The notes under the pieces were generated by a model, which was not told the DNA's origin, did no database searches, and saw only the letters and a list, made by a program, of their open reading frames with translations. Made by a program: the position numbers and the translations under genes. Below are positions 1-64,000 of a DNA stretch of 64,000 nucleotides, in pieces (within the stretch, counting starts at the first letter, position 1; each line of letters opens with the position of its first letter). The DNA is taken from NCBI GenBank assembly GCA_039195135.1, contig JBCCVP010000009.1, forward strand, positions 1,629 to 65,628, in the 5' to 3' direction. This stretch comes from Pseudomonadota bacterium. GTDB taxonomy: Bacteria; Pseudomonadota; Gammaproteobacteria; Xanthomonadales; SZUA-38.

Positions 1-195
1 TACGGCACCAGCTACGTGACCGGCAAGTACCTGCTGGAACAGACGCTGGCGGACTTTGCCCGGCAGGCCGAGCAGGGACCGGAAGCTTTCAGCATGAAGC
101 GCTTTTTTGACACGCTCAATCGCATCGACAGTATCCCCATTGCGCTCGGGCGCTGGGAGTTAACCGGCGAAGACGACTGGATCGAGCAACCGTAG
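1..195 (+). CDS. 3' end of a gene entering from upstream; possibly a DUF885-like protein
   Basis: Frame 1 is open from base 1 to TAG at 193-195. The tail ...[22 protein letters not shown] resembles DUF885-type C-termini. This is a weak assignment from memory. Confidence 0.3.
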
Positions 196-207
196 CGAGG
201 CGGCGGG

Positions 208-1020
208 TCAGCTCACGCGCGTGCCGCGAATACCCAGCAGTACCGCGTCAACCAGATCGAGCGGAATCACCAGCCGGTTGTGACGGATGAGGCGCCGCCG
301 AATCCTTCGTTTTGAGGCTTTATGGGCCCGCGGCTCCAGCGCTTTGAATGCCTCAGCCAGGGCCGCAGCCCGCGGCAGCAGGTCGTCCACCGACGTCAGC
401 TCGTCAAAGAAACCGGCCTGCCGGGCCGTTTCCGGATCGAACGTCTCGGCGAGGGTGACGGCGCGCTGGTACGCCGCGGGATTAAGCCGGTGCTTGAGCA
501 TCGCTGCGGCTACCCGGGGCATGGTCATCCCCAGCGCCACCTCGTTGGCGGAGATTTTGAAATCTCCCTCCGCGCCGAGCACGTAATCTGCCGCCAGGGC
601 AAGAAACACACCCATGGCCATCAGGTGACCATTGCAGGCGGCAATGACCGGATAGGGGTGGGCGAGTACCCGCGCCGTCAGCGAGTAGCCGCTGGCCAGC
701 ATGCGCAGCGCCGACGTACCGCCGCGCTTCATGACCTTGAGATCAAATCCCGCCGAGAACACCTCCTCGCGGCCCGTGACGACCACAACAGCGCGATCTT
801 TCTCGGCCTGGGCAAAGGCGTTATGAATCGCTTTCAGCACCGCCGGGGACAGGGCGTTGCGCTTGCCGTCGTCGATGACAATGCGGGCGATCTGGCTCTC
901 CAGCTGGTAGGTAACCGGGTTGTTCAACGGCGTGCTCTCAAAGCCTGGACGGGCCGGGATTGTCTGGCCAAAGCCTGCGGTGTTGCAACCGGAGCATGAG
1001 TTCCGACCGTTTTCTGGCAC
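208..1020 (-). CDS. enoyl-CoA hydratase/isomerase (crotonase) family protein
   Basis: 270 aa ORF with crotonase hallmarks (IARIVIDDGKRNALS, VVVVTGREEVFSAGFDL). The true start is probably TTG at 927, preceded by GAGAG, rather than 1020. Confidence 0.85.
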   Translation of the reverse strand: MPENGRNSCSGCNTAGFGQTIPARPGFESTPLNNPVTYQLESQIARIVIDDGKRNALSPAVLKAIHNAFAQAEKDRAVVVVTGREEVFSAGFDLKVMKRGGTSALRMLASGYSLTARVLAHPYPVIAACNGHLMAMGVFLALAADYVLGAEGDFKISANEVALGMTMPRVAAAMLKHRLNPAAYQRAVTLAETFDPETARQAGFFDELTSVDDLLPRAAALAEAFKALEPRAHKASKRRIRRRLIRHNRLVIPLDLVDAVLLGIRGTRVS

Positions 1021-1070
1021 GCCGGAATTTTCGGAAATACGCCGGAATTTACGCCGGCTGCGCCGGAATT
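1019..1070. promoter_or_regulatory. three phased direct repeats (ACGCCGGAATTT twice, GCGCCGGAATTA once); candidate enhancer/UAS
   Basis: GCCGGAATT occurs at 1021-1029, 1041-1049 and 1062-1070, spaced 20-21 bp apart. The repeats lie 110-160 bp upstream of the sigma54 promoter at 1179. Confidence 0.4.
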
Positions 1071-1178
1071 ATCAGCTGTTCCGTTTCTTTGAGGTCCCGA
1101 ATTTCCATCTCGGCATCTGATTTAAATCACTGGTTTTATTGGCTTATCTGGCTCGGTTGCCACGCCCCCGGGCATTCC

Positions 1179-1193
1179 TGGCACAGGCCTTGC
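1179..1193 (+). promoter_or_regulatory. sigma54 (-24/-12) promoter
   Basis: cTGGCACaggccTTGCg matches TGGCAC-N5-TTGC exactly. Confidence 0.55.
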
Positions 1194-1446
1194 GGCGTCC
1201 TGGACGTGCAGGCCGCCCTCGACGCGGACGGCTATGTTGCGGGCGATGCCCTGTCGCCCAGGATGGGCCGGTCGGATGAGGGTGAAGTCATCACCATCCA
1301 GGATACGGCGCTGCTGTGGGGCGACGACGTCTGGGGTAACGGTTATCTCTGGGCCAACAACGTGGTCAACGCCAACGCGCTTTACAAGCACACGCGCAGG
1401 GTCTGGAGCTTCACGACGATTGAGGAGCAACACTCCCCCGGGAGGG

Positions 1447-1482
1447 ACGCCGCGGGCTGGGGCGGCTCGCGGCGTTTTTTTT
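1447..1482 (+). terminator. rho-independent terminator
   Basis: 8 bp GC-rich stem ACGCCGCG/CGCGGCGT with a 13 nt loop, running into a T8 tract (1475-1482). Confidence 0.6.
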
Positions 1483-1596
1483 GGCGGGGCACCAAATTTC
1501 CGGCGCAAAACACGCATTTTTGCACACCCACTCCCTCAAGCTGCCTGCTTAATCCGCCGTTATTACGGCCTGTAATCTTTTTTTGGGACCAGCCCG

Positions 1597-2751
1597 GTGG
1601 CCGAAATACTACTTGTCGGTGCGCGTGACGACGCGCTGACCAATCTGCAGCGCTACGTGGCCGCGCAGGAGCCTGACTGGTCCGTGGTGCACAGCCTCGA
1701 CAATCAGGGGGCGCTGGAGCGGCTGCGCAAGCGCTCCAGCGACATCGTGCTCGCCGGCATGGAAACGGAGCAGTGCGAGCTGCTTTTCTCCGAGGTGGGG
1801 GAGACGGCGCCGGGGGCGATCCGCCTGGCCCTGTCAGCGGCACCGGCTCATCTGATTCGCGGCGCCCATCAGATTCTGGCGCGGCAGAGTGAGCTGGACG
1901 ATCTGCATCAGCGGCTGCGGGCCGCCGTGCGCGTGTCCTCCCGCTCCGCCGGCCGCCGACGCCTGCAGCGGATCATCTCCCGGTTTCAGGAGGTGCCGTC
2001 ACCGCCGCAGCTCTACTTTGATATCCGGGAACAGCTCGACAGCGCCGCCGGCACGTCCACCAGCATGGCGGAGATTGCCAGCAAAGACCCGGCGCTGGTG
2101 GCGCGTACGCTGCAGATCGCCAACTCCGGCTTCTACGCCCGTTCAGGAACGGTGGGGGATCTGGTGGACGCGATCACGCTGCTGGGCACGGAAACCCTGC
2201 TGGGACTGGTGCTGGCGGCGCACCTGTTTTCGGGCATGCCGCCCCCGGGCCTCAAGCTGGACATGCTCTGGCGCCATTCCTTTTCCGTCTCTCAGCTGGC
2301 CCGGGAAATCTGCCGCGGCGAAGGCGGCAAGGCGGGTGAGGCCAGCCACAGTTTTCTGGCCGGCCTGCTGCACGACATCGGCCTGATTGTGCTGTTTCAG
2401 AACGAGCCGGCCGACTACCTGCCCATGTGGCAGGCCGCTCAGGGTGATGAGGATACGCTGGTTGACCTTGAGCGGGAAGCGTTTGAGATTTCTCACGCGG
2501 AGCTCGGTTCCATGGTGCTGACGCTGTGGAATCTGCCGGAGCGGGTGGTGTCTGCGGTTGCCGCAAGCCATGCCGGCGACCTTGCGCCGACCGATTGCCG
2601 CGTGTCTCGCGCGGTGCTGGCTGCGGAGTGGCTGCTGGGGCGCGACTGCCCGGCCACGCTGGATACGCTGCCCGCGCCGCTTGCCGACACCAGCGCCGCC
2701 ACGCTTGCGAGCTGGGTGGACGCCCGTTCCCGTTTGGAAAGCGGCAGCTGA
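1597..2751 (+). CDS. HDOD domain protein with an N-terminal receiver-like (pseudo-receiver) domain
   Basis: GTG start. The HDOD signature is present (PSPPQLYFDIREQL...IASKDPALVARTLQIANSGFYA...LLGTETL). The N-terminus is CheY-like, but the acceptor position reads DIVLAGME. Confidence 0.85.
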   Translation: MAEILLVGARDDALTNLQRYVAAQEPDWSVVHSLDNQGALERLRKRSSDIVLAGMETEQCELLFSEVGETAPGAIRLALSAAPAHLIRGAHQILARQSELDDLHQRLRAAVRVSSRSAGRRRLQRIISRFQEVPSPPQLYFDIREQLDSAAGTSTSMAEIASKDPALVARTLQIANSGFYARSGTVGDLVDAITLLGTETLLGLVLAAHLFSGMPPPGLKLDMLWRHSFSVSQLAREICRGEGGKAGEASHSFLAGLLHDIGLIVLFQNEPADYLPMWQAAQGDEDTLVDLEREAFEISHAELGSMVLTLWNLPERVVSAVAASHAGDLAPTDCRVSRAVLAAEWLLGRDCPATLDTLPAPLADTSAATLASWVDARSRLESGS

Positions 2752-2761
2752 GGTGGACGTT

Positions 2762-5725
2762 ATGAATCAGTCGGAACTGCTACGGGAATGTGTTGAAGAG
2801 TTCAAACGGCTGGCCGGTGCCCGCCATGCCAGTGTCGCGATCCACCTTTCACCCCTGGAGCGGCGATCACTTTTCGTCGCGGAAGCGGGCGCCGGCCCTG
2901 CCGTGGCTGAGCTGCAGGACGAGGCCACGGCCTGGGCGTTTATCAGCGCGCGGGACGTGGACGATGGTGATGCCCCGGTCGTCAGCGTGGTTCCGGGGAA
3001 AGAGGCCGGAACGACGCTGGTGCGCGTTGCGTTCCACGAGCTCCTGCCCCAGCCATCCTCGGAGCGGCGGGATGGACGGGAACGGCGACTTGATCCGGTG
3101 GTGCGAACGGCGCTGCCGCGAGATGGTGCGTTGTGGATCGGGCTGCGGGACGCCAGCGATGTGTCGGCGCTGGTGGGGGATCTCAACCCGGAAACCGCCT
3201 TCACCGATTCCGACCCCGTCCTCCACCGTTTGACCAACCTGTGCTGCCGGCTTGCGTTCAGCGTGTACTACCTGTCGACGCTGACGCTTGATCCGGTAAG
3301 CCAGCTGGCTGGCCGCACCCACCTGCAGGACTTTCTGCGCCGCGCGGTCAGCGCGCTTAAGCAAAGCGAACAACCGATCGCCCTGCTGCTCGTCACGGCG
3401 GACGATTTCGCCATGATCAACTGCCGCCACGGGCGGCAATTCGGTGACCAGGCGATCAGGGAGATCGCCGAGCGTTTGGAGTCCACGCTGCGCAGCACGG
3501 ACGGATTGTTCCGCTACAACGGCGCGGCGTTTGCGGTCGTGCTGCCCGCTACCAACCCCAGCCAGGCCCGGGCCACGGCAGACAAGCTGAGAACGCGGCT
3601 GGTGGGGCAGGGATACCTGGAGGAACAGCTGCCACTGACCTTCAGCATGGGCGTAGCTGTGGCAACGCCGGAAGAACTTCAGCATTGCGAAGACGCTGAG
3701 ACCGCCCTGTTCCGGCATGCCGATACGGCGCTGAACAGCGCCCGGCTTTCCGGCGGTGCTCAGTGCTGCGTGCTGTCGTTGTCGGACGAAGATGCCCCGG
3801 CCCACGGCAATCCGCTGAACGGCGTGTTTACCGCCGACACGGAAAAAGACCACCGCAACATGCTGCTGCTGTGGGATACCGTCACGCTGGTTTCCAGCGT
3901 GCCCGAGCCGGCCCAGATGGCGAGCCGGTTTGTCGAGCGGATCGCCAGCGTATTTCGCCCGGAGCGGGTGGCGCTGCTGCGCCCCGCTGAAGAGGGCCTG
4001 CAGACGGTGGCCAGCAGCCTGCGGGATGACGCCCGTCCCGACGGCCGGATCACGGGGCGCCCGATCAAGCTGAAGTCGAGTCACGCTGACCTGGTTACCC
4101 AGGCGATCGACACGCGGCAGGTGGCCCGGTCACGCACGGAGCAGGGCGCCGCGGCGTCGCGGGTGGCCTACGCCGTGCCGCTGGTTTCCGGCGCCGCCAG
4201 TCAGGGCTGCCTGTTCCTGGAAGTGCGGCGGGACACGATCAAGGTGGACTCAGCGGACGTGGTGTTTCTCAATGCGCTCGCCTCGCAAATGGCGGTCGCC
4301 ATGGAGCGGGCGGAGCTGGCGTCCCGGCAGTTTGAGGAAAAGGACCGGGAAAGCCGGTCCCTGCGAAGAGAGGTGCGGGGTCTTAGGCAGGCGCTGAAGC
4401 ACAGCCGCATGGTGTATCAATCCCAGGCGATGCACGAGGTGATGCAGCTGCTGACCAAGGTAGCGCCCACCGACGCGACAGTGCTCATCATCGGGGAAAG
4501 CGGCACCGGCAAAGAGGTGCTGGCCCGCAGCGTGCACGAGCTTAGTGACCGCCGAGAAGCGCCGTTTGTGGTGTTTGACTGTGGTGCGGTGGCCCCCACG
4601 CTGCTGGAGGCAGAGTTGTTCGGCCACATCAAAGGCGCCTTTACCGGCGCTGACAAAGCGTCCGAAGGGCATATCGCCCGGGCCGCCGGGGGCACCCTTT
4701 TTCTGGATGAAATTGGTGAATTGCCGCTCGGTATTCAGGCCAAGCTGTTGCGCTTTGTGCAGGAAAAAGAATTTGCCCCGGTGGGCAGCGCGAGCACCCG
4801 GCAGGTGGACGTGCGGGTGGTGGCGGCGACCAACCGCCGACTTGAGGACGAAGTGGCCGGCGGCCGCTTTCGCGCGGACCTTTACTACCGCCTGCGGGTG
4901 ATTGCGGTGGACGCGCCACCGTTGCGTCAGCGGCCGGAAGACATTCTGCCGCTGGCCCACTACTTCGTGGAAAAGTACGCGGTGCAGCACGGCCGGCCGG
5001 TCAGCGACCTGACGCCGGCGGCGCAGCAGAAGCTGCAACAGTATGCGTGGCCTGGCAACGTTCGGGAGCTCGAAAACAGCATCCTGCGGGCGGTACTCAC
5101 CCACGGCGACGGTCCGCTGGACGCCGCGGCGATCGAGCTGGAAACGGAAGGCCGCGCGCCGGTCGGCGCACCGGTCGCGGCGGTCTCGCCCCTGGCCCTG
5201 CCGCCCACCGCCATGCACGGCGGTCACGTCGCTGCTGACGCGGCGGTGATGCCGCCGCCGGTGGACCCCTGGGGGTCGCTGCAGGCGGAGCTTGAGCGAC
5301 AGGTGGAGCTTGCGGTGGCGGACGACGGCCGCCGTCCGGTGCCCCTGGGGCGCTGGCTGAATGAAGATCTGATCCTGCAGGCCAGCGAGGCCTGCGACAA
5401 CGTGGCGCGCCGCGCTGCGAGCCTGATCCAGGTGCCGGAGTCGACGTTCCGCCGACACTTGGACAAGGTGCACACCGGCGTCGCCAATGGCGGCCTGTTT
5501 CGCACGGATCACTGGAGCCCGGTCCGGCCGCTGCTGCGGCGGCTGATTGAGCAGGCGGACGCGGAGAGCGACAGCGGGCACAGCCTGCTGGAACGTTCCC
5601 GCTCCACGCTGCTGCGCTGTGTCCGGTCCCGGCTCGACGGACGCGCGTCCACTGCCGCGTCCCTGATGGGGGTAACGCCGCTGACCTACAAACGTTGGCT
5701 CAGCGAGCAGGAGGAAAGATCATGA
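2762..5725 (+). CDS. sigma54-dependent enhancer-binding protein: N-terminal region, degenerate GGDEF, GAF-like, AAA+, Fis-type HTH
   Basis: ATG at 2762 (MNQSELL), 10 nt after the HDOD stop. The AAA+ domain has GESGTGKE, GAFTGA and LFLDEIGE. The C-terminal HTH is ASLMGVTPLTYKRWL. The GGDEF-like block reads RSTDGLFRYNGAAF. Confidence 0.9.
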   Translation: MNQSELLRECVEEFKRLAGARHASVAIHLSPLERRSLFVAEAGAGPAVAELQDEATAWAFISARDVDDGDAPVVSVVPGKEAGTTLVRVAFHELLPQPSSERRDGRERRLDPVVRTALPRDGALWIGLRDASDVSALVGDLNPETAFTDSDPVLHRLTNLCCRLAFSVYYLSTLTLDPVSQLAGRTHLQDFLRRAVSALKQSEQPIALLLVTADDFAMINCRHGRQFGDQAIREIAERLESTLRSTDGLFRYNGAAFAVVLPATNPSQARATADKLRTRLVGQGYLEEQLPLTFSMGVAVATPEELQHCEDAETALFRHADTALNSARLSGGAQCCVLSLSDEDAPAHGNPLNGVFTADTEKDHRNMLLLWDTVTLVSSVPEPAQMASRFVERIASVFRPERVALLRPAEEGLQTVASSLRDDARPDGRITGRPIKLKSSHADLVTQAIDTRQVARSRTEQGAAASRVAYAVPLVSGAASQGCLFLEVRRDTIKVDSADVVFLNALASQMAVAMERAELASRQFEEKDRESRSLRREVRGLRQALKHSRMVYQSQAMHEVMQLLTKVAPTDATVLIIGESGTGKEVLARSVHELSDRREAPFVVFDCGAVAPTLLEAELFGHIKGAFTGADKASEGHIARAAGGTLFLDEIGELPLGIQAKLLRFVQEKEFAPVGSASTRQVDVRVVAATNRRLEDEVAGGRFRADLYYRLRVIAVDAPPLRQRPEDILPLAHYFVEKYAVQHGRPVSDLTPAAQQKLQQYAWPGNVRELENSILRAVLTHGDGPLDAAAIELETEGRAPVGAPVAAVSPLALPPTAMHGGHVAADAAVMPPPVDPWGSLQAELERQVELAVADDGRRPVPLGRWLNEDLILQASEACDNVARRAASLIQVPESTFRRHLDKVHTGVANGGLFRTDHWSPVRPLLRRLIEQADAESDSGHSLLERSRSTLLRCVRSRLDGRASTAASLMGVTPLTYKRWLSEQEERS

Positions 5726-8700
5726 AGGCCTCAGGTCTGCTTCGAAAGCTCTGCGCCGCAGCGGCCGTTCTGGCGCTGCTGTGCGCTACGCCAGCGTTCG
5801 CCGCGCAGCCGGTGGACACGCTGAAGCGGAACCTCAAGTTCGTCAATCTGACGACGGAGGATGGCCTGTCCAGCGAGTTTGTCACCGCCGTCGCGCAGGA
5901 TGGTCAGGGCTACCTGTGGTTTGCTACCCAGTCCGGTCTCAATCGCTACGACGGTCATGAGATCCGCGTGTACGAACATCGACCGGATCAGCCCAACTCC
6001 ATCAGCGACAATTTTCTCCGGGCGCTGGTGGTCGACCACCAGGGGGAGCTCTGGGTGGGCACCGGGCGCGGGCTCAATCGCTACGACGCCAGCCGCGACT
6101 CTTTTGTGCAGCGGCCGTTTGATGGCCAGCTGGCGGATCTGCGAATCCGGGCGGTGACCCAGGATGACAACGGCCGTTTCTGGGTGGGCACGGTGGCGTC
6201 GGGGCTGTTCGCTATCGACCGTGATGGCAGCAATCTGCGGCACTATAGCCACGAGCCGGGCCGGCCCGACTCGCTGCCGTCGGATCAGGTGATCACCATG
6301 CTGGAAAGCCAGACCGGGGAGGTCTGGGTCGGCACCGACGGAGGGGGCCTCGCGCGCCTCGATCGCGAGCAGCAGTCCTTTACCGTGTACCGCCACCAGC
6401 CGGATGATCCAGCCAGCCTCGCCGGCGACGAAATCCGTTCGATGTTTGAAGATCGCGATGGTTTTATCTGGGTCGGCAGCGCGCAGGGCGGCCTAAGCCG
6501 CTACAACCCGGCAACGGATCGGTTTGACCGTTTTGCCCACAACGACGAGGACCCTCTGAGTCTGGGTACCGGCCAGGTTCCAGCCATCTTCGAAGATCGC
6601 GATGGCACCCTGTGGGTGGGTACGGAAGCGGGCCTTTCTGAGTGGCGGCCTGCCCGGTCCGGCTTTGTAACCTACCGGCGCGATCGAGGCGGTCGCTACA
6701 GCCTGGTGAATGATCGCGTCAACGCGATCAGTCAGGATGCTTCCGGCGTCCTTTGGGTAGCCACCCACGGGGGCGTCAGTGCGTGGAACTACGTGAGCGA
6801 CACGTTCTTTCAATACAACGCGGAGGGCGGCTTTGTCGCCTCCGACATCGTGACCTCCGTGGCTCAGTCCCAAGATGGCCACGTGTGGGTGGCCACCTAC
6901 GGCGGTGGACTGTCACGCATCAACATGAGCGACGGCGCGGTGCGCCAGTTCCGCCATCGGCCGGGTGATGCCACCAGCCTGGCCGATGACCGGGTGATGG
7001 CGGTGTACGTCGACCAGGCGGATCAGGTGTGGGCGGGCACGCGGGACGGTGGCTTGTGCCGACTTGTGGGTGAGGACAGCTTTTCCTGCTATCAGTATGA
7101 CCCGGCCGACAGCACGTCGCTGAGCGGCAATGCGGTCACCCGGGTTTACAGCGACAGCAACGGCGACCTCTGGGTGGGCGTGTTTGGCGGGGGCCTAAAT
7201 CAGCTTCGCTGGGAAGGCGACCAGGCCCAGTTTCGCCGGTTCCGCCACGACCCGGAAAACCCGGCAACGCTGAGCTCCGACCGGGTGCTCGCCATGGCCC
7301 ACGGCCCGGATGGCTACCTGTGGGTCGGCACCGAAAGCGGCGGCCTCAACCGGCTGGATCTCGAGACCGGGCGGGTGCTGCGTTTCGATATTGAACCCTA
7401 CGCCACCAACAGCGGCGTAGATCCGGTCAGCGGCAGCCCCTGGGAACTGTATTTTTCCGAGGACGGTGCGCTCTGGATCGGCACCATGAGCCAGGGCCTG
7501 CTGCGCTGGTCCGAGCGCGATCGCGCCGCCAACCGGGCCGAGTTTGAGCGCTTTGGCCTGAACGACGGACTGACGTCCGGCATCTACGGCATCGTACCGG
7601 GCGACGACGGCAAGCTGTGGCTGAGCAGTAGCCAGGGCCTGTTTGGTTTTGACCCAAAGCGCCGGACCGTGAGGAAATTTGATCGGAGCAACGGCCTGCG
7701 CAACAACGAATTCAACGTGGGGGCGCGACTGAAAACCCAGTCCGGTGAGCTGATTTTTGGGGGCACCGCAGGATTGGTGGCGTTTTCGCCCCAGGCCCTG
7801 CCGTTCAACGCGACGCCGCCGCCGATCGCCCTGTCCGCCCGCTCCCGCCGCGCGGTGCTGGCCCGCAATGGCGATGGCGGGACGCCGCAGGTCTCGATCA
7901 CCTATCACGACCCGTTTGTCGCCTTTGATTTTGTGGCGCTGGATTTTGTATCGCCGGACAAGAACGCCTACCGCTACCGGCTGGAGGGCTACGACAGCGA
8001 CTGGAATGATGCAACGCAAATGCGCACGGCGGTTTACTCCAACCTGCCCGCCGGCAGCTACACCTTCCGGGTGAACGCCTCCAACAGCAACGGCGTGTGG
8101 AATCAGGAGGGTGAAGCGATTGTGCTGACGGTCTCACCGGCTCCCTGGGCAACAAGCTGGGCCTTCTTCGGCTACGCGTTCGCCGCCGCAGCGTTGCTGC
8201 TGTGGGCGGTGCGCCGGCAGAAGCAGAAGCGGATGGCGGAGATTGAGCAGCGCGTGAAGCTCGAGCTCCTGGTGGCCGAGCGCACCAGCGAACTTGAAAC
8301 CCGCAATACTGAGCTGGAAGCGCTGAACCGGAAGATCGAGGACGCCAGCCTGACAGACCAGCTGACGGGCCTGCGCAATCGCCGCTTTATTCACCAGTTT
8401 ATTGACTCCGACCTGTCGACGATTGAGCGCAATCACTACCGGAGTCAGCAGGATCCGGAGGCTCGCATACCCGACCAGCTGCTGTTTGTGATCATGATCG
8501 ACCTGGATCGCTTCAAGCCGGTGAACGATCGTCTTGGGCATGACGCCGGGGACCTGGTGCTGCAGATGGTCTCAGACCGCCTCACGACCTGCTGCCGCGC
8601 CTCGGATACGCCGGTGCGCTGGGGCGGCGATGAGTTTCTCCTGGTGGGCTACACGGAGACCTTTGAAGGTATCGAGACGCTGGCGGAAAAGGTCCGCGTC

Positions 8701-9054
8701 GCGTTGGGCAAGACCCTCTACGATCTGCACCCCAATGGCTCCGCCTCGCTGTCGGCCTCCATCGGCGTATCGGCGCTGCCTTTTGTGGATGGGCAGCTTG
8801 AACTCGCCAGCTGGGAGCACGTACTCGGGGCCGCCGACGTGGCCGCGTACCTTGCGAAGAACAACGGCGGCAACAGCTGGGTGAGCATCCGCGGCACCCA
8901 CCTGCTGGAGTCCAGGGACCTGATCGATCTTAAAGATGATCTGTCCAGTCTGGTCGATGCCGGCCGCATCAGCGTGAACAGCTCCCTGGGCGGTAAGCTG
9001 CGCTACAACGCTCGAAGCAAACGGGAAGTGGATATCTCCGTCGTGAGCGGTTAG
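5722..9054 (+). CDS. sensor diguanylate cyclase: signal peptide, beta-propeller/Y_Y_Y periplasmic region, TM, GGDEF
   Basis: GGAGGA RBS. The ATG at 5722 overlaps the upstream stop (ATGA). There are repeated LWVGT..GL.RYD propeller blades. One TM segment is followed by RASDTPVRWGGDEFLLVG, an intact RxxD plus GGDEF. Confidence 0.9.
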   Translation: MKASGLLRKLCAAAAVLALLCATPAFAAQPVDTLKRNLKFVNLTTEDGLSSEFVTAVAQDGQGYLWFATQSGLNRYDGHEIRVYEHRPDQPNSISDNFLRALVVDHQGELWVGTGRGLNRYDASRDSFVQRPFDGQLADLRIRAVTQDDNGRFWVGTVASGLFAIDRDGSNLRHYSHEPGRPDSLPSDQVITMLESQTGEVWVGTDGGGLARLDREQQSFTVYRHQPDDPASLAGDEIRSMFEDRDGFIWVGSAQGGLSRYNPATDRFDRFAHNDEDPLSLGTGQVPAIFEDRDGTLWVGTEAGLSEWRPARSGFVTYRRDRGGRYSLVNDRVNAISQDASGVLWVATHGGVSAWNYVSDTFFQYNAEGGFVASDIVTSVAQSQDGHVWVATYGGGLSRINMSDGAVRQFRHRPGDATSLADDRVMAVYVDQADQVWAGTRDGGLCRLVGEDSFSCYQYDPADSTSLSGNAVTRVYSDSNGDLWVGVFGGGLNQLRWEGDQAQFRRFRHDPENPATLSSDRVLAMAHGPDGYLWVGTESGGLNRLDLETGRVLRFDIEPYATNSGVDPVSGSPWELYFSEDGALWIGTMSQGLLRWSERDRAANRAEFERFGLNDGLTSGIYGIVPGDDGKLWLSSSQGLFGFDPKRRTVRKFDRSNGLRNNEFNVGARLKTQSGELIFGGTAGLVAFSPQALPFNATPPPIALSARSRRAVLARNGDGGTPQVSITYHDPFVAFDFVALDFVSPDKNAYRYRLEGYDSDWNDATQMRTAVYSNLPAGSYTFRVNASNSNGVWNQEGEAIVLTVSPAPWATSWAFFGYAFAAAALLLWAVRRQKQKRMAEIEQRVKLELLVAERTSELETRNTELEALNRKIEDASLTDQLTGLRNRRFIHQFIDSDLSTIERNHYRSQQDPEARIPDQLLFVIMIDLDRFKPVNDRLGHDAGDLVLQMVSDRLTTCCRASDTPVRWGGDEFLLVGYTETFEGIETLAEKVRVALGKTLYDLHPNGSASLSASIGVSALPFVDGQLELASWEHVLGAADVAAYLAKNNGGNSWVSIRGTHLLESRDLIDLKDDLSSLVDAGRISVNSSLGGKLRYNARSKREVDISVVSG

Positions 9055-9161
9055 CGGGCCTGGTCGTTTCGGCCAGCCGCCCGCAGGGATCGAAATGATA
9101 GGCTAGCTGGAATCCCTATCGACCCATTGGCGGCTGACGCCGATTGGAGAGGCCTTGATTG

Positions 9162-9668
9162 ATGTCTGCCTTGCTCCCCCTTGTTTTCACCGGGCTGGTC
9201 GCCGCAGCCGACGCGCCTGCGGCGACCGAACACTACTGGCACGATTGCGCCAAACGCAGCAACGTGGACCCGGAGCCGGCGCCCCGAATTCGCCGCTTTG
9301 GAGATTCGAAGGACCTGACGGACCGGCTTAACGAGCTGATCCTAGCCGGAGAAAAGACGATCACAGCGAGTTCGCCCTGGCTGTACGACCACGATAACGA
9401 GCAGCGTCCGGTCGTTGGCGGCTACTCCGTCTTCGTCGACGCGGACGGCGCTCCCGTGGGTGTCTTGCGAACGACCGAGATCAAAACCATGCCTTTTGCT
9501 GCTGTTACGGCGAACGAGAGTCGTTTCGAAGGCAAAGGGGTACGGCCTATTGAGCTGTGGCGCAACGTTCACCGTGCCTACTTTGAGGCCAGGCTGGCGC
9601 CGCTCGACAAGACCTGGGCGCCTGATATGCCGGTGACGCTCGAGTGGTTTGAGGTGGTTTGTGAGTAG
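9162..9668 (+). CDS. ASCH domain protein
   Basis: GGAGAGG RBS. The ASCH-like pattern is present (FGDS..L.D.L..LILAGEKTITASS...G...V.D..G.PV.V..T.E......A.V......EG.G...ELWR.VH..YF). Confidence 0.65.
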   Translation: MSALLPLVFTGLVAAADAPAATEHYWHDCAKRSNVDPEPAPRIRRFGDSKDLTDRLNELILAGEKTITASSPWLYDHDNEQRPVVGGYSVFVDADGAPVGVLRTTEIKTMPFAAVTANESRFEGKGVRPIELWRNVHRAYFEARLAPLDKTWAPDMPVTLEWFEVVCE

Positions 9669-9692
9669 TCGGCTGAGCGCGTCGCGCAGCGA

Positions 9693-10403
9693 TCACGATT
9701 GCGCTTCTGTCATCGGCACCCGAACGTAGCTGATCTCGATGTCGGATATCCTTGCGACCATGCGCTCGGCAAGGTCCGGGGGTTCATAGCTGGACACGGC
9801 GATGGCGCGATCGGTAACGAGGGTTTCGGCATTGCTGGCGAGATCCTCACCCAGTTTGGATGCGGTGTTGACGGGATCGCCGAAGTAGTCGATATCGTCG
9901 ATCAGCAGCAGCCGACCGTAGTCGATGCCGACGGACAGATAGATCTGCTCATCCACCGGGCGTTCTGAGTTTCCGTCAAACAGCGCGGCGTTGATCTCGA
10001 AGCTGGCCCGGATCGCGTCGTCCACCTGCTCAAAAAACGCGTAGCAGTTGTCCGCTTCCGATTTCAGCAGTCGGCCATTGTTCGCCGCGATCAGCGGCGC
10101 CATGGTTTCGCGGGCCCGGTGGATCAGCTTGAGGAAGTGACAAACGCCCATCTTCCTGGATGTGACCGAGAAGTTGGCCATATCCGAGATGAACACGGCG
10201 CCCTGCGTGCCAAACCGTTCCCAGATTTCGGCCCGGGCAGCGTCCTGTTCCGCCGCATCAGAGAGTCCGGCGAAGCCGGCGATCATCGAATCGAATTTGG
10301 TATTCCCCGTCAGTGGGTTCGGTCTGGCAGCATCATCCATGGTGCAACTCGTGGCAGTGTTTGCGCGGTGTTGTTGCCAGTATATCGCAGACGAATTTGC
10401 CAC
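9693..10403 (-). CDS. stand-alone class III adenylate/guanylate cyclase domain protein
   Basis: Cyclase homology core is present (AVFISDMANFS...YLSVGIDYGRLLL...FGDPVNTASKL). The start is uncertain; internal Met codons lie at 10340 and about 10280. Confidence 0.65.
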   Translation of the reverse strand: MANSSAIYWQQHRANTATSCTMDDAARPNPLTGNTKFDSMIAGFAGLSDAAEQDAARAEIWERFGTQGAVFISDMANFSVTSRKMGVCHFLKLIHRARETMAPLIAANNGRLLKSEADNCYAFFEQVDDAIRASFEINAALFDGNSERPVDEQIYLSVGIDYGRLLLIDDIDYFGDPVNTASKLGEDLASNAETLVTDRAIAVSSYEPPDLAERMVARISDIEISYVRVPMTEAQS

Positions 10404-10684
10404 AACGGCGACGCCGTGAAGCAGAACGGGGCAGGTATTCCATGTGCTGGAGATCAGGAAGTTGCGTCATTGACCCGGGAGCTCAACATAGGAATGCAAG
10501 GCGGCATCCCAGGGCAGGGAAATGGACACAGTCGCCGTGCATGCGACGTGTCACAGACGCGCTTCAACGGGTTGGAGCAGTTCAATAGCTGCAGCCCAGA
10601 CCAGATGGGCCGGCGGGTGGCCCGGGCCAGCTGCCTGGTGGACGACGGGCGGTTCCTCTTCTCCGACGGTTTCGAATCCGACGG

Positions 10685-11194
10685 CTAAAGCCGCAGCTCC
10701 GAAACGAGTTGTTCTGCCCAGGTTGCAATACGTTCGCCGGTCAAATCCGGCTGGTGGAGTTCGTCCAGAGCCAGGCCAACAAACTTTCCGTTGACCACCC
10801 CTTTTGATTCGGTGAAGTTGTAATTCTCCGTGGGCCAGTGGCCGATGTCGGCGCTGGCGCCCCGGGCAAGAAATCGGTCCCGCAGAATTCCCATAGCGTC
10901 CTGAAAGTTATCGGGGTAACCGAATTGATCACCGTCGCCAAAAAACGCCACCTGGGTGCCTGCGAAATTCACGTCATCGAATTGTCCGAGAGCACGCGCC
11001 CAATCTTCCTGAAGTTCACCGATGTCCCAGGTTGGAATGCCGACCAGCAGCACATCGAACCCGGTCAATTCGTCCAAAGCCAGACGCTCGACGCTGAGCA
11101 CATCCTGCACGTGCGTTTCGAGTTCGTCGAAAATGGCCTCGGCGGCCTCTTCGGTATTGCCCGTGGTACTTCCAAAAACAATCCCGATCCTCAA
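10685..11194 (-). CDS. fldA: long-chain flavodoxin
   Basis: MRIGIVFGSTTGNTEEAAE... is the canonical flavodoxin FMN-binding N-terminus. Length is 169 aa. Confidence 0.9.
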   Translation of the reverse strand: MRIGIVFGSTTGNTEEAAEAIFDELETHVQDVLSVERLALDELTGFDVLLVGIPTWDIGELQEDWARALGQFDDVNFAGTQVAFFGDGDQFGYPDNFQDAMGILRDRFLARGASADIGHWPTENYNFTESKGVVNGKFVGLALDELHQPDLTGERIATWAEQLVSELRL

Positions 11195-11228
11195 TTCCTG
11201 TCACTCCGCACGGCTAATAGGTGTAAAC

Positions 11229-11247
11229 GATAATGATTATCATTATA
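11229..11247. promoter_or_regulatory. Fur box
   Basis: GATAATGATTATCATTATA matches GATAATGATAATCATTATC at 17 of 19 positions. It lies 35-53 nt upstream of the flavodoxin start. Confidence 0.8.
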
Positions 11248-11413
11248 CTTAACACCCGGAACTCGCACAACAGGAATCGGGAGCGGGATTAAACCGGGAT
11301 TCTGGTACTAGGTGACCCACAGGCGTAAGTCAGCTACTCAAAAGCGGGAAAGAGATCTGATATCACTCACGTGCTTCCGACCTGGCACTTGGTCCTGGAC
11401 CCTAGGATTGCGG

Positions 11414-12013
11414 ATGAGCGAAAGCGAACGACAATGGCTGGTCGCGGTACTGGTGTCCCTGCTGGTGGCGATTCGCATCGTGTCCCACCTGGTGGCGGGC
11501 GGTATGTTTCGCGACCAATCCGACGGGGTGGCCCGGGAGGGAGGCGTCTGGCTGGCGGCCGGCCTGCGACTGGTTTTTCTTCTCGGCGGTCTCGGGGGAC
11601 TTTTGCTATGGCTGGTGGAGCCCAGCTGGATGCCCTGGCAGCTGGACCTGCCGCCCGTGGCCCATTTGGCTGGTCTGGTGCTGGCAGAACTGGGCCTTGT
11701 ACTGCTTGTCTGGGTGCAGATTTCGCTGGGCGTGCATTTCTCCGGCACGCTGCACCTGCGCGATGATCATCAACTGGTGCGGCACGGACCCTATGCTCGG
11801 GTTCGGCATCCCATGTACAGCGCCTTCCTGCTGATTTTTTTCGGCCTGACGCTGCTGACGGGCAACGCTTTGATCGGCGCAGTCCTCCTCGGTTCTCAAG
11901 TCTGGGTGCTCGGCTGGCGGCTGCCGAAAGAGGAGCAGGCCCTCGCGGAGCGGTTTGGCTCTTCCTGGCAAACGTATCACGCGCAAACCGGGGCCCTAAC
12001 GCCCTGGTTTTAG
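11414..12013 (+). CDS. isoprenylcysteine carboxyl methyltransferase (ICMT)/phospholipid methyltransferase family membrane protein
   Basis: Multi-TM protein with LVRHGPYARVRHPMYSAFLL and a C-terminal EEQALAERFG motif. Start chosen at MSESERQ. Confidence 0.8.
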   Translation: MSESERQWLVAVLVSLLVAIRIVSHLVAGGMFRDQSDGVAREGGVWLAAGLRLVFLLGGLGGLLLWLVEPSWMPWQLDLPPVAHLAGLVLAELGLVLLVWVQISLGVHFSGTLHLRDDHQLVRHGPYARVRHPMYSAFLLIFFGLTLLTGNALIGAVLLGSQVWVLGWRLPKEEQALAERFGSSWQTYHAQTGALTPWF

Positions 12014-12078
12014 CGAGCAACGCTCGCCTTGGCGTCACCGCGAGATGCTAACTCTCCAGCATCAGTTCATTTGAGTTC

Positions 12079-12106
12079 GCGGGGCCATGCCATCGCATGG
12101 CCCCGC
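12079..12106. terminator. bidirectional hairpin between convergent genes
   Basis: Perfect 12 bp arms GCGGGGCCATGC / GCATGGCCCCGC with loop CATC. No strong T tract. Confidence 0.5.
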
Positions 12107-12117
12107 AACCCGGTGCC

Positions 12118-15100
12118 TCACTCGAAGCCATCTTCAAACAGGAGGTCCTCGCCTGCGGCAATCGCCACGCTGGCGGACACCGCTTCACCCTCGTCACCGT
12201 TGAGATTTACCGGCCGGACGACGTAGGTGTACGTCTGCCCGGAAGCTGGCGTTTCGGCGAAGGTGGCTTCCATGGTTGAGGGATAACTATCCCCCAGGTA
12301 GACGGCTGAGGGTTCCCGGTTCGAGTATCGGTACACCGTATATCCCAGGTTGGGCGTTGTGTCGGCGTTCCAGCTCAGCTGCACGTCACCGGCAGAGCCG
12401 AGCATGGCCTGCAGACCGGACAGCTGCGGCGCCTGGCAGCTATCGCCCAGGCCATCGCGATCCCGGTCCGCCTGGTCCGGGTTGGCCACGGTCTGGCAGT
12501 TATCGATGGGGTTGGGAACGCCGTCTCCGTCTACGTCCGCGCAGCCTTCATCAATGTCGCCGTCGTCGTCGTTGTCGACCAGGTCACAGAGTTCCTCCCC
12601 GGGGATCGGATCGGGCAGCTCGCCCTCGATCGCTTCGGTCTGATCAAGGTCCGGATCGATACCTGGATCGCCTTTTCCGCCGTGCGCATGTGGCGCGCCC
12701 CCACCATGGGTATGACCCACGACCTTGTTCTGGTTTTTGGGAAACGGCAGGTCCCGGCTCACCTCGGGACAACGTCCCGTGCCAAACTCGCTGTCAAGCG
12801 GAGTAGGGCACCAGTTACGGTTGGCCAGGAACCACTCCCGACAGTCCAGCGGCTCCACGCCGGTGGCCAAGGTAGGAATGGCGTTTTCGTACGCTTCCGG
12901 CCAGGTGTAGCAGCTCTTCTCCGGTTCCGCACAGTTATTGCGGTAATGCCTCTGGCACTCGACGGCTGTGGGCGTAAACAGGTGATCGTCAAAACTCTCT
13001 AGCACCTTCCGGGACGAATTCTGATTGACGGATTGCGCGACGGTCCCCGAATCAATGACGCCGTTGCAGTTCCAGTCAATGCCCGGCCCGTGCTCGGGTA
13101 CGTCGAAGCTCCAGGTCCAGTTTTCCAGGCGGCGCGCCAGCGTCCGCCGACCGTCGCTGAGGATGTCCACCGGGCCCGTGGAATCGGAACAGCTGTACTT
13201 GAAAACCGGGAACGCATCGGGATGACTGGCGTGAGAACAGCTGAGGGAACGGATTTTTTGGGCGAACGGACTTACGCTGGATTCGTTGAGCCGGTCTTCA
13301 TCCAGACTGCCCAGATCTTCAACGCTGAGGGTGAGTACCGATACCAGCTCCGGCTGATAATCTTCCGGCAGCGGGTCCGGCACCGGTTCCATACAGGTCA
13401 GGCCGGAGTTGTACAGATAGTTCATCACACTGATGTAGTTAGGTTTGTAGTTTTCGCCATTCCAGCGAGCGCCGCCGGGGTTGACGAAGCCGCCCGTCGC
13501 GGTAGGCGGATCTCGAGGCGCTGGGCCGCCGTGCCCCAGTCCCGCTGTGTGACCCACCTCATGAAATAGCACCGAAGAGTGTCTCGCAACCCAGTCCTTG
13601 TCACATGACGGCCCGTCAAAGCCGCCGCCGATCCGGCAAGGGGTGGTGCAACTGGCAAAATCACCGTCGTCGAGAGGGCAGTCCGCGGCGGTGCTGCACG
13701 TCATACCGCGGCGACTTCCACCGTCGCAGCCGGTACGGCACATGGCTCCGGTGCCCGGGCACTCAAAGTCCCCCCGGCAGGATTCAAACTGCCTTGGGCC
13801 GCTGCTGCAAAAACCACCTGTCCCTTCGTAGGCTTCGACGGTGGAGAAGCGGTTTCCGCCGCCACCAGCCCCGGCAGCCGCGCGGTTATAGGCGTAGAGG
13901 AATGCCCACGCGCGTTTCGGATCAAAGTAATACTCACCGTCCTGCATCTGATAGACGGCGGTATTGTCTTTGAGGTGGGACTGGCGGTAGACGGTAGGGC
14001 GTTCGCGGTCGTGCGTTTCAAGATACAGCTTGATGCCGTTGTCTCGCAGCGCGCTTCGCATCATGTCGTAAACCTGCGGACTGGGTGCCGCTAACTCTTC
14101 CGAGTCTACCTGGAGCAGCAGGTCGCGCCGGCAGGGATGCACGCCGTAGTTCACCAGCGGCTCCAGCTCGCCGTTGGCAAAATGAATACCCGTGATCTCC
14201 CAGCCGTCCGACAACCCGTCAAGGTCCGTGTCGGGCGAATTGGGATCGGTACAAAGGCCGGCTTCGATGGCGTCGGCCAGGCCGTCGTTGTCACGGTCCG
14301 GTCCGGAATTGCCGAACAGCACCACATGGTCGTTTGAGGTTGCCGAAGCGTCTTCGTTAACCGTCGCGAAGGCCTTCAAACGAACCAAGGCGACGCGCGG
14401 TTCCGGCTCGATGACCCAGGTGCAGCTGGCTTCAGCGATGAACGTTGAGAAATCGCAGCGCCGGGCCGGGAATATGCCTCCCAGCGCGTCGGAAATGACA
14501 ATGGATTTGACGCCAGAGTCATCGGTGACGTCAGCGGTTACCGTCACCGCCTCGCCCGGAGCCGGGGTCGCGGGGGAATAGCTGAGGTCGATCTCCGGGG
14601 CCTCGCCGTCGACCAGGATTCGAAACTGCCGGCGACGCGAAACGGCCGTTCTGCCCGCCTGATCTTCGACTCTGGCTGACAGCTCATGCAGGCCTGGAGA
14701 AAAGGACCCCGTATACCGGCCCAAATAAGAGACCACGTCGTCTCCGGAAGAAAGGTCCACACTTTCGACCGGCACGCCATCGACGAGTAGCTCGATGAGC
14801 TCGATGTCTACGTCGTCGGAGGCGGAATAGGTGATTTCGACCTCGTTGACGTCGGGCACCGACGCCCGCCAGAGACCTGCGCTGATGGAAGGATTTTCAC
14901 CGTCCATGCGAGGCAGCGCAGCCAGGTCGATCTCAACCTCCTGCCAGCTTGACGGATTGGTGCTGGAGCCGCCCACGGGCCAGTCCAGGCGCCGTTCCTG
15001 ACCGGAGCCATTCAGGTAGCTGTGGAGCACCCGCAGGCGAAATATTCCAGCGGGGTCGGGGAGGATCGATCTTGGAATGCGAAACTCGATGGGAATCTCG

Positions 15101-16206
15101 AACTCAACGCCGCCGAAGTCGGCGAAAAGGCCCGCCGGATCGCCGATGGGCTCCCAGCTTGAGGTGCTGAACGGCCCACCGGTCGGCGGTGAGCCGATAA
15201 AGGACTGCAGCCCGTCGTTTTCTGGCCACAGTCGAAACCGATAGTCATCGTCAGCAAGATTGACCCCGCCATCGTTTTGCGTATCGATCTCCACCGCCCA
15301 GAACTGATCCGTTCGAATCACGCGCCGGGGCAGGCAGACGTAAAGGTAGCTGGCGTCGGCGCCAATCAAGACCGGCTGCGGATTGGGTTGATCGAAGGGT
15401 CTGTCGGCTTCGGGATACCACACGGGCATCGTGACGGCCGACGCGTAGCCCGGATCGTTACAGTCACCGTCAGCCTCGATGCCGGAAACCGGGCGAATTT
15501 TCAGCGGGTTGAACGGCTGTGGCGGCGAATCCAGCCCCGACACGGTTGCATCCGGCGCCAGCGCGCCGGGATGATTACCAAATCGTTCACCGGCGCCGGC
15601 TTCCAGAGACCACACCGCAACCAGCCCCGGCCGAGCGTCAACAATCTGCTCGTACATCGTCCGCTGGATCTGCTCCTCCGTGCGGGCCACGCGCCACAGG
15701 CGGGCTTCCGACAGGTAGCCGGCAAAGGGAAACAGGCCGTCCGGAAAGGTATCGGACGCTCCTTCGCCGCCGATGCCCAGCGGTGCGTCGTTGCGGGGCA
15801 GCTCAACTGAAAAGGTATGTTCAGCATCAGGCTCACCGTTGACATAGAGCCGGCTTTGTTCGCCGTCGTAGGTTGCGGCGATGTGCCACCAGGTTCCGCT
15901 TGTCAGCAGCTGCGACCCGTTGCGGACCGAACCGGACCCGCTCGCATAATGGCGAAGAATGCCACTGCACAGACCCAGCCAATAACCGTCATCAAAGCGC
16001 TTGCCGATAATGGTGCGACAGCCCGATAGGTCTGAGGGCCGCACCCACGCCTCAAGCGTAACGGACGATGTCGGATTCAGTTCCGGCGCGTGGGGAACAA
16101 CGACACGCTGCGTGTCGTCATTGCGCAGCAGCAGCGTTGCTGGAGCCGCGAAGGCTGGCGAACTCAGCAGAGTTGCTATAAAGATGATGAGACTTGGGCC
16201 GCGCAT
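12118..16206 (-). CDS. giant secreted multidomain metalloprotease: signal peptide, LamG/ConA-like domain, HExxHxxGxxH metzincin motif, Cys-rich region, thrombospondin type-3-like Asp repeats, FN3
   Basis: Start MRGPSLIIFIATLLSSPAFA with a GGGAGAA RBS. The motifs are HEVGHTAGLGH, DNDDDGDIDEGCADVDGDGVPNPIDNC...NPDQADRDRDGLGDSC, and an FN3-like C-terminus ending LLFEDGFE. Confidence 0.8.
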   Translation of the reverse strand: MRGPSLIIFIATLLSSPAFAAPATLLLRNDDTQRVVVPHAPELNPTSSVTLEAWVRPSDLSGCRTIIGKRFDDGYWLGLCSGILRHYASGSGSVRNGSQLLTSGTWWHIAATYDGEQSRLYVNGEPDAEHTFSVELPRNDAPLGIGGEGASDTFPDGLFPFAGYLSEARLWRVARTEEQIQRTMYEQIVDARPGLVAVWSLEAGAGERFGNHPGALAPDATVSGLDSPPQPFNPLKIRPVSGIEADGDCNDPGYASAVTMPVWYPEADRPFDQPNPQPVLIGADASYLYVCLPRRVIRTDQFWAVEIDTQNDGGVNLADDDYRFRLWPENDGLQSFIGSPPTGGPFSTSSWEPIGDPAGLFADFGGVEFEIPIEFRIPRSILPDPAGIFRLRVLHSYLNGSGQERRLDWPVGGSSTNPSSWQEVEIDLAALPRMDGENPSISAGLWRASVPDVNEVEITYSASDDVDIELIELLVDGVPVESVDLSSGDDVVSYLGRYTGSFSPGLHELSARVEDQAGRTAVSRRRQFRILVDGEAPEIDLSYSPATPAPGEAVTVTADVTDDSGVKSIVISDALGGIFPARRCDFSTFIAEASCTWVIEPEPRVALVRLKAFATVNEDASATSNDHVVLFGNSGPDRDNDGLADAIEAGLCTDPNSPDTDLDGLSDGWEITGIHFANGELEPLVNYGVHPCRRDLLLQVDSEELAAPSPQVYDMMRSALRDNGIKLYLETHDRERPTVYRQSHLKDNTAVYQMQDGEYYFDPKRAWAFLYAYNRAAAGAGGGGNRFSTVEAYEGTGGFCSSGPRQFESCRGDFECPGTGAMCRTGCDGGSRRGMTCSTAADCPLDDGDFASCTTPCRIGGGFDGPSCDKDWVARHSSVLFHEVGHTAGLGHGGPAPRDPPTATGGFVNPGGARWNGENYKPNYISVMNYLYNSGLTCMEPVPDPLPEDYQPELVSVLTLSVEDLGSLDEDRLNESSVSPFAQKIRSLSCSHASHPDAFPVFKYSCSDSTGPVDILSDGRRTLARRLENWTWSFDVPEHGPGIDWNCNGVIDSGTVAQSVNQNSSRKVLESFDDHLFTPTAVECQRHYRNNCAEPEKSCYTWPEAYENAIPTLATGVEPLDCREWFLANRNWCPTPLDSEFGTGRCPEVSRDLPFPKNQNKVVGHTHGGGAPHAHGGKGDPGIDPDLDQTEAIEGELPDPIPGEELCDLVDNDDDGDIDEGCADVDGDGVPNPIDNCQTVANPDQADRDRDGLGDSCQAPQLSGLQAMLGSAGDVQLSWNADTTPNLGYTVYRYSNREPSAVYLGDSYPSTMEATFAETPASGQTYTYVVRPVNLNGDEGEAVSASVAIAAGEDLLFEDGFE

Positions 16207-16379
16207 AGGATTCTCCCTGATCTGGTGGCGGATCATTGCCGGGAGGCCGCTGGCCGCAGCTTTACGTCAACCGAACCGAAATTCAGCCTCCAATCGTAGT
16301 ACGCAATGCCTGTTCACTTCGGATCATCTGATTTTTGCCCGCGCGACAAAGCCGTCAGCCCTTCCGCGCGCCGATGGCG

Positions 16380-16796
16380 CTAGGGCAGAAAGCCGTCGAC
16401 CACGATGCACAGGATGCCAGCGAAAGCCACCTGCCAGCAGAATGGGCGCAACCATGGAATCGCGCTGACGTAGGCCGGGACATAGAGGATACGCGCGATC
16501 AGAAACGTCCAGGTGCCGATGCCGGTCAACGGCGAAACCGAGTCTGCGGCGTAGACCAGGACAACGCTGGCGACAAACTGCGGCAGAACCTCGAGCAGGT
16601 TGCGATGGGCGCGAACCAGCCGGCCGGCCACGCCGCTTGGTGTAAACGGCTGATCGCGAGCGCTGAGGACCCACTCGGCACCTGCCTGGCGGAGCGTAGC
16701 GATGCTCGCTGCACCAACCTGCACGGCGGCCAGCACGATGACTCCGGCGAAGGCGATGAGGTGGCTGTCTCGAAGCGCCGCTGCGAGCACTGTCAA
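16380..16796 (-). CDS. MAPEG family membrane protein
   Basis: Hydrophobic MAPEG-like pattern of about 138 aa (RAHRNLLEVLPQF...ARILYVPAY). The TTG start at 16796 overlaps the upstream stop (TTGA). The start is uncertain. Confidence 0.6.
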   Translation of the reverse strand: MTVLAAALRDSHLIAFAGVIVLAAVQVGAASIATLRQAGAEWVLSARDQPFTPSGVAGRLVRAHRNLLEVLPQFVASVVLVYAADSVSPLTGIGTWTFLIARILYVPAYVSAIPWLRPFCWQVAFAGILCIVVDGFLP

Positions 16797-17323
16797 TGAT
16801 CTTCCGGCGGCATTTCGGCGGCCTGGGTTTCCGCAAGCCGGGCCGCTAGCGTTGTGTAGTCGACGTAGTCCCACTGTCGCTTGATACGGCCCTGGCGAAG
16901 CTCAAGCCAGGTTACGAAGGGCAGGTCGAATTCAATGCCAGCTACCGAACCTGTGACCTGCCCACGCACCACGGCGGTGCCCTGTATCGGTTGAGCCGGT
17001 GGGTTGTCCTGGGCGTCTACGAGCGATTCGACGGCGACGGCGGCTACTTGAAAGTGGACGTTTTCATATCGCTCAGCAGCGACGCGATAGGTATCCGTGA
17101 TCTCGACCTTGCTGGCGAGCTCGAGCCCCAAAAATACGTCGGTCAGAACGGCGTCATCGGCGTAAAAGGAAAGATGACTGCCGTCAAACTCGCTGTAGCG
17201 CTCAAAAAACGACCGAGTCCAACCCTCAAGTGCACGGTCGGCATTGGCGCTGTGGGCTGTCACCGTCACCCAGGCTATGGCGCCGATCATGGCCTGGAGT
17301 ATGGTTCGGCATGTGTCGGTCAT
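16793..17323 (-). CDS. SnoaL/NTF2-like fold protein with signal peptide
   Basis: 176 aa with an N-terminal signal-like segment. The assignment rests on size and pattern and is weak. Confidence 0.5.
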   Translation of the reverse strand: MTDTCRTILQAMIGAIAWVTVTAHSANADRALEGWTRSFFERYSEFDGSHLSFYADDAVLTDVFLGLELASKVEITDTYRVAAERYENVHFQVAAVAVESLVDAQDNPPAQPIQGTAVVRGQVTGSVAGIEFDLPFVTWLELRQGRIKRQWDYVDYTTLAARLAETQAAEMPPEDH

Positions 17324-17332
17324 ATCGATAAA

Positions 17333-17352
17333 ATGAATGAACGTTCATTCAT
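17333..17352. promoter_or_regulatory. perfect 20 bp palindrome; probable TetR operator
   Basis: ATGAATGAAC|GTTCATTCAT lies in the divergent 102 bp region between 17323 (-) and tetR at 17426 (+). Confidence 0.6.
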
Positions 17353-17425
17353 AATAAGTTCAATGCCTGGATGTAGCAAGTTTTCTCGAGAACGGTAAGC
17401 TTGCCGTTGGTCACCGGTACCTTTT

Positions 17426-18025
17426 ATGCCCCGAGTCAGTGAAGAGAAGGCGGAAGCGCGACGGGAAGCTCTGATCACGGCGGCGCTGCGGTGTTTCGCC
17501 GCCAGAGGTTTTGATGCAACAACCATGCGTGATATCAGCCGGGAGGCGGGCCTGGCGGTAGGTACCTACTATCTGTATTTCGAAGACAAGCGGGCCGTGC
17601 TTGATGCTGTGATCCGGTACCACCAGAAGCGGACTCGAGACTTTCTTGCCTCCCTTGACCAGGCCGACAAGCCGCTGGCAACCATTGAAGGGATATTCGA
17701 CGCCATATTGGGAATAGAAGCGACAGAGCTGCGGGCGCGCGCGGCACTGGATCTGCAGCTGCTCAGCGCCGCGGTGCGGGACGAAGTGCTCGCCAATTGG
17801 CTGGAGAACGTTCAGCTGGAGTGGGTTCAGGCGTTCCGTCATTTGATTGCTGCCGCTCAACGGGCCGGCGAGCTCGCACCAGAACTGTCGGCGCTGGCGG
17901 CCGCGCGAAGTCTCACGGCCTACATGCACGGCGTGGGTTTTTCCCAGGTGTTGAAGGCGGTGCCGGCGCGGTCTCTGCGCCGCGAGGTGCGGCGAGCCTT
18001 AAGGGCGATGCTGGGCGTTACCTAA
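17426..18025 (+). CDS. TetR family transcriptional regulator
   Basis: N-terminal HTH: REALITAALRCFAARGFDATTMRDISREAGLAVGTYYLYF. Confidence 0.9.
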   Translation: MPRVSEEKAEARREALITAALRCFAARGFDATTMRDISREAGLAVGTYYLYFEDKRAVLDAVIRYHQKRTRDFLASLDQADKPLATIEGIFDAILGIEATELRARAALDLQLLSAAVRDEVLANWLENVQLEWVQAFRHLIAAAQRAGELAPELSALAAARSLTAYMHGVGFSQVLKAVPARSLRREVRRALRAMLGVT

Positions 18026-18074
18026 ACCCTGGCGCGCCAGGGCGACAGCTCACGGAACCGGTCGCAGCCAACGC

Positions 18075-18401
18075 TTACACGTCAACGGCGGCTCTCAGGC
18101 GGTCGATTGCCTCGTCCCACTGCCGCGAAGCGCGCGCCAGACAATCCCGGGCGTCTGCAATCGGCTGGGGTTGAAGCGCAAACCGACTCTCTCGCCCGAC
18201 GCGCTCGCAGGACACCAGGCCGGCTTGTTTCAGCACCTTCAGGTGTTTGGTGACACCCTGGCGCGTAAGATCCAGCCCGGCGGCGAGGTCCACAATCGAC
18301 CGCTGCCGACCGTCACTCAGACGAGCGATGAGCTCCAGGCGGGTCCGATCACCCAGCGCGGCAAAAACCGGGATCGAAGTGGCGTCGCTAGCGTGCAACA
18401 T
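18075..18401 (-). CDS. ArsR/SmtB family transcriptional regulator
   Basis: VFAALGDRTRLELIARL...SIVDLAAGLDLTRQGVTKHLKVLKQAGLV. Start chosen at MLHASD (18401). Confidence 0.85.
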   Translation of the reverse strand: MLHASDATSIPVFAALGDRTRLELIARLSDGRQRSIVDLAAGLDLTRQGVTKHLKVLKQAGLVSCERVGRESRFALQPQPIADARDCLARASRQWDEAIDRLRAAVDV

Positions 18402-18849
18402 AGGCCGCGATGTGCTCGGCCTGCACATTCCAACCCTCCTGGTTGGAGCGCAGTACCTCCAGGCGCCGGGACTCCGGGAAAAGCGCAAACCCCGTTTCGG
18501 TGATGGTCAGGCGGGTGCCGTCCGGCGTTGGCTCCAGCCGAAACTCGACGAGCACCTTGGCGTTGTCGTCGTACTCCGTGTCGGGGTCTACGGCACTGGG
18601 CGGCCAGGAAAACACAAACCGTTCCTCGGGAATCAGCACTTCGGTCGTGGAGATCCAGCGCACGTCCTCATGGCCGGGATAGGTAATCTGCCCGGTGGTG
18701 GTTTGTCCCACCTCAAAGGGGCTTGCGAGGCGCACGCGAAACCACGCGCCAAATTCTTCATGGTCGCTAATCGCCCGCCAGACCCGAGACACGGGAGCGG
18801 ACAACTCAACAACCTTTTTTATCTGATTCTGATTCAGGTCCATAAGCAT
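18388..18849 (-). CDS. SRPBCC (AHSA1/START-like) family protein
   Basis: VSRVWRAISDHEEFGAWF... pattern. It overlaps the arsR start by 14 nt, suggesting an operon. Confidence 0.75.
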   Translation of the reverse strand: MLMDLNQNQIKKVVELSAPVSRVWRAISDHEEFGAWFRVRLASPFEVGQTTTGQITYPGHEDVRWISTTEVLIPEERFVFSWPPSAVDPDTEYDDNAKVLVEFRLEPTPDGTRLTITETGFALFPESRRLEVLRSNQEGWNVQAEHIAAYVAR

Positions 18850-18961
18850 AACGCAACCTTTTGGTTGCAATTAATTTGCCACCGCACTGCCCTAAATGCA
18901 ACTTCTGGGTTGCTTTTTGAAAAAAGACCGGTTTATTTAACATTTGCGTTAATTAACAGAT

Positions 18962-19321
18962 ATGTTTAATACTGTGTCCATGACAGAGCTACAGCAGCTG
19001 CACGGCACCTTCTCGGCCCTGGCTCACCCGGTGCGCCTGGCCATGCTGGAGCGCCTGGCGCAAGGGGAGGCAACGGTGAATGAGCTCGCGCAGCCGTTCG
19101 CCATGAGCCTCCCGGCCGTTTCCCGGCATATCAAAGTGTTGGAGAAGGCCGGCCTGATCTCCCGCGGCAATGAGGCCCAGTTTCGGCCCTGTCGACTCAA
19201 CCCCACACCGCTGGAACAGATTGCGTCCTGGGCGGAGCAGTATCGACCCATCTGGGAGGCCCGCTTCGACCAGATGCAGACTTATCTCAACAATATGGCG
19301 AAGGACTCTGATGAACGCTGA
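18962..19321 (+). CDS. ArsR/SmtB family transcriptional regulator
   Basis: FSALAHPVRLAMLERLAQGEATVNELAQPFAMSLPAVSRHIKVLEKAGLI. Confidence 0.85.
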   Translation: MFNTVSMTELQQLHGTFSALAHPVRLAMLERLAQGEATVNELAQPFAMSLPAVSRHIKVLEKAGLISRGNEAQFRPCRLNPTPLEQIASWAEQYRPIWEARFDQMQTYLNNMAKDSDER

Positions 19322-19787
19322 AAACTGGGTAACGCTTGAGCGCACGTTTAACGCGCCGATCGACACGATCTGGAACCTGTGGACCGATCCGGAGCTGTTT
19401 AAGCAGTGGTATGGGCCCAACGGGATGAGCGTGCCGGTGGCGGAGATGGACGTAAAACCTGGCGGCGGGCGAAAAATCTGCATGGAGATGCAACGGCCCG
19501 ACGGCGCGATGCAGATGTGGTTTATTGGCGAGTACAAAGAGGTGAGTCGACCCCGGCGGCTGGTCTACACCGAAAGCATGTGCGATGAAGCGGGCAACCT
19601 AATCTCGCCGGAAAGTATGGGCATGCCGCCGGGGCATCCGGACGTCACTCAGGTGATTGTGGAGCTGTCGGAAACGGCCGGAGCAACCCGCATGGTGATG
19701 ACCCATGTGGGCGTCCCGGCGGGCTCTCCCGGCGCCGGCGGCTGGTCTCAGGCCTTTGACAAGCTGGAGGCTCTGGTTGGCAGCTGA
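19311..19787 (+). CDS. SRPBCC (AHSA1/START-like) family protein
   Basis: MNAENWVTLERTFNAPIDTIWNLWTDPELFKQWYGP. The start overlaps the arsR stop by 11 nt. Confidence 0.8.
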   Translation: MNAENWVTLERTFNAPIDTIWNLWTDPELFKQWYGPNGMSVPVAEMDVKPGGGRKICMEMQRPDGAMQMWFIGEYKEVSRPRRLVYTESMCDEAGNLISPESMGMPPGHPDVTQVIVELSETAGATRMVMTHVGVPAGSPGAGGWSQAFDKLEALVGS

Positions 19788-19790
19788 GCG

Positions 19791-20042
19791 TCAGCTCTCG
19801 CGCCGGTCTGCGGCCTCGGGCTTCAGGTCGAGAAGGGCGCTGAACATCTGATCAGCAAATTTCATGACCTTGACCGACGTTTCCACCTGCTGGCGACCCT
19901 CCATGAGGGCCACCATGGCCTGGGACTGATCCGCCAGGTCTTGATCGCCGCGAGCGATGTCCGTCGCCGCCTGGTCCAGCTGCTGGAGGCCCCGGCGGAT
20001 GCCGAGCTGCGCCGTTTGATACGGAGTGCCGCTGATTTTCAT
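19791..20042 (-). CDS. small hypothetical protein
   Basis: ORF 19791-20129. Start chosen at MKISGT. No family recognised with confidence. Confidence 0.3.
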   Translation of the reverse strand: MKISGTPYQTAQLGIRRGLQQLDQAATDIARGDQDLADQSQAMVALMEGRQQVETSVKVMKFADQMFSALLDLKPEAADRRES

Positions 20043-20273
20043 GGTTGGATTGCTGCGTCGGATTTTCGCCATTACGGGATGAATCGACCGTTCGCGGGAG
20101 TTCTTTAGCCCCGGGTTTCGACGTATCAACAGGCGGCGCCTATCGAAACCATCAAATTAAACGATTTTTATGATCGTCTCTGGCTTGCTACCTTTCCCAA
20201 CTCAGCGTCATCGGTCAAAAGGCCGCGATCATTCCATCGCTCCGACCGCGCACACACGAAAGGAGAAAGCAAG

Positions 20274-22556
20274 ATGAAGGTTTCAAACCGATTTACCGTC
20301 ACGGCCCTTGCCGGAGCGCTCTCGCTGGTACTGGCGGGGCCCACAGCCCTGGCGCAGGAAGCGGAGATCAGCAAGCCGAAAGGCGCTGCGGGTATGGGGA
20401 CCGCAAATGCTGGCCAGGCCAAGAACAACCAGTTCTGGTGGCCGGACCAGCTTGATCTGTCGCCGCTTCGCGATCACGCTCGGAGCTCCAATCCTCACGG
20501 CGATGACTTTGACTACGTCGCTGCGTTTAACACGCTGGATCTGGCTGGCGTCAAACAGGACATCGATGCGGTGCTGACCACGTCCCAGGACTGGTGGCCG
20601 GCGGACTTCGGCAACTATGGTCCTTTCTTCATTCGCATGTCCTGGCACGCCGCCGGAACCTACCGCACGCTGGACGGCCGCGGAGGCGGCGAGGGCGGCC
20701 AGATGCGCTTTGACCCGCTGAACAGTTGGCCCGACAACGGCAACCTCGACAAAGCTCGCCGGTTGCTCTGGCCGATCAAGCAGAAGTACGGCGCCAGCCT
20801 GTCGTGGGGAGATCTGATGATCCTGGCCGGTAACGTCGCGCTTGAGAACATGGGTTTTGAGACCTACGGCTTCGCCGGTGGTCGCGCCGATGACTGGGAG
20901 CCAGACGTGGTCTACTGGGGTCCGGAAGTGGAGATGCTTGCCAGCGATCGAGAAGACGCGAACGGCGAGCTGAAGCGGCCCCTGGGCGCTACCCACATGG
21001 GTCTGATCTACGTCAATCCGGAAGGCCCGAAGGGTAAGCCGGACCCGGTGGGTTCTGCGAAAAACATCCGCGTCGCGTTTGGCCGCATGGCCATGAACGA
21101 TGAAGAAACGCTGGCCCTGATCGCCGGCGGTCACACCTTCGGCAAAATGCACGGTGCCCACAAGCCGGGCGATTGCGTCGGCGCTGAGCCGGCCGCTACC
21201 GCGACCGAAAATCAGGGCCTTGGCTGGCAGAACACCTGCGGCAAAGGTCACTCGGAAGACACGGTCACCAGCGGCCTTGAGGGCGCCTGGACGCAGGCTC
21301 CGACCCGCTGGACCTCCCTGTACCTGCAAAATCTGCTGACCTTCGACTGGAAGGAGACCCGCAGCCCCGCCGGTGCCATCCAGTGGATCCCCACGGATGA
21401 GTCGCTGCACGCCGTTGTGCCGGACGCTCATGTCGAAGGCAAGTTCAATCCGCCGGTGATGACCACCGCCGACCTGGCGCTGAAAGAAGACCCGGCCTAT
21501 CGCAAGATCGCCGAGCGCTTTCTTGCCGACCCGGAGGAATACCGGCTGGCGTTTGCCAAAGCCTGGTACAAGCTCACCCACCGCGACATGGGTCCGGCGG
21601 TGCGCTACCTGGGTGATGAGGTCCCCACCGACACGCTGATCTGGCAGGATCCGGTCCCCGCCGTGGAACACTCGCTGGTGTCTGCGCGGCAGGTCCGGCA
21701 GCTGAAAGAGCAGGTATTGGAGTCGGGTCTGAGCACCTCGGAGCTGGTCCGCACCGCCTGGTCTGCCGCCGCCAGCTATCGCAACAGCGATATGCGTGGT
21801 GGTGCCAATGGCGGCCGCATTGCCCTGGCTCCACAGAAAGACTGGGCCGCTAACAACCCACAGGAACTGGCCAAGGTCTTGGGCGTACTCAAAGGCATTC
21901 AGGAAGACTTCAACGGCTCATCCCGCCGCAGCAAGGTGTCCCTCGCAGATCTGGTGGTCCTCGGCGGCGCAGCAGCCATTGAGAAGGCCGCCAGCGATGC
22001 CGGTGTTGAGGTCGAGGTGCCGTTTGTGCCCGGCCGCACGGATGCCACCCAGGAAATGACCGACGTCAACTCGTTCTCGTTCCTGGAGCCAGCGGCGGAC
22101 GCTTTCCGTAACTACTACAGCGACGCGGCCTACCGCTCGCCCGCCGAAATGCTGGTCGACAAGGCCGACCAGCTGAACCTGACGCTGCCGGAAATGACGG
22201 TGCTGCTCGGCGGATTGCGGGCGCTGAACGCCAATACCGGCGGCGCGAGCCACGGTGTGTTTACCGACCAGCCCGGCACTCTCAACAACCACTTTTTCGT
22301 CAATCTGCTGGACATGTCCACCCGCTGGCAGCCCAGCGGTACTGAAGGCGTGTACGAGGGCGTTGATCGGGAAAGCGGTAAGGTGAAGTTCACGGCAACG
22401 CCGGTGGATCTGGTCTTCGGCGCTAACGCCGAGCTGCGCACCATCGCCGAGGTGTACGCCTACGACGGCGCGGAGGCGCAGTTTGCCCGGGACTTTGTGA
22501 AGGCCTGGACCAAAGTGATGCAGCTGGATCGCTTCGATCTGCGCTACGACAGCTGA
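20274..22556 (+). CDS. katG: catalase-peroxidase with an N-terminal Sec-type signal peptide
   Basis: The full-length KatG pattern is present ([36 protein letters not shown]). The N-terminus is [27 protein letters not shown]|QE. AAGGAGA RBS. Confidence 0.97.
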
Positions 22557-22571
22557 TCAGCTTGCACTGAA

Positions 22572-22618
22572 GGGGGCGTCTTACGTGTTATCACAGCGGA
22601 AGACGTCCCCTTTTTTTT
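22572..22618 (+). terminator. rho-independent terminator of katG
   Basis: 11 bp stem GGGGGCGTCTT/AAGACGTCCCC (one G-U pair) followed by T8. Confidence 0.8.
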
Positions 22619-22744
22619 CGCGCCACCAATCCCCTCGGACACCACGCGCTGACCTAATCCGTGGCAAATCTGACGTAGCTTTGTCGAGAAAGCAGATTTT
22701 ACAAACGCTTCCGTTCGTGGTTTCCTGAGGGAAAATAAGATCGC

Positions 22745-23599
22745 GTGGACCTAATGTCCGACTCCCGCCCCCCGCTTTCGGGAAACCCTCAGCTCGACCA
22801 TCTGGCGGTAGCGCGCGCTCGTGAGCTGCAGCAATCTCTGCTGAATTCATTTTCCAGCGACGAACTTGAAGATCTGACCCGCGCCATCATCACCGGGATT
22901 ACCCGGCGTGTCGCCCACCGTACAGCGCGGCCCGAGACCCCGGATGACAGTGCGCTTGAAACGCTGGTGGATGCGCTGATCGGGCCTTCCGAAGCTGAGG
23001 CAACGCAGATGGTGCTGGAAGCCCTGGACGGCGGCATTCCCATCGATTCGATCTACCTGGATTATCTCGGCCGGGCCGCCGTCCTCCTGGGCGATCGCTG
23101 GAACGACGACCGAGCCACGCTGTTTGATGTCACCCTGGGTACGGGGCGCATCTACACCATTCTTCGAGGATTGCAGCCCCTGAGCCTGGCTCCCTGGGAG
23201 GTCGGCGCAAAGCATGCGCTGTTTGTTGCGTTAGAAAAAGATGATCACACGATCGGCGTCAACGTGGCCGCGAGCTATTTCCGCCAGCACGGCTGGCACA
23301 TCGATGTGGTCGACCACCAGAGCGACACGAATCTGGTGCACGCCATGGAGAACCTGCAGCACCAGATCGTCGGCATTTCGCTCAGCCAGCCCGAGCACCT
23401 GCGGGCGGTCATTAAGCTGGTGGTCGCTTTGCGGCTGGCGCAACCGAACGTATTTGTGGTGCTGAGCGGTCCCGCCGTCACCGGTTTCCCGGATCTGAAG
23501 CTTAAGACGGACGTGGATGCGATCGCCGAAGATGCGCCGAAAGCCCTGGATAAGTTGGAACAACTGATTACGCCGATGGAGACCCCGGGTAACGCCTAG
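22745..23599 (+). CDS. stand-alone cobalamin (B12)-binding domain protein, AerR/PpaA- or CarH-C-terminal-like, with no DNA-binding domain
   Basis: A helical cap region is followed by a Rossmann-type B12 domain with the DxHxxG motif (EKDDHTIG) and a GISLS block. Confidence 0.65.
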   Translation: MDLMSDSRPPLSGNPQLDHLAVARARELQQSLLNSFSSDELEDLTRAIITGITRRVAHRTARPETPDDSALETLVDALIGPSEAEATQMVLEALDGGIPIDSIYLDYLGRAAVLLGDRWNDDRATLFDVTLGTGRIYTILRGLQPLSLAPWEVGAKHALFVALEKDDHTIGVNVAASYFRQHGWHIDVVDHQSDTNLVHAMENLQHQIVGISLSQPEHLRAVIKLVVALRLAQPNVFVVLSGPAVTGFPDLKLKTDVDAIAEDAPKALDKLEQLITPMETPGNA

Positions 23600-25278
23600 C
23601 TCATGGCCCGGGCCGCCGTGTCCTCGGCAATCCTTGAGGAGAAACAGGCTTCCGCAGCCAGCGCCGGCACCTTCGCTGGCGCAATCGGCGCACTGAAAAA
23701 GAACCCCTGCACCAGGTCGCACCCGAGCCCCTGCAGCACGTGGATCTGCTCCAGCTCCTCCACACCTTCCGCCACCACGCGAAACCTCATGGCCTGACCC
23801 AGCGCCATGATCGTGCCCAGCAGCACTGCGTCCTGGGGGTTATCGAGAAGGTTGGTGATGAAGCTGCGATCGATCTTCAGGCAGTCGATGGGCAGATCTT
23901 TCAGAGACCCGAGGGAGGAGTAGCCGGTGCCAAAGTCATCAATGGCAACCCGCACTCCGGTTTTCCTCAAGCCCTCCAGCAGCGCAGCGCTGTCCGCCCC
24001 GGATTGAATGCCGGACTCGGTGACTTCAATTTCCAGCTGTTCCGGCGCCAGGCCAGCTTCTGACAGCTCCCGCCGCACCGTAGCCAGCAGGCTCGCGTCC
24101 GCCAGGTGCCGCGGGGCAATGTTGACGCTCACGCGAGTATCCGGAAGGCCCTGTTCCCGCCAGCTGGCTACCTGTTGGCACGCCGCGCGAAGCACCCAGT
24201 TTCCCAGGTCCTTGATCAGGCCGAGGCGTTCGATTTCCGGCACAAATTCACCCGGTGGCACCAGCCCTCGCTTCGGGTGCTGCCAGCGAACCAGCGCCTC
24301 CCAGCTCCATATGCGACCGGTTGGTAGATCCACCTGGGGCTGGTAATGGAGCACAAACTGATTTTCTCGGATGGCCGCGCGCAGCTCCTGGGCCAGCGTC
24401 AGCCGGTCGGCGGCCTGTTTGGACATCTCCGCATCAAAAAACTCAAAGCGGTGGTGGCCCGCGACCTTGGCGGCATACATGGCGTTGTCGCCGGCCTGCA
24501 TGATGGATCGGGCATCATTGCCATCCATCGGATAGCGGGCGACACCGATACTCGCCCTCGGCTTAAAACGCTTTCCTACCAGGGTGATCGGTTGTCCGAT
24601 ATTGTTGATGCAGCGTTCGGCAAGCCGGGCGATATCTGCTTCGTCCGTCAGATCCTCCAGCAGGATGCAGAACTCATCACCCCCCAGGCGAGCCACCAGG
24701 TCGTTTTCCCGGGCCGATGCCAGCAGCCGCCGGGCGATTTCTTTCAACAGTTCGTCACCGGCTTCGTGGCCGAGGCTGTCGTTTACGTCTTTGAACGCAT
24801 CCAGATCGAGATAGAACAGCGTGAAGCCGACCTTTCGCCGTTTTGCTGAGCTGATCATCTCCTGCAGCCGGCGATTGAGATTTCCACGGCTCGCAAGGCC
24901 CGTCAGGATGTCAAAAAAGGCCATCTTGTGAATGGACGCAACGTGCTCATGCATCCGTTCCCGAAGGATGGCGAAATCCCTGGCGATCTGGCCAACCTCG
25001 TCGTCCTGCACCTCTCTCTGCCGGGGTTCGAATTCGGCGCTGAAGTCGCTCTTTACGAATGCCTGAATGTCCTCCGAGAGGCCGCGCAGGGGCCGGGTGA
25101 GCGACTTGGCCAGATAGCTGCTGAGGGCAATGCACGCCAGCACACCCAGGCTGATGGCCAGGTATAGTCCGGCCCCCAGATGCTCCTGCTGATACTGGTA
25201 AAACGCCAGGCACAGGCCCGCCGAGATGCCCATCATAATCAGGAAGCACAGCAGTAGTTTGGTTCGAAAGGTCAGCAC
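23596..25278 (-). CDS. membrane HAMP-GGDEF-EAL c-di-GMP turnover protein
   Basis: Two TM segments, HAMP, RLGGDEFCILL, and an EAL domain (WEALVRWQHP...DDFGTGYSSL). Confidence 0.9.
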   Translation of the reverse strand: MLTFRTKLLLCFLIMMGISAGLCLAFYQYQQEHLGAGLYLAISLGVLACIALSSYLAKSLTRPLRGLSEDIQAFVKSDFSAEFEPRQREVQDDEVGQIARDFAILRERMHEHVASIHKMAFFDILTGLASRGNLNRRLQEMISSAKRRKVGFTLFYLDLDAFKDVNDSLGHEAGDELLKEIARRLLASARENDLVARLGGDEFCILLEDLTDEADIARLAERCINNIGQPITLVGKRFKPRASIGVARYPMDGNDARSIMQAGDNAMYAAKVAGHHRFEFFDAEMSKQAADRLTLAQELRAAIRENQFVLHYQPQVDLPTGRIWSWEALVRWQHPKRGLVPPGEFVPEIERLGLIKDLGNWVLRAACQQVASWREQGLPDTRVSVNIAPRHLADASLLATVRRELSEAGLAPEQLEIEVTESGIQSGADSAALLEGLRKTGVRVAIDDFGTGYSSLGSLKDLPIDCLKIDRSFITNLLDNPQDAVLLGTIMALGQAMRFRVVAEGVEELEQIHVLQGLGCDLVQGFFFSAPIAPAKVPALAAEACFSSRIAEDTAARAMS

Positions 25279-25380
25279 TCTTTTTTTCCAGTCCGCAGGG
25301 CGGAACAGGGTCCGGGGGCGTACCTCAGGAATATCGGCCGCGGTGTCCGATTCTGTAGATGCTGGCCCTTTTTTTAAGGT

Positions 25381-25809
25381 TCAGCGTCGCCAGGACAGAA
25401 CGTGACGACGCGCAGCACCATCTTTGGCGGGTTCTTCGGCGGAAAGCTCAAGTTGCTGCGGGCCTGAAAAAACGGCGACTCGGCGCTGCCTGGTGCCCAC
25501 AAGCTCAGGGTTCAAAGCCAGCGTTACTTCGTGCACCACGCAGTCGCCGTCCAGGTGCCACGAGCCGGCGTAGTAAAACGCCGAATCGAACAGGTGCGCT
25601 CGATCCGCCGCGCTGGCGCGCCGCGGATTGGCAAACGGAAGGGGTGCGCGGTCGGCGCTGAACACGCTTGCCGTCATCATCTCCGGCGCGTAGAACAGCA
25701 GCCCCGCAGCGTCGTCTCCAAACGGATAGGTGCGGCGGCCCGTGTCGTACTCGATCCGCCACTGTTCAAGGCGCCAGGCGCCGAGGAAATCAGCTCGCTG
25801 ATGAGGCAT
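25381..25809 (-). CDS. lipocalin-like domain protein
   Basis: FLGAWRLEQWRIEYD...GLLFYAPEMM...YYAGSWHLDG pattern. Start chosen at MPHQRAD. Confidence 0.55.
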   Translation of the reverse strand: MPHQRADFLGAWRLEQWRIEYDTGRRTYPFGDDAAGLLFYAPEMMTASVFSADRAPLPFANPRRASAADRAHLFDSAFYYAGSWHLDGDCVVHEVTLALNPELVGTRQRRVAVFSGPQQLELSAEEPAKDGAARRHVLSWRR

Positions 25810-27493
25810 GGGTTTGCGCCGGTTCGCGAAACTGGACGATGCGAAACCGGTTGGCCACAAAGGCAAGATCCGTCAGGCAGGCATTGCCCGCGGGATTGAG
25901 GCCCGTAACGTGGTAGTCGCTGTAGGCGGCGGCGAAGTTGATCGGCATGGGCACGGTCATGTTGCACCATAGCGAGGCGCCGGCATCGGCAAAGGCGTTT
26001 TGCGCCACCTCGGAAAACCCGGCATCCGCGCTGTACAGGTAGGAGGCGATAGCGCCAAAGCGCCGGGCGTTGCCGCTGGCATTGGCGAGAGCTGCGTCGG
26101 CGCTTTCCTCCTGGATCAGAAAGGAAACGGGGGCAAAATGCTCCTGCGTATACAGGTCGCCCCGCTCGGCAGAAACCTTCAGCACCAGCGGCGTGGCCGC
26201 GCGGGCCTGCGGAAAGTCCGGCGGATTGAACGGACGGGTGTCCAGCAGCACCTGGTCGGCGTCCACCCGCGACTTGAGGTCCGCGAGAATTTCCAGCGAC
26301 GTCTCCGACTGAATCGCGCCGCACAGCGCAAGGGCCCGGGCCGGGTCGGCGGTGCGGGCCTCAATGGCCTGGACAAGCCGCGCCCCGAACTCACTGAAGC
26401 TGACGTGTCCCTGATCGCTTTCGATACCCGACGCCGGCACGTGCAGGTTTTGCGGCGTGGTACACATCTGGGCGGAAAAGCCGCAGAGGCAGTTGGCTAG
26501 CCCTTGGAGCAGGCCGTCGAGATTGTCGGTGGAGTGGATAACCACGCCGTTGCAGCCCGCGGTTTCCGTATACACCAGCTTGTCCGCGCAGTGGGTCTCG
26601 ATCCAATGGCCAAACTGCTGGCTGCCGGTGTAGTCGATGATCGCCGTTGCCTCGTGGTTCAGCAGGTCCTTGGTGATGGGCTCATCGGCGGTGTCCGCTA
26701 CCATGATCAGCAGATTTGGGTCGTGCCCCGCCGTTTCCAGCACCCGGCGTCCGGTGCGCACGGCCAGGGCCACCGGAAGGATTCCGTTGGGGTGGGGCTT
26801 GATGATGACCGGATTGCCCGTCACGAGGTTGGCGAACAGCGCCGGGTAGGCGTTCCACAGCGGGAAAGTGGCGCAGCACACGACCACCGCCACGCCCCGG
26901 GGCACCACGCGGTAGGTTTTGGTCAGCGCAACTTCCCCGGCCCTTCCAAACCCCTTCGACCAGTTTGCCGTTTCCGGCACATCGCCCAGGGCTTTGCAGG
27001 CGTAGGCGATCGCCTCGACGCCGCGGTCCAGCGCGTTGGCGCCGCTGCCGGAGAAGGCCATCAGGTAGCTCTGTCCCGCCGTGTGCATGGTGGCGTGGGC
27101 GTTTTCGAAAGCCTGGTCCTGAAACGCAAAGGCCATTTCCAGGCAGAGGCCCGCCCGCTCGCGCCAGGGCACCTCGCGCCAGCTCAAAAGCGCCGCGCGG
27201 CTGGCGGCAAAGGCGCTTTCCACCGCAACCTTTGGGTAGTCGATGCCAAGGGGCTTGCAGGTATAGGGCGACACTTCCCGCCCGGTGCGGCCGATCTCGC
27301 CAGGCTGCGCTAGTTCGAAGGGCTGGCCCAGCAGGGCCTCAAAATTCTGCCGGCCCGTTTCCGCCGCTCCGGCCGGGTGGAGCTTGCGGCTCGGCGATTC
27401 GACAAACGGGCTCCAGTAGTCCCGCGTTTCGCAGGCCGTCATCGCGGCTTCCAGGGTGGCCTGGTGCTTCCGGTAGTAGCTCATGGCGTTCAA
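25790..27493 (-). CDS. aldehyde dehydrogenase family protein, PaaN-like
   Basis: 567 aa. The N-terminus MSYYRKHQATLEAAM..RDYWSPF and the overall length resemble PaaN-type ring-opening ALDHs. No other paa genes are present in the window. Confidence 0.65.
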   Translation of the reverse strand: MNAMSYYRKHQATLEAAMTACETRDYWSPFVESPSRKLHPAGAAETGRQNFEALLGQPFELAQPGEIGRTGREVSPYTCKPLGIDYPKVAVESAFAASRAALLSWREVPWRERAGLCLEMAFAFQDQAFENAHATMHTAGQSYLMAFSGSGANALDRGVEAIAYACKALGDVPETANWSKGFGRAGEVALTKTYRVVPRGVAVVVCCATFPLWNAYPALFANLVTGNPVIIKPHPNGILPVALAVRTGRRVLETAGHDPNLLIMVADTADEPITKDLLNHEATAIIDYTGSQQFGHWIETHCADKLVYTETAGCNGVVIHSTDNLDGLLQGLANCLCGFSAQMCTTPQNLHVPASGIESDQGHVSFSEFGARLVQAIEARTADPARALALCGAIQSETSLEILADLKSRVDADQVLLDTRPFNPPDFPQARAATPLVLKVSAERGDLYTQEHFAPVSFLIQEESADAALANASGNARRFGAIASYLYSADAGFSEVAQNAFADAGASLWCNMTVPMPINFAAAYSDYHVTGLNPAGNACLTDLAFVANRFRIVQFREPAQTHASSAS

Positions 27494-27534
27494 AGATAAA
27501 CGACCCGCCGTCCCGGGTCTTCCCCGACGCTTTT

Positions 27535-28338
27535 CTAAAGGAGCTCGAGCGGGTCGAGAGCCACCCGGTCTGGATCATCCGCCAGCAGACCGCGAAGGAT
27601 GGCGGTGTGCCCCTGACCTCCGATGACAACCACGCGGGACCCGGGGGTAGCATGGTGCTGAATCCGGGCGTACATGCGGAAGTTCCGGTGCCACCAGCTC
27701 GCGGCTGCGTCGGCGCCGACAAAGTCCTCCCCGGCGCCCAGATGATTGGTGAGCAGATAGAAAGAGCGGTTCAGGCGATCCTCAGCGACCGTGTTGTAGG
27801 TGCGCAGCAGCGGCCCCAGGGCCAGTGTGGCCTGTTTCTGGTTGGTGTCCTCAGTGACGCGGGCGATGAGCTCGTCCATGCGCGCTTTCGTTTCGGGTTC
27901 TTTTTCGATGCGCTCAAACAACGCCTGCGCTTCCCAGCCAATCTCCCGTTCATCGCAAGAAAAGACGCTTGCGAGGCCGGCCTTGGCGGCAATCCGGAAA
28001 CCAAGCTGGTAAATCTCGTTGTGCGTCAGCTCAAACTTGCCGGCCCGGTAGCTGTCGTACTCGGTCTGCACTTCTGCCTGCTCGGCGGGGTCGTATTCCA
28101 GCAGCACAGCGGTCGGCTTCAGATCGGCAATACGCTGGCTTAAACTCTCCAGGTAGCGCTGGCTTTCGTCCGACATCACGTCAATAACGTCGGTTTTTAC
28201 GACATCAGCCTGCGGATTGGCGAAGTGGAAGGTGCCGATCAGCAGCACTTCGGCCGGCTCGGTTTCTTCGGCGTTGCCGGGGCTTGGGCCTGTGAGGAGT
28301 AATCCCAACGCGGCGATGAGAAGGCAGTAAATTGGCAT
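27535..28338 (-). CDS. secreted hypothetical protein, DUF5694 / TraB-GumN-like
   Basis: Signal peptide MPIYCLLIAALGLLL, followed by LLIGTFHFANP...VVVIGGQGHTAIL. Confidence 0.45.
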   Translation of the reverse strand: MPIYCLLIAALGLLLTGPSPGNAEETEPAEVLLIGTFHFANPQADVVKTDVIDVMSDESQRYLESLSQRIADLKPTAVLLEYDPAEQAEVQTEYDSYRAGKFELTHNEIYQLGFRIAAKAGLASVFSCDEREIGWEAQALFERIEKEPETKARMDELIARVTEDTNQKQATLALGPLLRTYNTVAEDRLNRSFYLLTNHLGAGEDFVGADAAASWWHRNFRMYARIQHHATPGSRVVVIGGQGHTAILRGLLADDPDRVALDPLELL

Positions 28339-28384
28339 GGGCGTGATCAGCTGATTCCTGGGACAGGAAGGCACGATAGCGAAT

Positions 28385-29836
28385 ATGATCACGTCCCGCC
28401 GCTGTCAAAAGTTGAGTTCCGTGAATCTAACGCCCGAAATCAGCGCCCGCATCAATCGGGTCTTTGAATCCCAGAAAGCCACGGCGCTGACCCTGCGCCG
28501 GTCATCCGTAGCCTCGCGCATCGCCAAGCTGAAGCGGCTGCGGGAGGAGATACTCAACCGCCGCGAAGCGATCGTCGAAGCGGCCGCGTTGGATTTCAAC
28601 CGACCCGTAATGGAGGTGGACTTCACGGAAATGATGCCGGTACTGGTGGAGATCAGCGACTGCTGCCGGCACCTGAAAAAGTGGATGAAACCCCGCAAGG
28701 TGCGTGCGACGCTCGCCATGCTGGGAACGCGCAGCTGGGTTCGCTACGAGCCCCGGGGCCGGTGCCTGATCATCGCGCCCTGGAACTACCCCGTGACGCT
28801 GACCCTGGGGCCTCTGGTACCGGCCGTGGCCAGCGGCAATACGGCCATGATCAAAACCTCCGAGGTCGCGCCGCACTTTTCCAAGGTGCTGGTGGAGATT
28901 GTGGAGGCGGTTTTTGACGAAAACGAAGTGGCTATCTTCGAGGGGGATGCGGAGGTAGCCACAGCGCTGCTGGAGCTGCCGTTCGACCATTGTTTTTTCA
29001 CCGGCTCGCCGCAGATCGGCAAGATCGTCATGGAAAAGGCGGCGGCGAACCTGACCAGCGTGACGCTGGAGCTTGGCGGCAAGTCTCCGGTGGTGGTAGA
29101 CGAAACGGCGGATCTGGATCTGGCCGCCAAGACGATTGTCTGGGGCAAGTACATCAATACCGGCCAGACGTGCATCGCCCCGGACCATCTGTTTGTCCAG
29201 CGGTCGGTCTACGAACCGTTTATGGAGCGGGTTAAGCAGCACCTGCGGGAGTGGTACGGCGACGGCGACGCTGGCCTTCAGGCGCAGCTGTCCCGATCGA
29301 TCAATGAGCGCCACGCGGCTCGCGTAGCGCATCTTCTGGACGATGCGGTTAAGCGCGGTGGCAAAGTGGTGTTTGGCGGTCATGTGGATGTGGAGCAGAA
29401 GTTCATCGCGCCAACGGTGCTCGCCGACGTGCCGCCAGACGCGGAGGTCATGCAGGAAGAAATTTTCGGTTCGCTCCTCCCGGTGATGCCGTTTGATTCG
29501 CTGACGGCGGTGATCGACCAGATCAATGAAGGTCCCAAGCCGCTGGCCATGTACATCTGGTCTAAATCTCGGGAAAACTGCGACCTGCTGGTCGAGTCCA
29601 CCAGTTCCGGCGCCGTATGCATAAACCACGTGGCGGTGCATTTTCTCCACAGCAACCTGCCTTTTGGGGGCGTCAATAACTCCGGTATCGGCAGCTACCA
29701 CGGCGAGTGGGGCATCAAGGCGTTTTCCCACGAGCGCGCGGTGCTAAAAACCCAGGTCAACACGACGAAGTGGTTTTTTCCGCCGTATTCCGAGCGAATC
29801 AGCCGGATTCTGACGAAGGCGCTTCGGTACCTCTAG
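28385..29836 (+). CDS. NAD(P)-dependent aldehyde dehydrogenase (class 3 / coniferyl-aldehyde DH-like)
   Basis: IIAPWNYP, ELGGKSP, GQTCIAPD, and PFGGVNNSGIGSYHG near the C-terminus. Confidence 0.9.
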   Translation: MITSRRCQKLSSVNLTPEISARINRVFESQKATALTLRRSSVASRIAKLKRLREEILNRREAIVEAAALDFNRPVMEVDFTEMMPVLVEISDCCRHLKKWMKPRKVRATLAMLGTRSWVRYEPRGRCLIIAPWNYPVTLTLGPLVPAVASGNTAMIKTSEVAPHFSKVLVEIVEAVFDENEVAIFEGDAEVATALLELPFDHCFFTGSPQIGKIVMEKAAANLTSVTLELGGKSPVVVDETADLDLAAKTIVWGKYINTGQTCIAPDHLFVQRSVYEPFMERVKQHLREWYGDGDAGLQAQLSRSINERHAARVAHLLDDAVKRGGKVVFGGHVDVEQKFIAPTVLADVPPDAEVMQEEIFGSLLPVMPFDSLTAVIDQINEGPKPLAMYIWSKSRENCDLLVESTSSGAVCINHVAVHFLHSNLPFGGVNNSGIGSYHGEWGIKAFSHERAVLKTQVNTTKWFFPPYSERISRILTKALRYL

Positions 29837-29948
29837 CCGGGCGTATTGTCTGACAAGCGGGTGATTCAGCTAAAAATACGCCAAAAAATCCGTTCAGAAT
29901 TCAGGTTTTCAATATAATCAGGCGCACCGTCACCGCCGGTACGCCGCC

Positions 29949-30893
29949 GTGGATACCGAACACTTAAGACTTTTTGTGATGGCAGCGGAGCTGCTCAACA
30001 TCAGCGCCGCCGGCCGGAAGCTAGGGCTTGCGCCGGCGGTGGCAAGCGCTCGCCTGGCGCGGCTTGAAAAATCGGTTGGCGCCGATCTGCTGCACCGTTC
30101 CACCCGCAAAGTGTCCCTGTCCCGGGAAGGCGCTGAGTTTCTGCCCTTTGCCCGGGAGATCCTGGCGCAGGAGGATGCGGCCCGGGCGGCGCTCGGCTAC
30201 GGCAGCGCTGAGCTTACCGGCGTGTTGCGCTTTGCCTGTTCAAGCACTTTTGCTCAGCTCTATGTAGCCCCTCTGCTGCCCGAGTTTCTTCGCCGCCATC
30301 CGGAGCTGCGGCTGGAGCTGCGCCTGTCGGACACGCAGATGGACCTGATTGAGGGCGCCTACGATCTGGCGCTGCGCAATCTGGCCATCGAAGACAGCAG
30401 CCTGCGGGCTCGCAAGCTGGCGGACGATCGCCGGATTCTGTGTGCCTCCCCCGGCTATCTGGCGCGGGCGGGGACGCCGGCAACGCCGGAGCAGCTGCAC
30501 GGTCATCAGCTGCTGGCCTTTCAGGAAGGCGCCAGCCGCAAGCTGTCGGCCGGCGATGATCGGCCCCACCACCTTTTCCCGCCACCGGGTAGTAACGCCC
30601 GCATGGCCTGTGATGACGGCGCCAGCCTGCGGATTGCAACGCGCGCTGGCGCCGGCATCTCGATCAATTCGCTGTGGAGCGTCCGAGCTGATCTCGACGC
30701 GGGAGATCTGGTTCGGGTGCTGCCGGACTACGAGGTGGACGATGGATCCGCCATCTGGCTGGTGTATCCCAAATCCAACGTACTGACGGCCAAGGTACGG
30801 GTGCTGATCGACTTCCTGCTGGAGCAGCTGGGCGACCCGCCCGTATGGGAGCGTCCCACAGCCGGCTGTTTGTCTTCGGATTCGGAAAACTGA
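29949..30893 (+). CDS. LysR family transcriptional regulator
   Basis: GTG start. The HTH is LRLFVMAAELLNISAAGRKLGLAPAVASARLARLE, followed by a LysR substrate domain. Confidence 0.9.
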   Translation: MDTEHLRLFVMAAELLNISAAGRKLGLAPAVASARLARLEKSVGADLLHRSTRKVSLSREGAEFLPFAREILAQEDAARAALGYGSAELTGVLRFACSSTFAQLYVAPLLPEFLRRHPELRLELRLSDTQMDLIEGAYDLALRNLAIEDSSLRARKLADDRRILCASPGYLARAGTPATPEQLHGHQLLAFQEGASRKLSAGDDRPHHLFPPPGSNARMACDDGASLRIATRAGAGISINSLWSVRADLDAGDLVRVLPDYEVDDGSAIWLVYPKSNVLTAKVRVLIDFLLEQLGDPPVWERPTAGCLSSDSEN

Positions 30894-30971
30894 ATCCTGG
30901 CTCCGGTGCTTGTTGCGGCTATCCCCGCCGCTAAGCTCGTGGCGTTCCCTGATATGACCCCGGAGACTGAA

Positions 30972-31958
30972 ATGAAGGCCATGATTCTCAACGCCTACGG
31001 CGCGGAAGCATCATTCGAGGCGGCAGACCTGCCGGAACCGGTACTCAAGCCCGGGCATGTGCAGCTCAACATTGCCGCTACCAGCGTGAATACGGTAGAC
31101 ACCATGATCCGCGCCGCTGGCAAAGATCTGCCCCTGTCGCCAGATCTGCCGGCGCTGCTGGGGATGGACTTTGCCGGCACCGTGCAGGCGGTGGCCAGCG
31201 ACGTGAGTCACTTTGAGCCTGGGGATGAGGTGTACGGCTGCGCCGGCGGCCTGGCAGATCTGCCCGGCGCGCTGGCGGAATCCATGGTGGTGGATGCCCG
31301 GTTGATCGCGCGCAAACCCGGGTCCCTCACCCTGCGCCAGGCGGCAGCCCTGCCGCTGGTTGGCATCACCGCTCAGGAGGGGCTTCAGCGAGCCGGGGTC
31401 AGCGCCGGGCAGAAGGTGCTGGTGCATGGCGGTACCGGTGGTGTGGGTCATGTAGCGGTGCAGCTGGCGGTAGCGGCCGGCGCGGAGGTATTTGCCACCG
31501 TGAGCAACGATGCGGCGGCGGACATCGTCGCTGGCTACGGCGCCACCCCGATCAACTACCAGACCCAGTCGGTGGATGAGTATGTGGCGGAACACACCGG
31601 CGGTGCGGGCTTCGATGTGGTTTACGATTCGGTCGGCGGCGCCAACATGGTCAACTCGTTTGCCGCGGCAACCCTCAACGGCCACGTCGTCTCCACCGTC
31701 TCGCTGCTGGAAATGGACCTGTCTCTGGTTCACTTCAAAGGCCTCTCGCTGCACGTGGTGTTTATGCTGATTCCCATGCTGCACAACGTGGGCCGCGAGG
31801 ACCACGGGGTCATCCTCAAGCAGCTGGCCCAGGCGGCGGACGCCGGGGCCTTAACGCCGCTGCTTGATGAGCGTTCGTTTGAGCTTGGCGACGCTGGTGC
31901 GGCCTACGATCATCTGGTCAGCGGTCAGGCAGTCGGGAAAATCGTCATCAACATCTAG
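30972..31958 (+). CDS. zinc-type/quinone oxidoreductase (MDR superfamily)
   Basis: MKAMILNAYG..., GHVQLNIAATSVN, VLVHGGTGGVGHVAVQLA. Confidence 0.85.
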   Translation: MKAMILNAYGAEASFEAADLPEPVLKPGHVQLNIAATSVNTVDTMIRAAGKDLPLSPDLPALLGMDFAGTVQAVASDVSHFEPGDEVYGCAGGLADLPGALAESMVVDARLIARKPGSLTLRQAAALPLVGITAQEGLQRAGVSAGQKVLVHGGTGGVGHVAVQLAVAAGAEVFATVSNDAAADIVAGYGATPINYQTQSVDEYVAEHTGGAGFDVVYDSVGGANMVNSFAAATLNGHVVSTVSLLEMDLSLVHFKGLSLHVVFMLIPMLHNVGREDHGVILKQLAQAADAGALTPLLDERSFELGDAGAAYDHLVSGQAVGKIVINI

Positions 31959-32033
31959 CGGTACGCCCCTGGGATGTGGGCGTGGCATTGTGTAGCCTGA
32001 CACCAGCGAGGGGCTGGACAGCGGAGGCTATGA

Positions 32034-32705
32034 ATGTTGCGCCCGATAACTGCTTGGGTGTTTTTGTGCTGGCTTGCCGCGGCGCCGCTGGCGTCGGCGG
32101 AAAACGAGGGTAGCCAGCTTTATCGCGCCATCACCGTGCGCGCCGCCCCCGGCGCTTTTGCCGAGCTGCTGGACTGGGTGGCGCCGCGCAACGGCCGGCA
32201 GTTTTACGTCATGCGTCACTCCCAGGGCGACCAGTGGGATCTCATGATCCTCCTGCCGCTGGAGACCATGTCGCTAAAGTCGCCGCTGGCGGAAATTGAT
32301 CGTCTGATCGCGTTCCAGGAAGACAACTTTGCCTACGGGCCGCCGGCAGACACCGTGGCGTCCCAATATCGCCGCAGCGGTCTGTTCCACGTTGAGGTGT
32401 TTTCTGCCCTGGCGGGCAAAAAGGAAGCGCTGCTGGACCAGCGCCGGCGTGAGAACGCTTATCTTGAGGCAACCGGCCAGCAGACCAACCTGATTTTCCG
32501 CAGTGCCGCCGGCAGCGATATCGATGTGTTCACGATCGGCTTTCATCGCTCCCTCAAGACGTTTGCGGCGGCGTCCCCGCCAAGCGAGGAGGCGGCGGAA
32601 GAAGCCGCCCGGGCGGCTGGGTTCAAAAACCGTGCGGACCTTTCCTTTTCGCTGCGGGCCCTGATTTCGAGCCACCGCGACACGCTGGCTACCCGAATCC
32701 AGTAA
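32034..32705 (+). CDS. hypothetical secreted protein
   Basis: Signal peptide MLRPITAWVFLCWLAAAPLASA. No family recognised. Confidence 0.5.
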   Translation: MLRPITAWVFLCWLAAAPLASAENEGSQLYRAITVRAAPGAFAELLDWVAPRNGRQFYVMRHSQGDQWDLMILLPLETMSLKSPLAEIDRLIAFQEDNFAYGPPADTVASQYRRSGLFHVEVFSALAGKKEALLDQRRRENAYLEATGQQTNLIFRSAAGSDIDVFTIGFHRSLKTFAAASPPSEEAAEEAARAAGFKNRADLSFSLRALISSHRDTLATRIQ

Positions 32706-32715
32706 CTCTCCGCCG

Positions 32716-33423
32716 GTGATCTACCTTTTCATCGTCGCCACGCTGATCACTCTGGTGATCAACCTGCGGCCCGCGTTTGAGCTACCGTCGGAGGCCGACG
32801 TGTCCCGCATGCTCAGCGGCGATCTGCGCTATCGCAAGAGCCTGTTTCGCCTGTTTGGTTCTATGGGGCTTGGCCTGCTTTTCATGGGCGTTGCCGCCTT
32901 CTTTGCCATTTCGGACGTGACGCCGTCGGACCCGACGCTGGTGTTCGGCCTGCTGTTCTACTACCCGGCTTACTACTGGGTCTCGGCGCTGGGGTATTCG
33001 GAGGTGGCAGCCTGGGTGCTCAAGGAACGCTTTGCCTTTGATGACCCGAAGCTACGGCCGAGACTGTTTGCCATCACCCGGGATCGGGCGCAGCGGGTCC
33101 ACGCCATCATGGCGGTGCTGTTTTCGCTTGTCCTGATCGGCAAAACTGAAATCAGCGACGTTTGGGCCGCGGTGATCGTTGGCATCACGGTGCTGGGCTG
33201 GATGGCCTGGATCCCGGTAAATTTCTACTACTTCAAATCTACGGCCAAAGCCATTGAGCTCGCTTATCCGGACCAGTTTCGACCGGGCATTACCGCGGTG
33301 CTGGTCGGCATCGGATTTGCGTTCCACATGATGCTTGGCCTGTTCGTACCGTTTTTGATTATCGCCGCCCCGTTTGTGCTGCCAAAAATTCTGCGCCGAG
33401 ACCGGGAGCTGGCGCCCACCTGA
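32716..33423 (+). CDS. hypothetical integral membrane protein
   Basis: GTG start with about 6 hydrophobic segments. No family recognised. Confidence 0.5.
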   Translation: MIYLFIVATLITLVINLRPAFELPSEADVSRMLSGDLRYRKSLFRLFGSMGLGLLFMGVAAFFAISDVTPSDPTLVFGLLFYYPAYYWVSALGYSEVAAWVLKERFAFDDPKLRPRLFAITRDRAQRVHAIMAVLFSLVLIGKTEISDVWAAVIVGITVLGWMAWIPVNFYYFKSTAKAIELAYPDQFRPGITAVLVGIGFAFHMMLGLFVPFLIIAAPFVLPKILRRDRELAPT

Positions 33424-33540
33424 CCGGGCCTACGGATCCGCAGATCCAGACGAAAACGAAGATTTTGAATCCAAATCGCAAACGGCTGCGAAAGCCTTCC
33501 TGTGCGCACCCCTATTTCTCACTATTTTGGAGCACAGAAA

Positions 33541-34323
33541 ATGAAAAACGCGATTTGCGCTGTTGCCGTGGCCCTCGTGGTGGTCGGCAGCCCGGTTCAG
33601 GCTGGTGGTCACGCCAGCAGCAGTAACACGATTGTCGACGTCGCCGCCTCCGCGGGCCAGTTTGGCACCCTGCTGGCCGCTGCCAAGGCGGCGGGCCTGG
33701 CGGACGCCCTGGCCGGTGAAGGTCCTCTGACGGTCTTTGCCCCCACCGATGACGCGTTTGCCGCACTGCCCGAAGGCACCGTGGAAACCCTGCTCAAGCC
33801 GGAAAACAAAGATCAGCTGGTCAGCATTCTCACCTATCATGTGGCGCCGGCGCGGCTGAAAGCGGCTGACGTGGTGGGCCTTAATGAGGTGGACACGCTG
33901 AACGGCCAATCGCCCGCCGTGACGGTGAACGGCAGCCGGGTGAAGATCAACGATGCGAACGTGGTGAAGGTAGATATCATGGCCAGCAATGGCATCATTC
34001 ACGTCATTGACAAGGTGCTGCTGCCGCCGGAGCAGCAGGCCGCCGTGGCCCCGGCCATGCAGGTGATTGAGCAGGCCATTGCCCGGGGCGCGCCGCTTTA
34101 CAACGCCGGCCACGCCCGGGCCTGCTCCGAGATCTACCAGATGGCTGCGGTGAGCCTGCTGGCTTACGAGGACACGCTGGACCGGCGCGATCGTCGCCGC
34201 CTGACCATGGCCCTGGACCGGGTGGAGAAAACCCACAGTCAGGATCGGCGTGCCTGGATCATGCGGGACGCGCTGGATGCGGTTTACCATGGCAGCAGCA
34301 TGCCGCTGCTGTCCGCTCGCTGA
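33541..34323 (+). CDS. secreted fasciclin (FAS1) domain protein with an extra helical C-terminal domain of about 100 aa
   Basis: MKNAICAVAVALVVVGSPVQA, then TVFAPTDDAFAALP...LTYHV...NGIIHVIDKVLLP. Confidence 0.85.
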   Translation: MKNAICAVAVALVVVGSPVQAGGHASSSNTIVDVAASAGQFGTLLAAAKAAGLADALAGEGPLTVFAPTDDAFAALPEGTVETLLKPENKDQLVSILTYHVAPARLKAADVVGLNEVDTLNGQSPAVTVNGSRVKINDANVVKVDIMASNGIIHVIDKVLLPPEQQAAVAPAMQVIEQAIARGAPLYNAGHARACSEIYQMAAVSLLAYEDTLDRRDRRRLTMALDRVEKTHSQDRRAWIMRDALDAVYHGSSMPLLSAR

Positions 34324-34341
34324 GCGCGCGGAATCACCACA

Positions 34342-34363
34342 GGCGGGCTCAGCTGAGCCCGCC
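34342..34363. terminator. perfect 22 nt palindrome hairpin after the fasciclin gene
   Basis: GGCGGGCTCAG|CTGAGCCCGCC. There is no T tract. It lies 12 nt before the sigma gene. Confidence 0.4.
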
Positions 34364-34374
34364 GCCATGATTGA

Positions 34375-34899
34375 ATGAGCCAGTCATTACTTAAACAAAT
34401 TGCGGCCGGTCACCCAGGTGCCGTGCAGCGCTGCGTAGACGCGTATGGCGCGCGCATCTGGTCGCTGGCCCGGCGGCATCTGCCGACGGCGGCGGACGCA
34501 GAGGATGCGGTGCAGGAGGCATTTATGGACCTATGGAAGTCCGCCCATCGTTTTGACCCGGAGCGGGCGGAAGAGTCAACGTTTGTGTTGATGATCGCCC
34601 GCCGCCGGATTATCGACCGAAGCCGGCGTATACCTCCGCCGGAGCACCCGGCGGCGGAGGAGATGCCCTGGCGCAGTTCCCACGAGGCGGTGGAGGCCTC
34701 GGCGGAGCTGCAGACCGTTTCCCGCGTGCTCGAGGGCCTGGACAGTCCGCAGCGGGAGGTGATCGCCATGGCGGTTTGCGGCGGCTACAGCCATGCTGCC
34801 ATTGCGCAGCACCTGAGTATTCCCCTGGGCACCGCAAAAACGCTGCTACGTCGTGGCCTCAAGGCCGTGCGAAGCGCGCTGGCAGGGGTGACCCCGTGA
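34375..34899 (+). CDS. ECF (sigma-70 family group 4) sigma factor
   Basis: Region 2 is DAEDAVQEAFMDLWKSAHRFDP. Region 4 is YSHAAIAQHLSIPLGTAKTLLRRGL. Confidence 0.9.
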   Translation: MSQSLLKQIAAGHPGAVQRCVDAYGARIWSLARRHLPTAADAEDAVQEAFMDLWKSAHRFDPERAEESTFVLMIARRRIIDRSRRIPPPEHPAAEEMPWRSSHEAVEASAELQTVSRVLEGLDSPQREVIAMAVCGGYSHAAIAQHLSIPLGTAKTLLRRGLKAVRSALAGVTP

Positions 34900-35576
34900 G
34901 CAATTCCATGAATGAAAAGATCACATCGTCCACCGAATATGCCGAGGCCGCCCTGGAACGGGCGATTGCCGGCGATCACGCCGACCAGGAACTCCCGGCG
35001 GCGCTTCGGGCAAAGCTGATTGACGACGGCCAGGCGTTTTTTACCCGGCAGCGCCAGCCGCAGGCTTCCGTGCGTCGACCGCGCGTCAGCTGGTGGGCCC
35101 GGCCCGCGTTGGGCTGGGGTGTGGCCTGTGCGTGCCTGCTGGTGTTGGTGGTGCTCGCTCCCTGGCGGCCCCAGCCAGGCCTAGCTCCCGAGGCATCGCT
35201 GGCGGCGCTGGACCGGGCACTGGAGTCCCGCCCTGGCGTGGTGGAGCTCAACTGGCGGGGCATGGGTGATCCCGCCTTTGAAAACGTCAGCGGCTACGTG
35301 CGCTGGGATGCGGCGGCCCAGCAGGGCGTGATGCGGCTGGCGGGCCTGCCGGCCAATGACCCGGGTCAGACTCAGTATCAGCTGTGGATCGTTGATCCCG
35401 ACCGGGACGCCAACCCGGTAGACGGCGGCGTGTTTGATCTCAGCGCCGGGGACAACCTGGTGGCGATTGACGCCAAGCTTCAGATTCTTGAGGCCAAGGC
35501 TTTTGCCATCACGCTGGAGCAGCCAGGTGGCGTGGTGGTATCCGAAGGTCCGCTGCTGGTGATTGCCAGCGGCTGA
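34896..35576 (+). CDS. anti-sigma factor, RskA-like (single TM, C-terminal anti-sigma-K domain)
   Basis: GTGA overlap with the sigma stop (or ATG at 34908). There is one TM segment. The C-terminus reads YQLWIVD...PVDGGVF...FAITLEQPGG. Confidence 0.7.
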   Translation: MSNSMNEKITSSTEYAEAALERAIAGDHADQELPAALRAKLIDDGQAFFTRQRQPQASVRRPRVSWWARPALGWGVACACLLVLVVLAPWRPQPGLAPEASLAALDRALESRPGVVELNWRGMGDPAFENVSGYVRWDAAAQQGVMRLAGLPANDPGQTQYQLWIVDPDRDANPVDGGVFDLSAGDNLVAIDAKLQILEAKAFAITLEQPGGVVVSEGPLLVIASG

Positions 35577-35579
35577 GGA

Positions 35580-36278
35580 TCAGGCGCCGCGCAGCAGCTG
35601 CTCCAGGTAGCGATAGCCGGCCGCCATGGGTTCAATCAGCGGGATGCCGCGATCTTCGAGCATCGCGGCGGTCGGCGCCATGCAGGTGCAGCCGAGGATA
35701 ATCACCTCCGCCCCTTCGCGAGTCAGCGCGGCGCGGCAGGCGTTTTCGATCTGGCTGATCGACGTCAGCGCGCAGCCCCGCATCTGCTGAACAAAGTTGT
35801 CCGGTTCCGCTAACGTTGCCAGCGCCTCGTCGTCGGACAGATGGTGTATCCCCACACACTGATTGTCTGCATCGCAGAACCCGAGCACCGCGTCATAGAT
35901 AAATCGCATCTGCGGCGGCCAGATTGTGACGATGGCAAATCGCTGGTGGGTGCTTAGCGCCGTTCGGATGCTGCCTTCACCGGCGCCGGTCACGGTGATC
36001 GGTCCGCTCTGGCGGAGCGCCGCCAGACCATAGTCACCGACCGTATTGATGTAGGCGCCGGCGTAGCCCTGAGTTGCGGCGCTGCCGGCGGCGGTGACGT
36101 AGGCCCCTTCGCAGATTTTGCGAGAGGATGTGTCCAGAGGAAACACCGCCCCCGGCACTTCCATGATCTCAGGCTGAGAGTGCTGGGCTGCCTGAACAAT
36201 GGGGTCTGGCACCGCGGGCAAACCATCCGGTGCGTCACCCGTGCCGAGGACAGCAATCTGGCGCCGTTCAGACGTCAT
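35580..36278 (-). CDS. Asp/Glu/hydantoin racemase family protein
   Basis: GGAG RBS, start MTSERRQIAVLG. The C-terminal block is EVIILGCTCMAP...GIPLIEP. Confidence 0.6.
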   Translation of the reverse strand: MTSERRQIAVLGTGDAPDGLPAVPDPIVQAAQHSQPEIMEVPGAVFPLDTSSRKICEGAYVTAAGSAATQGYAGAYINTVGDYGLAALRQSGPITVTGAGEGSIRTALSTHQRFAIVTIWPPQMRFIYDAVLGFCDADNQCVGIHHLSDDEALATLAEPDNFVQQMRGCALTSISQIENACRAALTREGAEVIILGCTCMAPTAAMLEDRGIPLIEPMAAGYRYLEQLLRGA

Positions 36279-36385
36279 GAAATCTCCAGGGCTGCGGCCA
36301 GCCGGCGGCGCTGGTCCGCTGATATTGCTCAATCTACCCTGTCCCGTGCCCGACGATCAAAGCACTTGCTAGGTCCGCCAGTTCA

Positions 36386-38296
36386 CTACCGCGGCAGCGC
36401 CAATGCGATCAAAAAGTCACCCGGCATCTCCGTGCCTTCGCGGGAGCCTCCCGCGGCCACCACAACATATTGGCGGCCCTGGTGCCGGTAGCTCATCGGA
36501 GAGGCATGGATGCCGGCGGGCATTGGGATTTTGGCGACGGACGTACCGGTGGAAACATCCATAGCGACCAGTGAGCGGTCCCAGGATGACGCTGCGAATA
36601 CGAGATCGCCGGCGGTGATCAGCGGGCCGCCGGACAAAGTAGAGCCCCACTTCGATGCTTCCGCATGGTCCGCCAGCCAGGGGAAAGGCGGGGCGGCGCT
36701 TTCCCAGAGGCGCTTGCCGCCCTGAAGATCAATGGCGACCCAGGTGCCCCAGGGGCCCCGCAGGCAGGGCAACAAAAGATCGGGGTTAAAAAGGTTGAAC
36801 CGGTTCATGCCGTAGGGTGTGCCTGCCTGCGCGGTAAATTCCACGTCCTGGCTGCCACCCTCTTCATTCGCCTCGCGGCGGGCAAACTCATTCCTCGGCA
36901 CCAGCTGTACCACCGTCGGCAGGCGGTTGAGTGCCAGCACCGCAATCTGACGCTCCCGGTGGATGGCGACGCTGCCCCAGTTGGTACCTCCGGCATTTCC
37001 GGGATAAAGCACCGTACCTTCCAGGCTGGGGGGTGTGAACGGACCTTCATAGCGTCGGCCCTTGAGCAGCTTTTCGCAGTGCCGGCGGTGTTCGGGACTA
37101 TGATCCCAGAGCTTCATCGACTCGGGATGGAGCTTGAGGTCCGCAGACGGCATGGGTTGGCTGGGAGAGGAAACTTCGCCCGGCACCTGAGTCTTCGGCA
37201 CCGGGTGTTCCCGGACGGGGTAAACCGGCTCGCCGGTCGCGCGGTCGAAGCCGAAAAAGTAGCCCATTTTAGTCGCCTGGAGCACGACGGCGCGCTGTTG
37301 GCCGCTGCGTTGTACGTGCGCCAGCGCAGGCTGGGAGGCCAGATCATAGTCCCAGAGATCATGGTGCACGGTCTGAAAGTGCCAGGCCACCTGGCCCGTT
37401 TGCAGGTCCACCGCCACAAGCGAGTTGGCAAAGCGATTGTCACCCAGGCGCTCGCCGCCAAAAAAATCGGGTGCGGGACTGGTCGTGGGCAGGTAAGCAA
37501 GCTGTCGGGTTTCATCGACGGCGGCCATCGACCACACGTTGGCGGCGCCGGTGCGTCGGGCCTGCGTGAGGGTCCAGCGAGATGCCATGGGGTGATCGTC
37601 GGATTTGGGAATCGGGTCGAAGGCCCAGCGGAGCTCGCCGCTGCGGCCATCAAAAGCGCGAATTGTTCCTGGCTCCATTTCGACGCCGCCGTTGTCGCCG
37701 ATCGACGAGCCCACAATGACCAGCCCACCGGCAACCGTTGGCGGCGAGGTCAGTGCGTACTCTCCCCGGCGGAAATGGCGAATACCCGCCGACAGGTCAA
37801 CTTCTCCGTTTTTTCCAAACGCGCGGCAGCGCCGGCCGGTGGTCCCGTCGAGCGCGATGAGTCGCGCATCCAGCGTACCGAGATAGATGGTCACCGCGCA
37901 GGGTTTTCCGGCCGTCCCCCGGCCCGCCGCCACGCCCCGGGCGGTGAACAGCTCCGAGTAGCTGCGCCCGAAATCGACCTCGGGGTCGAAGCGCCAGATC
38001 AGGCGGCCCGTGTCGGGTTCCAGCGCGTACACCCGGTTGAAGCCGGAAACGACGTATAGGCGACCGTCGACATAGATCGGGGTCGCTTTAAACGAGCTTT
38101 TGCGGGAGTGGCTGCTGCCGTCTGCCGCATCGCCGGTACGAAATTGCCAGGCCTGCTGCAGCGAACCGGCGTTGGCTGTGGTGATCTGGGTATGGGGGGA
38201 ATAGCGATCGCCCGCCAGCGTGGCGCCGACGTGCTCCCAGCTGCGGTCCGGCGCCGCAGCTGCCGCCAGCGTCGCGATCATTAGAAGCGCTTTCAT
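36386..38296 (-). CDS. periplasmic PQQ-dependent dehydrogenase (quinoprotein beta-propeller)
   Basis: Signal peptide MKALLMIATLAAAAAP. Repeated W-motif propeller blades. Length of about 636 aa is typical of glucose/alcohol quinoprotein dehydrogenases. Confidence 0.8.
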   Translation of the reverse strand: MKALLMIATLAAAAAPDRSWEHVGATLAGDRYSPHTQITTANAGSLQQAWQFRTGDAADGSSHSRKSSFKATPIYVDGRLYVVSGFNRVYALEPDTGRLIWRFDPEVDFGRSYSELFTARGVAAGRGTAGKPCAVTIYLGTLDARLIALDGTTGRRCRAFGKNGEVDLSAGIRHFRRGEYALTSPPTVAGGLVIVGSSIGDNGGVEMEPGTIRAFDGRSGELRWAFDPIPKSDDHPMASRWTLTQARRTGAANVWSMAAVDETRQLAYLPTTSPAPDFFGGERLGDNRFANSLVAVDLQTGQVAWHFQTVHHDLWDYDLASQPALAHVQRSGQQRAVVLQATKMGYFFGFDRATGEPVYPVREHPVPKTQVPGEVSSPSQPMPSADLKLHPESMKLWDHSPEHRRHCEKLLKGRRYEGPFTPPSLEGTVLYPGNAGGTNWGSVAIHRERQIAVLALNRLPTVVQLVPRNEFARREANEEGGSQDVEFTAQAGTPYGMNRFNLFNPDLLLPCLRGPWGTWVAIDLQGGKRLWESAAPPFPWLADHAEASKWGSTLSGGPLITAGDLVFAASSWDRSLVAMDVSTGTSVAKIPMPAGIHASPMSYRHQGRQYVVVAAGGSREGTEMPGDFLIALALPR

Positions 38297-38448
38297 GGTC
38301 AATCCCCGTGTCGGTCGCCACCACCGTGCGGCCCCATCGCGCGGGAAACAAGCGTTTTGGGTTGAACGGCAGATTTTTGCCACAAGCGGCGGCCGTCGCG
38401 TTCGGGTGTCCGTTTCGGTGGTCGGGTTCAGGTTGATAGGCGCCGAGA

Positions 38449-39015
38449 TCAGTTGATCCGAAATCGACTCTCCTGACTTACCTGCGCCTTAAGGAATGCC
38501 ATCTGGTCGGCCAGAATGCGTCGATTCGACAGAATCAGTCCTTCCGCCACGTTCGGGACATACGGGATCGCGAGCAGCTTCATGCGCAGTTCGCTGAGCA
38601 GTCTGCTGCCTTTACGCTGATTGCAGGCGCGGCACGCTGTCACCACGTTTTCCCAACGATCTCGGCCGCCTCGAGCTACGGGAATCACGTGGTCCCGGGT
38701 GAGCCAGGCCGGCGGCAGCACCTCCCCGCAGTACAGACACATGTGCCGATCCCGCTGAAACAGGCGCGCGTTGGTCAATGCGGGTACATCCCGTTGTTTC
38801 CGCCCGTTCCGGTTCCGGAAACGGGTCGCGACAATCGTATTCAGGTCCAGCCGAGACCGCTTCCCGGTCGCCCGCGAAACGCCGCCGCGCAGGCACAAGG
38901 TCGCTGCGCCGGCCTCCCAGGCGACCCGGTCCAGGCAGTACAGCGTGGCGCACTGCTCCCGGGTCAGCCAGCCCAGCGGCAGGCCGGCAATATCCAGTTT
39001 TAAAATCCACACCAT
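38449..39015 (-). CDS. HNH endonuclease family protein (188 aa)
   Basis: CLYCG...LTRDHVIPVARGG...WENVVTACRACNQRKG. AAGGAG RBS at 39028-39023, 7 nt before the ATG. Confidence 0.85.
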   Translation of the reverse strand: MVWILKLDIAGLPLGWLTREQCATLYCLDRVAWEAGAATLCLRGGVSRATGKRSRLDLNTIVATRFRNRNGRKQRDVPALTNARLFQRDRHMCLYCGEVLPPAWLTRDHVIPVARGGRDRWENVVTACRACNQRKGSRLLSELRMKLLAIPYVPNVAEGLILSNRRILADQMAFLKAQVSQESRFRIN

Positions 39016-39020
39016 CGTTT

Positions 39021-39052
39021 TGCTCCTTGAGAATGTGGATGTGTGAAGGGCC
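39021..39052 (-). repeat. 3' arm of the long-range stem (inverted copy of the boxA/GU-rich leader segment); contains the HNH Shine-Dalgarno
   Basis: The plus strand TGCTCCTTGAGAATGTGGATGTGTGAAGGGCC compares with the reverse complement of 40805-40836. The core 16/16 match is at 39032-39047. About 27 of 32 positions can pair, counting one G-U. Confidence 0.7.
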
Positions 39053-39057
39053 TTGAT

Positions 39058-39135
39058 TGGTAGCCGCCCTCGGACTCGAACCGAGAATCGCCTGTTTCTG
39101 AAACAGGCAGGTATGCCAATTCCCGTCAGACGGCT
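39058..39135 (-). tRNA. tRNA-like gene, anticodon CAG (Leu) on a class I scaffold with a weak D-stem; CCA encoded
   Basis: T-arm CTCGG-TTCGAGT-CCGAG. Acceptor AGCCGTC/GGCGGCT with A73. Anticodon arm CCTGT-TTCAGAA-ACAGG. The variable loop is only 5 nt. The D-loop GAATTGG is Leu-like, but only 2 of 4 D-stem pairs form. Confidence 0.55.
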
Positions 39136-39142
39136 TTGTTTG

Positions 39143-39213
39143 AGACGCTGCCCGGATTCGAACCGGGATTTGAGGATTTGCAGTCCTCCGCCTTACCCTT
39201 CGGCCACAGCGTC
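39143..39213 (-). tRNA. tRNA-Cys (GCA)
   Basis: Clean cloverleaf. Anticodon loop CTGCAAA, U73 discriminator, G13-A22 mismatch as in other tRNA-Cys. CCA is not encoded. Confidence 0.85.
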
Positions 39214-39223
39214 GTTCCAAAAG

Positions 39224-39299
39224 TGGACCGCCTGGAGGGACTCGAACCCCCGGCCTGCCGGTTCGTAACCGGCTGCTCTTCCAGCTGAGCTACAGACGG
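39224..39299 (-). tRNA. tRNA-Arg (ACG)
   Basis: 76 nt canonical cloverleaf. Anticodon loop TTACGAA, A20 present, CCA encoded, unusual C1-G72. Confidence 0.85.
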
Positions 39300-39303
39300 T
39301 AGT

Positions 39304-39378
39304 TGGTTTGAACCATCGGACTCGAACCGATATCTCCAGGGTCACGACCTGACGCTTTACCCTTAAGCTAGGCTCAAC
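39304..39378 (-). tRNA. tRNA-His (GUG)-like with encoded G-1, A73 and C33
   Basis: All four stems form well. The anticodon loop TCGTGAC has C at position 33. G precedes U1. CCA is encoded. Confidence 0.65.
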
Positions 39379-39424
39379 ACCGTGGGAGCCCGAAGAGTTG
39401 TCAAATCCCTGGCTCCGAAAAAAT

Positions 39425-39502
39425 TGGTCTGAAGGGCTGGATTTGAACCAGCGACCCCTCGGTTCCAAACCGAGAACTCTGACCAGACTGAGCTACCTTC
39501 AG
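39425..39502 (-). tRNA. tRNA-Pro (UGG)
   Basis: Canonical cloverleaf with C1-G72 and A73. Anticodon loop TTTGGAA. CCA encoded. Confidence 0.88.
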
Positions 39503-39545
39503 CTTTCGCAGCGTCGGGGCTGTTTGCTCCCGCCGCTGCCCATGT

Positions 39546-39621
39546 TGGTAATCCGGACAGGATTCGAACCTGCAATCTCGAGGTTGAAGGCCTCGCGGCT
39601 TAACCATTCGCCTACCGGATC
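39546..39621 (-). tRNA. tRNA with anticodon UUC (Glu) on a non-Glu-like scaffold, C33
   Basis: Exactly 76 nt in canonical numbering. The anticodon loop CCTTCAA has C33. There is a G1-U72 wobble and A73. The body does not resemble gammaproteobacterial tRNA-Glu. Confidence 0.6.
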
Positions 39622-39628
39622 AAAAAAC

Positions 39629-39703
39629 TGGCGCTGCGGATCGGGCTTGAACCGACACCTGCTGGATCGACAATCCAGTGCTCTAACCTTGAGCTACCGC
39701 AGC
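39629..39703 (-). tRNA. tRNA-Asp (GUC)
   Basis: Canonical cloverleaf. Anticodon loop TTGTCGA, G73, CCA encoded. Confidence 0.88.
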
Positions 39704-40048
39704 GGATAGAACGGCTGAGACTAGGCCGTTGCCAATCACCCTTTGACGGGATTACCCAGCACCTGCCGGCGCCGGTTGCCCGCGTGTCCACGCTCAACCG
39801 GCGGGCGCCGGCTTGAACGTAGGCGATCATGACTGCCTTTTTTGGAGTGTGGCGACTCACTCATCGCGCGTGTCTAGTCAGCAGTTTGCGTACCGTGAGC
39901 CTCGCGGGCTCCAAATAGGGGCTACCCAACCGTGCGGCGCACCGCCAAAGCCTTCTCTGCTTGCGGCATCGAAGGCCACCGGATTGTCTTGCGACTCCGG
40001 CCTTAAGCCACTTTCGACACGAACTGAGGCGCGTCTTTGCGTTTGCTA
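39704..40048 (-). ncRNA. ORF-free, tRNA-punctuated spacer of about 345 nt; candidate structured RNA of unknown class
   Basis: No credible ORF on either strand. Many local GC-rich hairpins, for example AAGGCCGGA...TCCGGTGGCCTT and CGCCGGTTG...CAACCGGCG. It is bounded by a tRNA-like element and tRNA-Asp. Confidence 0.3.
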
Positions 40049-40118
40049 AAGCATGTGCCGGACTCGAACCGGCTATCTCGATCTTGAGTCGAACGCTCTC
40101 CCGTTGAGCTACATTGCA
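40049..40118 (-). pseudogene. degenerate tRNA-like element, anticodon CAA
   Basis: Good D-arm (TAGCTCAACGGGAGAGC), anticodon arm (TTCGA-CTCAAGA-TCGAG) and T-arm (GCCGG-TTCGAGT-CCGGC). The variable loop is only 3 nt, the acceptor stem has 5 bp plus a bulge, and there is no CCA. Confidence 0.45.
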
Positions 40119-40596
40119 TCCCACTGCGACGTGCACGCCTCAGTCGCTTCATAGCCTTTTGGGCCACAAAATACGACACGCCGAATGCCTTTCGCCTGCC
40201 GGCTACTGAGCCGAATGTTCGGGACGCCGGCTCCACACCAGAACCCCGGACCTCTGGGCTGACGCGCTCGCTCGCAAAGCTCGCACTTTTCGCCCTATCC
40301 GTTACCCCTCACGGTTGACGATGTTGGTTTCGCGGGGTGCACCACCACGTGGTCTTTCACTGACCTGCATTCCCGCCCCGCCGTGGCGGTTAGGTGCATC
40401 AATCAGCTACTTCCGCGCATCGCTTGGCCGCTATCTCTGCCGAAGCAAAGACGAGGAGGCCAGACTTGCCTGGACTGACCGAGCTGCTGCTCGGCGAAGC
40501 GCCATGGGGACACTCCTTTCCCGCCGTTACCGACGGTTATCGACGCCAGGCCGCCAAGGCCGATCCCGGCCAGGCCGGTAATCGGACATTCCTAAC
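40119..40596 (-). ncRNA. ORF-free, tRNA-punctuated spacer of about 480 nt; candidate structured RNA of unknown class
   Basis: It lies between tRNA-Asn and the tRNA-like element. Only Arg/Pro-rich shadow ORFs are present. It is GC-rich with many hairpins, for example GAGCCG-N14-CGGCTC. Confidence 0.3.
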
Positions 40597-40672
40597 TGGC
40601 TGGCACGGCAGGACTCGAACCTGCACCACCCCGCTTAACAGGCGGGTGCTCTACCGTTTGAGCTTCGTGCCA
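40597..40672 (-). tRNA. tRNA-Asn (GUU)
   Basis: 76 nt. Anticodon loop CTGTTAA, U1-A72, G73, CCA encoded, unusual A8. Confidence 0.8.
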
Positions 40673-40673
40673 G

Positions 40674-40749
40674 TGGTGGATCGGGTTGGCGTCGAACCAG
40701 CAACGCGCCGGACTTCACCCGGCCGCTCTACCACTTGAGCTACCGATCC
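40674..40749 (-). tRNA. tRNA-Phe (GAA)
   Basis: 76 nt. Anticodon loop GTGAAGT, A73, CCA encoded, one C-A mismatch in the T-stem. Confidence 0.75.
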
Positions 40750-40804
40750 AGAAAACTCGCCGGGACCTCCCGCGTCGGGCACAAAACCACGTCGACCGGG
40801 CACC

Positions 40805-40836
40805 GGCATTTCACACATCCACATTGTTAAAGAGCA
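40805..40836 (-). promoter_or_regulatory. boxA (TGCTCTTTAACAA, 40836-40824) plus a GU-rich boxC-like tract; 5' arm of the long-range stem
   Basis: The minus strand reads TGCTCTTTAACAATGTGGATGTGTGAAATGCC. The first 13 nt are identical to the E. coli rrn boxA consensus. Confidence 0.7.
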
Positions 40837-40839
40837 CAG

Positions 40840-40882
40840 CCAGGGCACAAAAAAGCCCTGGTCAGTTGGTACCTGCCAGGGC
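40840..40882 (-). promoter_or_regulatory. boxB-position hairpin overlapping an alternative terminator-like hairpin
   Basis: The minus strand reads GCCCTGG-N14-CCAGGGC-TTTTTTGT-GCCCTGG. The middle heptamer can pair with either flank. Confidence 0.55.
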
Positions 40883-41112
40883 TTCACTTGCGTTTTGTCC
40901 TGAAAGGTCCGGTTTCTCGAGCCTTCCAGAACAAATGTCTGGAGGCTTTACCGCATCGGCTCACCATGGCGAAGGCAAAATGCATTCGCGCGCCGGCCGC
41001 GGTCATTCACGGGGCGCAGGTCAAGCATCTGCGTCGCACACAAACGGGCAGCAGCGTCTTTGACGCGCGCCGGCGTTTGAGCAGCGGTACTGATTGAGTT
41101 AGAAAATTGCAT
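40883..41112 (-). other. transcribed leader (about 230 nt) between the predicted TSS and the boxB/boxA elements
   Basis: Position is inferred from the promoter at 41147-41120. There is no convincing ORF. Confidence 0.4.
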
Positions 41113-41119
41113 GCCGGGG

Positions 41120-41147
41120 AGTATACGCCGGAAGAACGCCGTGTCAA
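41120..41147 (-). promoter_or_regulatory. near-consensus sigma70 stable-RNA-type promoter
   Basis: TTGACA (41147-41142), a 16 bp spacer, TATACT (41125-41120), then the GC-rich discriminator CCCCGGC. Confidence 0.7.
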
Positions 41148-41150
41148 CAC

Positions 41151-41190
41151 GTGAAATGAATTAGTATTCATTCGAAATGAATTTATTTGA
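41151..41190 (-). promoter_or_regulatory. AT-rich UP-element-like tract containing AATGAAT / ATTCATT / AATGAAT heptamers
   Basis: About 75 percent AT in a GC-rich genome, immediately upstream of the -35. GAAATGAAT occurs at 41153-41161 and 41174-41182, with the inverted ATTCATT at 41166-41172. Confidence 0.5.
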
Positions 41191-41230
41191 GGCAAATGCG
41201 ACCGCAGCGCCCGGACTCCGGTTTGCTACC

Positions 41231-41776
41231 TCAGCTGTCCGCCGCAGGCAAAAGCGCGGCGGTAGGTTTTGTTGGCGTGAGGGTGACAGCGACGCGTTGC
41301 TGGCTCGGGCTGCGGCGGGCAGAAAACTCCAGCGCCTGTTCATCCGGCGCTGCGCCAAAGAGGTTAAACGAGAGCGTCATCTCGCCCTCGGGGTTGTTGA
41401 GGGCATACCGGCCCATCGCCACAAGCTGAGAGCTGGGTGCGCTGGACGTGTCATGGGCATGGGCCGGTGAAAGCAGCAGGCCTTCAAGTGCGCAGGCACC
41501 TCCCGCATCGGACAGCACCACTCGCTCGATGACGGCCGCGGCGATAGCGTGCTGATGGCGATGGAATTCTTCGGTGGAGAGGCGACCGTCCTGATCATCG
41601 TCCACGCCGGCAAACGCGCTAACGGGGATGGAGACGACCAGATAGGCCCCGTCGTCGACCACGTTCAGCGTGCCCCGCTGGGCGGCCATGGGATGAGCCG
41701 CTGCCCCGGTGCACACCAGCGACAGAAGTAGACCCGCAACCGGCGAGGCCAGGGTTGAAGTTCTGAACGACCGCAT
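41231..41776 (-). CDS. secreted His-rich protein with a single EF-hand-like Ca-binding loop
   Basis: The signal peptide ends AAA|HPM, which predicts an N-terminal His. The loop DDDQDGRLSTEEF fits the EF-hand consensus. HRHQH and HAHD clusters are present. The start overlaps the upstream stop (TGATG). Confidence 0.6.
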   Translation of the reverse strand: MRSFRTSTLASPVAGLLLSLVCTGAAAHPMAAQRGTLNVVDDGAYLVVSIPVSAFAGVDDDQDGRLSTEEFHRHQHAIAAAVIERVVLSDAGGACALEGLLLSPAHAHDTSSAPSSQLVAMGRYALNNPEGEMTLSFNLFGAAPDEQALEFSARRSPSQQRVAVTLTPTKPTAALLPAADS

Positions 41777-43368
41777 CACAGCTCACCTTTGACGCAGCGC
41801 TGAAAGTAGGGGTAGGTGTCGGTCGCATAGTAGTGGTAGATGCCGCCCGGGAACTCTGGGGTCACACCCTCCCGGCCGTTGCACTCGTCCAGGTCGCCTG
41901 AGCCTTCGACGTATTCGAAGTCCTGGACAAACGTGCCAAGCGGGTAGAGATCGGTCGAAGGCCTGGCGCTGCTCACATTGGCTACGTGCTGATAGCTGCC
42001 CGTCATCGCCTTCAGCCCGGAGGAAGCGTCGTCCGCCACCACGTAGCCGTAGCGGGCGTAGATGGGAAAGCCATCCGCGGCCCAGCCGATCAGCGTCATG
42101 GCGGACTCGCTGCCGCCGCGCTTGGCGACAAATCCCTCCGGCATGCCGTGGTAGTGGTACTGGCCGTCGGGCTGCACGTGGGCGTTGTTCTGATCGGTGC
42201 CGAAGTCAAACGAATCCTGACCCAGGGCTTCGATCTGCCAGCTGCCGACCATGCCGTTCAGGGTGCAGTTGTCGCCAGAGTCGTTGCAGGTGCCGCCGGT
42301 GCCCGCGTCGATTTTGACTCCGTTGAGCACGAAGCCGATGGTGCCGCGGGGGCCGCCAAGTTCGGTAACGGCATCTGTCTTGACCGGTTCAAGGGTCATG
42401 TTTGCTGTCACGTTCTGCTCGGAAATTGTGCTGGGGTTACCGGCGTTGGGGAAGGTGCCCACTTCGTGGTCCGGAATGCCGTTCGCCGTGAGAGCGCGTG
42501 TGCCGCTGCTGCAGTCCCACTCCGACGTGCTGGTGATCGTGAGGGACGGCTGGTTGTTTGCGGTGGTGTCTGCGTAGCTGCAGAAAATACCCAGCGTGCT
42601 GTTGCTGACACTGGTGACCGCGGCAAGTCCAAAAGGCATGTCGTCGAGCCGCAGGGCGACAACCTGCAGGGCGTCGGCGCTGCTGTAACCAGCGTAGAAA
42701 CGCTGTGACTCCGGGAGAATAAGAGGGAGCAGGTCTTCGCTGGCGTTGTTGAGCGTCAGCATCACGTCGCCTTCGAGCAGCTCAATGGCGCCCACCGCAG
42801 CGCCGCTGACGAGGTTGGTGACCGCCGCCGTGCCGTTGCCTGCCGACTCGTGGATGCGCACAAGCTCGCTGGTCTGGGCATCACCGTCGACGTAGGTGAG
42901 CAGCCACTGGCCCGCCAGCTGGTCCACGACGTCGAGCCAGCCAAACTCAATCCGCTGGATGGGTATCGTTTCGCCCTCCCAGCTGAGGTTAGCGCTGCGG
43001 TGGTCAGTAAAGACGATGCTCAGCGGGCCCTGGGAAGACTCGGCGGTAAAGGGCTCGCTGTAGTCGCAGCCCAGGCACTGGCCGCTGCTGCTTTCGAACA
43101 CCGAACCGTCGAACTGGCCGATTTCCGTACCCGATGTGGCCGGCGAATACTGACCACTGGCGGACAGCCAGGCCGTGGAGCCGTCGGCGGCGTAGTGCAT
43201 GGACACCACGTACATCGTTTCGCCCTGGCGCTCAATCAGGTAACCACGGCCGGAGGCGGATGGGTCCCACCACCAGCCGTCTTCCGGATACGTGGACTGA
43301 GCAAAAGCGTTGATCGAACCTAGCAGGCCGAAGGTCAGGCCAATAGCGAACGTTCGGGCGGTCTTCAT
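41776..43368 (-). CDS. secreted YHYH domain protein
   Basis: Signal peptide MKTARTFAIGLTFGLLGSINAFA. The C-terminal half contains the GQYHYHGMPEGF motif typical of the YHYH family. Confidence 0.75.
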   Translation of the reverse strand: MKTARTFAIGLTFGLLGSINAFAQSTYPEDGWWWDPSASGRGYLIERQGETMYVVSMHYAADGSTAWLSASGQYSPATSGTEIGQFDGSVFESSSGQCLGCDYSEPFTAESSQGPLSIVFTDHRSANLSWEGETIPIQRIEFGWLDVVDQLAGQWLLTYVDGDAQTSELVRIHESAGNGTAAVTNLVSGAAVGAIELLEGDVMLTLNNASEDLLPLILPESQRFYAGYSSADALQVVALRLDDMPFGLAAVTSVSNSTLGIFCSYADTTANNQPSLTITSTSEWDCSSGTRALTANGIPDHEVGTFPNAGNPSTISEQNVTANMTLEPVKTDAVTELGGPRGTIGFVLNGVKIDAGTGGTCNDSGDNCTLNGMVGSWQIEALGQDSFDFGTDQNNAHVQPDGQYHYHGMPEGFVAKRGGSESAMTLIGWAADGFPIYARYGYVVADDASSGLKAMTGSYQHVANVSSARPSTDLYPLGTFVQDFEYVEGSGDLDECNGREGVTPEFPGGIYHYYATDTYPYFQRCVKGEL

Positions 43369-43522
43369 GGTGAACTCCTGTGCGCGTTACTGCGGGAACC
43401 GTGCTCAGGCTAAGAACCAAGTTGGGAGCGAATATGGAGCAACTGTGGAGATGGGCGAGGGCGACGCCACCCAACGAGGTCGCCGGTTGCCTCTCTGGCC
43501 GTCGCGTGCGAACCTGCCTCGC

Positions 43523-44488
43523 ATGACCGCTATCCGATTCGACCGCTGTGCCTTCGATCCGCACACGCTGCGCCTGACACGAGCCGGGCAGACCGTCCCG
43601 CTACGGCCAAAAGCCGCACTGCTGCTGCGGGAACTCATCGACCGCGCCGGCGAGGTGGTCAGCAAAGCTGAGTTGCTGGAAAAGGTCTGGGGGTGCCACC
43701 TGGTGGCTGATCAAAACCTGTTTCAGGCCATCAGCGAGCTGCGGCTGGCCCTGCCGCTGAAGAACGCCATCGTGACCTACCCCAACCGGGGGTATGCTTT
43801 TGTGGTTCCGCTGAGCGAGGCGCCGCCGAGTGCCCGTTGGCAGCGCTGGGTCGCTGCGGCCAGCCTGGCGGTCTCGGTCGTGCTGGGCGGCTCCCACCCC
43901 CACGTCGCGGGTGATCGCGCCAGCGCGCTGTCGTTGCCCCCTTCGATCCACGCCTTCAATCTGGGGCTTGCGCAGCTGGAGACGGACCCGGGGCAGGCGG
44001 TGCATTTCTTTCAGCGCACGCTCTCGGAAAACCCGCAGTTCCTTGAAGCCCGCATGATGCTGGCGGAGGCGCTGCTGCGCGACGGAGCGAGCGATGCTGC
44101 GCGCGTCGAAGCTGAGCTGACCTACGTCCAGGCGGTGGAAAGCGGCCAGGCCTATGTGCAGGTTGGGGTCATGCAGCTGCTGAGCCGGCTGGATGCGGTG
44201 GCCGGGCGTCCGCAGTCGGCCATCGACTGGGCCCGGTCGGCAGCGGAAAAGGCGCTTGAGGGAGGGTTTGCCTGCGCCGCGGAGGAAGCTCGGCGCCAGC
44301 TGAGCCAGCTCCTAGCGCGGGAACCGGACCTGCCTCGTTCCGCCAGCCCCGCAGCACTTCCCGCACGGCGGGACGGCCGGCTGGCACAGCTGGCGCCGCC
44401 GCCGCAGTGCGAACCGCTGCTGGGGGACGCGCTGGGCCGCGATGGCCCGACGCCGACGCTCAAAAGCGGCCTGCGGGGTGCTGTTTGA
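43523..44488 (+). CDS. CadC/ToxR-like membrane-anchored winged-helix regulator with a TPR-like periplasmic part
   Basis: OmpR/PhoB-type DNA-binding domain (LRPKAALLLRELIDRAGEVVSKAELLEKVWG...YPNRGYAF), then one TM segment, then helical repeats. Confidence 0.75.
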   Translation: MTAIRFDRCAFDPHTLRLTRAGQTVPLRPKAALLLRELIDRAGEVVSKAELLEKVWGCHLVADQNLFQAISELRLALPLKNAIVTYPNRGYAFVVPLSEAPPSARWQRWVAAASLAVSVVLGGSHPHVAGDRASALSLPPSIHAFNLGLAQLETDPGQAVHFFQRTLSENPQFLEARMMLAEALLRDGASDAARVEAELTYVQAVESGQAYVQVGVMQLLSRLDAVAGRPQSAIDWARSAAEKALEGGFACAAEEARRQLSQLLAREPDLPRSASPAALPARRDGRLAQLAPPPQCEPLLGDALGRDGPTPTLKSGLRGAV

Positions 44489-44557
44489 GATCTTTTGAGG
44501 TGCTTTAGGCCCCGGTCGATGTCACGCTCGAGGCTGCTGAACATGGAGTAGCCTCAG

Positions 44558-45256
44558 GTGCATGAACTGGTTTTGGCGCTGCTGCTGACGACAGCGGCTG
44601 CGGACGAGCTTGAGCAGGTGCGCGCCGTTGCCGCGGGTTTGTTCCCCGATGCCAATCCCGCCGACGTGGCCGTCAGGCCCTCGGCGCTGCCGGATTTCTA
44701 CGAGGTCTCCCTCGGCACCCGGGTGGTTTATCTCAGCGCGGACGGCGAGTTTCTGGTCGACGGACCGCTGTATTCCCTGACCAGTCAGCAAAACCTGACG
44801 GCTCTGCGGCAGACCGAGGTCCGGCGGGAACTGGTCAGGGACGCGCCGAAGGTTTCTTCCATTGTGTATCCGGCCAAAACCGCCTCCGCCGCGGAGGTAA
44901 CGGTGGTGACGAATATCAACTGCACCTTCTGCCGCCAGCTGCACGCGCAGCTGGATGATTACGCGGCGGCGGGCATCGCGCTCCGCTATGTGATGTTGCC
45001 AAGCGCCGGACCGCAGCACTATCAGACGACGGCCGCCCTGCTGTGCGCCGCCGATCCGGCGGAGGCGGTAACGAACGTCATGCTGAACCGCACGCCGCCG
45101 GCCCCCGCACCTGCGTGTGAACACAACCTGGACGACCACGTTGCGTTGGCGGGACAGCTCGGTGCCGTGAGCACGCCAAATCTCATTCTGCCCAACGGAG
45201 AGCTGATCCAGGGGTACCAGACGCCGGCACAGCTGCGCGAACGACTGGGCCACTAA
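44558..45256 (+). CDS. DsbC/DsbG-like periplasmic thiol:disulfide isomerase
   Basis: N-terminal dimerisation-like segment (PDFYEVSLGTRVVYLSADGEFLVDG) and a thioredoxin fold with CTFC. Confidence 0.75.
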   Translation: MHELVLALLLTTAAADELEQVRAVAAGLFPDANPADVAVRPSALPDFYEVSLGTRVVYLSADGEFLVDGPLYSLTSQQNLTALRQTEVRRELVRDAPKVSSIVYPAKTASAAEVTVVTNINCTFCRQLHAQLDDYAAAGIALRYVMLPSAGPQHYQTTAALLCAADPAEAVTNVMLNRTPPAPAPACEHNLDDHVALAGQLGAVSTPNLILPNGELIQGYQTPAQLRERLGH

Positions 45257-45349
45257 GCACCCCGGGCCGAGAAAAGCCAAGGCTGGATGAGAGGATTGCT
45301 GCGGTAACTCGCCCGGAGCGCCCCCCTGCGCCCCGGGCACAGAAGCCGG

Positions 45350-46039
45350 CTAGGGAACGTCAAACACCGCAACGCCGGCCGGATACCCAAACGGACGACC
45401 TTCGATCCCCAGATGAGGAATACCCGACAGCGGGTCCTCCGGCGTGAGCAGCTGCCGCGCCAGCTGACGCTTGTCTTCCAGGTCTGCCGGACCGTGGCCA
45501 AACACAAACAGCCAGACCTGCGAGCCGGAAGCCGGCACAAAGTCTTTGAAATCCCCGCTCAGCCAGTGCCTATTGCGCTGCTTCGCCACCGCCCCGTCCA
45601 TACGGCCAAACACCACCAGGGGATTGAGAAACTCGCCGGACTCGTCTGGCGTAAAGAAGTCCGCCAGGCCGCAGGGGGTTGCGTAGCCCAGCGGCTCGTC
45701 CACCGGAACCTCAGAGTTTTCTGTCGTTAAGGGAAAATTGACGCAGGCGCCCGGGTTGTCAACGTAGACCCACCAGACGGTGTAGGCGTTCCCTTCCTTC
45801 ATGCCGGTGACCTGCATATTGGCCTGGAGTCCGCGCCGGGTTGCACAGAGCCCAGCGCCGCCTCCCAGCGGGCCGCCGGTGAAGGCGCCTTCCCAGAAGT
45901 CGGTGATTGGCTGAACGACGCAGTTGGAGAAGATTCGCTTCGTTTCACTCGCCGCGGCTGGGCCGCTGAGCAGTGCCGCCAGACACAAACCCAGGCCGCC
46001 GGCCCAGGAAACGGATCGCCATCGGTTGCTTCGTAACAT
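45350..46039 (-). CDS. hypothetical secreted protein
   Basis: Signal peptide ...GLCLAALLSGPAAA. Several conserved-looking Cys residues. No family recognised. Confidence 0.5.
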   Translation of the reverse strand: MLRSNRWRSVSWAGGLGLCLAALLSGPAAASETKRIFSNCVVQPITDFWEGAFTGGPLGGGAGLCATRRGLQANMQVTGMKEGNAYTVWWVYVDNPGACVNFPLTTENSEVPVDEPLGYATPCGLADFFTPDESGEFLNPLVVFGRMDGAVAKQRNRHWLSGDFKDFVPASGSQVWLFVFGHGPADLEDKRQLARQLLTPEDPLSGIPHLGIEGRPFGYPAGVAVFDVP

Positions 46040-46128
46040 CGTTCTTACCTCCAGTGAGCCGACGAGCGTCGGCGGAACCCGAAGGGTGCGACAGCGGCGT
46101 TTTGCGAGTCACGAAATCGCCGCGATCA

Positions 46129-46150
46129 AACTGCGAAAGAACTGCGAAAG
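46129..46150. repeat. tandem 11 bp direct repeat (AACTGCGAAAG twice)
   Basis: Perfect duplication, 90-110 bp upstream of the start of the 45350-46039 gene. Confidence 0.6.
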
Positions 46151-46200
46151 TGTTAACTGATTGAAAGTATTGTTTTTATTTCGACGAAAGTTGGCTGTTC

Positions 46201-47736
46201 CTAAGGCCCGTCCGGCTCGTCATTCGCCGGGATCTGCGCCTCATCCTCCGGGTTCAGCACACGATCGGTGTTCTCCTGTAGCGGTGCACCTGATCCGGAA
46301 AGGGGCCTGGAGATATCCTTCGCCGGTGGCTGCGGGGCCGGTGGCTCGTCGGCGGGCGGCGTCGCGGTGGGGACGGCGGGCGCAGATTCCTGAACGGTTG
46401 GCGTCTGCTCGGAAACGGGGCTGGGCACCATCGACGCTTCATCCCTGGTCTCGCCAGCCTGAGGATTGTCCACCGGCTCCTGGACTGTTTCAGTTGCGGC
46501 CGCGTCGTTTGCGGGTTCCTGCGGCGGCGCCATGGGATCCCCGAGCACTTCCACTTCCTCCAGCGGCGGGCTGTCCACGTCGGCCGGCAGCCCGTCCTCC
46601 GGCGCCGGCGGGCCCACATACTCCACCGCGTCCGCGATGGCCCCCGCGACGCTGGCCTGCCGTCCAACGTGATAGGCGGCAAAACCAGGCATCACAACCT
46701 GGTTAACCGCCATGCCCAGGATGCGGCCGTTAAACGGGGCGACCAGATTGGTCATGTCATTGCGGATCGGATCCGTGACGGTACCCAGCACCTGTCCCTT
46801 CTTCACCGTCTCGCCGAGCGTCACTTCGGTAAACAGAATGCCTCCGCTGTTGGCGCGGACCCAGGTGGACTCGTAGAACGCCGGCTGCGGTTCTCCAAAA
46901 AACCGAAACCGGGACACCATGTTGAGGTTGCTAAGCAGCGACTGCAGCGCTTCGACGCTTTTGTCGACGCTGTCCTTATCAAAGCGGCTTGCTTCACCCG
47001 CTTCGAGCGTCACCGCGGCGATGCCAACGTCGGTGGCGGCCCGGCGCAGTGACCCGCGGGGACCCGCGCTGTGCAGCACCGCAATGTTGCCAAACTGCCG
47101 GCTGAACTTCTCAACCTCCGGGTTGGTCAGGTCCGCCCGCAGCTGCGGCAGGTTCTTCCGCTGAAAGCTGCCGGTATGGAGATCCACCACGGCGGTGCAG
47201 CGACTGATGATCGTGTCGAACAGGGCCCGGGCGAAGCGGGAGGCAAGGCTGCCCGTAGTGCTGCCGGGGAAAAAGCGGTTCAGGTCCCGTCGGTCCGGCA
47301 GGTAGCGGGAGCTGCGCAGGTAGCCGGAGGCATTGACAATCGGAATGCCGATCACCGTGCCGGTGAGGTCCTCCGGCTTGAGGTCGAACAGAATTCGCCG
47401 CACCACCTCAACACCGGTCAGCTCATCACCATGGATAGCGGCGGTCAGGCAAAGCACCGGTCCGTGGGTGGTGCCGTGGGCCACCAGCACCGGCGTCGGT
47501 AGGGCCACCGCCCCCATGGCAGCCTCGATCTCCCAGTTCAGCTGCTGCCGCTGACCGGGCTGAATCTCGGTGCCGAGCAGCTGGAACGGCTCTTCGTCCG
47601 GTACCGCAGCGGCGCCTTCAAAACCGTCCGCCGTCAGCGTCGGCGGCTGAGGCATGTCCAGTGGAGGTTCTTCGGTGGCCAGCGCAGGCGTCATCGCGAG
47701 CGTGAGCGCCAGACCTCTGATTAACTGTGGAGCCAT
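46201..47736 (-). CDS. succinylglutamate desuccinylase/aspartoacylase (AstE/AspA, M14-like) family protein with a long Pro/Glu/Ala-rich C-terminal tail
   Basis: Signal-like N-terminus, LTAAIHGDELTGVEVV zinc-site motif, a barrel-like middle region, and a low-complexity tail of about 130 aa. Confidence 0.7.
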   Translation of the reverse strand: MAPQLIRGLALTLAMTPALATEEPPLDMPQPPTLTADGFEGAAAVPDEEPFQLLGTEIQPGQRQQLNWEIEAAMGAVALPTPVLVAHGTTHGPVLCLTAAIHGDELTGVEVVRRILFDLKPEDLTGTVIGIPIVNASGYLRSSRYLPDRRDLNRFFPGSTTGSLASRFARALFDTIISRCTAVVDLHTGSFQRKNLPQLRADLTNPEVEKFSRQFGNIAVLHSAGPRGSLRRAATDVGIAAVTLEAGEASRFDKDSVDKSVEALQSLLSNLNMVSRFRFFGEPQPAFYESTWVRANSGGILFTEVTLGETVKKGQVLGTVTDPIRNDMTNLVAPFNGRILGMAVNQVVMPGFAAYHVGRQASVAGAIADAVEYVGPPAPEDGLPADVDSPPLEEVEVLGDPMAPPQEPANDAAATETVQEPVDNPQAGETRDEASMVPSPVSEQTPTVQESAPAVPTATPPADEPPAPQPPAKDISRPLSGSGAPLQENTDRVLNPEDEAQIPANDEPDGP

Positions 47737-47849
47737 TCCTTAGCACTTCCGGGTGCGCCAGCGGCGACACCCTGTCCAATTCCAGCCCCGATGCTCGCTC
47801 GATCGGAAAAAAAACGCAACGTCGCCGGGTCCGGATCACGGCGTCCGGT

Positions 47850-48758
47850 CTAGGGAGCAGGTTCGTCCTCCCGCTCGTAGCGACCGTCCCAGATTGGTGT
47901 CCAGGTCGCCTTGTCATCGTTTGAGGTTTCCCAGTACTGGCGTACGCTGCCGTCATCATTTTGCGTGAACTGGAAGCGGTGGTGCGTCACGCTGGCGTCC
48001 GCCGGATTTACCGTTTCGGCAGTGTAGAAGATGCCGCCATCGCGGGCCTCGCCAACAAACTCAATGATGGTGCCGGAGTCGGAAATCCAAATCTGACGCC
48101 AGCGATCGTAGCCGGGATCGTAGTAGTTGAAGCTCTTGCCTTCGCCGCCGGTGATGGACGTCCACTGCTCATAGATCACACAGTGGCCGAGCATCGCCGA
48201 AATATCATTATGGCCGGCGAGCTGCCCGCCCTGGGTGACCCGCCAGCGCCCGATCCAGAAATCAAAATCGTGATGTTTCGGATTCTGCTCGCAGGGAAAG
48301 CGCGCGGAGCGAATCGTATTAAGCGCGGTCTTGAACCGTTCTTTGTCCCGGAGGCTGGCGTAGTCTTCCTCCCCCTCAATCAGGCCAGGCTGTCCGAAGC
48401 CGCCTTCCGCGAGGGCCTCGATTTGCTCAAGAGCCGCGTCCGTCTCGCCCCGGCGGGCATAGATTCTCGCCAGCCGGTAGGCCACACCGAGGGGCTGGAA
48501 GCCCAGCTCACCCGCTTTTTCAAATCGCGCTTCGGCCGCCTCCGGCTGCCCCCCGTCCATCAGCAGTACCCCCAGCCGATAATGTGCCGCGCCATCCTCC
48601 GGCGCCTTTTCCGTAAGCTCCGCAAAGAGCGCAATGGCTGCTTCGGTGTTGCCTGCGGCGGCGGCCTCCCCGGCTTTGGCCCGCAGGGCTTCAAGGTCCT
48701 GCGCGAGGGCCGGGGTGGTCAACAGCAGGCAGCTCAGCAAGAAAATTCGCACAATCAT
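47850..48758 (-). CDS. secreted TPR-repeat protein with an unknown C-terminal domain
   Basis: Start MIVRIFLLSCLLLTTPALA. TPR-like helices are followed by FDFWIGRWRV...NYYDPGYDRWRQIW. Confidence 0.55.
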   Translation of the reverse strand: MIVRIFLLSCLLLTTPALAQDLEALRAKAGEAAAAGNTEAAIALFAELTEKAPEDGAAHYRLGVLLMDGGQPEAAEARFEKAGELGFQPLGVAYRLARIYARRGETDAALEQIEALAEGGFGQPGLIEGEEDYASLRDKERFKTALNTIRSARFPCEQNPKHHDFDFWIGRWRVTQGGQLAGHNDISAMLGHCVIYEQWTSITGGEGKSFNYYDPGYDRWRQIWISDSGTIIEFVGEARDGGIFYTAETVNPADASVTHHRFQFTQNDDGSVRQYWETSNDDKATWTPIWDGRYEREDEPAP

Positions 48759-48936
48759 TCTCCCAGGTGATGGCTTTGGCCTGATGCTAGCGCTTTTTTC
48801 TCCCGGGGCCGTTGCTTCGCCGCTTTTTCTGTCACAACCGCGGTATTCCCGCTCGCCGGCCAGGTGTCGGCTAAAGCCCCCATGCGCCTTTGCCGATACC
48901 TGAGTGATGCCCGAGAGGCCGTCTTGACCACGGAAC

Positions 48937-50571
48937 ATGCTGCACCTGCGCCACCCGGTACATAACCCAGTTTTCATCTGGACGACGGCCATCAGCCTGC
49001 TGCTGGTGGTAGCCGGCGGGCGCCAGTGGCTCAGCTATGAGGAGGGTCGTGCCGAGCAGGAGCTGAAGCGGGTCAACTGGCTGCACGATCAGGTCGACCT
49101 GGCGCGCCGGGTGCTCGCCAGTCCCGAGCCGGTGCTGACGACCCGGCTGGCCGCCGGGCTGAGCACTGAAAACACCCATCTGCAGCTGTCCGCTGGTCTT
49201 GCGCCGGCGTTTGGCGACGTGCGGACGAGGCTGCAGGAGTCCCTGGCCCTGGCGCAGTCCGGGCAGCCGCCTCCGGTGGACCTGCCCGACCGGCTGGCCC
49301 GCACGCTGGAGGTGTTTCAGACGCAGCGTGCCCGGGTGCTTTTGCGGCACGAACAGACTCACGGTCGGCTGCAGCTGGTCGTGCTGACGGCGGAAATCCT
49401 GCTGGTGGGATTGGCGCTGCTGGTACTTGCCAGTCGCCGGGCGGAGCAGGAGGGCGCTGACAGCCGCTTTGCCCACTCGCCCAACCCCCGCCTGATTCTC
49501 GATGAGGCCGGCACCATATTGGCGGCCAATCAGGCGGCGGCCGATCGACTTGGCGCGAGCTGTGAGGGGCTTCGGGGGCGGCCCTTGCAATCGATCATCA
49601 GCAGTCCCGAAGACCAGAAGCGCCTAAGCCTCTCGCGCATTCGGCAGGGGAGCCAGAGCGAGTTTATCCTGCCGCTCAAAACCGCCGCCGGCGCAACCTG
49701 GGAGAGCCGGGTGCGCTCCCACATCAGCCCGGCTCTTCCGGGCCAGAGTCGGCGCATTGATCTGTTTCTGCAGGCGCCGGTGGACGGGCTGGTGCGCTCT
49801 CATCTGGACGAGTTGCCGATCCCCGTCTTCAGCCTGGATCTGAACGGACGCTATGTGGAAGCTGCCGACGCGATGCTGCGCATGATCGACTGCAGCGGGC
49901 TGGAGGAGCTGAACGAGCTGGGCCACGACGCGACGTTTATTACCGAGGTATTTCGCGAGCGGCATCGGCCGGGGGTGATCACCCATGTACCCCACGTGCT
50001 GCTGGACGGCGCGGGTGAGGCGCTGCCCGTCAGGGTTACGCTGCGCGCGGCGGATACGCGGGACGGTCCGGTGGTGCGGGGTTTTATGAGCGACGCTTCG
50101 GAGCTTGCCGCCGCGCAGCGCGACCTGGTGCTCCGGGAAAAGGAGTTTCAGGCGCTCTACGACCGCACGCCGGTGATGATGTACGCCGTGGACGCAAAGG
50201 GTTCGATGACCAGCGTCAACCAGTTCTGGCTGGACGCGATGGGCTACGAGCGGCACGAGGTGATCGGGCAGCCCAGCCTTCGCCATTACGTTTACGAAGG
50301 CGAGAAGCTCGAATTTCTTGAAAACGTCATCAACGCCAAGCCCGGCACGCGGACCGTGAACGTGCAGATGCGCACAAAGACCGGTCGCCTGATTGATGGG
50401 GCGCTGGATTACTCGCAGCAGCTGGACGAGCAAGGCCGCTTTGCCGGCGCCACCGCCTGCATTTTGGACCTCACCATCGAACGGCAGATAGCCCGGGAGC
50501 GGGACCGACTGGCGGAACAGCTTTCGCTGGTGGCGGCCAACGATCAGCCGCCGGAGGCGGCGGCCAGCTAG
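48937..50571 (+). CDS. membrane protein with multiple PAS domains and no recognisable output domain
   Basis: Two TM segments flank a periplasmic segment. At least two or three PAS-like blocks follow (PNPRLILDEAGTILAANQAAADRLG; TPVMMYAVDAKGSMTSVNQFWLDAMGY). Confidence 0.65.
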   Translation: MLHLRHPVHNPVFIWTTAISLLLVVAGGRQWLSYEEGRAEQELKRVNWLHDQVDLARRVLASPEPVLTTRLAAGLSTENTHLQLSAGLAPAFGDVRTRLQESLALAQSGQPPPVDLPDRLARTLEVFQTQRARVLLRHEQTHGRLQLVVLTAEILLVGLALLVLASRRAEQEGADSRFAHSPNPRLILDEAGTILAANQAAADRLGASCEGLRGRPLQSIISSPEDQKRLSLSRIRQGSQSEFILPLKTAAGATWESRVRSHISPALPGQSRRIDLFLQAPVDGLVRSHLDELPIPVFSLDLNGRYVEAADAMLRMIDCSGLEELNELGHDATFITEVFRERHRPGVITHVPHVLLDGAGEALPVRVTLRAADTRDGPVVRGFMSDASELAAAQRDLVLREKEFQALYDRTPVMMYAVDAKGSMTSVNQFWLDAMGYERHEVIGQPSLRHYVYEGEKLEFLENVINAKPGTRTVNVQMRTKTGRLIDGALDYSQQLDEQGRFAGATACILDLTIERQIARERDRLAEQLSLVAANDQPPEAAAS

Positions 50572-50650
50572 TCAGCCAGCTAGTGAGCAATTGTTGTCTT
50601 GGCTAGCAGTTCCAGGGCCTTTTGGGTTTTCGGGCGGTCTTCGCCCAGGT

Positions 50651-52633
50651 CTACAGGGATCGTGCCACCCGGTCGCCTTCGCTGGTAGCGGCCAGCACGC
50701 CCCGGGGAGCAGCGCAGTCCCCAACCCGGATGACTGCCCAGGGCTTTTCCTTCAGTGCCGGGTATAGGTCGAGGTTGGGCAACCGGGGGCTGGCATAGGT
50801 AAGGCCGACAATATCGTCCACCTTCTCGAGGTTGCCGGTATAGACGTTGCGCAGATTCACCTCGGCCTCGTCGAGGTTGTCCAGGTCGGCCACCTCGAGG
50901 CTGGTTTTGAGCACTACGCCAAGCTCGGCCAGCCGCTGGTAGATGCCCTGGCGATTGATCAGAGACACGTCGGAGGCGATGCGTTCGCGGGGCGTAACGA
51001 TCACGATGCGTTCAAACTGGCTAGCGAAAAACTGGGCGGCTGCGTAAGTCATTTCGGTGTGATCACGGTCCTCGATCAGCAGCGTTCCGTCGGTAGGCCG
51101 GGGCTGGGCAAGCAGGTCCGCGGCGAGCTCACGCAGATCCGGTACCGCGCCCATTTCGCGCCATTCCTCGCTGATCCAGTCCGGCACGCTGAGCGACGAG
51201 CCGGTGGCCAGCAGCACCACGTCCGCCTCGATATCCGCGACGCGAGCGGGAGTTACGGCGCCGTCCAGTTCAAACCGCGCGCCGGCCGCCTTGGCCGTGA
51301 GGTATTGATAGTCGTAGATGCTGCTCAGGTTTTCGCCGCCGGGCAGCATGGCGTGCACCCGGGTCTTGCCGCCCGGTTCCCCGGACGCCCCGTAGACCGT
51401 AACCTCATGCCCGGCCCGGGCCGCCACCTGCGCCGCTTCCAGGCCGGCGATGCCGGATCCGATCACCGCAATGCGGCGGGGGGAACTGGTGATGGCGGGC
51501 TTGAGCGAGAGTTCATCCGCTTCGCCCACTCGCGGGTTGTTGTCACAGCGCAGCTGGTGAAATTCGATGATGGAGCGCCAGCAGGTGTTGCAGGAGACGC
51601 AGTAGCGGATGGTGGCCTCAGCACCGGATTCCGCCTTGCGCCCGAAATAGGCGTCGGTAATCAGGGGGCGGCCCAAAAACACCAGTTCGGCGGTGCCGTC
51701 CGTGAGCGCCGTTTCGCATTCGTTGGGATCGGTAATGTAGCCCAGGGCGCCCGTGGGAATCTCCGGCCCGGCCCCGCGCAGCTCGCGGATGTTGTCCAGA
51801 AACGGGTGTCGCTCGCCAAAGGCATCCGGCAGATGCTGATACAGGGAGCGGGCGTGGGCGCCCCAGCAGAAGGTCCAGTAGTCCGCGATGCCGGTGGCCG
51901 CCACCTGCCGGGCAATGTCGCCGGCCAGCGGCAGGTCGATGCTGCCGGCAACGCCGTCGTCACCGGGGAGTTTGACGCCGATAATAAAATCGCTGCCGCA
52001 GGCCTCCCGCACCGCTGCCAGCAGCTCGCAGACCAGCCGGCAGCGCCCCTCAAGATCACCGCCAAATTCGTCTTCCCGGCGATTGCTCCACGGCGAAAAG
52101 AACTGGTGGAACAGGTGTCCGTGGCCAGCAGAGATCTCAACGCCAGAGAAACCCGCCCGTTTAAGCCGCAGGCTTGATTCAGCCCATTGCACGATCAGAC
52201 CACGAATCTCCGCCGCGCTCAGCTCCCGGGGCACGGTCCAGCTCAGATCGTCCGGCAGCGCCGACGCGCCGATAGCGCCGTCGTTGCGTCCCACCTCGTG
52301 GCGGCCCCGCCCCGGATCCTGGATCTGGCCCAGTAGATGGCAGCCCTCCGAACGCACGGCTTCGGCGACCCGCGTGAGCCCGTCCATGGCCTGATCGTCG
52401 TAGACCCGCAGTCGGCCGGGATTGGGATTGTTGCTGATCATGGCCAGCGGTTCGGTCACGATCATGGCGCAGCCGCCGCGGGCCCGGGCCGCAAAGTAGT
52501 TGATCATGGCCTGCGTGGGCTGCCCGCCCTGGGCCATCTGAGTCAGGATAGAGGCGTGGCAGAGCCGGTTCCGCAGCGTTTGGCCGGCCAGTTCAAAAGG
52601 ACTGAACAGCGTCGTATAGATCGTTTCACCCAT
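50651..52633 (-). CDS. NADH:flavin oxidoreductase (OYE-like TIM barrel fused to an FAD/NAD(P)-binding domain; 2,4-dienoyl-CoA reductase-like)
   Basis: 660 aa with the OYE N-terminal pattern, a Cys cluster CVSCNTCW, and VIGSGIAGLEAA dinucleotide motifs. Confidence 0.8.
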   Translation of the reverse strand: MGETIYTTLFSPFELAGQTLRNRLCHASILTQMAQGGQPTQAMINYFAARARGGCAMIVTEPLAMISNNPNPGRLRVYDDQAMDGLTRVAEAVRSEGCHLLGQIQDPGRGRHEVGRNDGAIGASALPDDLSWTVPRELSAAEIRGLIVQWAESSLRLKRAGFSGVEISAGHGHLFHQFFSPWSNRREDEFGGDLEGRCRLVCELLAAVREACGSDFIIGVKLPGDDGVAGSIDLPLAGDIARQVAATGIADYWTFCWGAHARSLYQHLPDAFGERHPFLDNIRELRGAGPEIPTGALGYITDPNECETALTDGTAELVFLGRPLITDAYFGRKAESGAEATIRYCVSCNTCWRSIIEFHQLRCDNNPRVGEADELSLKPAITSSPRRIAVIGSGIAGLEAAQVAARAGHEVTVYGASGEPGGKTRVHAMLPGGENLSSIYDYQYLTAKAAGARFELDGAVTPARVADIEADVVLLATGSSLSVPDWISEEWREMGAVPDLRELAADLLAQPRPTDGTLLIEDRDHTEMTYAAAQFFASQFERIVIVTPRERIASDVSLINRQGIYQRLAELGVVLKTSLEVADLDNLDEAEVNLRNVYTGNLEKVDDIVGLTYASPRLPNLDLYPALKEKPWAVIRVGDCAAPRGVLAATSEGDRVARSL

Positions 52634-52725
52634 AGCGCGCTATTTTGCCATTGCTGGGCTCCCGATGGGCCATCGTCGATGGCCGGTCGTGCTACATTTC
52701 TTCTAAACAAAAAGGAGATTCCTCT

Positions 52726-53040
52726 GTGACGACCCTGGTGGTGCTGTTTAACCTGAAATCGGATGCGGACCGGGCTACCTACGAAGCCTGGGCCCAGTCC
52801 ACCGATCTGCCCATCGTTCGCGACCTGACCAGCGTGGATGCCTTTGACGTTTACCGCACCAGCGGCCGCCTCGGCACGGACGACCCCGCGCCGTATGAGT
52901 ACGTGGAGATCATTCAGGTGAACGACATGGAGACCTTCGGCGGAGAGGTGAAAAGTGAAACCATGCAGAAAGTGGCGGCGGAGTTTCGCGAATTTGCTGA
53001 TGCGCCCTGCTTTATGCTCAGCGAGGCCCTCGGGTCATGA
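52726..53040 (+). CDS. small alpha+beta barrel protein of about 104 aa (REDY/HapK- or EthD-like)
   Basis: AAGGAG RBS, GTG start. The family call is weak. Confidence 0.45.
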   Translation: MTTLVVLFNLKSDADRATYEAWAQSTDLPIVRDLTSVDAFDVYRTSGRLGTDDPAPYEYVEIIQVNDMETFGGEVKSETMQKVAAEFREFADAPCFMLSEALGS

Positions 53041-53867
53041 GCGCTCTCGACGGAAAGGTCGCTATCTGCACCGGCTCCGGCCGCCAGGGCGGGCTGGGGC
53101 TGGGCATTCTCAAACGCCTGGCGGAGGACGGCGCCAAGGTGGTGGTCACCGATCTGGGCACGGCGGAAGGGGCCTTGTCGAACGATCACATCGGCGCCAC
53201 CGACGAGATGATGGAAGTGGCGGAGGGGCTGCGCAGCGCCGGCGCCGAGGTGCTGGTGGAGCCCTGCGACGTGCGCAGCGAAGAACAGGTTCATCGCCTG
53301 GTGGCGCGCACGGTGGAGACCTTTGGCCGCCTCGACATCATGGTGAACAACGCCGGCGTCGGCTACCTCATGAAGCCGCTGGAAGAGGTGGCGCTGAAAG
53401 ACTGGCAGCTGGTGATTGACGTCAACCTGACCGGCGCGTTTCTCTGCACCCAGGCTGCCGCCCGGCAGATGAAAGCCCAGGGCGAGGGCGGCCGGATCGT
53501 GAATATCGCAAGCCAGGCGGCCAAATCCGGCTTTCCCCACCTGCCGGCGTACGTGGCTTCCAAGCACGGCATGGTGGGTTTAACCCGCGCCGCCGCCATC
53601 GAGCTGGGCGCGGACGGTATCACGGTCAATGCGGTATGCCCCAATCACGTCACCACGGGCCTCGGCGCCAAGCAGAACGAGTACTTTGCCCGCTACCGCG
53701 GCCAGACGGTGGAGGAATACCGGGCTGGTATCCGCTCGCGGATTCCCGTTGGCCGGGTTGGCCTGGTGGAGGACACGGCGAACGCAACGGCGTTTCTATG
53801 TTCGCCGCAAGCTGACTTCATCACCGGCGAAGCGCTGAACGTCAGCGGCGGAGAGGAGATGCACTAG
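53037..53867 (+). CDS. SDR family oxidoreductase
   Basis: ATGA overlap with the upstream gene. Motifs TGSGRQGGLG, NNAG, YVASKHG. Confidence 0.88.
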   Translation: MSALDGKVAICTGSGRQGGLGLGILKRLAEDGAKVVVTDLGTAEGALSNDHIGATDEMMEVAEGLRSAGAEVLVEPCDVRSEEQVHRLVARTVETFGRLDIMVNNAGVGYLMKPLEEVALKDWQLVIDVNLTGAFLCTQAAARQMKAQGEGGRIVNIASQAAKSGFPHLPAYVASKHGMVGLTRAAAIELGADGITVNAVCPNHVTTGLGAKQNEYFARYRGQTVEEYRAGIRSRIPVGRVGLVEDTANATAFLCSPQADFITGEALNVSGGEEMH

Positions 53868-53933
53868 GAAGATTCTCCCGAACCCTTGGTGGAACTGGCG
53901 AATAGACCCGCCAAAACTATGGGTTACGCATCG

Positions 53934-55841
53934 TTAGGGGTCAGTGGTTCGTTCAAATCCGTCACTGAGCAGTGGCCGTCGGTCCAGCGCCGTCATAGCG
54001 TGGAAACGCGGGCCGGCCGAGAAGGGATTGTCAAAGTCGCTCACCACGGTGGCCAGTACCGGTTGCACTGCAGGTCCCTCCGGATCCATGGCCACGGAAA
54101 TCACGACCTCCGCGATCGACCTTCCCTGTTCAAAAGTAACAGTTGTGAAGGTTGGTGCGGGTCCGGCGACGGCACCATCTGCTCGCACCGTCACGATCAG
54201 GGCCTCCGCTGTGTCTCCGGATCTGGTGAGCTGAAACGGCGCAACCGAGACGCTGTCCGGTAGGAAGTGCCGCAAAGTATTGATGTTGACCTCCTTGAGC
54301 TCTGAGGTGGCAAATGACAGCGCGGCGACGCCGCCACCCAGCACGGCAAACCGGTCCGGGCCGTCCAGGGGACCGTCGGCAAGCTGCACGTTGTCAAAGA
54401 CCCAGTTTTCGATGGCTGCGCTGTCATAGGTTTCCAGCCGGGGCAGGTTGCCGTCACGGTTTTGATCAAAAGTTGCGTGCTGTACCACTACGTTGGCGAA
54501 GCTGGCTTGCCGGCGGGCGGTCGACCGGAACACGGCAGAACCCCGAGATTCTCCAAAATGGGTATTGCGGAAGAGCACTCGTTCAATTCGGGGGTCATCG
54601 CCCGGCAGAGAGGTGGTCTCCCGCATGCTGATGTCAAAACCGAAGCGGGCGGCCACCACGTCGTTATTTTCAAACAGGATCCGGCCGAAGCGCGTGGCTT
54701 CGAGCTGGCTGCCGATGCCGATTCCTGCGCCGAGGGCCGAGTTGAAAATAACGTTGTTCACAAAAGCAATGTTGTCGATGAGCGGGAAAGTGGGCGAGAT
54801 GCCCTTGATAGCCACCGCGTCGTCGCCGGCGTAAATCAGCGAGTGTTCAACGGTCACGTTGCGGGACGCATCGGGATCTATGCCGTCTTCACCGGCATTG
54901 CTGCCGAGATCCCGATTAGCGAAATCGATAAGCCGGGTGTTGTAGATCAAAATCCCATCGCTGTCTCTGATCCAGGTGGAGAAGGCGCTGGGATTGAGCA
55001 CCAGCACGTCTCGGACGCTGCTGTTGGTGGCCCGGTCGGCGCGAATCGCCGAGGAGCTTTTACCAAACTGATCCTTCAGAAACAGTCCGTTGGCGTCGAT
55101 CGAACCAGGCCCGGCCAGATGGGCGTTATCGACGTCCAGAAACTTCACCAGGGCATCCTCTGTTGAAGGGGTATCCGCGCCGAGCAGCCGCGCACCATCA
55201 CCGAGCCGCAGCGTGACGTCATCGGCGAGTAGCAAGGATCGAATTTGGTACAGGCCCGCTTCCATCGCCAGCACCCCACCACCGGAGGAAGAAAGATCAT
55301 CGATCGCCTGCTGGAGTGGGATGGTGACATCTTCCAGGCCTGTGCTATCCAATCCCAGGTCAACACTTGTCAGGTTTGCGGCCACCTCTTGTGACGCACC
55401 CGGGAGGGCGTCGGCGAAGATCAGCAGCCTGCGCCCCAGAATAAAGTCCTCTTCCGATAGGCCCTTGCGATGCACAATCAGGTTGACGGGTCGATCCAGC
55501 TCGAACTGGAGCGTTGTTCCCGCTCGGGTGGCCGCCAGCTGGTAACGTTCAGGACTCAGCGTGAAGGAATCGGCCGGACCCGGTAATTCAACCGTTACCT
55601 GCACCCGGCCGGCAAAGAAAAATCGTCCAAAACTGATTCGGCGACGACCCTCAACGAAGACTTGTTCGCCGTTGACGGTCAGGGTGAAGTCGTCGCTGAC
55701 CAGGGCGCCGGGGGGAGGTTGCAGGCTCTGGGCGATCGATCGATCGGCAAACGCCTCGGGGGATGTGCCGGTGGCCGGCGGCGGCAGGCTCACGAGGCTG
55801 AGGGCGGCGATCAGGCCGAGACCAGCAGCTCGATACCTCAA
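53934..55841 (-). CDS. secreted right-handed beta-helix (pectate-lyase fold / GH28-like) protein
   Basis: Signal peptide. Repeated beta-helix coil patterns (N.V..N.......GI). The C-terminus contains LLSDGFERTTDP. Confidence 0.65.
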   Translation of the reverse strand: MRYRAAGLGLIAALSLVSLPPPATGTSPEAFADRSIAQSLQPPPGALVSDDFTLTVNGEQVFVEGRRRISFGRFFFAGRVQVTVELPGPADSFTLSPERYQLAATRAGTTLQFELDRPVNLIVHRKGLSEEDFILGRRLLIFADALPGASQEVAANLTSVDLGLDSTGLEDVTIPLQQAIDDLSSSGGGVLAMEAGLYQIRSLLLADDVTLRLGDGARLLGADTPSTEDALVKFLDVDNAHLAGPGSIDANGLFLKDQFGKSSSAIRADRATNSSVRDVLVLNPSAFSTWIRDSDGILIYNTRLIDFANRDLGSNAGEDGIDPDASRNVTVEHSLIYAGDDAVAIKGISPTFPLIDNIAFVNNVIFNSALGAGIGIGSQLEATRFGRILFENNDVVAARFGFDISMRETTSLPGDDPRIERVLFRNTHFGESRGSAVFRSTARRQASFANVVVQHATFDQNRDGNLPRLETYDSAAIENWVFDNVQLADGPLDGPDRFAVLGGGVAALSFATSELKEVNINTLRHFLPDSVSVAPFQLTRSGDTAEALIVTVRADGAVAGPAPTFTTVTFEQGRSIAEVVISVAMDPEGPAVQPVLATVVSDFDNPFSAGPRFHAMTALDRRPLLSDGFERTTDP

Positions 55842-55853
55842 GAAGACGCCTGG

Positions 55854-58415
55854 CTACTCGAAGCTGTTGGCAAACAGCGCGTCCGGCCCGGACACATTCA
55901 CGGTGACAACCACCTCGGCCGGACTAAAATTGCCCTGGCCGTCCGTGGCCCAGTAGCGGAACCGGTCGGTGCCGACAAAATCGTAGTCCGGCCGGTAGAG
56001 CACCGATCCATCGCCATTGTCGAAAACCAGGCCGTGCACCGGCGGCGTCAGGCCGTCGATGGTCAGCGGGTCTGATTCCGGATCAGAATCGTTGCCGGTG
56101 AGGAGGATGTTTACGGCTGAATCCCGCGTGGTTTCGGCCTGGTCATCTACCGCCACCGGTGGTTGGCTGGCCAAATCGATGGGGCCGCGCTCGAAGGCGT
56201 CCCGCCAGGCGTGAAACCGGCTTCCCAGCAGATTGACCACGTCCGGTCCCAGTCGGGTCTTCAGCCCCCGTTTGTGGATTTCGCCGGTAGCGCGGTCGGT
56301 GAAGTACTCCTCCACCACGGCGTAAACTTCGCCGCCGGCGGTGCGGTAGTAACCGTCTTCCGCGGTGATGGCGATCATGTCATAGGACGGCGTGCCCAGC
56401 CCGTCGGTGCCGGCGGGAATGGGAATCGGACCGATGCTGTCACTTTTCAGGCCGGTGTAGGTGACGCCGGATCCCGCGCTCGTCGCCGGAGACAGGTATT
56501 CCTGGGGCTCGTTGTCCAGGGTGATGTCCATGCGGTTGGGCGAGAGATCCGCCGCGGTGAGGAGCTGGTCGATGGCCGGGTCGTAGAGCGCGTAGGGCTC
56601 CGCCACGTCCGTCATTGTCGCATCGACGATGACGTACTGGTTAGCTTCCGGCGGTACCCCTTCATCGGTGAAGTCCTTCCCAAGGCTGATGCCGGTGGGG
56701 AAGCCATCGATTCGTGCGTTGACCACGACCATGTCGCTGGTGTTGGTGCCAAAGTCGATGCCGAACTGGGCGTTGTTAAACGGCTCCGGTGATTTGCCGA
56801 CCAGATCAAAGCCTTCCAGCGCGTAATGCGAGGTGTATTCCAGCGCGGCGCCGGCTTCCACTTCCCAGGCGAGAAAGTCCGTCAGGTGGCTCTGAACGTC
56901 GTGGCCCTGGTTGGGGTTGGCCTTAACCACGTAAAGACCGACGGTGCTGGCAAAGCTCTCGTTCTGGTGGAAGCCGAGGATGGGCGCGTCGTCGGGCGCC
57001 GTCTGCCGGCCCCGGGGGAGCGCTTCGGGCAGGCTGAAGATGTCGCCCTCGAAGGTGAGCATACCCGTGCCGCGGTGCAGATAAACGAACCCGTGGTTCA
57101 CGCTGGCCGCGATGTTGCCCACGCTTTTGACCATTCGCCCCTGAAACCAGAAGCCATCACCGGTGCGGCCCATGTCGAAGGTGTCGACGTCGTTGCCGTT
57201 TTTGGGGTTAAACGCGGAGTTGCCTTCAGCCCGGATCGCGATGTTGTGGGTCCAGGTACCGATTTCATTGCCGGTCTCGGCGACAAAGCCCGCGCCAAAC
57301 GTGTCGTAGGACGCGTTGTTGTGAAAGATGGCGTTGCTGTCGTGGTGGACGTAGCCCCAGCCCGGCGAGGCATATACCGCGTTGCCGATCACCACCGCCG
57401 GCTGCCGCGGCGTGGTCACGCCGGCCCGGTGGATATGGAAGGGGTAGCGGCCCCGCACGTTGCTGTCGGCGGCAATGGTTCCAAAATCGGCGGCCTCCAG
57501 CGAGTCCAGTGATTTTGACGTGCGGCCCAGGTGCCAGAAGCTGGCATAGCGCACGTCGATGTTGTCGTTGTGCATGAACATCACGTGTGCCCGCTGGTGC
57601 CGCGGCACCGATGGGTTGGCGGTGGCAAACGTCACGTTGCGGGTGAAATTGGCCACGGAGGTCTTGAGATCCGATCGGGGCGTCACGTGGTCGTAGGCCA
57701 GCGCAGGGGAAAACGACACGTCGCGTCCATTGATGGCCGTGATGGTCAGCACCTCGTCCTCGGTGCCGAAATAGCGCACCGCCCGAATATCGTTGTCCCA
57801 GCGCCAGCCGGAGTAGCGCGTGCCCGCCAGCACCAGCGTGTCGCCGATGGACCAGTTCTCCGGCGTTTCAGCGAGCGAAAGAACCGTATCTCCGGCCCGG
57901 GGATCGACGGCGACTTTGCTGTGGACGCTTTTACGTGCGCCATGAATGCGCACTGCGCCGCTGGCTACCAGTCCGCGGCCCAGCAGGCTGGGATCCGTGG
58001 TCGGGTCCAGATCGCCGACGTCGGCAAACCGAATTTCGACCTGTGTACCCGCTTCAACCGGTTGCCCCAGACGCCCGATTTCCAGCTGCCCGCCCGCTTC
58101 AACCCAAAGCAGGTCGACCACCAGGCGGGAGGATCGACTGGTGGAAAAACGCAGCACGCCGTCGACATCAATGCGGTTGAGAGCCGCGTCGGCGACGCCG
58201 TCATAGGTGACCGTCACGCCGGCCGGAATGCGGACCGAATCACCTTCTGCAGGAAGGCCGCCGCCCCAGGTGACGGGGTCAAACCAGGAGCCGGATGCAG
58301 CGGCGGTAACGCTCGGGTTTCCCTTGGGCTGCGGCGGCAGCATGTCGTGATGCAGCGTGCCGGCCGCGGCACCCGTTGTCAGCAAGGCCAGTCCGATGGC
58401 CAGATGTCTTTTCAT
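55854..58415 (-). CDS. secreted G8 domain / beta-helix protein with a C-terminal cadherin/Ig-like domain
   Basis: Start MKRHLAIGLALLTTGAAAG. The G8-like block is SGSWFDPVTWGGGLPAEGDSVRIPAGVTV. The C-terminal block is PPVAVDDQAET...NDSDPESDPLTI, ending ALFANSFE. Confidence 0.7.
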   Translation of the reverse strand: MKRHLAIGLALLTTGAAAGTLHHDMLPPQPKGNPSVTAAASGSWFDPVTWGGGLPAEGDSVRIPAGVTVTYDGVADAALNRIDVDGVLRFSTSRSSRLVVDLLWVEAGGQLEIGRLGQPVEAGTQVEIRFADVGDLDPTTDPSLLGRGLVASGAVRIHGARKSVHSKVAVDPRAGDTVLSLAETPENWSIGDTLVLAGTRYSGWRWDNDIRAVRYFGTEDEVLTITAINGRDVSFSPALAYDHVTPRSDLKTSVANFTRNVTFATANPSVPRHQRAHVMFMHNDNIDVRYASFWHLGRTSKSLDSLEAADFGTIAADSNVRGRYPFHIHRAGVTTPRQPAVVIGNAVYASPGWGYVHHDSNAIFHNNASYDTFGAGFVAETGNEIGTWTHNIAIRAEGNSAFNPKNGNDVDTFDMGRTGDGFWFQGRMVKSVGNIAASVNHGFVYLHRGTGMLTFEGDIFSLPEALPRGRQTAPDDAPILGFHQNESFASTVGLYVVKANPNQGHDVQSHLTDFLAWEVEAGAALEYTSHYALEGFDLVGKSPEPFNNAQFGIDFGTNTSDMVVVNARIDGFPTGISLGKDFTDEGVPPEANQYVIVDATMTDVAEPYALYDPAIDQLLTAADLSPNRMDITLDNEPQEYLSPATSAGSGVTYTGLKSDSIGPIPIPAGTDGLGTPSYDMIAITAEDGYYRTAGGEVYAVVEEYFTDRATGEIHKRGLKTRLGPDVVNLLGSRFHAWRDAFERGPIDLASQPPVAVDDQAETTRDSAVNILLTGNDSDPESDPLTIDGLTPPVHGLVFDNGDGSVLYRPDYDFVGTDRFRYWATDGQGNFSPAEVVVTVNVSGPDALFANSFE

Positions 58416-58535
58416 ATCCTGATGGCTACAAACCTGGTTCCAGCCGGCAACCATAAGCCGAATCGAAAACCAAAGCTGTGACCTGCGTTCGGCAGACCGA
58501 CCAGCGGTCTGGACAGTTACCGGGCGGACTACCCG

Positions 58536-59894
58536 CTAATTAGCTCTCTGAATGGATGAAGGGTGCGGGTCGGGACTGGGGGGATCCGGGTCAAACCCGT
58601 ACCAGTCGACGTTTCGGGTGGTATACATCACGATGCCAAGCAGCAGGAGGATCGTTGATGACCCGATCAACAGGGAGTAGCTCTCGTCAATGATCAGCCA
58701 GAAAAGCACTGCGTAGACGGCGGAATGCAAAATGCCCGCCAGCAAACCCCGGCGACGGCTGGCCAGCACGGCTTGGCAGTACGTGCTCACCATCATAACC
58801 AGCGCGCTCGCCGCGGTCAGGTAGGCCCACCCAAATCGGATGTGCTCCGACAGCGCCAGCAGCAGCAGATAGAAGGTTGTCAGGGCCAAGCCAACAAACA
58901 GGTACTGCACCGGGTGCAGACGCACCTTCATCAGGGTCTCGAACACAAAGAAGCCGAGGAAGGTCAGGCCGATAAACAAGACGCCATACTTGATGGCCCG
59001 CTCGCTGCGCTGATAGCTGTTGCCGGGAAGCACAAAGCGGACTCCAAAACGAGACGCCATGAGCTCGAACGGTGGCTCGCCGCGCCAGCTTTGACCGTAG
59101 CTGCGATTCAGCTCCGCAATCTGCCAGCGCGCACTGAATCCGGCCTGCGAGATGTCGCGCTCAAGCGGCACGTATAGCCCTTCAAAGCCGGGGCTGGGCC
59201 ACTTGCTCTGCATCGTTACCGAGGTGGCTTCGCCGAGGGGTAAAAAGTACAGCGCCTCGCTCCCGGCGACCGTCACCTCCAGGCGAAAGGTCTTGCTGAT
59301 CCCGAGGTTTTCGAGCGGCAAAGGTGCCGCAACTCCCTGGATTGCGCCGTAAACTGACCCACCGGATCTGAGTTTGTAGCGGTCTGTTCCCACGGTCAAA
59401 GCGCTGACGGACCGAATCGCCCGGGTGTCGGAAATCGGCACCAGAAGGTGCGCGGCCGTGAGTTCACCTCGCGTCGGTAGTTCTTCGCCACCAATCGAAC
59501 CCGTCATGGTTATCGTCGCTGTATAAACCGGCATTTCGTAGATTCCCAGGTAACGCACCTCGGAACGTGTTTTGACCTCGATCTTCAACTCTGCCGGCAA
59601 CTCAATAATTTGCTCGTAGACGATTTGCGTTTCGCCTGTGGCGGTACGTCGGGACTGCCGTTCGGTGACAACGATCATCGGGCCAGACAGTGTTTGCTCT
59701 CCGCCCCAGCGTCGCGCGATCTCCGCGAGGGCCTCAGCCCGCCGGCCCTGACGCTCATCGATCAGCCCGCGAACCATCGCCAGCGGAATCAGCATAACCA
59801 GCGTGAGAATCGCGACGGCAAGGAGTTTTAGCGTGGTCGCCGTCTGTTTTCGCATGTTCGCCAGCGCATTCATGATTAAGCTGATTAGAGCCAA
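58536..59894 (-). CDS. creD: inner-membrane protein CreD
   Basis: N-terminal TM segment, LIDERQGRRAEA motif, a large periplasmic domain, and a C-terminal multi-TM block, as in CreD. Confidence 0.8.
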   Translation of the reverse strand: MALISLIMNALANMRKQTATTLKLLAVAILTLVMLIPLAMVRGLIDERQGRRAEALAEIARRWGGEQTLSGPMIVVTERQSRRTATGETQIVYEQIIELPAELKIEVKTRSEVRYLGIYEMPVYTATITMTGSIGGEELPTRGELTAAHLLVPISDTRAIRSVSALTVGTDRYKLRSGGSVYGAIQGVAAPLPLENLGISKTFRLEVTVAGSEALYFLPLGEATSVTMQSKWPSPGFEGLYVPLERDISQAGFSARWQIAELNRSYGQSWRGEPPFELMASRFGVRFVLPGNSYQRSERAIKYGVLFIGLTFLGFFVFETLMKVRLHPVQYLFVGLALTTFYLLLLALSEHIRFGWAYLTAASALVMMVSTYCQAVLASRRRGLLAGILHSAVYAVLFWLIIDESYSLLIGSSTILLLLGIVMYTTRNVDWYGFDPDPPSPDPHPSSIQRAN

Positions 59895-60052
59895 TTATGC
59901 GGGCAATTAGCCGTCACTCCGATGACCAAATCATGGCTGTTGAAACACTGGCCAAACCCATCCAAAAGTGGCGGCGCTTGAGCCCTTTGAAGTTCAGCAG
60001 CTGCTGGATCAGCTCGCCACAATCCAGCAATAGCGCATCGCACGGCAGCCCG

Positions 60053-60715
60053 TCAGTCCTCGCCACCCATGGCAAGCAGTTCTACCCGGCGCCTTATGGT
60101 GATGCTGCCGTAGCCCAGGCTGATCAGACCACGCTGACGGAGCCGATCGAGCGCCTTTCCGACACTGACCCGAGACTTGCCCAGCGAGAAGGCGATGTCG
60201 GACTGCCGCAGCGGGATCTCATCATCGTCAAATCCGCCGGTTCTTGCCACGCGCAGCAGCATCATGGCGATCTGCTGCTCAATGCTTCGGTGCCGCAGGT
60301 CGTCCGCCGTGTCCAGCGCTTCATAGAGCCGTTGGGTCACGGTGACCGTCACCGCTCGGGCAAAACGCGGGTGCGCATCGTAGAGCGCGTTGAAGGCCTG
60401 CCTGCCGATCGACAACACCTCGGTCTCGCCGAAGGCTTCAGCGTGATAGGCACGGGGTCGATTGGCAAACAGGGTGACCTCGCCGAAACAGTGTCCGCGG
60501 CCGAGAATGCCGCTCAGATTGAACGAGCCGTCGGTGGTATAAAGCCCAAAGCGTACGCGACCGCTCAGCACAATCGACAGGCCCACCGAATCGGCGCGCT
60601 GCGTATGGAGCACCTGCCCGTCGTGGTAGAAGCGGGTTGTGCCGGCGGCCTCCAGCAACCGAAGAAGCTTTGGCGGGAGCAGATCCACAAGGCTTTGATG
60701 GGTCGGTATCGGCAT
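60053..60715 (-). CDS. Crp/Fnr family transcriptional regulator
   Basis: cNMP-binding-like beta-roll followed by the C-terminal HTH LRQSDIAFSLGKSRVSVGKALDRLRQRGLI. Confidence 0.85.
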   Translation of the reverse strand: MPIPTHQSLVDLLPPKLLRLLEAAGTTRFYHDGQVLHTQRADSVGLSIVLSGRVRFGLYTTDGSFNLSGILGRGHCFGEVTLFANRPRAYHAEAFGETEVLSIGRQAFNALYDAHPRFARAVTVTVTQRLYEALDTADDLRHRSIEQQIAMMLLRVARTGGFDDDEIPLRQSDIAFSLGKSRVSVGKALDRLRQRGLISLGYGSITIRRRVELLAMGGED

Positions 60716-60718
60716 CGG

Positions 60719-60739
60719 CTAAAAATGCTAAATTTTTAG
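60719..60739. promoter_or_regulatory. AT-rich inverted repeat CTAAAAAT-N5-ATTTTTAG
   Basis: 8 bp perfect arms in the 80 bp divergent region between the crp-like gene and the hydroxylase gene. Confidence 0.4.
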
Positions 60740-60795
60740 TATTTTACCCACTCCCGGGATCGTAATCTCTAGCTCACGCTAAACGGTATTACGCC

Positions 60796-61620
60796 ATGGA
60801 AAAGCTCGCGATCCTGCTGATTTTTGTCTTTTTTGCCGGTCTGGAGATCGTAAAAACCCGCTTTTTCTCAAAACGCGGTCAGTCCCGGGACGACGCCATC
60901 GTCGAGATCGCCAGCGTCGTTGCGCTGCTGCTGATCACCCAGCCCCTGGCCCTGGCGGGCGGCGGTCTGCTTGCCAGTTTCATCTGGCCTGATGCGCAGG
61001 GTGCGCTGGTCTCCATACCCCTCGTCGCCGCCATCGGTCTGTTTCTGCTGTTTGATGACATGACCCAGTACTGGTGGCACCGGCTCTCCCATACCGTTCC
61101 CTGGCTGTATAAGCTGCACCGCCCGCACCACAATGCGAACTATCTGTCGATCCGCGTCGTCTACCGCAACAACATCTTCTACTACGCGATGATGCCGGGG
61201 ATCTGGCTGTCCGGCGCGCTGATCTATTTCGGCCTGGGCTGGGTGTATGCGGGCTACATCGTCGTCAAAATGACCGTCATCTTCGGCGCCCACTGTGACG
61301 TGCGCTGGGATGAGCCGCTGTACAGGATCCGCTGGCTGTCGCCCGTGATGTGGGTGGTGGAACGGCTGATCTCCACGCCGGCCACGCACAGCGCCCATCA
61401 CGGCAAATACGCGGCCGACTCAGCGACCAACTACAAGGGTAACTACGGCAATCTACTGTTCTTCTGGGATGTGCTGTTCGGGACCGCAAAGATCACGCGC
61501 CGCTATCCCAAAGCCATGGGCGTTGAGAACCTGCCGGACACCACGGTGGGGGAACAGCTGCTGTGGCCGCTGATCAGGTCCAGCGAACCCACGCCCGCGG
61601 CAGCGCGCGAGGCTACCTAG
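60796..61620 (+). CDS. fatty acid hydroxylase / sterol desaturase family membrane protein
   Basis: His boxes WWHRLSH, HRPHH and HSAHHG. Confidence 0.85.
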   Translation: MEKLAILLIFVFFAGLEIVKTRFFSKRGQSRDDAIVEIASVVALLLITQPLALAGGGLLASFIWPDAQGALVSIPLVAAIGLFLLFDDMTQYWWHRLSHTVPWLYKLHRPHHNANYLSIRVVYRNNIFYYAMMPGIWLSGALIYFGLGWVYAGYIVVKMTVIFGAHCDVRWDEPLYRIRWLSPVMWVVERLISTPATHSAHHGKYAADSATNYKGNYGNLLFFWDVLFGTAKITRRYPKAMGVENLPDTTVGEQLLWPLIRSSEPTPAAAREAT

Positions 61621-61684
61621 TGATTGCTGCTCACGGCTAAGCACAACTGAAGCGCGCTCGGGGTTACGAAAACCTGCCGGAAAT

Positions 61685-62161
61685 TCAGAACAGATCGGCT
61701 GGCTGAATGACGTCGATGCGCGCAATCTTGCCGTTCTCAAACGTAAACACCTCAACAATATCCGCTGGGTCCTTTTGTTCTGCTGTGAGCCAGACCTGGT
61801 CGTGCATGATGACGCGGTTGTCGATCGCCACCAGATGGATCAGCACGTTTCTGGCCTCCGGATAGTTGCGGAAGTGGTTGGCTCGATTGTCCTGCACCGC
61901 GTTTTTTCCACGCAGGCGAACGGCGCCCTGGTACATGCTCACCACCACCTCATCAGCGAGGTCGCGAACGTATTGCTTGCTGTTCTTCGCGTTGACCGCC
62001 GCGACGATGTTTCGCGCCGCGTCGAGGCGATCAGTTTGTTGCGACGATGGTTGATCGGAGCCCGGTTGCAGGGCGTTCTGATGTCCGCCCGCGGTGGCGA
62101 CGAATACCGCCAGGGCGGTAAGCGCCGCTCCAGCAATCCAAATCGTTGGTTGTTGTTTCAT
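61685..62161 (-). CDS. NTF2/SnoaL-like protein with signal peptide
   Basis: MKQQPTIWIAGAALTALAVFVA, followed by a body of about 130 aa of NTF2-like size. Weak assignment. Confidence 0.45.
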   Translation of the reverse strand: MKQQPTIWIAGAALTALAVFVATAGGHQNALQPGSDQPSSQQTDRLDAARNIVAAVNAKNSKQYVRDLADEVVVSMYQGAVRLRGKNAVQDNRANHFRNYPEARNVLIHLVAIDNRVIMHDQVWLTAEQKDPADIVEVFTFENGKIARIDVIQPADLF

Positions 62162-62371
62162 CGTTGCGCCGGTTTTCTGTAAAGCCGGGTATTACTGCAC
62201 GCAAGGCGGTGCGTCTCAATACGCCGGGCGGCGTCTGCGGCAAGTAGACACCTGGCTGCGCTACGATGAGCCTCCGCCTGCGAGGGTCCCCGCGGCTGCG
62301 TTGGATGTTATCGGCGGTATAGGTGCGCGACATGCCCAGCTGATCGTAAACGCCCAGCAGTTGAGCAACCT

Positions 62372-63142
62372 CTAGGTAAGCGGTGGCAGCCCGGCCCGCT
62401 GCCTGCCTTCGGGTGTTTTCAGCGAAAAGTCAGTTCCGGCAAATTCCGCCGCATCGTCGCTGCACAGGTACTCCAGCGCCTGCGCCACCCACTCAGCGGG
62501 GATATGCGCATCCGGGGATAGCTGGCTGACCGGGTTGATACCCGACTCCCGGATCAGTACCTGCATCTGCGTAGCAACGGTTCCGGGGCTGATGCCTACG
62601 GTACGGATACCCTGCTCCGCGTATTCCTTGTGCGCGCAGGCGGTCAGCATCAGCACCGCAGCCTTGCTGGAACAGTAGTGGCTCCAACCTTCCAGAGCGC
62701 TGACCGCGGCGCCGGAGCTGACGTTGATCACCACGCCGCCGCCGGACTTAACCAGGGCCGGGATCGCGTATCTGAGGCCGTAGTACACGCCTTTGTAGTT
62801 GATATCCGCGACCCGGGCCCACTCCAGCGGATCACTGTCAGCGAGCCGGGCAACGGGTTCGATCAGGCCCGCGTTGTTGACCAGGATATCCAGCCGGCCA
62901 AATTCCTCGACGGTGCGATCAACCAGCTTCGACACCTGGTGATGATCACTGACATCGCAGGCGACGGCGATGGCCGTGCCGCCCTCGTCGCAGATCTCCT
63001 GCGCCAGCGCCTGGATCTGAGTTTCGCTTCGAGCTGCCAGCGCCACGCGGGCGCCGCGGCGGGCAAAATGCCTCGCCGCGGCCGCGCCGATGCCGCGGCT
63101 GGCGCCGGTGATGATGGTGCTTTTGCTGTGTAAAACGCTCAC
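62372..63142 (-). CDS. SDR family oxidoreductase
   Basis: GTG start at 63142 after AGGATAGGA. Motifs TGASRGIGAA, NNAG, YCSSKAA. Confidence 0.85.
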   Translation of the reverse strand: MSVLHSKSTIITGASRGIGAAAARHFARRGARVALAARSETQIQALAQEICDEGGTAIAVACDVSDHHQVSKLVDRTVEEFGRLDILVNNAGLIEPVARLADSDPLEWARVADINYKGVYYGLRYAIPALVKSGGGVVINVSSGAAVSALEGWSHYCSSKAAVLMLTACAHKEYAEQGIRTVGISPGTVATQMQVLIRESGINPVSQLSPDAHIPAEWVAQALEYLCSDDAAEFAGTDFSLKTPEGRQRAGLPPLT

Positions 63143-63170
63143 GTTTGAATTCCTATCCTTGATCTGCCTG

Positions 63171-64000
63171 CTACGGGTCTGGGTTTGCCGCCAGCCAGCT
63201 CTCGGCCTCCCGCGTGTACCAGTGGGGTGAAAAGTTCTCGGCGTCAACGATGGCGCGAAACTGGACCGCTGCGCTCGCCGGGTCTCCGCGGCCGGCATAG
63301 AGCTCCGCCAGGTAGTATCTCGCGTAGGGATTGTCCGGCTGATCCGCCAGCAGCCGTTTACCCAGCGCCTCAAGCTCGGCGTCAAATCTATCCAGCGGCG
63401 GCCGCTCCTGATGGAAGGCCACGGTTTTAAGAAACATCACGGCGTGCAGCACATTCAGGTCGCCCTGTTCCTCCCAGCGCGCCGCAGTGGGCAACAGTTT
63501 CGCCAAGGCACCTAGCGCCCGGTCAAACTCGTCGCGGTCAAAGCGGGCGAGAAAAGCACTGGTCATCAGGTCAGACCTGGCCCGCTGCGTCGCGCTGGGG
63601 TCGCTTTCGCCCGCCCGGCTCAGAAAGTTCTCCAAAAACGCCAGCGTCAGTGGTGAGGTGGTCACATCGCCGTTGATGAGTCGCGCCGCGTCACTCAGCA
63701 GGTTGTTGTTCGCCAGGGCCACCATTTGCAGCTCCCGGGCGGGAATCATGATCCAGAGACCGGCAAAGCCATCGTACTGGCCATAAGCCCACAGAACCTC
63801 ATGACCACCCACCTCCTGCACAAACATACCCATGCCGTAGGGCAAACCCGGCGCGAAGGGGCGGGTCAGCTGGCGGTAGGACTGCTCGCTGAGCAACGCA
63901 CCACGCATCAGCGCCTGGCCCATACGGATCACTGCCCGGGGCGTTGCAACGAGCCCGGCGGACGCCGATACCCCATATTCCTGATCCATGGGCGCCGCGC
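63171..64000 (-). CDS. serine hydrolase / beta-lactamase-family protein with a TPR-like C-terminal region; 5' end lies outside the window
   Basis: The ORF is open to the window edge. The C-terminal part of a class C beta-lactamase-like fold is followed by helical repeats. Confidence 0.55.
   Translation of the reverse strand, partial: AAPMDQEYGVSASAGLVATPRAVIRMGQALMRGALLSEQSYRQLTRPFAPGLPYGMGMFVQEVGGHEVLWAYGQYDGFAGLWIMIPARELQMVALANNNLLSDAARLINGDVTTSPLTLAFLENFLSRAGESDPSATQRARSDLMTSAFLARFDRDEFDRALGALAKLLPTAARWEEQGDLNVLHAVMFLKTVAFHQERPPLDRFDAELEALGKRLLADQPDNPYARYYLAELYAGRGDPASAAVQFRAIVDAENFSPHWYTREAESWLAANPDP

Follow-up and report, generated by a model that had tools for sequence, protein, structure and literature searches.

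A candidate leader–trailer helix of the ribosomal RNA type around a bacterial array of tRNAs and a GOLLD RNA

Leader–trailer helices that are coupled to a boxA element are regarded as a hallmark of rRNA operons. Archaeal pre-rRNA is processed at stems with a bulge-helix-bulge motif, which are cleaved by EndA and circularized by RtcB, and RNase III sites are found in the polycistronic transcripts of phages, as in the T7 early region, the lambda N leader and sib, and the T4 tRNA cluster. GOLLD is an RNA that forms a 14-mer nanocage and whose role is unknown; tRNA arrays of Mycobacterium that carry a GOLLD RNA together with an HNH gene have reportedly been described by Morgado et al. in 2020.

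According to the published model for rrn operons, boxA tethers the leader strand until the trailer emerges (PMC10250234, PMC4807359). The 5′ strand of the E. coli helix contains boxC (UCUGUGUGGG), which in Enterobacteriaceae, the only group for which reference values are given, lies 18–19 nt after boxA (PMC10250234). Long tRNA arrays linked to HNH and RtcB genes are known from Anabaena, where they are induced by translational stress (Santamaria-Gomez et al. 2021, PMC8421152), and tRNAs embedded in GOLLD have been reported (PMC6582537, PMC12286853).

Here we analyze a tRNA array in a 64,000-nucleotide stretch of DNA (the window) from a Pseudomonadota bacterium, in which two complementary segments, or arms, lie on either side of the array. 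We propose that these arms are the leader and trailer strands of an rrn-like RNA helix in the primary transcript of the array, a reading that we regard as likely while stopping well short of certainty. The operon is best read as a copy of the rRNA-operon design, with a helix that is probably held by boxA and Nus factors and cut by RNase III; Nus binding and cleavage are both inferred. The bracket is made up as follows.

40805 to 40836, minus strand: 5′ arm, the leader strand of the long-range helix, with complementarity running on to 40845
40824 to 40836, minus strand: boxA, TGCTCTTTAACAA, an exact match (13/13) that starts the 5′ arm
39021 to 39052, minus strand: 3′ arm, the trailer strand, with complementarity running on to 39012
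38449 to 39015, minus strand: gene for an HNH endonuclease of 188 aa, whose start lies 15 nt past the 21-bp helix

An earlier note on this DNA had described a long-range stem of about 32 bp, and pairing the two arms, with an energy of −45.9 kcal/mol for the duplex, confirms it. The coordinates given there and the perfect 16-bp core (39032–39047 with 40810–40825) are borne out, whereas the count of about 27 of 32 pairs including one G-U comes out slightly higher: recounted from the sequence, the 32-nt arms form 27 Watson-Crick pairs and one G·U with 4 mismatches, which makes 28 of 32 paired. A repeat finder places the arms at 39012–39052 and 40805–40845 (41 nt, 78% complementary). No other perfect 16-nt inverted repeat in the window has its two copies within 3 kb of each other; the one further 16-mer pair is GC-rich, and 8 kb separate its members. 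When the 3′ arm is used as a probe, the true 5′ site ranks best of 1278 tiles across the window (−45.9, against −38.3 for the runner-up and a tile mean of −23.0, sd 4.3), and in dinucleotide shuffles the arm pairing has z = −4.1, the observed value being reached in 1 of 1000. These two nulls, together with the recurrence of the bracket in 14 other loci, mostly from gammaproteobacterial MAGs, rule out a chance origin of the pairing. In the local centroid fold the 5′ arm stays single-stranded and is flanked by two hairpins.

The arms enclose the following RNAs.

40674 to 40749, minus strand: tRNA-Phe(gaa) (ARAGORN, Rfam)
40597 to 40672, minus strand: tRNA-Asn(gtt) (ARAGORN, Rfam)
39712 to 40596, minus strand: GOLLD RNA, about 885 nt (Rfam RF02032)
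40187 to 40596, minus strand: 5′ half of GOLLD, conserved beside the 3′ domain
39712 to 40186, minus strand: 3′ conserved domain of GOLLD (Rfam RF02032), with a tRNA-like insert inside it at 40050–40117
39058 to 39703, minus strand: seven tRNA genes, for Asp, Glu, Pro, His, Arg, Cys and Leu (ARAGORN, Rfam)

ARAGORN finds nine tRNA genes between the arms and Rfam the tRNA-like element, all within 1.7 kb of one strand. The same note had counted ten tRNA-type genes, which stand as nine tRNAs and one tRNA-like element, and two unknown RNAs, which turn out to be the two sides of a single GOLLD RNA. The match to RF02032 covers the full model at 39712–40186 with E = 1.9e-36 and 133.7 bits, the gathering score being 150, and the orthologues in L017 and L004 score 153.5 and 147 bits. 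With nhmmer, the 3′ domain is found in 7 bracketed loci and the 5′ half adjoining the 3′ domain in 8 loci. No rRNA was found in the window, the Rfam matches between the arms being tRNAs and GOLLD only, nor was any terminator consisting of a GC hairpin and a U-run found between the arms. The array is best read as a long tRNA array (“L-array”) that was acquired horizontally and carries a gene for a GOLLD RNA as well; that its tRNAs are surplus to the host set is inferred.

The boxA of the window is identical to that of the E. coli rrsH leader and is the sole site of its kind in the window even when up to 2 mismatches are allowed. In E. coli rrsH the helix strand comes directly after boxA, whose 5′ part is paired with the trailer too. 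Among the 15 bracketed loci, GCTCTTTAACAA or a variant with 1–2 mismatches precedes the 5′ arm in most, and boxA is more degenerate in L103 and L248. The array arms carry UGUGUG(A) about 9 nt past boxA, without GGG; the reference spacing is known for Enterobacteriaceae only. This comparison of leaders and trailers is confined to E. coli rrsH and does not include the hosts' own rrn leaders, and there are no 16S genes in the related loci obtained.

Across the 15 loci, in which the bracket spans 1.8–6.6 kb and encloses 5–33 tRNAs, 88.3% of the cells of the 21-bp helix are paired, as against 71.8 ± 1.6 in shuffles and 27–40% in controls in which the helix was slid. Double-sided changes are seen at 16 of the 21 helix pairs and in 56 cells, where 20.2 ± 3.5 would be expected. 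The covariation score is 0.492, compared with 0.182 in shuffles, and was reached by none of 500 of these; a mis-registered structure gave a background score. Since the 15 loci are related, the cell counts overstate the number of independent events. Two loci, L245 and L002, have the 3′ arm motif and no 5′ partner, despite enough upstream DNA. In some relatives the helix also encloses a Band_7/SPFH protein gene, and in L244 an IS481-type transposase has been inserted inside the array; we know of no rrn precedent for a protein gene or a transposase enclosed by a leader–trailer helix.

The same data bear on the possibility that the arms are a non-functional fossil, left behind when the array took the place of 16S in an rrn operon or picked up the leader and trailer of one, so that their complementarity is merely inherited. 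The exact boxA, the boxC-like UGUGUG and a geometry like that of E. coli rrsH would all fit such a history, and it is plausible that the arms originated from an rrn leader, which does not exclude a present function. However, fossil arms would be expected to decay independently, whereas here pairing is kept at 88% in the face of double-sided changes at 16 of 21 pairs, across loci whose HNH proteins are only 50–66% identical. We therefore find it very hard to see the arms as mere relics.

The arms could also act as DNA: they might be the terminal inverted repeats that end a mobile tRNA cassette, or the crossover sites at which a segment inverts. Horizontal transfer is known for such arrays (PMC8421152), inverted repeats around cargo are typical of transposons, and the sequences of both arms are conserved, which would fit binding sites for a single protein. 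Against this, neither a transposase nor a recombinase is encoded in the roughly 13 kb to each side, where the neighbours are metabolic and regulatory genes, and the outer flanks, CCTGGCTG and AAACGATG, differ and show no target-site duplication. Orientation is constant, with all 262 of the 262 enclosed tRNAs in the 15 loci on the strand of the arms, which is also that of boxA and HNH. The conserved unit moreover exceeds the arms, having a promoter and attenuator upstream and HNH and RtcB downstream, and boxA, with which the 5′ arm overlaps, is a signal that acts in RNA. The mismatches at the centre of the helix are likewise confined to one strand and are without exception U·G: the 165 cells of the central 11 pairs hold nothing but standard pairs, with seven U·G on the tRNA-sense strand and no A·C or C·A. 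This wobble bias rests on about six independent events, and we rejected it as a decisive test of RNA versus DNA; it is only a partial one, as the frayed helix ends show both types, A·C-type mismatches being present there too (5 cells). Constant orientation, the absence of a recombinase and the position of the arms inside the conserved unit rule out an invertible segment or a transposon, and we leave next to no room for a DNA-level role of any kind.

What the earlier note had inferred about the nature of the stem thus largely survives. Its analogy with the RNase III processing stem of 16S rRNA holds at every testable point (boxA identity, geometry and covariation), and covariation of the arms in homologous loci, which it had put forward as a check, is positive in the 15 loci. 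Its statements that no recombinase or transposase is nearby and that no target-site duplication was seen agree with the flanks described above, and its preference for a role at the RNA level over DNA inversion or transposition is upheld on the same three grounds that exclude the mobile forms.

The 3′ arm starts 6 nt past tRNA-Leu in the window, and the 3′ strand starts 0–25 nt after the last tRNA in 11 of the 15 loci. In all 15, the next ORF begins within about 35 nt of the helix end. The helix might serve chiefly to switch the translation or stability of the mRNA that follows (that of HNH, joined in relatives by RtcB). Pairing would then conceal the ribosome-binding site or target the mRNA for cleavage, the proteins would be made only after the whole array has been transcribed, and excision of the tRNA array would be incidental. 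An established precedent for an mRNA switch is the lambda N leader, which RNase III controls. In the window, the 3′ arm includes the AAGGAG Shine-Dalgarno sequence of the HNH gene, which pairs with the boxA nucleotides UGCUCUUU, and the complementarity extends to the ATG; in L274, where the spacing is kept, the next ORF encodes a different, 308-aa protein. However, the part of the helix that is conserved and co-varies is the core beside boxA, not the part that covers the Shine-Dalgarno sequence. The extension of the helix into boxA and over the Shine-Dalgarno sequence differs among loci, and in L017, L243 and others the latter lies outside the helix. A local hairpin would also be a cheaper means of hiding a ribosome-binding site than a boxA-adjacent partner 2–6 kb away. 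In the window, the local hairpin between the 3′ arm and the HNH start is not significant (−10.5 kcal/mol, z = −0.25). A switch is compatible with the leader–trailer helix rather than exclusive of it, and as the main purpose of the pairing we consider it unlikely, though not negligible.

Relatives of the HNH protein, with 50–66% identity, directly follow the 3′ arm in 14 of the 15 loci, and RtcB comes directly after HNH in L243, L245, L248, L250, L274 and L275; no RtcB gene is present in the window. Ends of the kind left by RNase III or HNH-type enzymes (5′-P, 3′-OH) are not substrates of RtcB. The HNH protein matches the Pfam families HNH_5 (5.2e-17) and HNH (2.9e-13), and searches with it gave generic HNH-domain matches only. 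No known family matched its N-terminal ~75 residues, and its AlphaFold model, with a pLDDT of 59.6, is too poor for a fold search. The HNH protein or some other cassette-encoded factor, not RNase III, could conceivably recognize the helix, which would then be either a site of RNA processing or a DNA homing site at both ends: HNH is the invariant neighbour of the 3′ arm, its N-terminus is of no known family, and relatives of it are embedded in phage tRNA arrays. No bracketing helix was found in phage arrays with related HNH genes, however, and HNH nucleases are typically DNases, which makes this alternative a highly improbable one.

Scans of IMG/VR gave 18 hits with the 5′ arm pattern of the L017 type, none of them an array, and 4 irrelevant hits with the pattern of the main type, so that the bracketed cassette is essentially absent from viral contigs, the divergent L103 excepted. 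A BLAST search of the cassette against annotated phages and plasmids returned single-tRNA matches only. In five of the 18 IMG/VR hits, boxA and TCTGGATGATGG occur together without an rRNA or tRNA in the vicinity; these are unexplained.

Upstream of boxA lies a set of transcription signals.

41120 to 41147, minus strand: sigma-70 promoter of the array operon, TTGACA-16-TATACT, matching the consensus at 11 of 12 positions and preceded by an AT-rich stretch
40948 to 41112, minus strand: leaderless leader ORF of 54 aa, ending in ...RHGEPMR and a stop, with its ATG 7 nt past the −10 hexamer
40849 to 40947, minus strand: attenuator RNA with four mutually exclusive helices, which can pair in 13 loci
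40947 to 40938, 40930 to 40920 and 40910 to 40899, minus strand: attenuator segments 1, 2 and 3
40884 to 40855, minus strand: terminator hairpin of the attenuator, with its U-run at 40854–40849

A promoter of the form TTGACA-N16/17-TATACT occupies the equivalent place in 12 of the 14 related loci examined. Equivalent leader ORFs are present in 12 loci (48–59 aa, ATG 7–10 nt after the −10), and in most of these the C-terminus resembles NSGEPMT followed by the stop. In the 13 loci, the fraction of pairable attenuator cells is 82% for helix 1:2, 91% for 2:3, 83% for 3:4 and 93% for the terminator; covariation is low because the sequence is conserved. The terminator is the only canonical hairpin plus U6 in the transcript and lies upstream of boxA. 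For translational-stress induction of the window array, the conserved leader-peptide attenuator provides no more than a hint.

Under the leader–trailer model that we favour, the strong promoter would fire and the leader-peptide attenuator would set whether transcription goes on. Polymerases that read through would transcribe boxA, which is expected to recruit NusB/NusE and other Nus factors, and the Nus-bound polymerase would resist termination over several kb of untranslated, highly structured RNA. The boxA/Nus complex may at the same time hold the adjacent 5′ strand near the RNA exit channel until, 1.8–6.6 kb later and just past the last tRNA, the trailer strand emerges and the two strands can pair. 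The resulting helix of about 21–28 bp would be where a double-strand-specific nuclease, most probably RNase III, gains entry. Cleavage would separate the RNA array both from the attenuator leader and from the mRNA that follows, for HNH (and in relatives also RtcB), would leave the last tRNA with a short 3′ tail, and would expose the ribosome-binding site of HNH, which in the window is within the helix. In the absence of expression data, a single transcript across both arms and an effect on HNH translation are inferences, as are Nus-factor binding and RNase III cleavage.

A wider reading makes the helix one module among several in a “translation-emergency” operon that is self-contained and horizontally transferred; we see it as possible but doubtful. 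The leaderless peptide with its ...NSGEPMT end would sense whether ribosomes complete the short ORF, and if they did not, for example because tRNAs had been depleted or cleaved, the terminator would be bypassed. BoxA would then turn RNA polymerase into an antiterminating, chaperoning complex of the rRNA type, and the spare tRNAs and the cage-forming GOLLD would be made as one looped precursor closed by the leader–trailer helix, cleavage of which might both release the tRNAs and GOLLD and turn on the HNH and RtcB mRNA. If true, GOLLD would gain a precursor context and a defined signal for its expression, and the array would be the first non-ribosomal one to mature co-transcriptionally along an rRNA-style pathway.

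More generally, if the module of rRNA operons is under selection around mobile tRNA/GOLLD arrays, long-range RNA pairing with the help of Nus factors and excision by RNase III would apply to a further class of stable RNAs as well. For the function of GOLLD it would offer a transcription unit and precursor with defined limits and a signal that could plausibly induce it, and the cassette, of about 2.7 kb, bears on how long tRNA arrays are regulated outside cyanobacteria.

A literature search for boxA or RNase III in connection with tRNA arrays or operons found nothing relevant. Like the archaeal processing stems, the array helix is a long-range stem around stable RNA, with an RtcB ligase encoded nearby in several related loci; unlike them, it shows no bulge-helix-bulge motif, and the window is without an RtcB gene. 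The RNase III sites of phages are likewise double-stranded elements that split transcript units and are able to activate or destroy neighbouring mRNA, but they are local hairpins, whereas the array helix joins sequences 1.8–6.6 kb apart and is coupled to boxA.

The tRNA arrays of Mycobacterium (Behra et al. 2019, PMC6582537) have in common with ours a GOLLD inside the array, a tRNA or pseudo-tRNA in GOLLD and an HNH gene in the cluster. They belong to another phylum, and, as far as the literature goes, neither a bracketing helix nor boxA is reported there (PMC6582537). The L-array of Anabaena shares the dense same-strand tRNAs, the linked HNH and, with relatives of the window, RtcB, and L-arrays also share a patchy, horizontally acquired distribution that includes Proteobacteria (PMC8421152). 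Regulation in Anabaena involves direct repeats in the promoter and a repressor (TrcR, PMC10272220), whereas here there are a leader-peptide attenuator, boxA and the leader–trailer helix; the text of PMC8421152 makes no mention of boxA, a terminator or RNase III.

The rrn leader–trailer helix shares with the array helix an exact boxA, a helix strand right after it and a partner right after the enclosed stable RNA, as well as a GU-rich UGUGUG in the 5′ strand and the pairing of part of boxA with the trailer. Both have covariation support with wobble intermediates (PMC10250234). The array helix, however, encloses 5–33 tRNAs, often GOLLD and sometimes a protein gene, and no rRNA. Its core is shorter (16–23 bp, with 16–17 bp perfect in many loci, compared with 25–40 bp in rrn), as is the spacing from boxA to UGUGUG. 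It also differs from rrn in having an intrinsic terminator and attenuator before it and an mRNA after it, and in being part of a horizontally transferred island.

In the window, the tRNA array belongs to a predicted minus-strand operon, the elements of which follow in order.

Operon elements in the window
41147-41120, minus: strong promoter TTGACA-16-TATACT, the first element
hairpin/U6 at 40884-40849, minus: leader of ~270 nt, ending in this GC hairpin plus U6
40836-40824, minus: boxA TGCTCTTTAACAA
after boxA, minus: tRNA-Phe and tRNA-Asn
after tRNA-Asn, minus: non-coding stretch of ~885 nt
after the ~885-nt stretch, minus: seven further tRNAs
39015-38449, minus: HNH endonuclease gene, the last element

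The boxA is an exact 13/13 match and unique in the window. No GC-hairpin-plus-U-run terminator was found between the two arms described below, and the U6 runs directly 3' of tRNA-Asp (39627-39622, minus) and tRNA-Pro (39423-39418, minus) could be weak terminators that a polymerase modified through boxA should pass. The flanking genes are ordinary chromosomal ones (PQQ dehydrogenase, aldehyde dehydrogenases, LysR regulator, ECF sigma factor, YHYH protein, PAS sensor), and no phage gene and, as the earlier note had remarked, no recombinase or transposase lies within ~13 kb on either side.

The complementarity of the 5' arm (40836-40805, leader strand) and the 3' arm (39052-39021, trailer strand) is confirmed. 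A repeat finder returned arms of 41 nt (39012-39052 / 40805-40845, 78% complementary), and the perfect 16-bp core lies exactly where the earlier note had placed it (39032-39047 with 40810-40825). The note had tallied about 27 of 32 pairs, one G·U included; on recounting, the 32-nt arms give 27 Watson-Crick pairs plus one G·U, with four mismatches. A chance match is ruled out, since the window holds no other perfect 16-nt inverted repeat with its copies less than 3 kb apart, the true 5' site ranks first of 1278 tiles when the 3' arm is used as a probe (-45.9 kcal/mol, the arm duplex energy; next -38.3; mean -23.0, sd 4.3), and the duplex stands at z = -4.1 against dinucleotide shuffles. The window's other 16-nt perfect inverted repeat (371-386 / 8584-8599, ACGACCTGCTGCCGCG) is GC-rich, has its copies 8 kb apart, and is probably a chance match itself. 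In the local fold, the 5' arm is unpaired between two hairpins. The HNH ribosome-binding site falls within the helix, a feature that is not universal among related loci.

Both arms were found in 14 more loci (L004, L014, L017, L103, L225, L242, L243, L244, L246, L248, L249, L250, L274 and L275), with brackets spanning 1.8 to 6.6 kb and enclosing 5-33 tRNAs. The consensus arms are GCTCTTTAACAA-YGTGGATTGTGTGA (5' strand) and TTCACACAATCCACRTTG (3' strand); individual loci are very unlike the consensus, yet still complementary.

Arm sequences
Window: AATGTGGATGTGTGAA
L004: AACAATGCGGATTGTGTAGACGT
L017: TTTAACAATTTGGATGATTGAAG
L103: ACAACTTGGGTTGTTTGCAC
L225: ATCGGAAAGTGTGTTTT

Covariation of the arms across related genomes, which the earlier note had proposed as a check, was computed on a 21-bp helix in a gap-free alignment of the 15 arm pairs and proved positive. 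A standard pair is made in 88.3% of the cells (71.8 +/- 1.6 when shuffled; 27-40% when slid by 1-3 columns), 16 of the 21 pairs are changed on both sides (control, 10.1 +/- 1.4), as are 56 cells (control, 20.2 +/- 3.5), and the covariation score of 0.492, against 0.182 in the control, was reached by none of 500 shuffles; a structure registered two columns off scores at background level. Since the 15 loci are related, the independent events are fewer than the cell counts suggest.

In seven more loci only the 3' arm can be recognised. Five of them lie on contigs that end too early for a partner; L245 and L002 have no 5' partner in the 6 kb and 3.6 kb, respectively, that are available upstream. 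These two retain the HNH gene and the 3' arm motif with few tRNAs, lack a boxA in the same upstream stretches, and may be decayed or rearranged cassettes. The brackets also vary in content: L244 carries an IS481-type transposase (2635-3822; rve and HTH_23/28/32 domains) inserted in the array, which stretches its span to 5.2 kb and leaves both arms intact, and several enclose a Band_7/SPFH gene. Such a gene lies inside the array, often between tRNA blocks, in L245, L246, L248, L250, L274 and L275. An RtcB RNA ligase gene directly follows HNH in L243, L245, L248, L250, L274 and L275. Neither gene occurs in the window.

Inverted arms could also delimit an invertible DNA segment or a transposon. 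However, all 262 enclosed tRNAs of the 15 loci share the strand of boxA and HNH, and therefore the segment does not invert. The conserved unit reaches past both arms, with the promoter and attenuator outside the 5' arm and HNH (plus RtcB in six loci) outside the 3' arm; the arms' outer flanks in the window contain no target-site duplication, in agreement with the earlier note; and the 5' arm overlaps boxA, an RNA signal. In the central 11 pairs, 165 of 165 cells are standard, including seven U·G and no A·C or C·A, and one column runs U-A / U·G / C-G with the C·A state absent. This wobble bias is suggestive, not decisive, because it reflects only about six independent events and both mismatch types are present at the frayed helix ends. 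Together with the lack of an internal terminator and the unpaired 5' arm, these observations speak for a helix of RNA, formed by the tRNA-sense strand, and the RNA-level role that the earlier note had preferred over DNA inversion or transposition is supported.

The cargo was previously read as ten tRNA-type genes plus two unknown RNAs. ARAGORN and Rfam identify nine tRNAs and a tRNA-like element (40050-40117) between the arms. A permissive Rfam scan places a full-length match to RF02032 (GOLLD) at 39712-40186 (minus; 133.7 bits, E = 1.9e-36), around the tRNA-like element; the default scan misses it because the score is below the gathering score of 150 bits. Eight related loci keep the 410 nt upstream (40187-40596) beside their GOLLD 3' domain, which fits the variable 5' half of GOLLD. 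The two unknown RNAs are therefore a single one: the ~885-nt stretch 39712-40596 is one GOLLD RNA with an embedded tRNA-like insert, on a gammaproteobacterial chromosome. Orthologues in L017, L004, L242, L243, L244 and L250 confirm it. Of the 15 loci, window included, 7 have the 3' domain within the bracket and an eighth has a fragment of it. GOLLD with an embedded tRNA has been described before (PMC6582537; PMC12286853).

The ~300 nt upstream of boxA (window 41147-40849, minus) have a conserved architecture in L004, L014, L017, L242-L250, L274 and L275. A TTGACA-N16/17-TATACT promoter is followed 7-10 nt past the -10 hexamer by the ATG of a leader ORF, implying a leaderless mRNA. The ORF encodes 48-59 aa ending in NSGEPMT* in most loci; the window's version ends in GEPMR*. 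A CCUUCCAG/CUGGAAGG motif, present three times, permits mutually exclusive helices 1:2, 2:3 and 3:4, before an intrinsic terminator. Each of the four helices can pair in 82-93% of cells. Sequence conservation keeps the covariation weak, and Rfam gives only a weak His_leader match (E = 0.69). A ribosome at the stop codon would mask segment 1 and favour helix 2:3 and the terminator, and a stalled or absent ribosome would favour 1:2 and the 3:4 antiterminator. The element thus looks like a sensor of failed translation controlling the tRNA/GOLLD operon, which is a hypothesis rather than a finding. In the window (40855-40838, minus) and its relatives, the U-run is directly followed by a second copy of the terminator stem's 5' half (GCCCTGG and GCCCCGG, respectively). 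Once the polymerase has read through, this copy could pair with the stem's 3' half in a U-rich-loop hairpin just upstream of boxA, the position that boxB occupies in rrn leaders.

The HNH family is large (>3400 matches). When one genome per species was scanned, a tRNA array lay directly upstream only for the closest relatives (~55-66% identity) and for none of ~70 more distant chromosomal homologues. Relatives at 42-52% identity sit within the tRNA arrays of many phage contigs in IMG/VR. Ten IMG/VR phage arrays of up to 25 genes (L100, L106, L115, L123, L161, L278, L334, L350, L379, L382) have a promoter-like TATAAT and a boxA-like GCTCTTTAACAA immediately in front of them, with no detectable trailer partner, an arrangement suggesting that rrn-type antitermination serves tRNA arrays in phages. 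Five other IMG/VR phage contigs (L255, L259, L262, L264, L269) share GCTCTTTAACAATCTGGATGATGGTGCCCGTAGG, in which boxA precedes a sequence resembling the L014/L017 arm, without a tRNA array, rRNA or complementary partner in the fetched DNA. No annotated phage or plasmid record contains the cassette.

Earlier work has described long tRNA arrays (L-arrays) with linked HNH and RtcB genes, which translational stress induces in Anabaena (PMC8421152; PMC10272220), and GOLLD within HNH-bearing tRNA arrays of Mycobacterium (PMC6582537). The words "terminator" and "RNase III" are absent from the L-array paper PMC8421152, and no relevant paper came from literature searches pairing tRNA arrays or operons with boxA or RNase III. 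Within the searchable literature, the bracketing helix appears so far undescribed; it should surprise specialists in rRNA processing and in tRNA-array and GOLLD biology, and is directly testable.

What sequence comparison establishes is that the arms' complementarity is under selection and that the order is promoter, attenuator, boxA, leader strand, tRNAs/GOLLD, trailer strand, ORF. By inference, boxA would be bound by Nus factors, which would counter Rho and weak intrinsic terminators, possibly including the U6 runs after tRNA-Asp and tRNA-Pro, and tether the leader strand until the emerging trailer forms the helix. RNase III cleavage would then free the array from the leader and the HNH mRNA and give exonucleases access to the 3' end of the last tRNA; in the window, though not in all related loci, it would also free the HNH ribosome-binding site. 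The rrn-like processing stem proposed in the earlier note is supported, with the above corrections and without expression evidence so far.

If the attenuator hypothesis holds, the array would be tied to translational stress by a different route from the Anabaena L-array. A parallel for the bracketing helix is the rrn leader-trailer helix, which has 25-40 bp, is supported by covariation including wobble pairs, and is essential to active 30S formation (Warner et al. 2023, PMC10250234). In the fetched E. coli rrsH sequences, the duplex of leader CTGCTCTTTAACAATTTATCAGACAATCTGTGTGGGCAC and trailer GTGCTCACACAGATTGTCTGATGAAAATGAGCAG has an energy of -67.5 kcal/mol and includes pairing between CUGCUC, from the boxA region, and GAGCAG, from the trailer; likewise, UGCUCUUU pairs with AAGGAGCA in the window. 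The rrn 5' strand contains boxC (UCUGUGUGGG) 18-19 nt past boxA, and in the model restated in PMC10250234, NusB-bound boxA keeps boxC close to the RNA exit channel for as long as the trailer has yet to emerge. In the array arms, UGUGUG follows boxA after ~9 nt, and they are thus boxC-like with shorter spacing. The geometry is shared but the cargo is not an rRNA, and we therefore class the bracket as acting like the rrn leader-trailer helix without belonging to the rrn family.

Follow-up and report, generated by a model that had tools for sequence, protein, structure and literature searches.

A boxA-led tRNA array with a GOLLD RNA and an HNH gene: a probable horizontally transferred cassette of environmental Gammaproteobacteria

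Introduction

What is a dense run of tRNA genes doing on a gammaproteobacterial chromosome when several of its members depart from rules that nearly all tRNAs obey? The question is raised by a 64,000-nt stretch of contig JBCCVP010000009.1, referred to here as the window, for which an original prediction described a ten-member tRNA array with four aberrant members and likened it to horizontally acquired arrays, as opposed to housekeeping tRNA operons. L-arrays, defined as having 20 or more tRNA genes with 2 or more of them per kb (Tran et al., PMC4758250), are known to spread horizontally and to be induced by translational stress in Anabaena (PMC8421152). With nine tRNAs, or ten with an embedded element, in 1.69 kb, the array of the window reaches that density and stays below that count.

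We find that the array is one portion of a larger unit. The segment 38449-41147, on the minus strand, is probably a single, self-contained and horizontally transferred cassette, and belongs to a family of environmental Gammaproteobacteria for which we coin the name "boxA-led tRNA arrays". The combination of a tRNA array, a GOLLD RNA and an HNH gene is an already known kind of element, and mycobacterial tRNA clusters contain GOLLD, HNH and a pseudo-tRNA inside GOLLD (PMC6582537). What sets the present variant apart is its control parts, which are of the type found in rRNA (rrn) operons, with their boxA, boxC and leader-trailer helix (PMC10250234).

Results

All features described below lie on the minus strand. 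Read 5' to 3', the cassette opens with a σ70-type promoter, a leaderless short ORF, a hairpin with an intrinsic terminator, an rrn-type boxA and the leader strand of a helix. These are followed by tRNA-Phe, tRNA-Asn and a GOLLD RNA with an embedded tRNA-like module, then by the tRNAs for Asp, Glu, Pro, His, Arg and Cys and a short-arm Leu, and finally by the trailer strand of the helix and an HNH gene. The idea of a horizontally acquired, non-housekeeping array is borne out by the ordinary chromosomal flanks and by collinear relatives in unrelated contexts, but it had overlooked the GOLLD RNA, the HNH gene, the rrn-like promoter/boxA leader and the bracketing helix, and it is these parts that define the nature of the locus.

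Genomes of environmental Gammaproteobacteria, and metagenomes, contain related cassettes at non-syntenic sites; these keep the gene order and have as many as 29 tRNAs. Collinear arrays with an HNH homologue of 55-66% identity after them were found in MAGs of Thiotrichales, Chromatiales, Ca. Foliamicus and others, and such arrays are present at 38 further metagenome loci. No flanking genes common to different loci were found, and no 16S motif occurs downstream of the boxA leader in any locus. Because a conserved cassette recurs in non-syntenic contexts, it appears to have spread by horizontal transfer across several gammaproteobacterial orders. The window copy is a reduced one, carrying 9 tRNAs as compared with 20-29 in its collinear relatives.

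ARAGORN confirmed nine of the predicted tRNAs, each at its predicted coordinates and on the minus strand; all the sequence features described for the ten-member array are present, but the tenth member lies inside the GOLLD RNA. Upstream of GOLLD are tRNA-Phe (GAA; 40674..40749; Rfam 45.0 bits) and tRNA-Asn (GUU; 40597..40672), both with an encoded CCA. Downstream are tRNA-Asp (GUC; 39629..39703), tRNA-Glu (UUC; 39546..39621), tRNA-Pro (UGG; 39425..39502), tRNA-His (GUG; 39304..39378, called by ARAGORN as 39304-39377), tRNA-Arg (ACG; 39224..39299), tRNA-Cys (GCA; 39142..39213) and a short-arm, type I-like tRNA with the Leu anticodon CAG, A73 and CCA (39058..39135; 33.1 bits, a low score). With the Rfam tRNA model run over the whole window, the tRNA scores are well beyond chance (E 1e-12 to 3e-4). 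Sequence reading upheld the prediction that eight of ten members encode CCA (the exceptions being tRNA-Cys and the embedded element), as well as the oddities C1-G72 in tRNA-Arg and A8 in tRNA-Asn. In the family as a whole, CCA is encoded in 403 of 429 tRNAs; the C1 of tRNA-Arg recurs in the Arg-ACG of two relatives (L129 and L130), and position 8 of tRNA-Asn is U in 32 cases and G in 5, A8 being private to the window copy.

The 893-nt gap between tRNA-Asp and tRNA-Asn is filled by a GOLLD RNA of ~880 nt with 5' and 3' domains (39712..40596; Rfam RF02032 and nhmmer), flanked by tRNA-Asn upstream and by tRNA-Asp, which starts 9 nt past its 3' end. RF02032 matches 39712-40186 over the full model (positions 1-416) with 133.7 bits (E = 1.9e-36), below the Rfam gathering threshold of 150. 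Sister copies at the same array position score 126, 139.7, 144 and 153.5 bits, three of the four being sub-threshold, and this GOLLD subfamily thus straddles the Rfam threshold. A profile of the window GOLLD and four relatives, spanning 39713-40589 in the window (nhmmer), retrieved six more full-length homologues (e.g., L331 and L228); the homology covers all 885 nt, and 318 columns are invariant among 10 copies.

The member of the array that had been described as an aberrant tRNA with the Leu anticodon CAA (40049..40118; Rfam tRNA 37.3 bits at 40050-40117) is located within the GOLLD linker, where tRNAs are known to occur (PMC12286853). Its reported features are real: the D and T arms are intact, the loop reads CUCAAGA, the variable loop has 3 nt, the acceptor stem is shortened, bulged and mismatched, and there is no CCA. 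It is not called by ARAGORN. As an independent tRNA gene it was rejected, since it occupies a slot that is homologous in 10 GOLLDs, in which the D and T arms are conserved and the anticodons drift (CCA, CGC, CCU, UAG, CAA and others); it is a domain of GOLLD. The module is positioned at -402 nt from the GOLLD 3' end, in agreement with -419 and -416 nt in two viral GOLLDs (L122 and L067, respectively).

These two viral RNAs, both with an embedded tRNA, are the closest GOLLDs outside the family, as would be expected if the locus were a prophage or phage-derived island, whose tRNAs would support translation of the phage or, by changes in the anticodon loop, escape the anticodon nucleases of the host. 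GOLLD genes are as a rule found in phages or prophages, close to tRNA islands, and the RNA has been solved as a 14-mer nanocage (Kretsch et al. 2025, PMC12286853); its 3' motif was found in at least 120 viral contigs, and in 27 viral loci GOLLD is immediately followed by a tRNA. Yet the neighbours of the cassette in the window are ordinary chromosomal genes with no phage genes among them, and no phage structural, replication or integrase genes occur within ~15 kb on either side. In 50,697 phage records, nucleotide matches were confined to single tRNAs. The leader pattern was matched by 15 viral contigs, all of them devoid of tRNAs, the viral relatives of the HNH protein were without arrays, and the control elements resemble those of host rrn operons. 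A phage origin is therefore quite unlikely, and a chromosomal cassette remains the reading that we prefer.

Two further members had been judged aberrant chiefly on account of position 33. U33, expected of a canonical elongator tRNA, is found in the other seven window tRNAs and is replaced by C33 both in tRNA-His (loop UCGUGAC), which also has an encoded G-1 and A73, and in tRNA-Glu (C32-C33, loop CCUUCAA). The observations hold, but the substitution is neither a defect peculiar to this array nor idiosyncratic: C33 occurs in 11 of 23 family tRNA-His, on five different anticodon stems, and in 4 of 16 family tRNA-Glu, with the loop and stem of the window tRNA-Glu identical in L295 and L322. Across 429 unique family tRNAs, position 33 is U in 403, C in 23, G in 2 and A in 1, and all 38 non-array tRNAs from the same set of genome loci have U33. 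By these comparisons, C33 in tRNA-His and tRNA-Glu is an inherited family trait that is kept with compensatory stem changes, not random damage.

Anticodon-loop mutations in phage tRNAs have been proposed to evade nucleases (van den Berg et al. 2023, PMC10264068), and C33 is present in 5 of 349 tRNAs adjoining viral GOLLDs, both of which fit a phage-derived island. The array tRNAs resemble these phage tRNAs in being accessory and in having loops off the host norm; unlike them, they are not phage-borne, and their recurrent change is that at position 33, concentrated in His and Glu. The array tRNAs have no known cognate nuclease, and C33 would give no protection from colicin E5, which accepts any pyrimidine at this position (PMC1635277) and would still cut a C33 substrate.

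For the short-arm tRNA with the Leu anticodon CAG, the 5-nt variable region noted earlier and a non-standard D arm were confirmed, but they again represent no idiosyncratic defect. This tRNA belongs to a family of 21 short Leu members with the anticodons UAG, CAA, UAA, CAG and GAG, and has, in addition to its 5-nt variable region, a 6-bp anticodon stem and a D region, CUGANGGGAAUUGGCAUACCU, that is invariant in the family. Covariation in the family is strong: pairing amounts to 98.6%, with double changes in 16 of 21 pairs, and none of 500 shuffles reached the observed values. A73, U8, the A14-equivalent position and G18G19 are likewise invariant, consistent with the identity elements of LeuRS (PMC6614811). 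The alignment indicates that the short-arm Leu tRNA is an inherited, constrained family trait with compensatory changes, and the host LeuRS probably charges it. Leucylation of a short-arm tRNA by a gammaproteobacterial LeuRS is nonetheless uncertain, because the E. coli enzyme is reported to charge type II tRNALeu only; a type I tRNALeu of Streptomyces is leucylated (PMC6614811). That tRNA, the type I tRNALeu(CAA) of Streptomyces coelicolor, is similarly a bacterial tRNA with a Leu anticodon and a short variable loop, occurring beside a single LeuRS. Here, by contrast, a whole putative isoacceptor family resides on a mobile array and combines the invariant Leu-like D region and A73 with a 3-nt connector and the 6-bp anticodon stem.

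By alignment, only A73 in tRNA-His (C73 in 20 of 20 family tRNA-His), A8 in tRNA-Asn and the shortened embedded tRNA are private to the window copy. Counted together with the tRNA-Cys that lacks CCA and with the disappearance of over half the ancestral tRNAs, these lesions (the A73 being opposite G-1) could represent partial decay. Taken further, the locus might be seen as a decaying, non-functional remnant of a larger acquired array, with its aberrant members being pseudogenes that gain mutations; the low tRNA number and the private defects point in this direction, as do truncated GOLLD remnants in two relatives (L227 and L235), the often poor transcription of L-arrays (PMC8421152) and the pseudo-tRNA inside mycobacterial GOLLD, for which expression was undetected (PMC6582537). 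However, the C33 of tRNA-His and tRNA-Glu and the short Leu are common to many relatives, with compensatory changes, and the window copy has retained, in intact form, its promoter, short ORF, terminator and boxA, the two arms of the helix, a GOLLD of full length and the HNH ORF. A near-identical counterpart of this copy (99.85% over 655 nt) was found in an independent sequencing run. We thus regard a non-functional remnant as unlikely, and continue with the cassette as an intact, if reduced, unit.

The promoter (41120..41147; 11/12 in a promoter scan) consists of TTGACA (41147-41142), a 16-nt spacer and TATACT (41125-41120), with A/T-rich sequence just upstream and a GC-rich discriminator downstream. 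An alignment of 8 genome/window loci shows this -35/-10 pair in each, and it was found in 37 of the 42 leaders with enough 5' sequence. Only 7 nt past the -10 element lies the ATG of a conserved short ORF of 54 codons plus TAA (40948..41112; C-terminus ...GEPMR), which is therefore probably leaderless. Conservation of the frame supports this ORF, since all 36 unique leaders have one of 39-59 codons, with a stop (TAA, TAG or TGA) 104-118 nt before boxA in 36/36 as compared with 0/36 in the other two frames; it is predicted to be translated.

Between this ORF and boxA, the alignment of leaders (44 sequences, 43 scored) and MFE folds revealed a hairpin region (40900..40947) with three segments: AGCCUCCAG (40947-40939), which abuts the stop codon, CUGGAAGGCU (40929-40920) and ACCUUUCAG (40908-40900). 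The second segment can pair with either the first or the third, with canonical pairing of 80% and 86%, respectively, and covarying positions; MFE folds prefer the hairpin formed with the third. Further downstream, an intrinsic terminator-like hairpin (40849..40882), GCCCUGG...CCAGGGC followed by U6, is conserved in all family leaders (pairing 86%; alignment and MFE fold) and is predicted by MFE to form by default, and beyond it the motif GCCCUGG (within 40840-40848) is complementary to the 3' arm of the hairpin. No pairing that would disrupt the terminator was found: an antiterminator between the third segment and the terminator pairs in only 48% of cells, and MFE folds retain the terminator whether or not the first segment is free. 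The region, in which a conserved ORF precedes a conserved terminator and the two alternative pairings are supported, is a candidate ribosome-dependent transcription attenuator. Rfam also gives a weak His_leader match of 23.5 bits at 40847-40975.

The boxA-like element UGCUCUUUAACAA (40824..40836) matches the E. coli rrn boxA at 13/13 positions, and 14 nt of the window are identical to the rrn boxA-spacer sequence CACugcucuuuaacaauuua (PMC2724277 Table 1). It is present in 7/7 genome loci with an intact array 5' end that were retrieved via the HNH protein, independently of boxA; these seven are the only independent test, because the metagenome loci were retrieved with a boxA-containing pattern and its ubiquity among them is circular. 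As judged from these alignments, sequence conservation across loci extends to the promoter, the short ORF, the terminator and the boxA element.

Directly past boxA runs the GU-rich, boxC-like leader strand of the helix, AAUGUGGAUGUGUGAA (40810..40825), which forms an exact 16-nt inverted repeat with the trailer strand UUCACACAUCCACAUU (39032..39047). The extended repeat measures 41 nt with 78% complementarity, and the pairing continues as far as the Shine-Dalgarno sequence (AAGGAG, 39028-39023) and the start codon of the HNH endonuclease gene, the last of the cassette (38449..39015; 188 aa; Pfam HNH_5 5.2e-17 and HNH 2.9e-13; PHROG HNH families). In 10 unique loci, with arms 0.9-4.9 kb apart and arm sequences that vary between loci, the helix comprises 220 Watson-Crick pairs, 13 G·U and 1 A·C. 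Covariation of this kind indicates that the ends of the array form an RNA helix on the sense strand.

An inverted repeat that brackets exactly the non-coding cargo, adjoins a nuclease gene and turns up in non-syntenic places might alternatively mark the DNA termini of a transposable element mobilised by HNH, in which case "boxA" would merely be part of the repeat and no RNA helix would exist. But on the sense strand nearly every difference between the arms is G·U-compatible, an asymmetry (13 G·U to 1 A·C) that pairing between RNA strands would produce and DNA repeats would not. Conservation along with the repeats extends to the promoter, short ORF and HNH gene, even though these are located beyond them, no target-site duplication was seen, and the boxA part is identical to the rrn boxA. 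We find such an element very improbable and retain the interpretation of an RNA helix enclosing the array.

Discussion

If the control parts act as they do in rRNA operons, Nus factors would attach to boxA and enable RNA polymerase to traverse the array, which is long, untranslated and highly structured. The leader-trailer helix would join the ends of the primary transcript for processing, and it may in addition mask the ribosome-binding site of the HNH gene. The short ORF and the terminator could hold expression largely in check for as long as translation proceeds undisturbed. The product would be a supernumerary, partly non-canonical set of tRNAs together with GOLLD, which may back up or protect translation when host tRNAs are depleted or attacked; we infer a conditional backup tRNA supply as the function.

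Such conditional behaviour has a counterpart in the trn operon of Anabaena (Santamaría-Gómez et al. 2021, PMC8421152), which likewise comprises supernumerary tRNAs in a polycistronic unit (here predicted), spreads horizontally, and is silent by default and induced by stress, in agreement with the terminator-guarded leader found here. The Anabaena operon belongs to another lineage and has a different gene order, whereas GOLLD and HNH are present here; and while it is repressed and linked to the TrcR repressor (PMC10272220), control of the present cassette appears to be cis-acting, through the short ORF, terminator and boxA.

In gene content, the arrays of Mycobacterium (Behra et al. 2019, PMC6582537; Morgado & Vicente 2018, PMC5966550) are similar, being dense, horizontally transferred clusters with tRNAs on both sides of GOLLD, a (pseudo-)tRNA inside GOLLD and an HNH gene in the cluster. 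The present host, however, is a gammaproteobacterium and not an actinobacterium, the window copy has only 9 tRNAs, and the HNH gene is always last, right after the trailer strand of the helix. The rrn-type boxA, the leader-trailer helix and the leaderless short ORF with its terminator also distinguish the cassette; in the literature searched, we found no report of these elements on tRNA arrays.

The GOLLD RNA itself shares with RF02032 (Weinberg et al. 2009; Kretsch et al. 2025, PMC12286853) the full-length model match, the flanking tRNAs, the tRNA in the linker, and a conserved 3' domain next to a 5' domain that varies more. It differs in its sub-threshold score, in being chromosomal without a surrounding prophage, and in its predicted place as an internal unit of a boxA-led operon.

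The closest parallel to the control region is the leader of rRNA operons (boxB-boxA-boxC and 16S helix; PMC10250234, PMC2724277). The two have an identical boxA sequence, a strong promoter with a GC-rich discriminator, and a GU-rich strand past boxA that pairs with a trailer beyond the cargo, with Watson-Crick/wobble covariation. They differ in that the cargo here is tRNAs and GOLLD rather than rRNA, and in that a predicted translated leader ORF and an intrinsic terminator precede boxA. In addition, boxA abuts the helix strand in the present cassette, whereas in Enterobacteriaceae it lies 18-19 nt upstream of boxC.

A chromosomal tRNA array with aberrant members

The nine tRNA genes called by ARAGORN lie on the minus strand, in the region (39058-40749) where the original prediction had described a ten-member array with four aberrant members, and each was found at its predicted position. 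Eight of the nine were matched by the Rfam tRNA model at 45-68 bits, and the Leu-CAG gene (39058-39135) scored 33.1 bits with this model in E-value mode; the tenth element, a tRNA-like "Leu-CAA" module (40050-40117), scored 37.3 bits with mismatched acceptor pairs. Reading of the minus strand together with the cmscan alignments bore out the predicted oddities: the loop of tRNA-His(GUG) (39304-39378) is UCGUGAC, with C33, and this tRNA carries G-1 and A73; tRNA-Glu(UUC) (39546-39621) has the loop CCUUCAA, again with C33; and 5 nt separate the anticodon and T stems of Leu-CAG. In "Leu-CAA" the variable loop is 3 nt long, the acceptor stem is bulged and CCA is lacking; C1-G72 and A8 are present in Arg and Asn, respectively, and CCA is encoded in 8/10 elements. 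Shifting the His and Glu anticodon loops by hand so as to regain U33 proved impossible.

The array had also been likened to horizontally acquired ones, a reading that is correct but incomplete; the locus is a member of a known association of tRNA array, GOLLD RNA and HNH gene. GOLLD, an HNH gene and a pseudo-tRNA within GOLLD have been found in mycobacterial tRNA clusters (PMC6582537). Comparison of the sequences of ~45 loci points to four features: an rrn-style boxA with a bracketing helix, a conserved leaderless short ORF followed by a terminator, a family of type I Leu isoacceptors, and frequent C33 in His and Glu. None of the four was reported in the literature that we searched.

Spread and order of the arrays

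An HNH endonuclease gene (188 aa) lies directly 3' of the last tRNA. Its closest relatives (55-66% identity) among the >440 retrieved by a protein search of one genome per species came from MAGs of Thiotrichales, Chromatiales, Ca. Foliamicus, Ca. Porifericomitaceae and unclassified Gammaproteobacteria, each directly 3' of a large tRNA array. A 1.5-kb Logan contig from a public run, also matched by the HNH protein, contained the same array as the window at 99.85% identity. The gene order in the window, Phe-Asn-[GOLLD]-Asp-Glu-Pro-His-Arg(ACG)-Cys-Leu-HNH, is collinear with that of relatives such as locus L140, Thr-Tyr-Phe-Asn-Ala-[~950 nt with one tRNA]-Asp-Glu-Ile-Pro-Gly-His-Ser-Arg-Lys-Val-Arg(ACG)-Gln-Trp-Cys-Arg-Leu-Leu-Leu-HNH, which indicates that the window copy is a reduced derivative. 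At 6389-7418 of another relative, L141, ARAGORN called a 90-nt "Cys" with the loop AGGCAGG, after which comes a tRNA-free gap of ~940 nt that gave no match to GOLLD (by nhmmer) or to any Rfam family; the corresponding stretch in its close relative L138 is only ~320 nt.

The genes of the window include σ54-dependent activators, KatG, PaaN, CreD, a PQQ dehydrogenase, c-di-GMP enzymes, and LysR and ECF-sigma regulators. With the exception of the HNH gene, the surroundings of the array are free of phage, integrase and transposase genes, and BLAST of positions 38000-42000 against GenBank phages returned single-tRNA matches only. The flanking genes differ between loci, with none in common, arguing that the mobile unit is the cassette itself (38449-41147, minus strand), which runs from the promoter to the HNH gene.

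Non-canonical tRNAs across the family

Position 33 was examined in 429 unique tRNAs of the family, that is, of boxA-led arrays in environmental Gammaproteobacteria: U occurs in 403, C in 23, G in 2 and A in 1. C33 is found mostly in tRNA-His (11/23) and tRNA-Glu (4/16), and occasionally in Asn, Pro, Ile and Thr, with U33 present in all 38 stand-alone tRNAs of other genome loci. His-C33 occurs on five distinct anticodon stems, and close relatives differ solely by U or C at this position; the loop and stem of the window's tRNA-Glu are identical to those of two relatives (L295 and L322). This family-wide pattern argues against a lesion of the window copy, and the compared sequences indicate that C33 is a tolerated or selected state in the lineage. 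Two other oddities, A73 in His (C73 in 20/20 relatives) and A8 in Asn, are unique to the window and may impair identity or folding.

Two selective explanations for C33 were considered. Escape from colicin E5 was rejected as the cause in tRNA-His, as the published specificity of this toxin accepts either pyrimidine at position 33. The tRNA-guanine transglycosylase TGT requires U33-G34-U35, so that C33 might serve to avoid queuosine; a general avoidance is unlikely, given that the frequent C33 of His contrasts with few or no cases in Asn (2/31), Asp and Tyr.

Leu-CAG is one of 21 distinct short tRNAs that form a family, have the anticodons UAG, CAA, UAA, CAG and GAG, and share an invariant D region, CUGANGGGAAUUGGCAUACCU, resembling that of bacterial tRNALeu, an invariant A73 and a sixth anticodon-stem pair. 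In their cloverleaf 98.6% of cells pair, and both sides have changed in 16/21 pairs, values that none of 500 shuffles and no slid register came near. Long-arm Leu tRNAs are still present in some arrays, and Ser and Tyr tRNAs of the same arrays are mostly long-armed, the exceptions being two short Ser-anticodon tRNAs. A second, 78-nt kind of Leu-anticodon tRNA, in L239 (Leu-taa and Leu-tag), L322 and L337 (Leu-tag), is unrelated to the CUGANGGGAAUUGG family, its D arm, GUAGCCCAA..GG.AGAGGC, being of the ordinary class I type; from these sequences, loss or replacement of the long arm of Leu tRNAs seems to have happened at least twice. Among bacteria type I tRNALeu is rare, although Streptomyces coelicolor has one that is charged by its LeuRS, whereas E. 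coli LeuRS charges type II tRNALeu only (PMC6614811). Leucylation of the short Leu tRNA of the cassette is therefore plausible but uncertain.

GOLLD RNA within the array

Positions 39712-40186 match GOLLD RNA (RF02032) over all 416 model positions in Rfam's E-value mode (133.7 bits, E = 1.9e-36), a score that falls under the curated threshold of 150 bits. GOLLD occupies the same array slot in L128, L131, L133 and L140 (126-153.5 bits). A nucleotide profile of this region and four relatives delimited the whole Asn-Asp interval (39713-40589) as a single conserved RNA of ~880-885 nt, with 318 invariant columns across ten GOLLD copies. Truncated remnants, covering profile positions ~118-530 only, lie inside the otherwise intact arrays of L227 (1268-1622) and L235 (1385-1745), indicating that GOLLD is partly deletable from the cassette. 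A terminator-like hairpin with a T-run, antisense to GOLLD (39821-39838, plus strand), is the sole such site in 38300-41400 and probably reflects chance, such sites being fewer than in shuffled sequence.

GOLLD forms a 14-mer cage and is found near tRNA islands, with a linker that sometimes contains tRNAs (PMC12286853). The "Leu-CAA" element (40049-40118) falls within the unstructured linker of the model. Across the ten copies the D and T arms of this embedded slot are kept while the anticodon loop drifts (CCA, CCA, CGC, CCU, UAG, CAA and several irregular loops), which suggests that the slot is maintained for shape or processing, not for decoding. The window's module also lacks CCA and part of both acceptor strands.

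An rRNA-type boxA and a bracketing helix

The tRNAs are preceded by UGCUCUUUAACAA, the boxA of E. coli rrn operons; the rrn boxA-spacer is given as CACugcucuuuaacaauuua (PMC2724277, Table 1). BoxA occurred in 7/7 genome loci found through the HNH protein, an independent observation because these loci were not retrieved by boxA; a further 38 metagenome loci were retrieved by a boxA-containing pattern, so that in them independent evidence comes solely from features other than boxA. A reading of the leader as one captured from an rrn operon, with a 16S gene on its 3' side, was ruled out, as the 16S 5' motif follows boxA in no locus. None of 15 viral contigs matching the leader pattern carried tRNAs.

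Directly past boxA, a 16-nt stretch (40825-40810) has its exact complement at 39047-39032, in the spacer that separates the last tRNA from the start of the HNH gene; the extended inverted repeat (41 nt, 78% complementarity) is the longest in the region. Such leader-trailer arms are present in every relative with both ends, 0.9-4.9 kb apart and with sequences that vary by locus. Scripted counting in ten unique loci gave 220 Watson-Crick pairs, 13 G·U and a single A·C, with 11 further mismatches, most of them at helix ends. Transitions on the sense strand thus keep G·U rather than give A·C in a ratio of 13 to 1, an asymmetry expected from selection on an RNA helix of the transcript and not from DNA terminal repeats. 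The arrangement matches that of rRNA operons, in which boxC lies within the 5' strand of a helix between leader and trailer, and boxA is believed to keep the boxC strand at the exit of the polymerase until the trailer, too, has emerged (PMC10250234). The pairing in its extended form spans, in the window, the Shine-Dalgarno sequence and start codon of the HNH gene, so that we infer that helix formation could limit HNH translation; two relatives have a terminator past the trailer arm in place of the HNH gene.

Architecture of the leader

The leader layout is identical upstream of the first tRNA in every array with its 5' end present. The family promoter consists of TTGACA, 16/17 nt, and TATACT or TATAGT, followed by a GC-rich stretch (11/12 matches in the window, 41147-41120). 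An ATG 7-10 nt past the -10 element opens an ORF of 39-59 codons, poorly conserved except for a C-terminal G-(E/A)-(P/A)-M-(T/R), and its stops, for which all three triplets are used, abut or overlap the segment (A)GCCUUCC (40947-40939 in the window). A second segment, GGAAGGCU (40929-40920 in the window), can pair with either the first or a third, CCUUCCAG (in the window, 40908-40900), past which come a GC-rich hairpin with six to nine U and then boxA. The ORF is supported by a frame control: its first in-frame stop lies 104-118 nt upstream of boxA in 36/36 unique leaders, and the other two frames never end there.

The terminator forms in the MFE folds of all six leaders examined. A classical antiterminator between the third segment and the terminator was unsupported (48% pairing, with the MFE folds also against it), and neither leader pairing scores nor MFE folds yielded any antiterminator pairing. 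A weak Rfam His_leader match (40847-40975, minus strand; 23.5 bits, E = 0.69) lies exactly on the conserved hairpin and terminator part and probably reflects attenuator-like architecture, not homology. In L233, whose promoter was not recognised, a long perfect hairpin, formed by GGGGUCUCUUGUUGGAGCUUCCC and the pre-terminator spacer, takes the place of the short ORF region. The 3' part of the window's leader ORF (40956-40988) is 73% complementary over 33 nt to a GOLLD segment (40182-40214) just upstream of the Rfam model start. The energy of this duplex is above shuffled controls in the window, but relatives are not above such controls and the best-pairing position is unconserved, and the pairing was rejected.

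A model for cassette expression

Sequence comparison provides the parts of the cassette, their conservation, an RNA-level constraint on its helix and tRNAs, and its horizontal spread. In the model that we propose, the promoter would drive a single long untranslated transcript, on which boxA would recruit NusB/NusE and the rrn antitermination complex, allowing polymerase to cross ~1.8-5 kb of RNA that is structured and bears no ribosomes. The helix between leader and trailer would bring the ends together for RNase III-type processing, and the tRNAs and GOLLD would be freed by RNase P and 3' processing enzymes. The short ORF and terminator, acting like an attenuator, might hold the operon off by default; this is a weak step of the model, because an antiterminator pairing was not found. 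A default-off leader agrees with the L-arrays of Anabaena, which are silent and are induced by translational stress (PMC8421152).

We hypothesize that the cassette provides a back-up supply of tRNAs, part of which would escape enzymes directed at tRNA and which may act with GOLLD. A more inclusive reading, which we regard as rather unlikely, is that of a mobile "mini-rrn" operon that uses the host's Nus antitermination and helix logic to make GOLLD nanocage RNA and deliberately non-canonical tRNAs (type I Leu, and C33 His and Glu resisting a tRNA-targeting nuclease or modification enzyme), switched on when the short ORF and terminator sense impaired translation. If so, GOLLD would have a role in chromosomal translational rescue or against toxins, not a purely phage one.

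GOLLD is among the largest bacterial RNAs of unknown function, and here it appears as a constant component inside a chromosomal operon of the rrn style, whose defined promoter, leader and ends offer a tractable genetic context for it outside phages. In addition, two tRNA rules that hold almost universally are put to a natural test in the family: U33 (C33 replaces it in about half of tRNA-His) and the long variable arm of Leu (lost from Leu isoacceptors of the family, but kept in Ser and Tyr). If charged and used, its tRNAs would show how far decoding tRNAs may depart from these rules, and perhaps also the reason, such as evasion of toxins or modification enzymes that target tRNA. CRISPR arrays are a second class with Nus-dependent antitermination, after rRNA operons. 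If boxA and the helix work here as in rRNA operons, Nus antitermination and end-pairing would reach a third class of non-coding operon.

HNH genes and GOLLD RNAs in other settings

The array is absent around distant HNH homologues (~50% identity), mostly from Lysobacteraceae and Burkholderiales, in whose array-free chromosomes homologues of ~50-53% identity (L142-L206) are common; the HNH gene may have a chromosomal ancestry, or these chromosomes may once have had arrays. Near HNH relatives on viral contigs (36-51% identity), tRNAs or GOLLD were not found. On the viral contig L004, a distant HNH homologue lies between two HEARO RNAs (RF02033; 1282-1513 and 5127-5355, 49.7 and 101.2 bits), a different HNH-RNA association that is unrelated to the array. 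The commonest neighbour by far of viral GOLLDs (loci L007-L126) is tRNA-Met(CAU), with 55 of 361 tRNAs. At one such locus (L008) C32-C33 is present in two Val tRNAs, and a further tRNA has the anticodon CUA; at another (L102) a UUA-anticodon tRNA has G33.

Follow-up and report, generated by a model that had tools for sequence, protein, structure and literature searches.

A tRNA operon interrupted by nearly 900 nucleotides devoid of any evident gene raises the question of whether this space is empty or encodes an RNA and, in the latter case, whether it encodes one or several. The window, i.e. the whole stretch of DNA analysed here, comprises 64,000 nt of a contig from a Pseudomonadota bacterium. 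ARAGORN delineates in it a dense tRNA operon at 40749-39058 of the minus strand, with the order tRNA-Phe, tRNA-Asn, a gap of 893 nt (40596-39704), tRNA-Asp, Glu, Pro, His, Arg, Cys and Leu, so that nine tRNAs and one tRNA-like element lie within 1.7 kb. The original prediction placed two ORF-free RNAs in the gap, on either side of the tRNA-like element (40119-40596 and 39704-40048). The coordinates and the ORF-free status of both parts were borne out by ARAGORN, by the Rfam tRNA model and by Pfam, since the six longest ORFs overlapping the gap have no Pfam match at E<=0.1. These overlapping ORFs measure 77-114 aa, on either strand, and a protein-coding origin of 39704-40596 was rejected in view of the missing Pfam matches. 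Taken as a whole, the data are best explained if the gap is a complete 893-nt GOLLD RNA gene on the minus strand, carried as cargo by a small operon of accessory tRNAs, itself apparently acquired horizontally, and we hold this explanation with high confidence. The features are collected in Table 1.

Table 1. Features of the GOLLD-containing tRNA operon in the window
Feature	Position	Strand	Basis and remarks
Candidate sigma-70-like promoter, TTGACA-16 nt-TATACT	41120..41147	-	11/12 consensus matches; sole match in 3.2 kb of sequence
boxB-like hairpin with U-rich loop, CAGGGC-UUUUUUGU-GCCCUG	40841..40860	-	Read from the sequence; just 5' of boxA
Leader-trailer helix, 5' arm (predicted)	40805..40845	-	41-nt inverted repeat; holds boxA and a GU-rich boxC-like stretch
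boxA, TGCTCTTTAACAA	40836-40824	-	Exact 13-mer, identical to E. coli rrn boxA
tRNA-Phe(GAA) and tRNA-Asn(GUU)	40597..40749	-	ARAGORN, Rfam; directly 5' of GOLLD
tRNA-Asn	40597-40672	-	ARAGORN; borders GOLLD directly upstream
GOLLD RNA gene, complete, 893 nt	39704..40596	-	nhmmer conservation, covariation; fills the space from tRNA-Asn to tRNA-Asp
GOLLD 5' domain (~410 nt)	40187..40596	-	RNAalifold helices with compensatory changes; outside the Rfam model
Conserved hairpin opening the Rfam GOLLD model (positions 1-62; GGCGUGUYGUAUUU...CAAAAG)	40124..40186	-	cmscan alignment
Variable linker	40025..40142	-	Closed by a 10-bp helix; unpaired in the Rfam consensus
tRNA-like element, anticodon-loop triplet CAA	40050..40117	-	Rfam tRNA model, 37.3 bits
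GOLLD conserved 3' core (model positions ~141-416)	39709..40024	-	cmscan alignment; helices 28-43 of the 34-sequence test
tRNA-Asp	39629-39703	-	ARAGORN; borders GOLLD directly downstream
tRNA-Asp, Glu, Pro, His, Arg, Cys, Leu	39058..39703	-	ARAGORN, Rfam; directly 3' of GOLLD
Leader-trailer helix, 3' arm (predicted)	39012..39052	-	41-nt inverted repeat; downstream of the last tRNA, spans the HNH ribosome-binding site (AAGGAG) and ATG
HNH endonuclease gene, 188 aa, last of the cassette	38449..39015	-	PF14279 (5e-17), PF01844 (3e-13)

Identity, conservation and structure of the 893-nt RNA

Among bacterial non-coding RNAs, GOLLD ranks with the largest, and it belongs to a family reportedly described by Weinberg et al. 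in 2009. It is usually presented as phage- or prophage-associated, which is a typical association and not a strict definition. An Rfam scan of the window at gathering thresholds, one of the checks proposed for this locus, returned tRNAs alone, and a GOLLD match appeared only in E-value mode. In that mode, model RF02032 aligns with 40186-39712 of the minus strand, over model positions 1-416 of 416 and without truncation, with 133.7 bits (E=1.9e-36 to 7e-37). The default Rfam scan misses the gene because this score falls 16 bits under the curated gathering cut-off of 150. This cut-off is a curation convention and not a biological feature, and the scores of the MAG relatives straddle it (L014, 153.5; L007, 144; L005, 139.7; L002, 126 bits), giving for the clade of the window a range of 126-153.5 bits. 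Five viral GOLLDs stand above it (L165, 214.6; L164, 206.1; L096, 201.2; L141, 181.9; L089, 156.9 bits), and an nhmmer profile made of five sequences (the window copy plus L007, L002, L005 and L014) bridges the clade of the window to these viral copies. This homology chain to copies that pass the cut-off settles the membership in the GOLLD family despite the sub-threshold score. The GOLLD of the window is a sub-threshold, chromosomal member of a known family, from an uncultured Pseudomonadota MAG. A new structured RNA class had been held possible, with a clear Rfam hit as the result that would speak against it, and the match at E=7e-37, though under the curated cut-off, is such a hit.

The comparison with GOLLD and ROOL RNAs suggested by the original prediction was the right call: GOLLD matched, whereas a permissive Rfam scan of 38500-41500 gave no ROOL match at E<=10. 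ROOL RNAs are likewise large, ornate, cage-forming and located near tRNA islands, but both sequence and structure in the window are of the GOLLD type. The window copy resembles RF02032 members by its full-length model match, its size of ~900 nt, a 5' domain less conserved than the conserved 3' domain, a variable linker in which a tRNA lies, and its position among tRNA genes. It differs from them by a score under the cut-off, a high GC content (~60%), a chromosomal location with phage genes not found within ~10 kb, and a degenerate inner tRNA. It belongs to a GC-rich GOLLD clade carried by the chromosomes of uncultured Pseudomonadota/Gammaproteobacteria MAGs, which goes unannotated because its members are mostly below the Rfam cut-off. 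In annotation practice, it follows that wherever a tRNA array contains a long, seemingly "empty" gap, a GOLLD scan with E-value thresholds is advisable.

Related loci were fetched via the adjacent HNH protein. With the full 893 nt as a query, nhmmer matched four Pseudomonadota/Gammaproteobacteria MAG loci (L007, L002, L005 and L014) over ~positions 12-891, so that the nhmmer check in related genomes envisaged at the outset returned full-length matches, and covariation with them. The alignment of the five sequences shows a mean column identity of 78% from one end to the other, and this covers the 410 nt lying upstream of the Rfam match. By profile search, at least 20 viral contigs of IMG/VR were found to carry GOLLD relatives, and some of these contigs measure 360-600 kb (~24 of 99 16-mer matches were genuine GOLLDs, the others being due to chance). 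Metagenome contigs were retrieved with a longer and more specific pattern from the conserved hairpin; all 61 of 61 were genuine and matched the profile, the majority with both domains and almost from end to end. The comparative set therefore comprises 61 copies from metagenomes, at least 20 from viruses and 5 from genomes.

The minimum free energy of the 893 nt, -388 kcal/mol versus -368.8±9.0 kcal/mol for shuffled sequences (z=-2.1; reached by 0 of 20 shuffles), departs only modestly from expectation. What decides the matter is the comparative evidence, namely end-to-end conservation in other genomes and metagenomes and strong compensatory base-pair changes. RNAalifold on the five sequences yielded 250 pairs, 108 of which show compensatory changes. 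By pair counting on the same sequences, 96.3% of the cells are paired and double changes affect 111 pairs, compared to 44.9±4.8 in shuffled and 17-22 in slid controls. Since this structure was derived from the very alignment used for the counting, we projected it onto an independent set of 34 sequences, consisting of 29 non-redundant metagenome sequences plus the five (37-62% GC, 52% mean identity). On this set, 86.3% of the cells were paired, versus 35-42% in slid controls. Double changes were observed in 206 of the 247 pairs (157±5 shuffled, 125-153 slid) and in 1632 cells (533±23 shuffled, 333-509 slid), and the covariation score reached 0.534 (0.21 shuffled, 0.09-0.14 slid). None of the 500 shuffles attained any of the five measures. 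The dense structure noted in the original prediction is thus supported, together with conservation in MAGs and metagenomes.

Covariation supports helices in the 3' domain and equally in the 5' domain, which lies outside the Rfam model. In the 34-sequence alignment, most helices of the 5' domain are paired at 71-96%, with two weak ones at 56% and 69%; its first hairpin (40584-40561) is optional and is missing in L014. The inner stem of the conserved hairpin (40177-40143) is paired at 97.7% in the 34 sequences, and the 3' core includes a long-range helix between 40024-40016 and 39874-39866. Rfam models the 3' part only, and nhmmer of the clade profiles against the env-38 cryo-EM construct established no sequence link between the two 5' domains, yielding just an insignificant 19-nt match in the conserved hairpin.

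Operon layout and genomic context

Ribosomal RNA operons carry boxB-boxA-boxC antitermination signals in their leader together with a leader-trailer (RNase III) helix. In its sequence, the tRNA operon of the window copies this layout. The rrn-type boxA behind the antitermination idea of the original prediction is indeed an exact match. Seven relatives have a sequence like boxA, with 0-1 mismatch; its distance to the first tRNA is ~100-110 nt in L002, L005, L008, L012, L014 and L015 and ~280 nt in L007, on the upstream side in each case. At the place of the boxB-like hairpin, 7 of 7 relatives have a comparable stem, rich in G and with a loop rich in U. The two arms of the inverted repeat are predicted to form a duplex of -53.8 kcal/mol. 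This predicted leader-trailer helix occurs in 8 of 8 loci examined, even with 1 kb inserted before the HNH gene, and over these 8 loci 10 of its 21 predicted pairs show compensatory changes, a covariation that shows the helix bracketing the array.

The resemblance to an rRNA operon leader thus extends to an exact boxA, a hairpin upstream, a GU-rich stretch downstream and a long helix enclosing structured RNA genes. The two differ in that the helix of the window encloses tRNAs and GOLLD instead of 16S rRNA, and in that its trailer arm overlaps the ribosome-binding site of a protein gene. A limited literature search found neither a paper joining tRNA arrays with antitermination nor a description of this operon layout, with its boxB-like hairpin, exact rrn boxA and covarying bracket helix over the HNH ribosome-binding site, which is weak evidence of novelty. 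One phage paper (PMC9025141) mentions a tRNA array as well as boxA.

In syntenic relatives (L002, L012, L014 and L015), the array holds 20-25 tRNAs in the same order as the reduced set of the window, the order in relatives being Thr-Tyr-Phe-Asn-(Ala)-[GOLLD]-Asp-Glu-Ile-Pro-... The slot of GOLLD in the array is fixed wherever the RNA is present. GOLLD is missing from six related loci, some of which have incomplete arrays, and L012 and L015 read Asn-Met-Asp at this place. A tRNA array unit is said to have been defined by Tran et al. in 2016 as 20 or more tRNA genes, numbering at least 2 per kb; the window, with its 9 tRNAs, stays under the first of these numbers.

The HNH protein that ends the cassette has homologues of 55-66% identity that follow tRNA arrays in Pseudomonadota/Gammaproteobacteria MAGs, and a homologue of 37% identity on a plasmid of Mycolicibacterium alvei, where it lies within an array of 27 tRNAs. 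Ralstonia phage RsoM2USA was considered as well, as it encodes a full-length HNH homologue, but tRNAs and GOLLD were not found nearby. Mycobacterium tRNA array units with GOLLD and an HNH endonuclease have reportedly been described by Morgado and Vicente (2018/2020), Behra et al. (2019, 2022) and Yano et al. (2026). They share with the window the tRNA array, a GOLLD with an internal pseudo-tRNA, a single homologous HNH (the 37% identity to the M. alvei plasmid protein) and flanks that differ from genome to genome, implying horizontal transfer. Unlike them, the window comes from another phylum, has a far smaller array (9 tRNAs) and carries the HNH gene after the array and not inside it. In mycobacteria, the association of tRNA array, GOLLD and HNH is documented (PMC6582537; PMC9569102).

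Within ~10 kb of the window GOLLD, the genes encode a PQQ dehydrogenase, a racemase, an ECF sigma/anti-sigma pair, a LysR protein, dehydrogenases, a YHYH protein and regulators, and Pfam analysis of the neighbours revealed no phage or integrase domains over this distance. The surroundings are thus ordinary metabolic and regulatory genes, not those of a prophage. When the flanking proteins of the window were compared by tblastn with all related loci, no common neighbours were found. Vertical synteny of the cassette was rejected, as the flanking proteins are not common to any related locus, and this lack of shared neighbours indicates that the 2.7-kb cassette was inserted at different places. 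A gene for the RNA ligase RtcB adjoins the array or the HNH gene in L001, L002, L003, L014 (with RlaP) and L017; none was found near the cassette of the window.

With 9 tRNAs where relatives have 20-25 and with a degenerate inner tRNA, the cassette may be eroding. One could go further and propose that this horizontally acquired cassette is a dying relic whose GOLLD no longer functions in its host. The reduced but collinear array, the inner tRNA, the low scores of tRNA-Phe (45 bits) and tRNA-Leu (33 bits) with the Rfam tRNA model, and the missing RtcB, present beside several relatives, would fit such a scenario. However, the window GOLLD keeps 94% of the consensus pairs in its 5' domain and 98% in its 3' domain, which is as good as in its relatives, boxA is exact, the leader-trailer helix is intact and the HNH ORF is full length. 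We therefore regard a relic as unlikely. Since these pairs are kept, the GOLLD itself is not decayed, contrary to the decayed sequence that had been envisaged for the gap, and the decay within it is confined to the embedded tRNA.

The tRNA-like element and the unity of the RNA

Cutting the gap at the tRNA-like element, as in the original prediction, would give two discrete RNAs. Our results argue for a single RNA, as the 893 nt are conserved in relatives as an undivided whole, the Rfam match crosses the element, and a covarying helix closes the linker that contains it. This 10-bp helix (40142-40133 with 40035-40025) is 98% paired with 2 compensatory pairs in the five sequences, and 93.8% paired with 6 pairs showing double changes in the 34 sequences.

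The presence of a tRNA in the variable linker of GOLLD is already described in the literature. The element of the window has intact D, anticodon and T arms, but the 3' strand of its acceptor is 5 nt short, a deletion visible in columns 562-566 of the five-sequence alignment, and CCA is missing. ARAGORN, even with relaxed thresholds, called no sensible tRNA at 40050-40117. The homologous inner tRNAs of the four close relatives score 71 (L014), 65 (L005), 64 (L002) and 55 bits (L007) with the Rfam tRNA model and mostly encode an ACCA 3' end. Among the window copy and these relatives, the arms of the inner tRNA covary while the anticodon varies (CAA, CCA, CCA, CGC and TAG). ARAGORN calls an inner tRNA in 46 of the 56 metagenome GOLLDs that cover the linker, and none in the other 10. 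The 46 tRNAs have at least 18 different anticodons; forms rare or abnormal for bacteria are frequent across metagenomes, namely the anticodons ATG, ATT, ACA and CTA and loops of 6 or 8 nt. Thus, the shape of the inner tRNA is usually kept, its anticodon is unconstrained, and GOLLD is intact without a functional inner tRNA.

If the embedded element were processed like the flanking tRNAs, the gap would give rise to two separate RNAs, of ~480 nt on the 5' side and ~345 nt on the 3' side, which would still be two GOLLD halves. The inner tRNA of the four closest relatives, with its 55-71 bits and an ACCA or ACC-like 3' end, does look processable, an inner tRNA is callable in most metagenomic GOLLDs, and the 5' and 3' regions form separate domains in the solved structure (PMC12286853). 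In the window, however, recognition of the element by RNase P is doubtful given its crippled acceptor stem, the missing CCA, its score of 37.3 bits and the ARAGORN failure. The linker-closing helix would moreover hold the halves together even if the RNA were cut, the cryo-EM cages were made from uncut chains, and the transcript of the pseudo-tRNA inside the Mycobacterium aubagnense GOLLD was not detected (PMC6582537). We consider two RNAs very unlikely and retain a single 893-nt GOLLD.

Two last readings have practically no chance of being correct. A structured RNA of a new class, without kinship to any known family, would agree with the tRNA-only result at Rfam gathering thresholds and with BLASTN, in which the 893 nt had no match among cultured phages and PLSDB plasmids and a 2-kb query matched tRNAs only, but it is refuted by the full-length GOLLD match and the homology chain to copies above the cut-off. 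Pseudogenised or small protein-coding genes, to which the overlapping ORFs of the gap could point, are effectively refuted by the missing Pfam matches, by indels among GOLLD relatives that are not multiples of three, and by substitutions that follow a base-pairing and not a codon pattern.

Proposed expression and function of the cassette

Transcription from the candidate promoter would proceed through the boxB-like hairpin, boxA, tRNA-Phe, tRNA-Asn, GOLLD and the seven other tRNAs to the HNH endonuclease gene. As boxA is exact and conserved in position, we infer that, in the manner of rRNA operons, an antitermination complex of Nus factors and boxA would keep this long untranslated transcript from ending prematurely. 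The leader would then pair with the stretch that follows the last tRNA; the resulting helix of ~20-35 bp around the whole array, shown by covariation, may serve as an RNase III site and mask the ribosome-binding site of the HNH gene. RNase P and the 3'-end tRNA processing enzymes would free the flanking tRNAs. As tRNA-Asn and tRNA-Asp directly abut its two ends, GOLLD would have these ends set by tRNA processing, in keeping with the tRNA-punctuation arrangement proposed from the start.

Once released, GOLLD would fold into its two domains, with the secondary structure that covariation supports. Cryo-EM is said to have revealed in 2025 the cages of the env-38 and Streptococcus agalactiae GOLLDs, and a GOLLD cage consists of 10-14 chains. 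By analogy with these family members, copies of the window GOLLD probably join in a homo-oligomeric RNA cage whose interior receives the linker and its tRNA. Published work on the family indeed indicates that GOLLD forms RNA-only cages and that the tRNAs in its linker point into the cage (PMC12286853; PMC12990946).

Accessory tRNAs, the HNH endonuclease and, in relatives, RtcB point to conflicts over the tRNA pool, and the most likely setting for the cassette is the supply or protection of tRNAs during an attack by a phage or a toxin on this pool. Several clues of the context would offer testable handles on function in such conflicts, namely the rrn-like leader and bracket helix, the array slot that is fixed with or without GOLLD, RtcB beside several relatives, and the unconstrained inner anticodon.

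More tentatively, the cassette could be a self-contained mobile operon built on the logic of rRNA operons, with an antitermination leader and a bracket helix around the tRNAs and GOLLD, a hidden HNH ribosome-binding site, and a linker tRNA that is not an ordinary decoder. This possibility is doubtful for now, but if it holds true, HNH expression would be tied to the processing of the array, for which RNase III is presumably responsible. Finally, with its free anticodon, its rare or abnormal forms and its dispensability for the integrity of GOLLD, the linker tRNA would fit the role of a caged decoy or cargo in tRNA-targeting conflicts.

The GOLLD slot and the frame of the array

GOLLD is an optional cargo of a syntenic tRNA array, in which it occupies a single fixed slot between tRNA-Asn or tRNA-Ala and tRNA-Asp. 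In two Ca. Foliamicus chromosomes, a tRNA-Met replaces it in this slot (L012, 3812-4217; L015, 3004-3409), whereas the window carries GOLLD there (39704-40596). Three elements on the minus strand enclose the entire window array: an exact rrn boxA, the boxB-like hairpin before it, and a leader-trailer helix. This helix covaries, with compensatory changes in 10 of 21 pairs across eight loci (the window, the GOLLD-bearing MAG loci L002, L005, L007 and L014, and the related loci L008, L012 and L015). The sole terminator-like match in the region (39821-39838, plus strand) is a conserved GOLLD motif (AAAAGGCAGUCAUGAU) read in antisense, so it is most likely spurious and due to the folding of the RNA itself.

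Positions of array-framing elements and of RNA ligase genes in related loci
Feature	Locus and position	Strand	Remark
boxB-like hairpin, exact rrn boxA, leader-side arm	window 40805-40860	-	leader of tRNA/GOLLD array
3' arm of leader-trailer helix	window 39012-39052	-	overlaps HNH ribosome-binding site and start codon
RtcB	L001 133-1326		
RtcB	L002 6527-7975		
RtcB	L003 5-880		
RtcB	L014 9079-10275		plus RlaP nucleotidyltransferase 10598-11380
RtcB	L017 540-1742		

tRNAs of the array and of the GOLLD linker

With nine tRNAs, the window array (39058-40749) is a reduced form of the longer arrays of its relatives, which comprise 20-25 genes. Two of its members score low with the Rfam tRNA model, namely tRNA-Phe (45 bits) and tRNA-Leu(CAG) (33 bits). 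Between two array tRNAs of L002, positions 5000-5065 gave a weak, heavily gapped match to the tmRNA model (26 bits for a cut-off of 47) and are probably another tRNA-like element.

The anticodon of the tRNA in the GOLLD linker is unconstrained across metagenome contigs (L183-L243), viral contigs (L081-L179) and the four GOLLD-bearing MAG loci. Among 46 metagenome copies, at least 18 anticodon types were observed, including ATG, ATT and ACA, all with A at position 34, as well as the amber anticodon CTA. Some copies have anticodon loops of 6 or 8 nt, and a callable inner tRNA is missing from 10 of 56 metagenome GOLLD copies.

HNH and RtcB genes near the arrays

The HNH domain of the window endonuclease (38449-39015; residues about 75-143) is weakly related in NCBIfam to those of IscB and Cas9d, at 43 bits, far under the cut-offs of those models. 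This likeness reflects a common nuclease domain only, and there is no indication of an RNA-guided system. A homologue with 37% identity lies mid-array among 27 tRNAs on the Mycolicibacterium alvei plasmid pJCM12272 (L182, 12377-24808), an array not displayed in the PLSDB gene table; GOLLD was not found within 6 kb of this homologue.

RtcB is an RNA ligase involved in tRNA repair. No RtcB gene was found across the 64-kb window; in five related loci, one lies beside either the HNH gene or the array of tRNAs, accompanied in one of the five (L014) by the RlaP nucleotidyltransferase.
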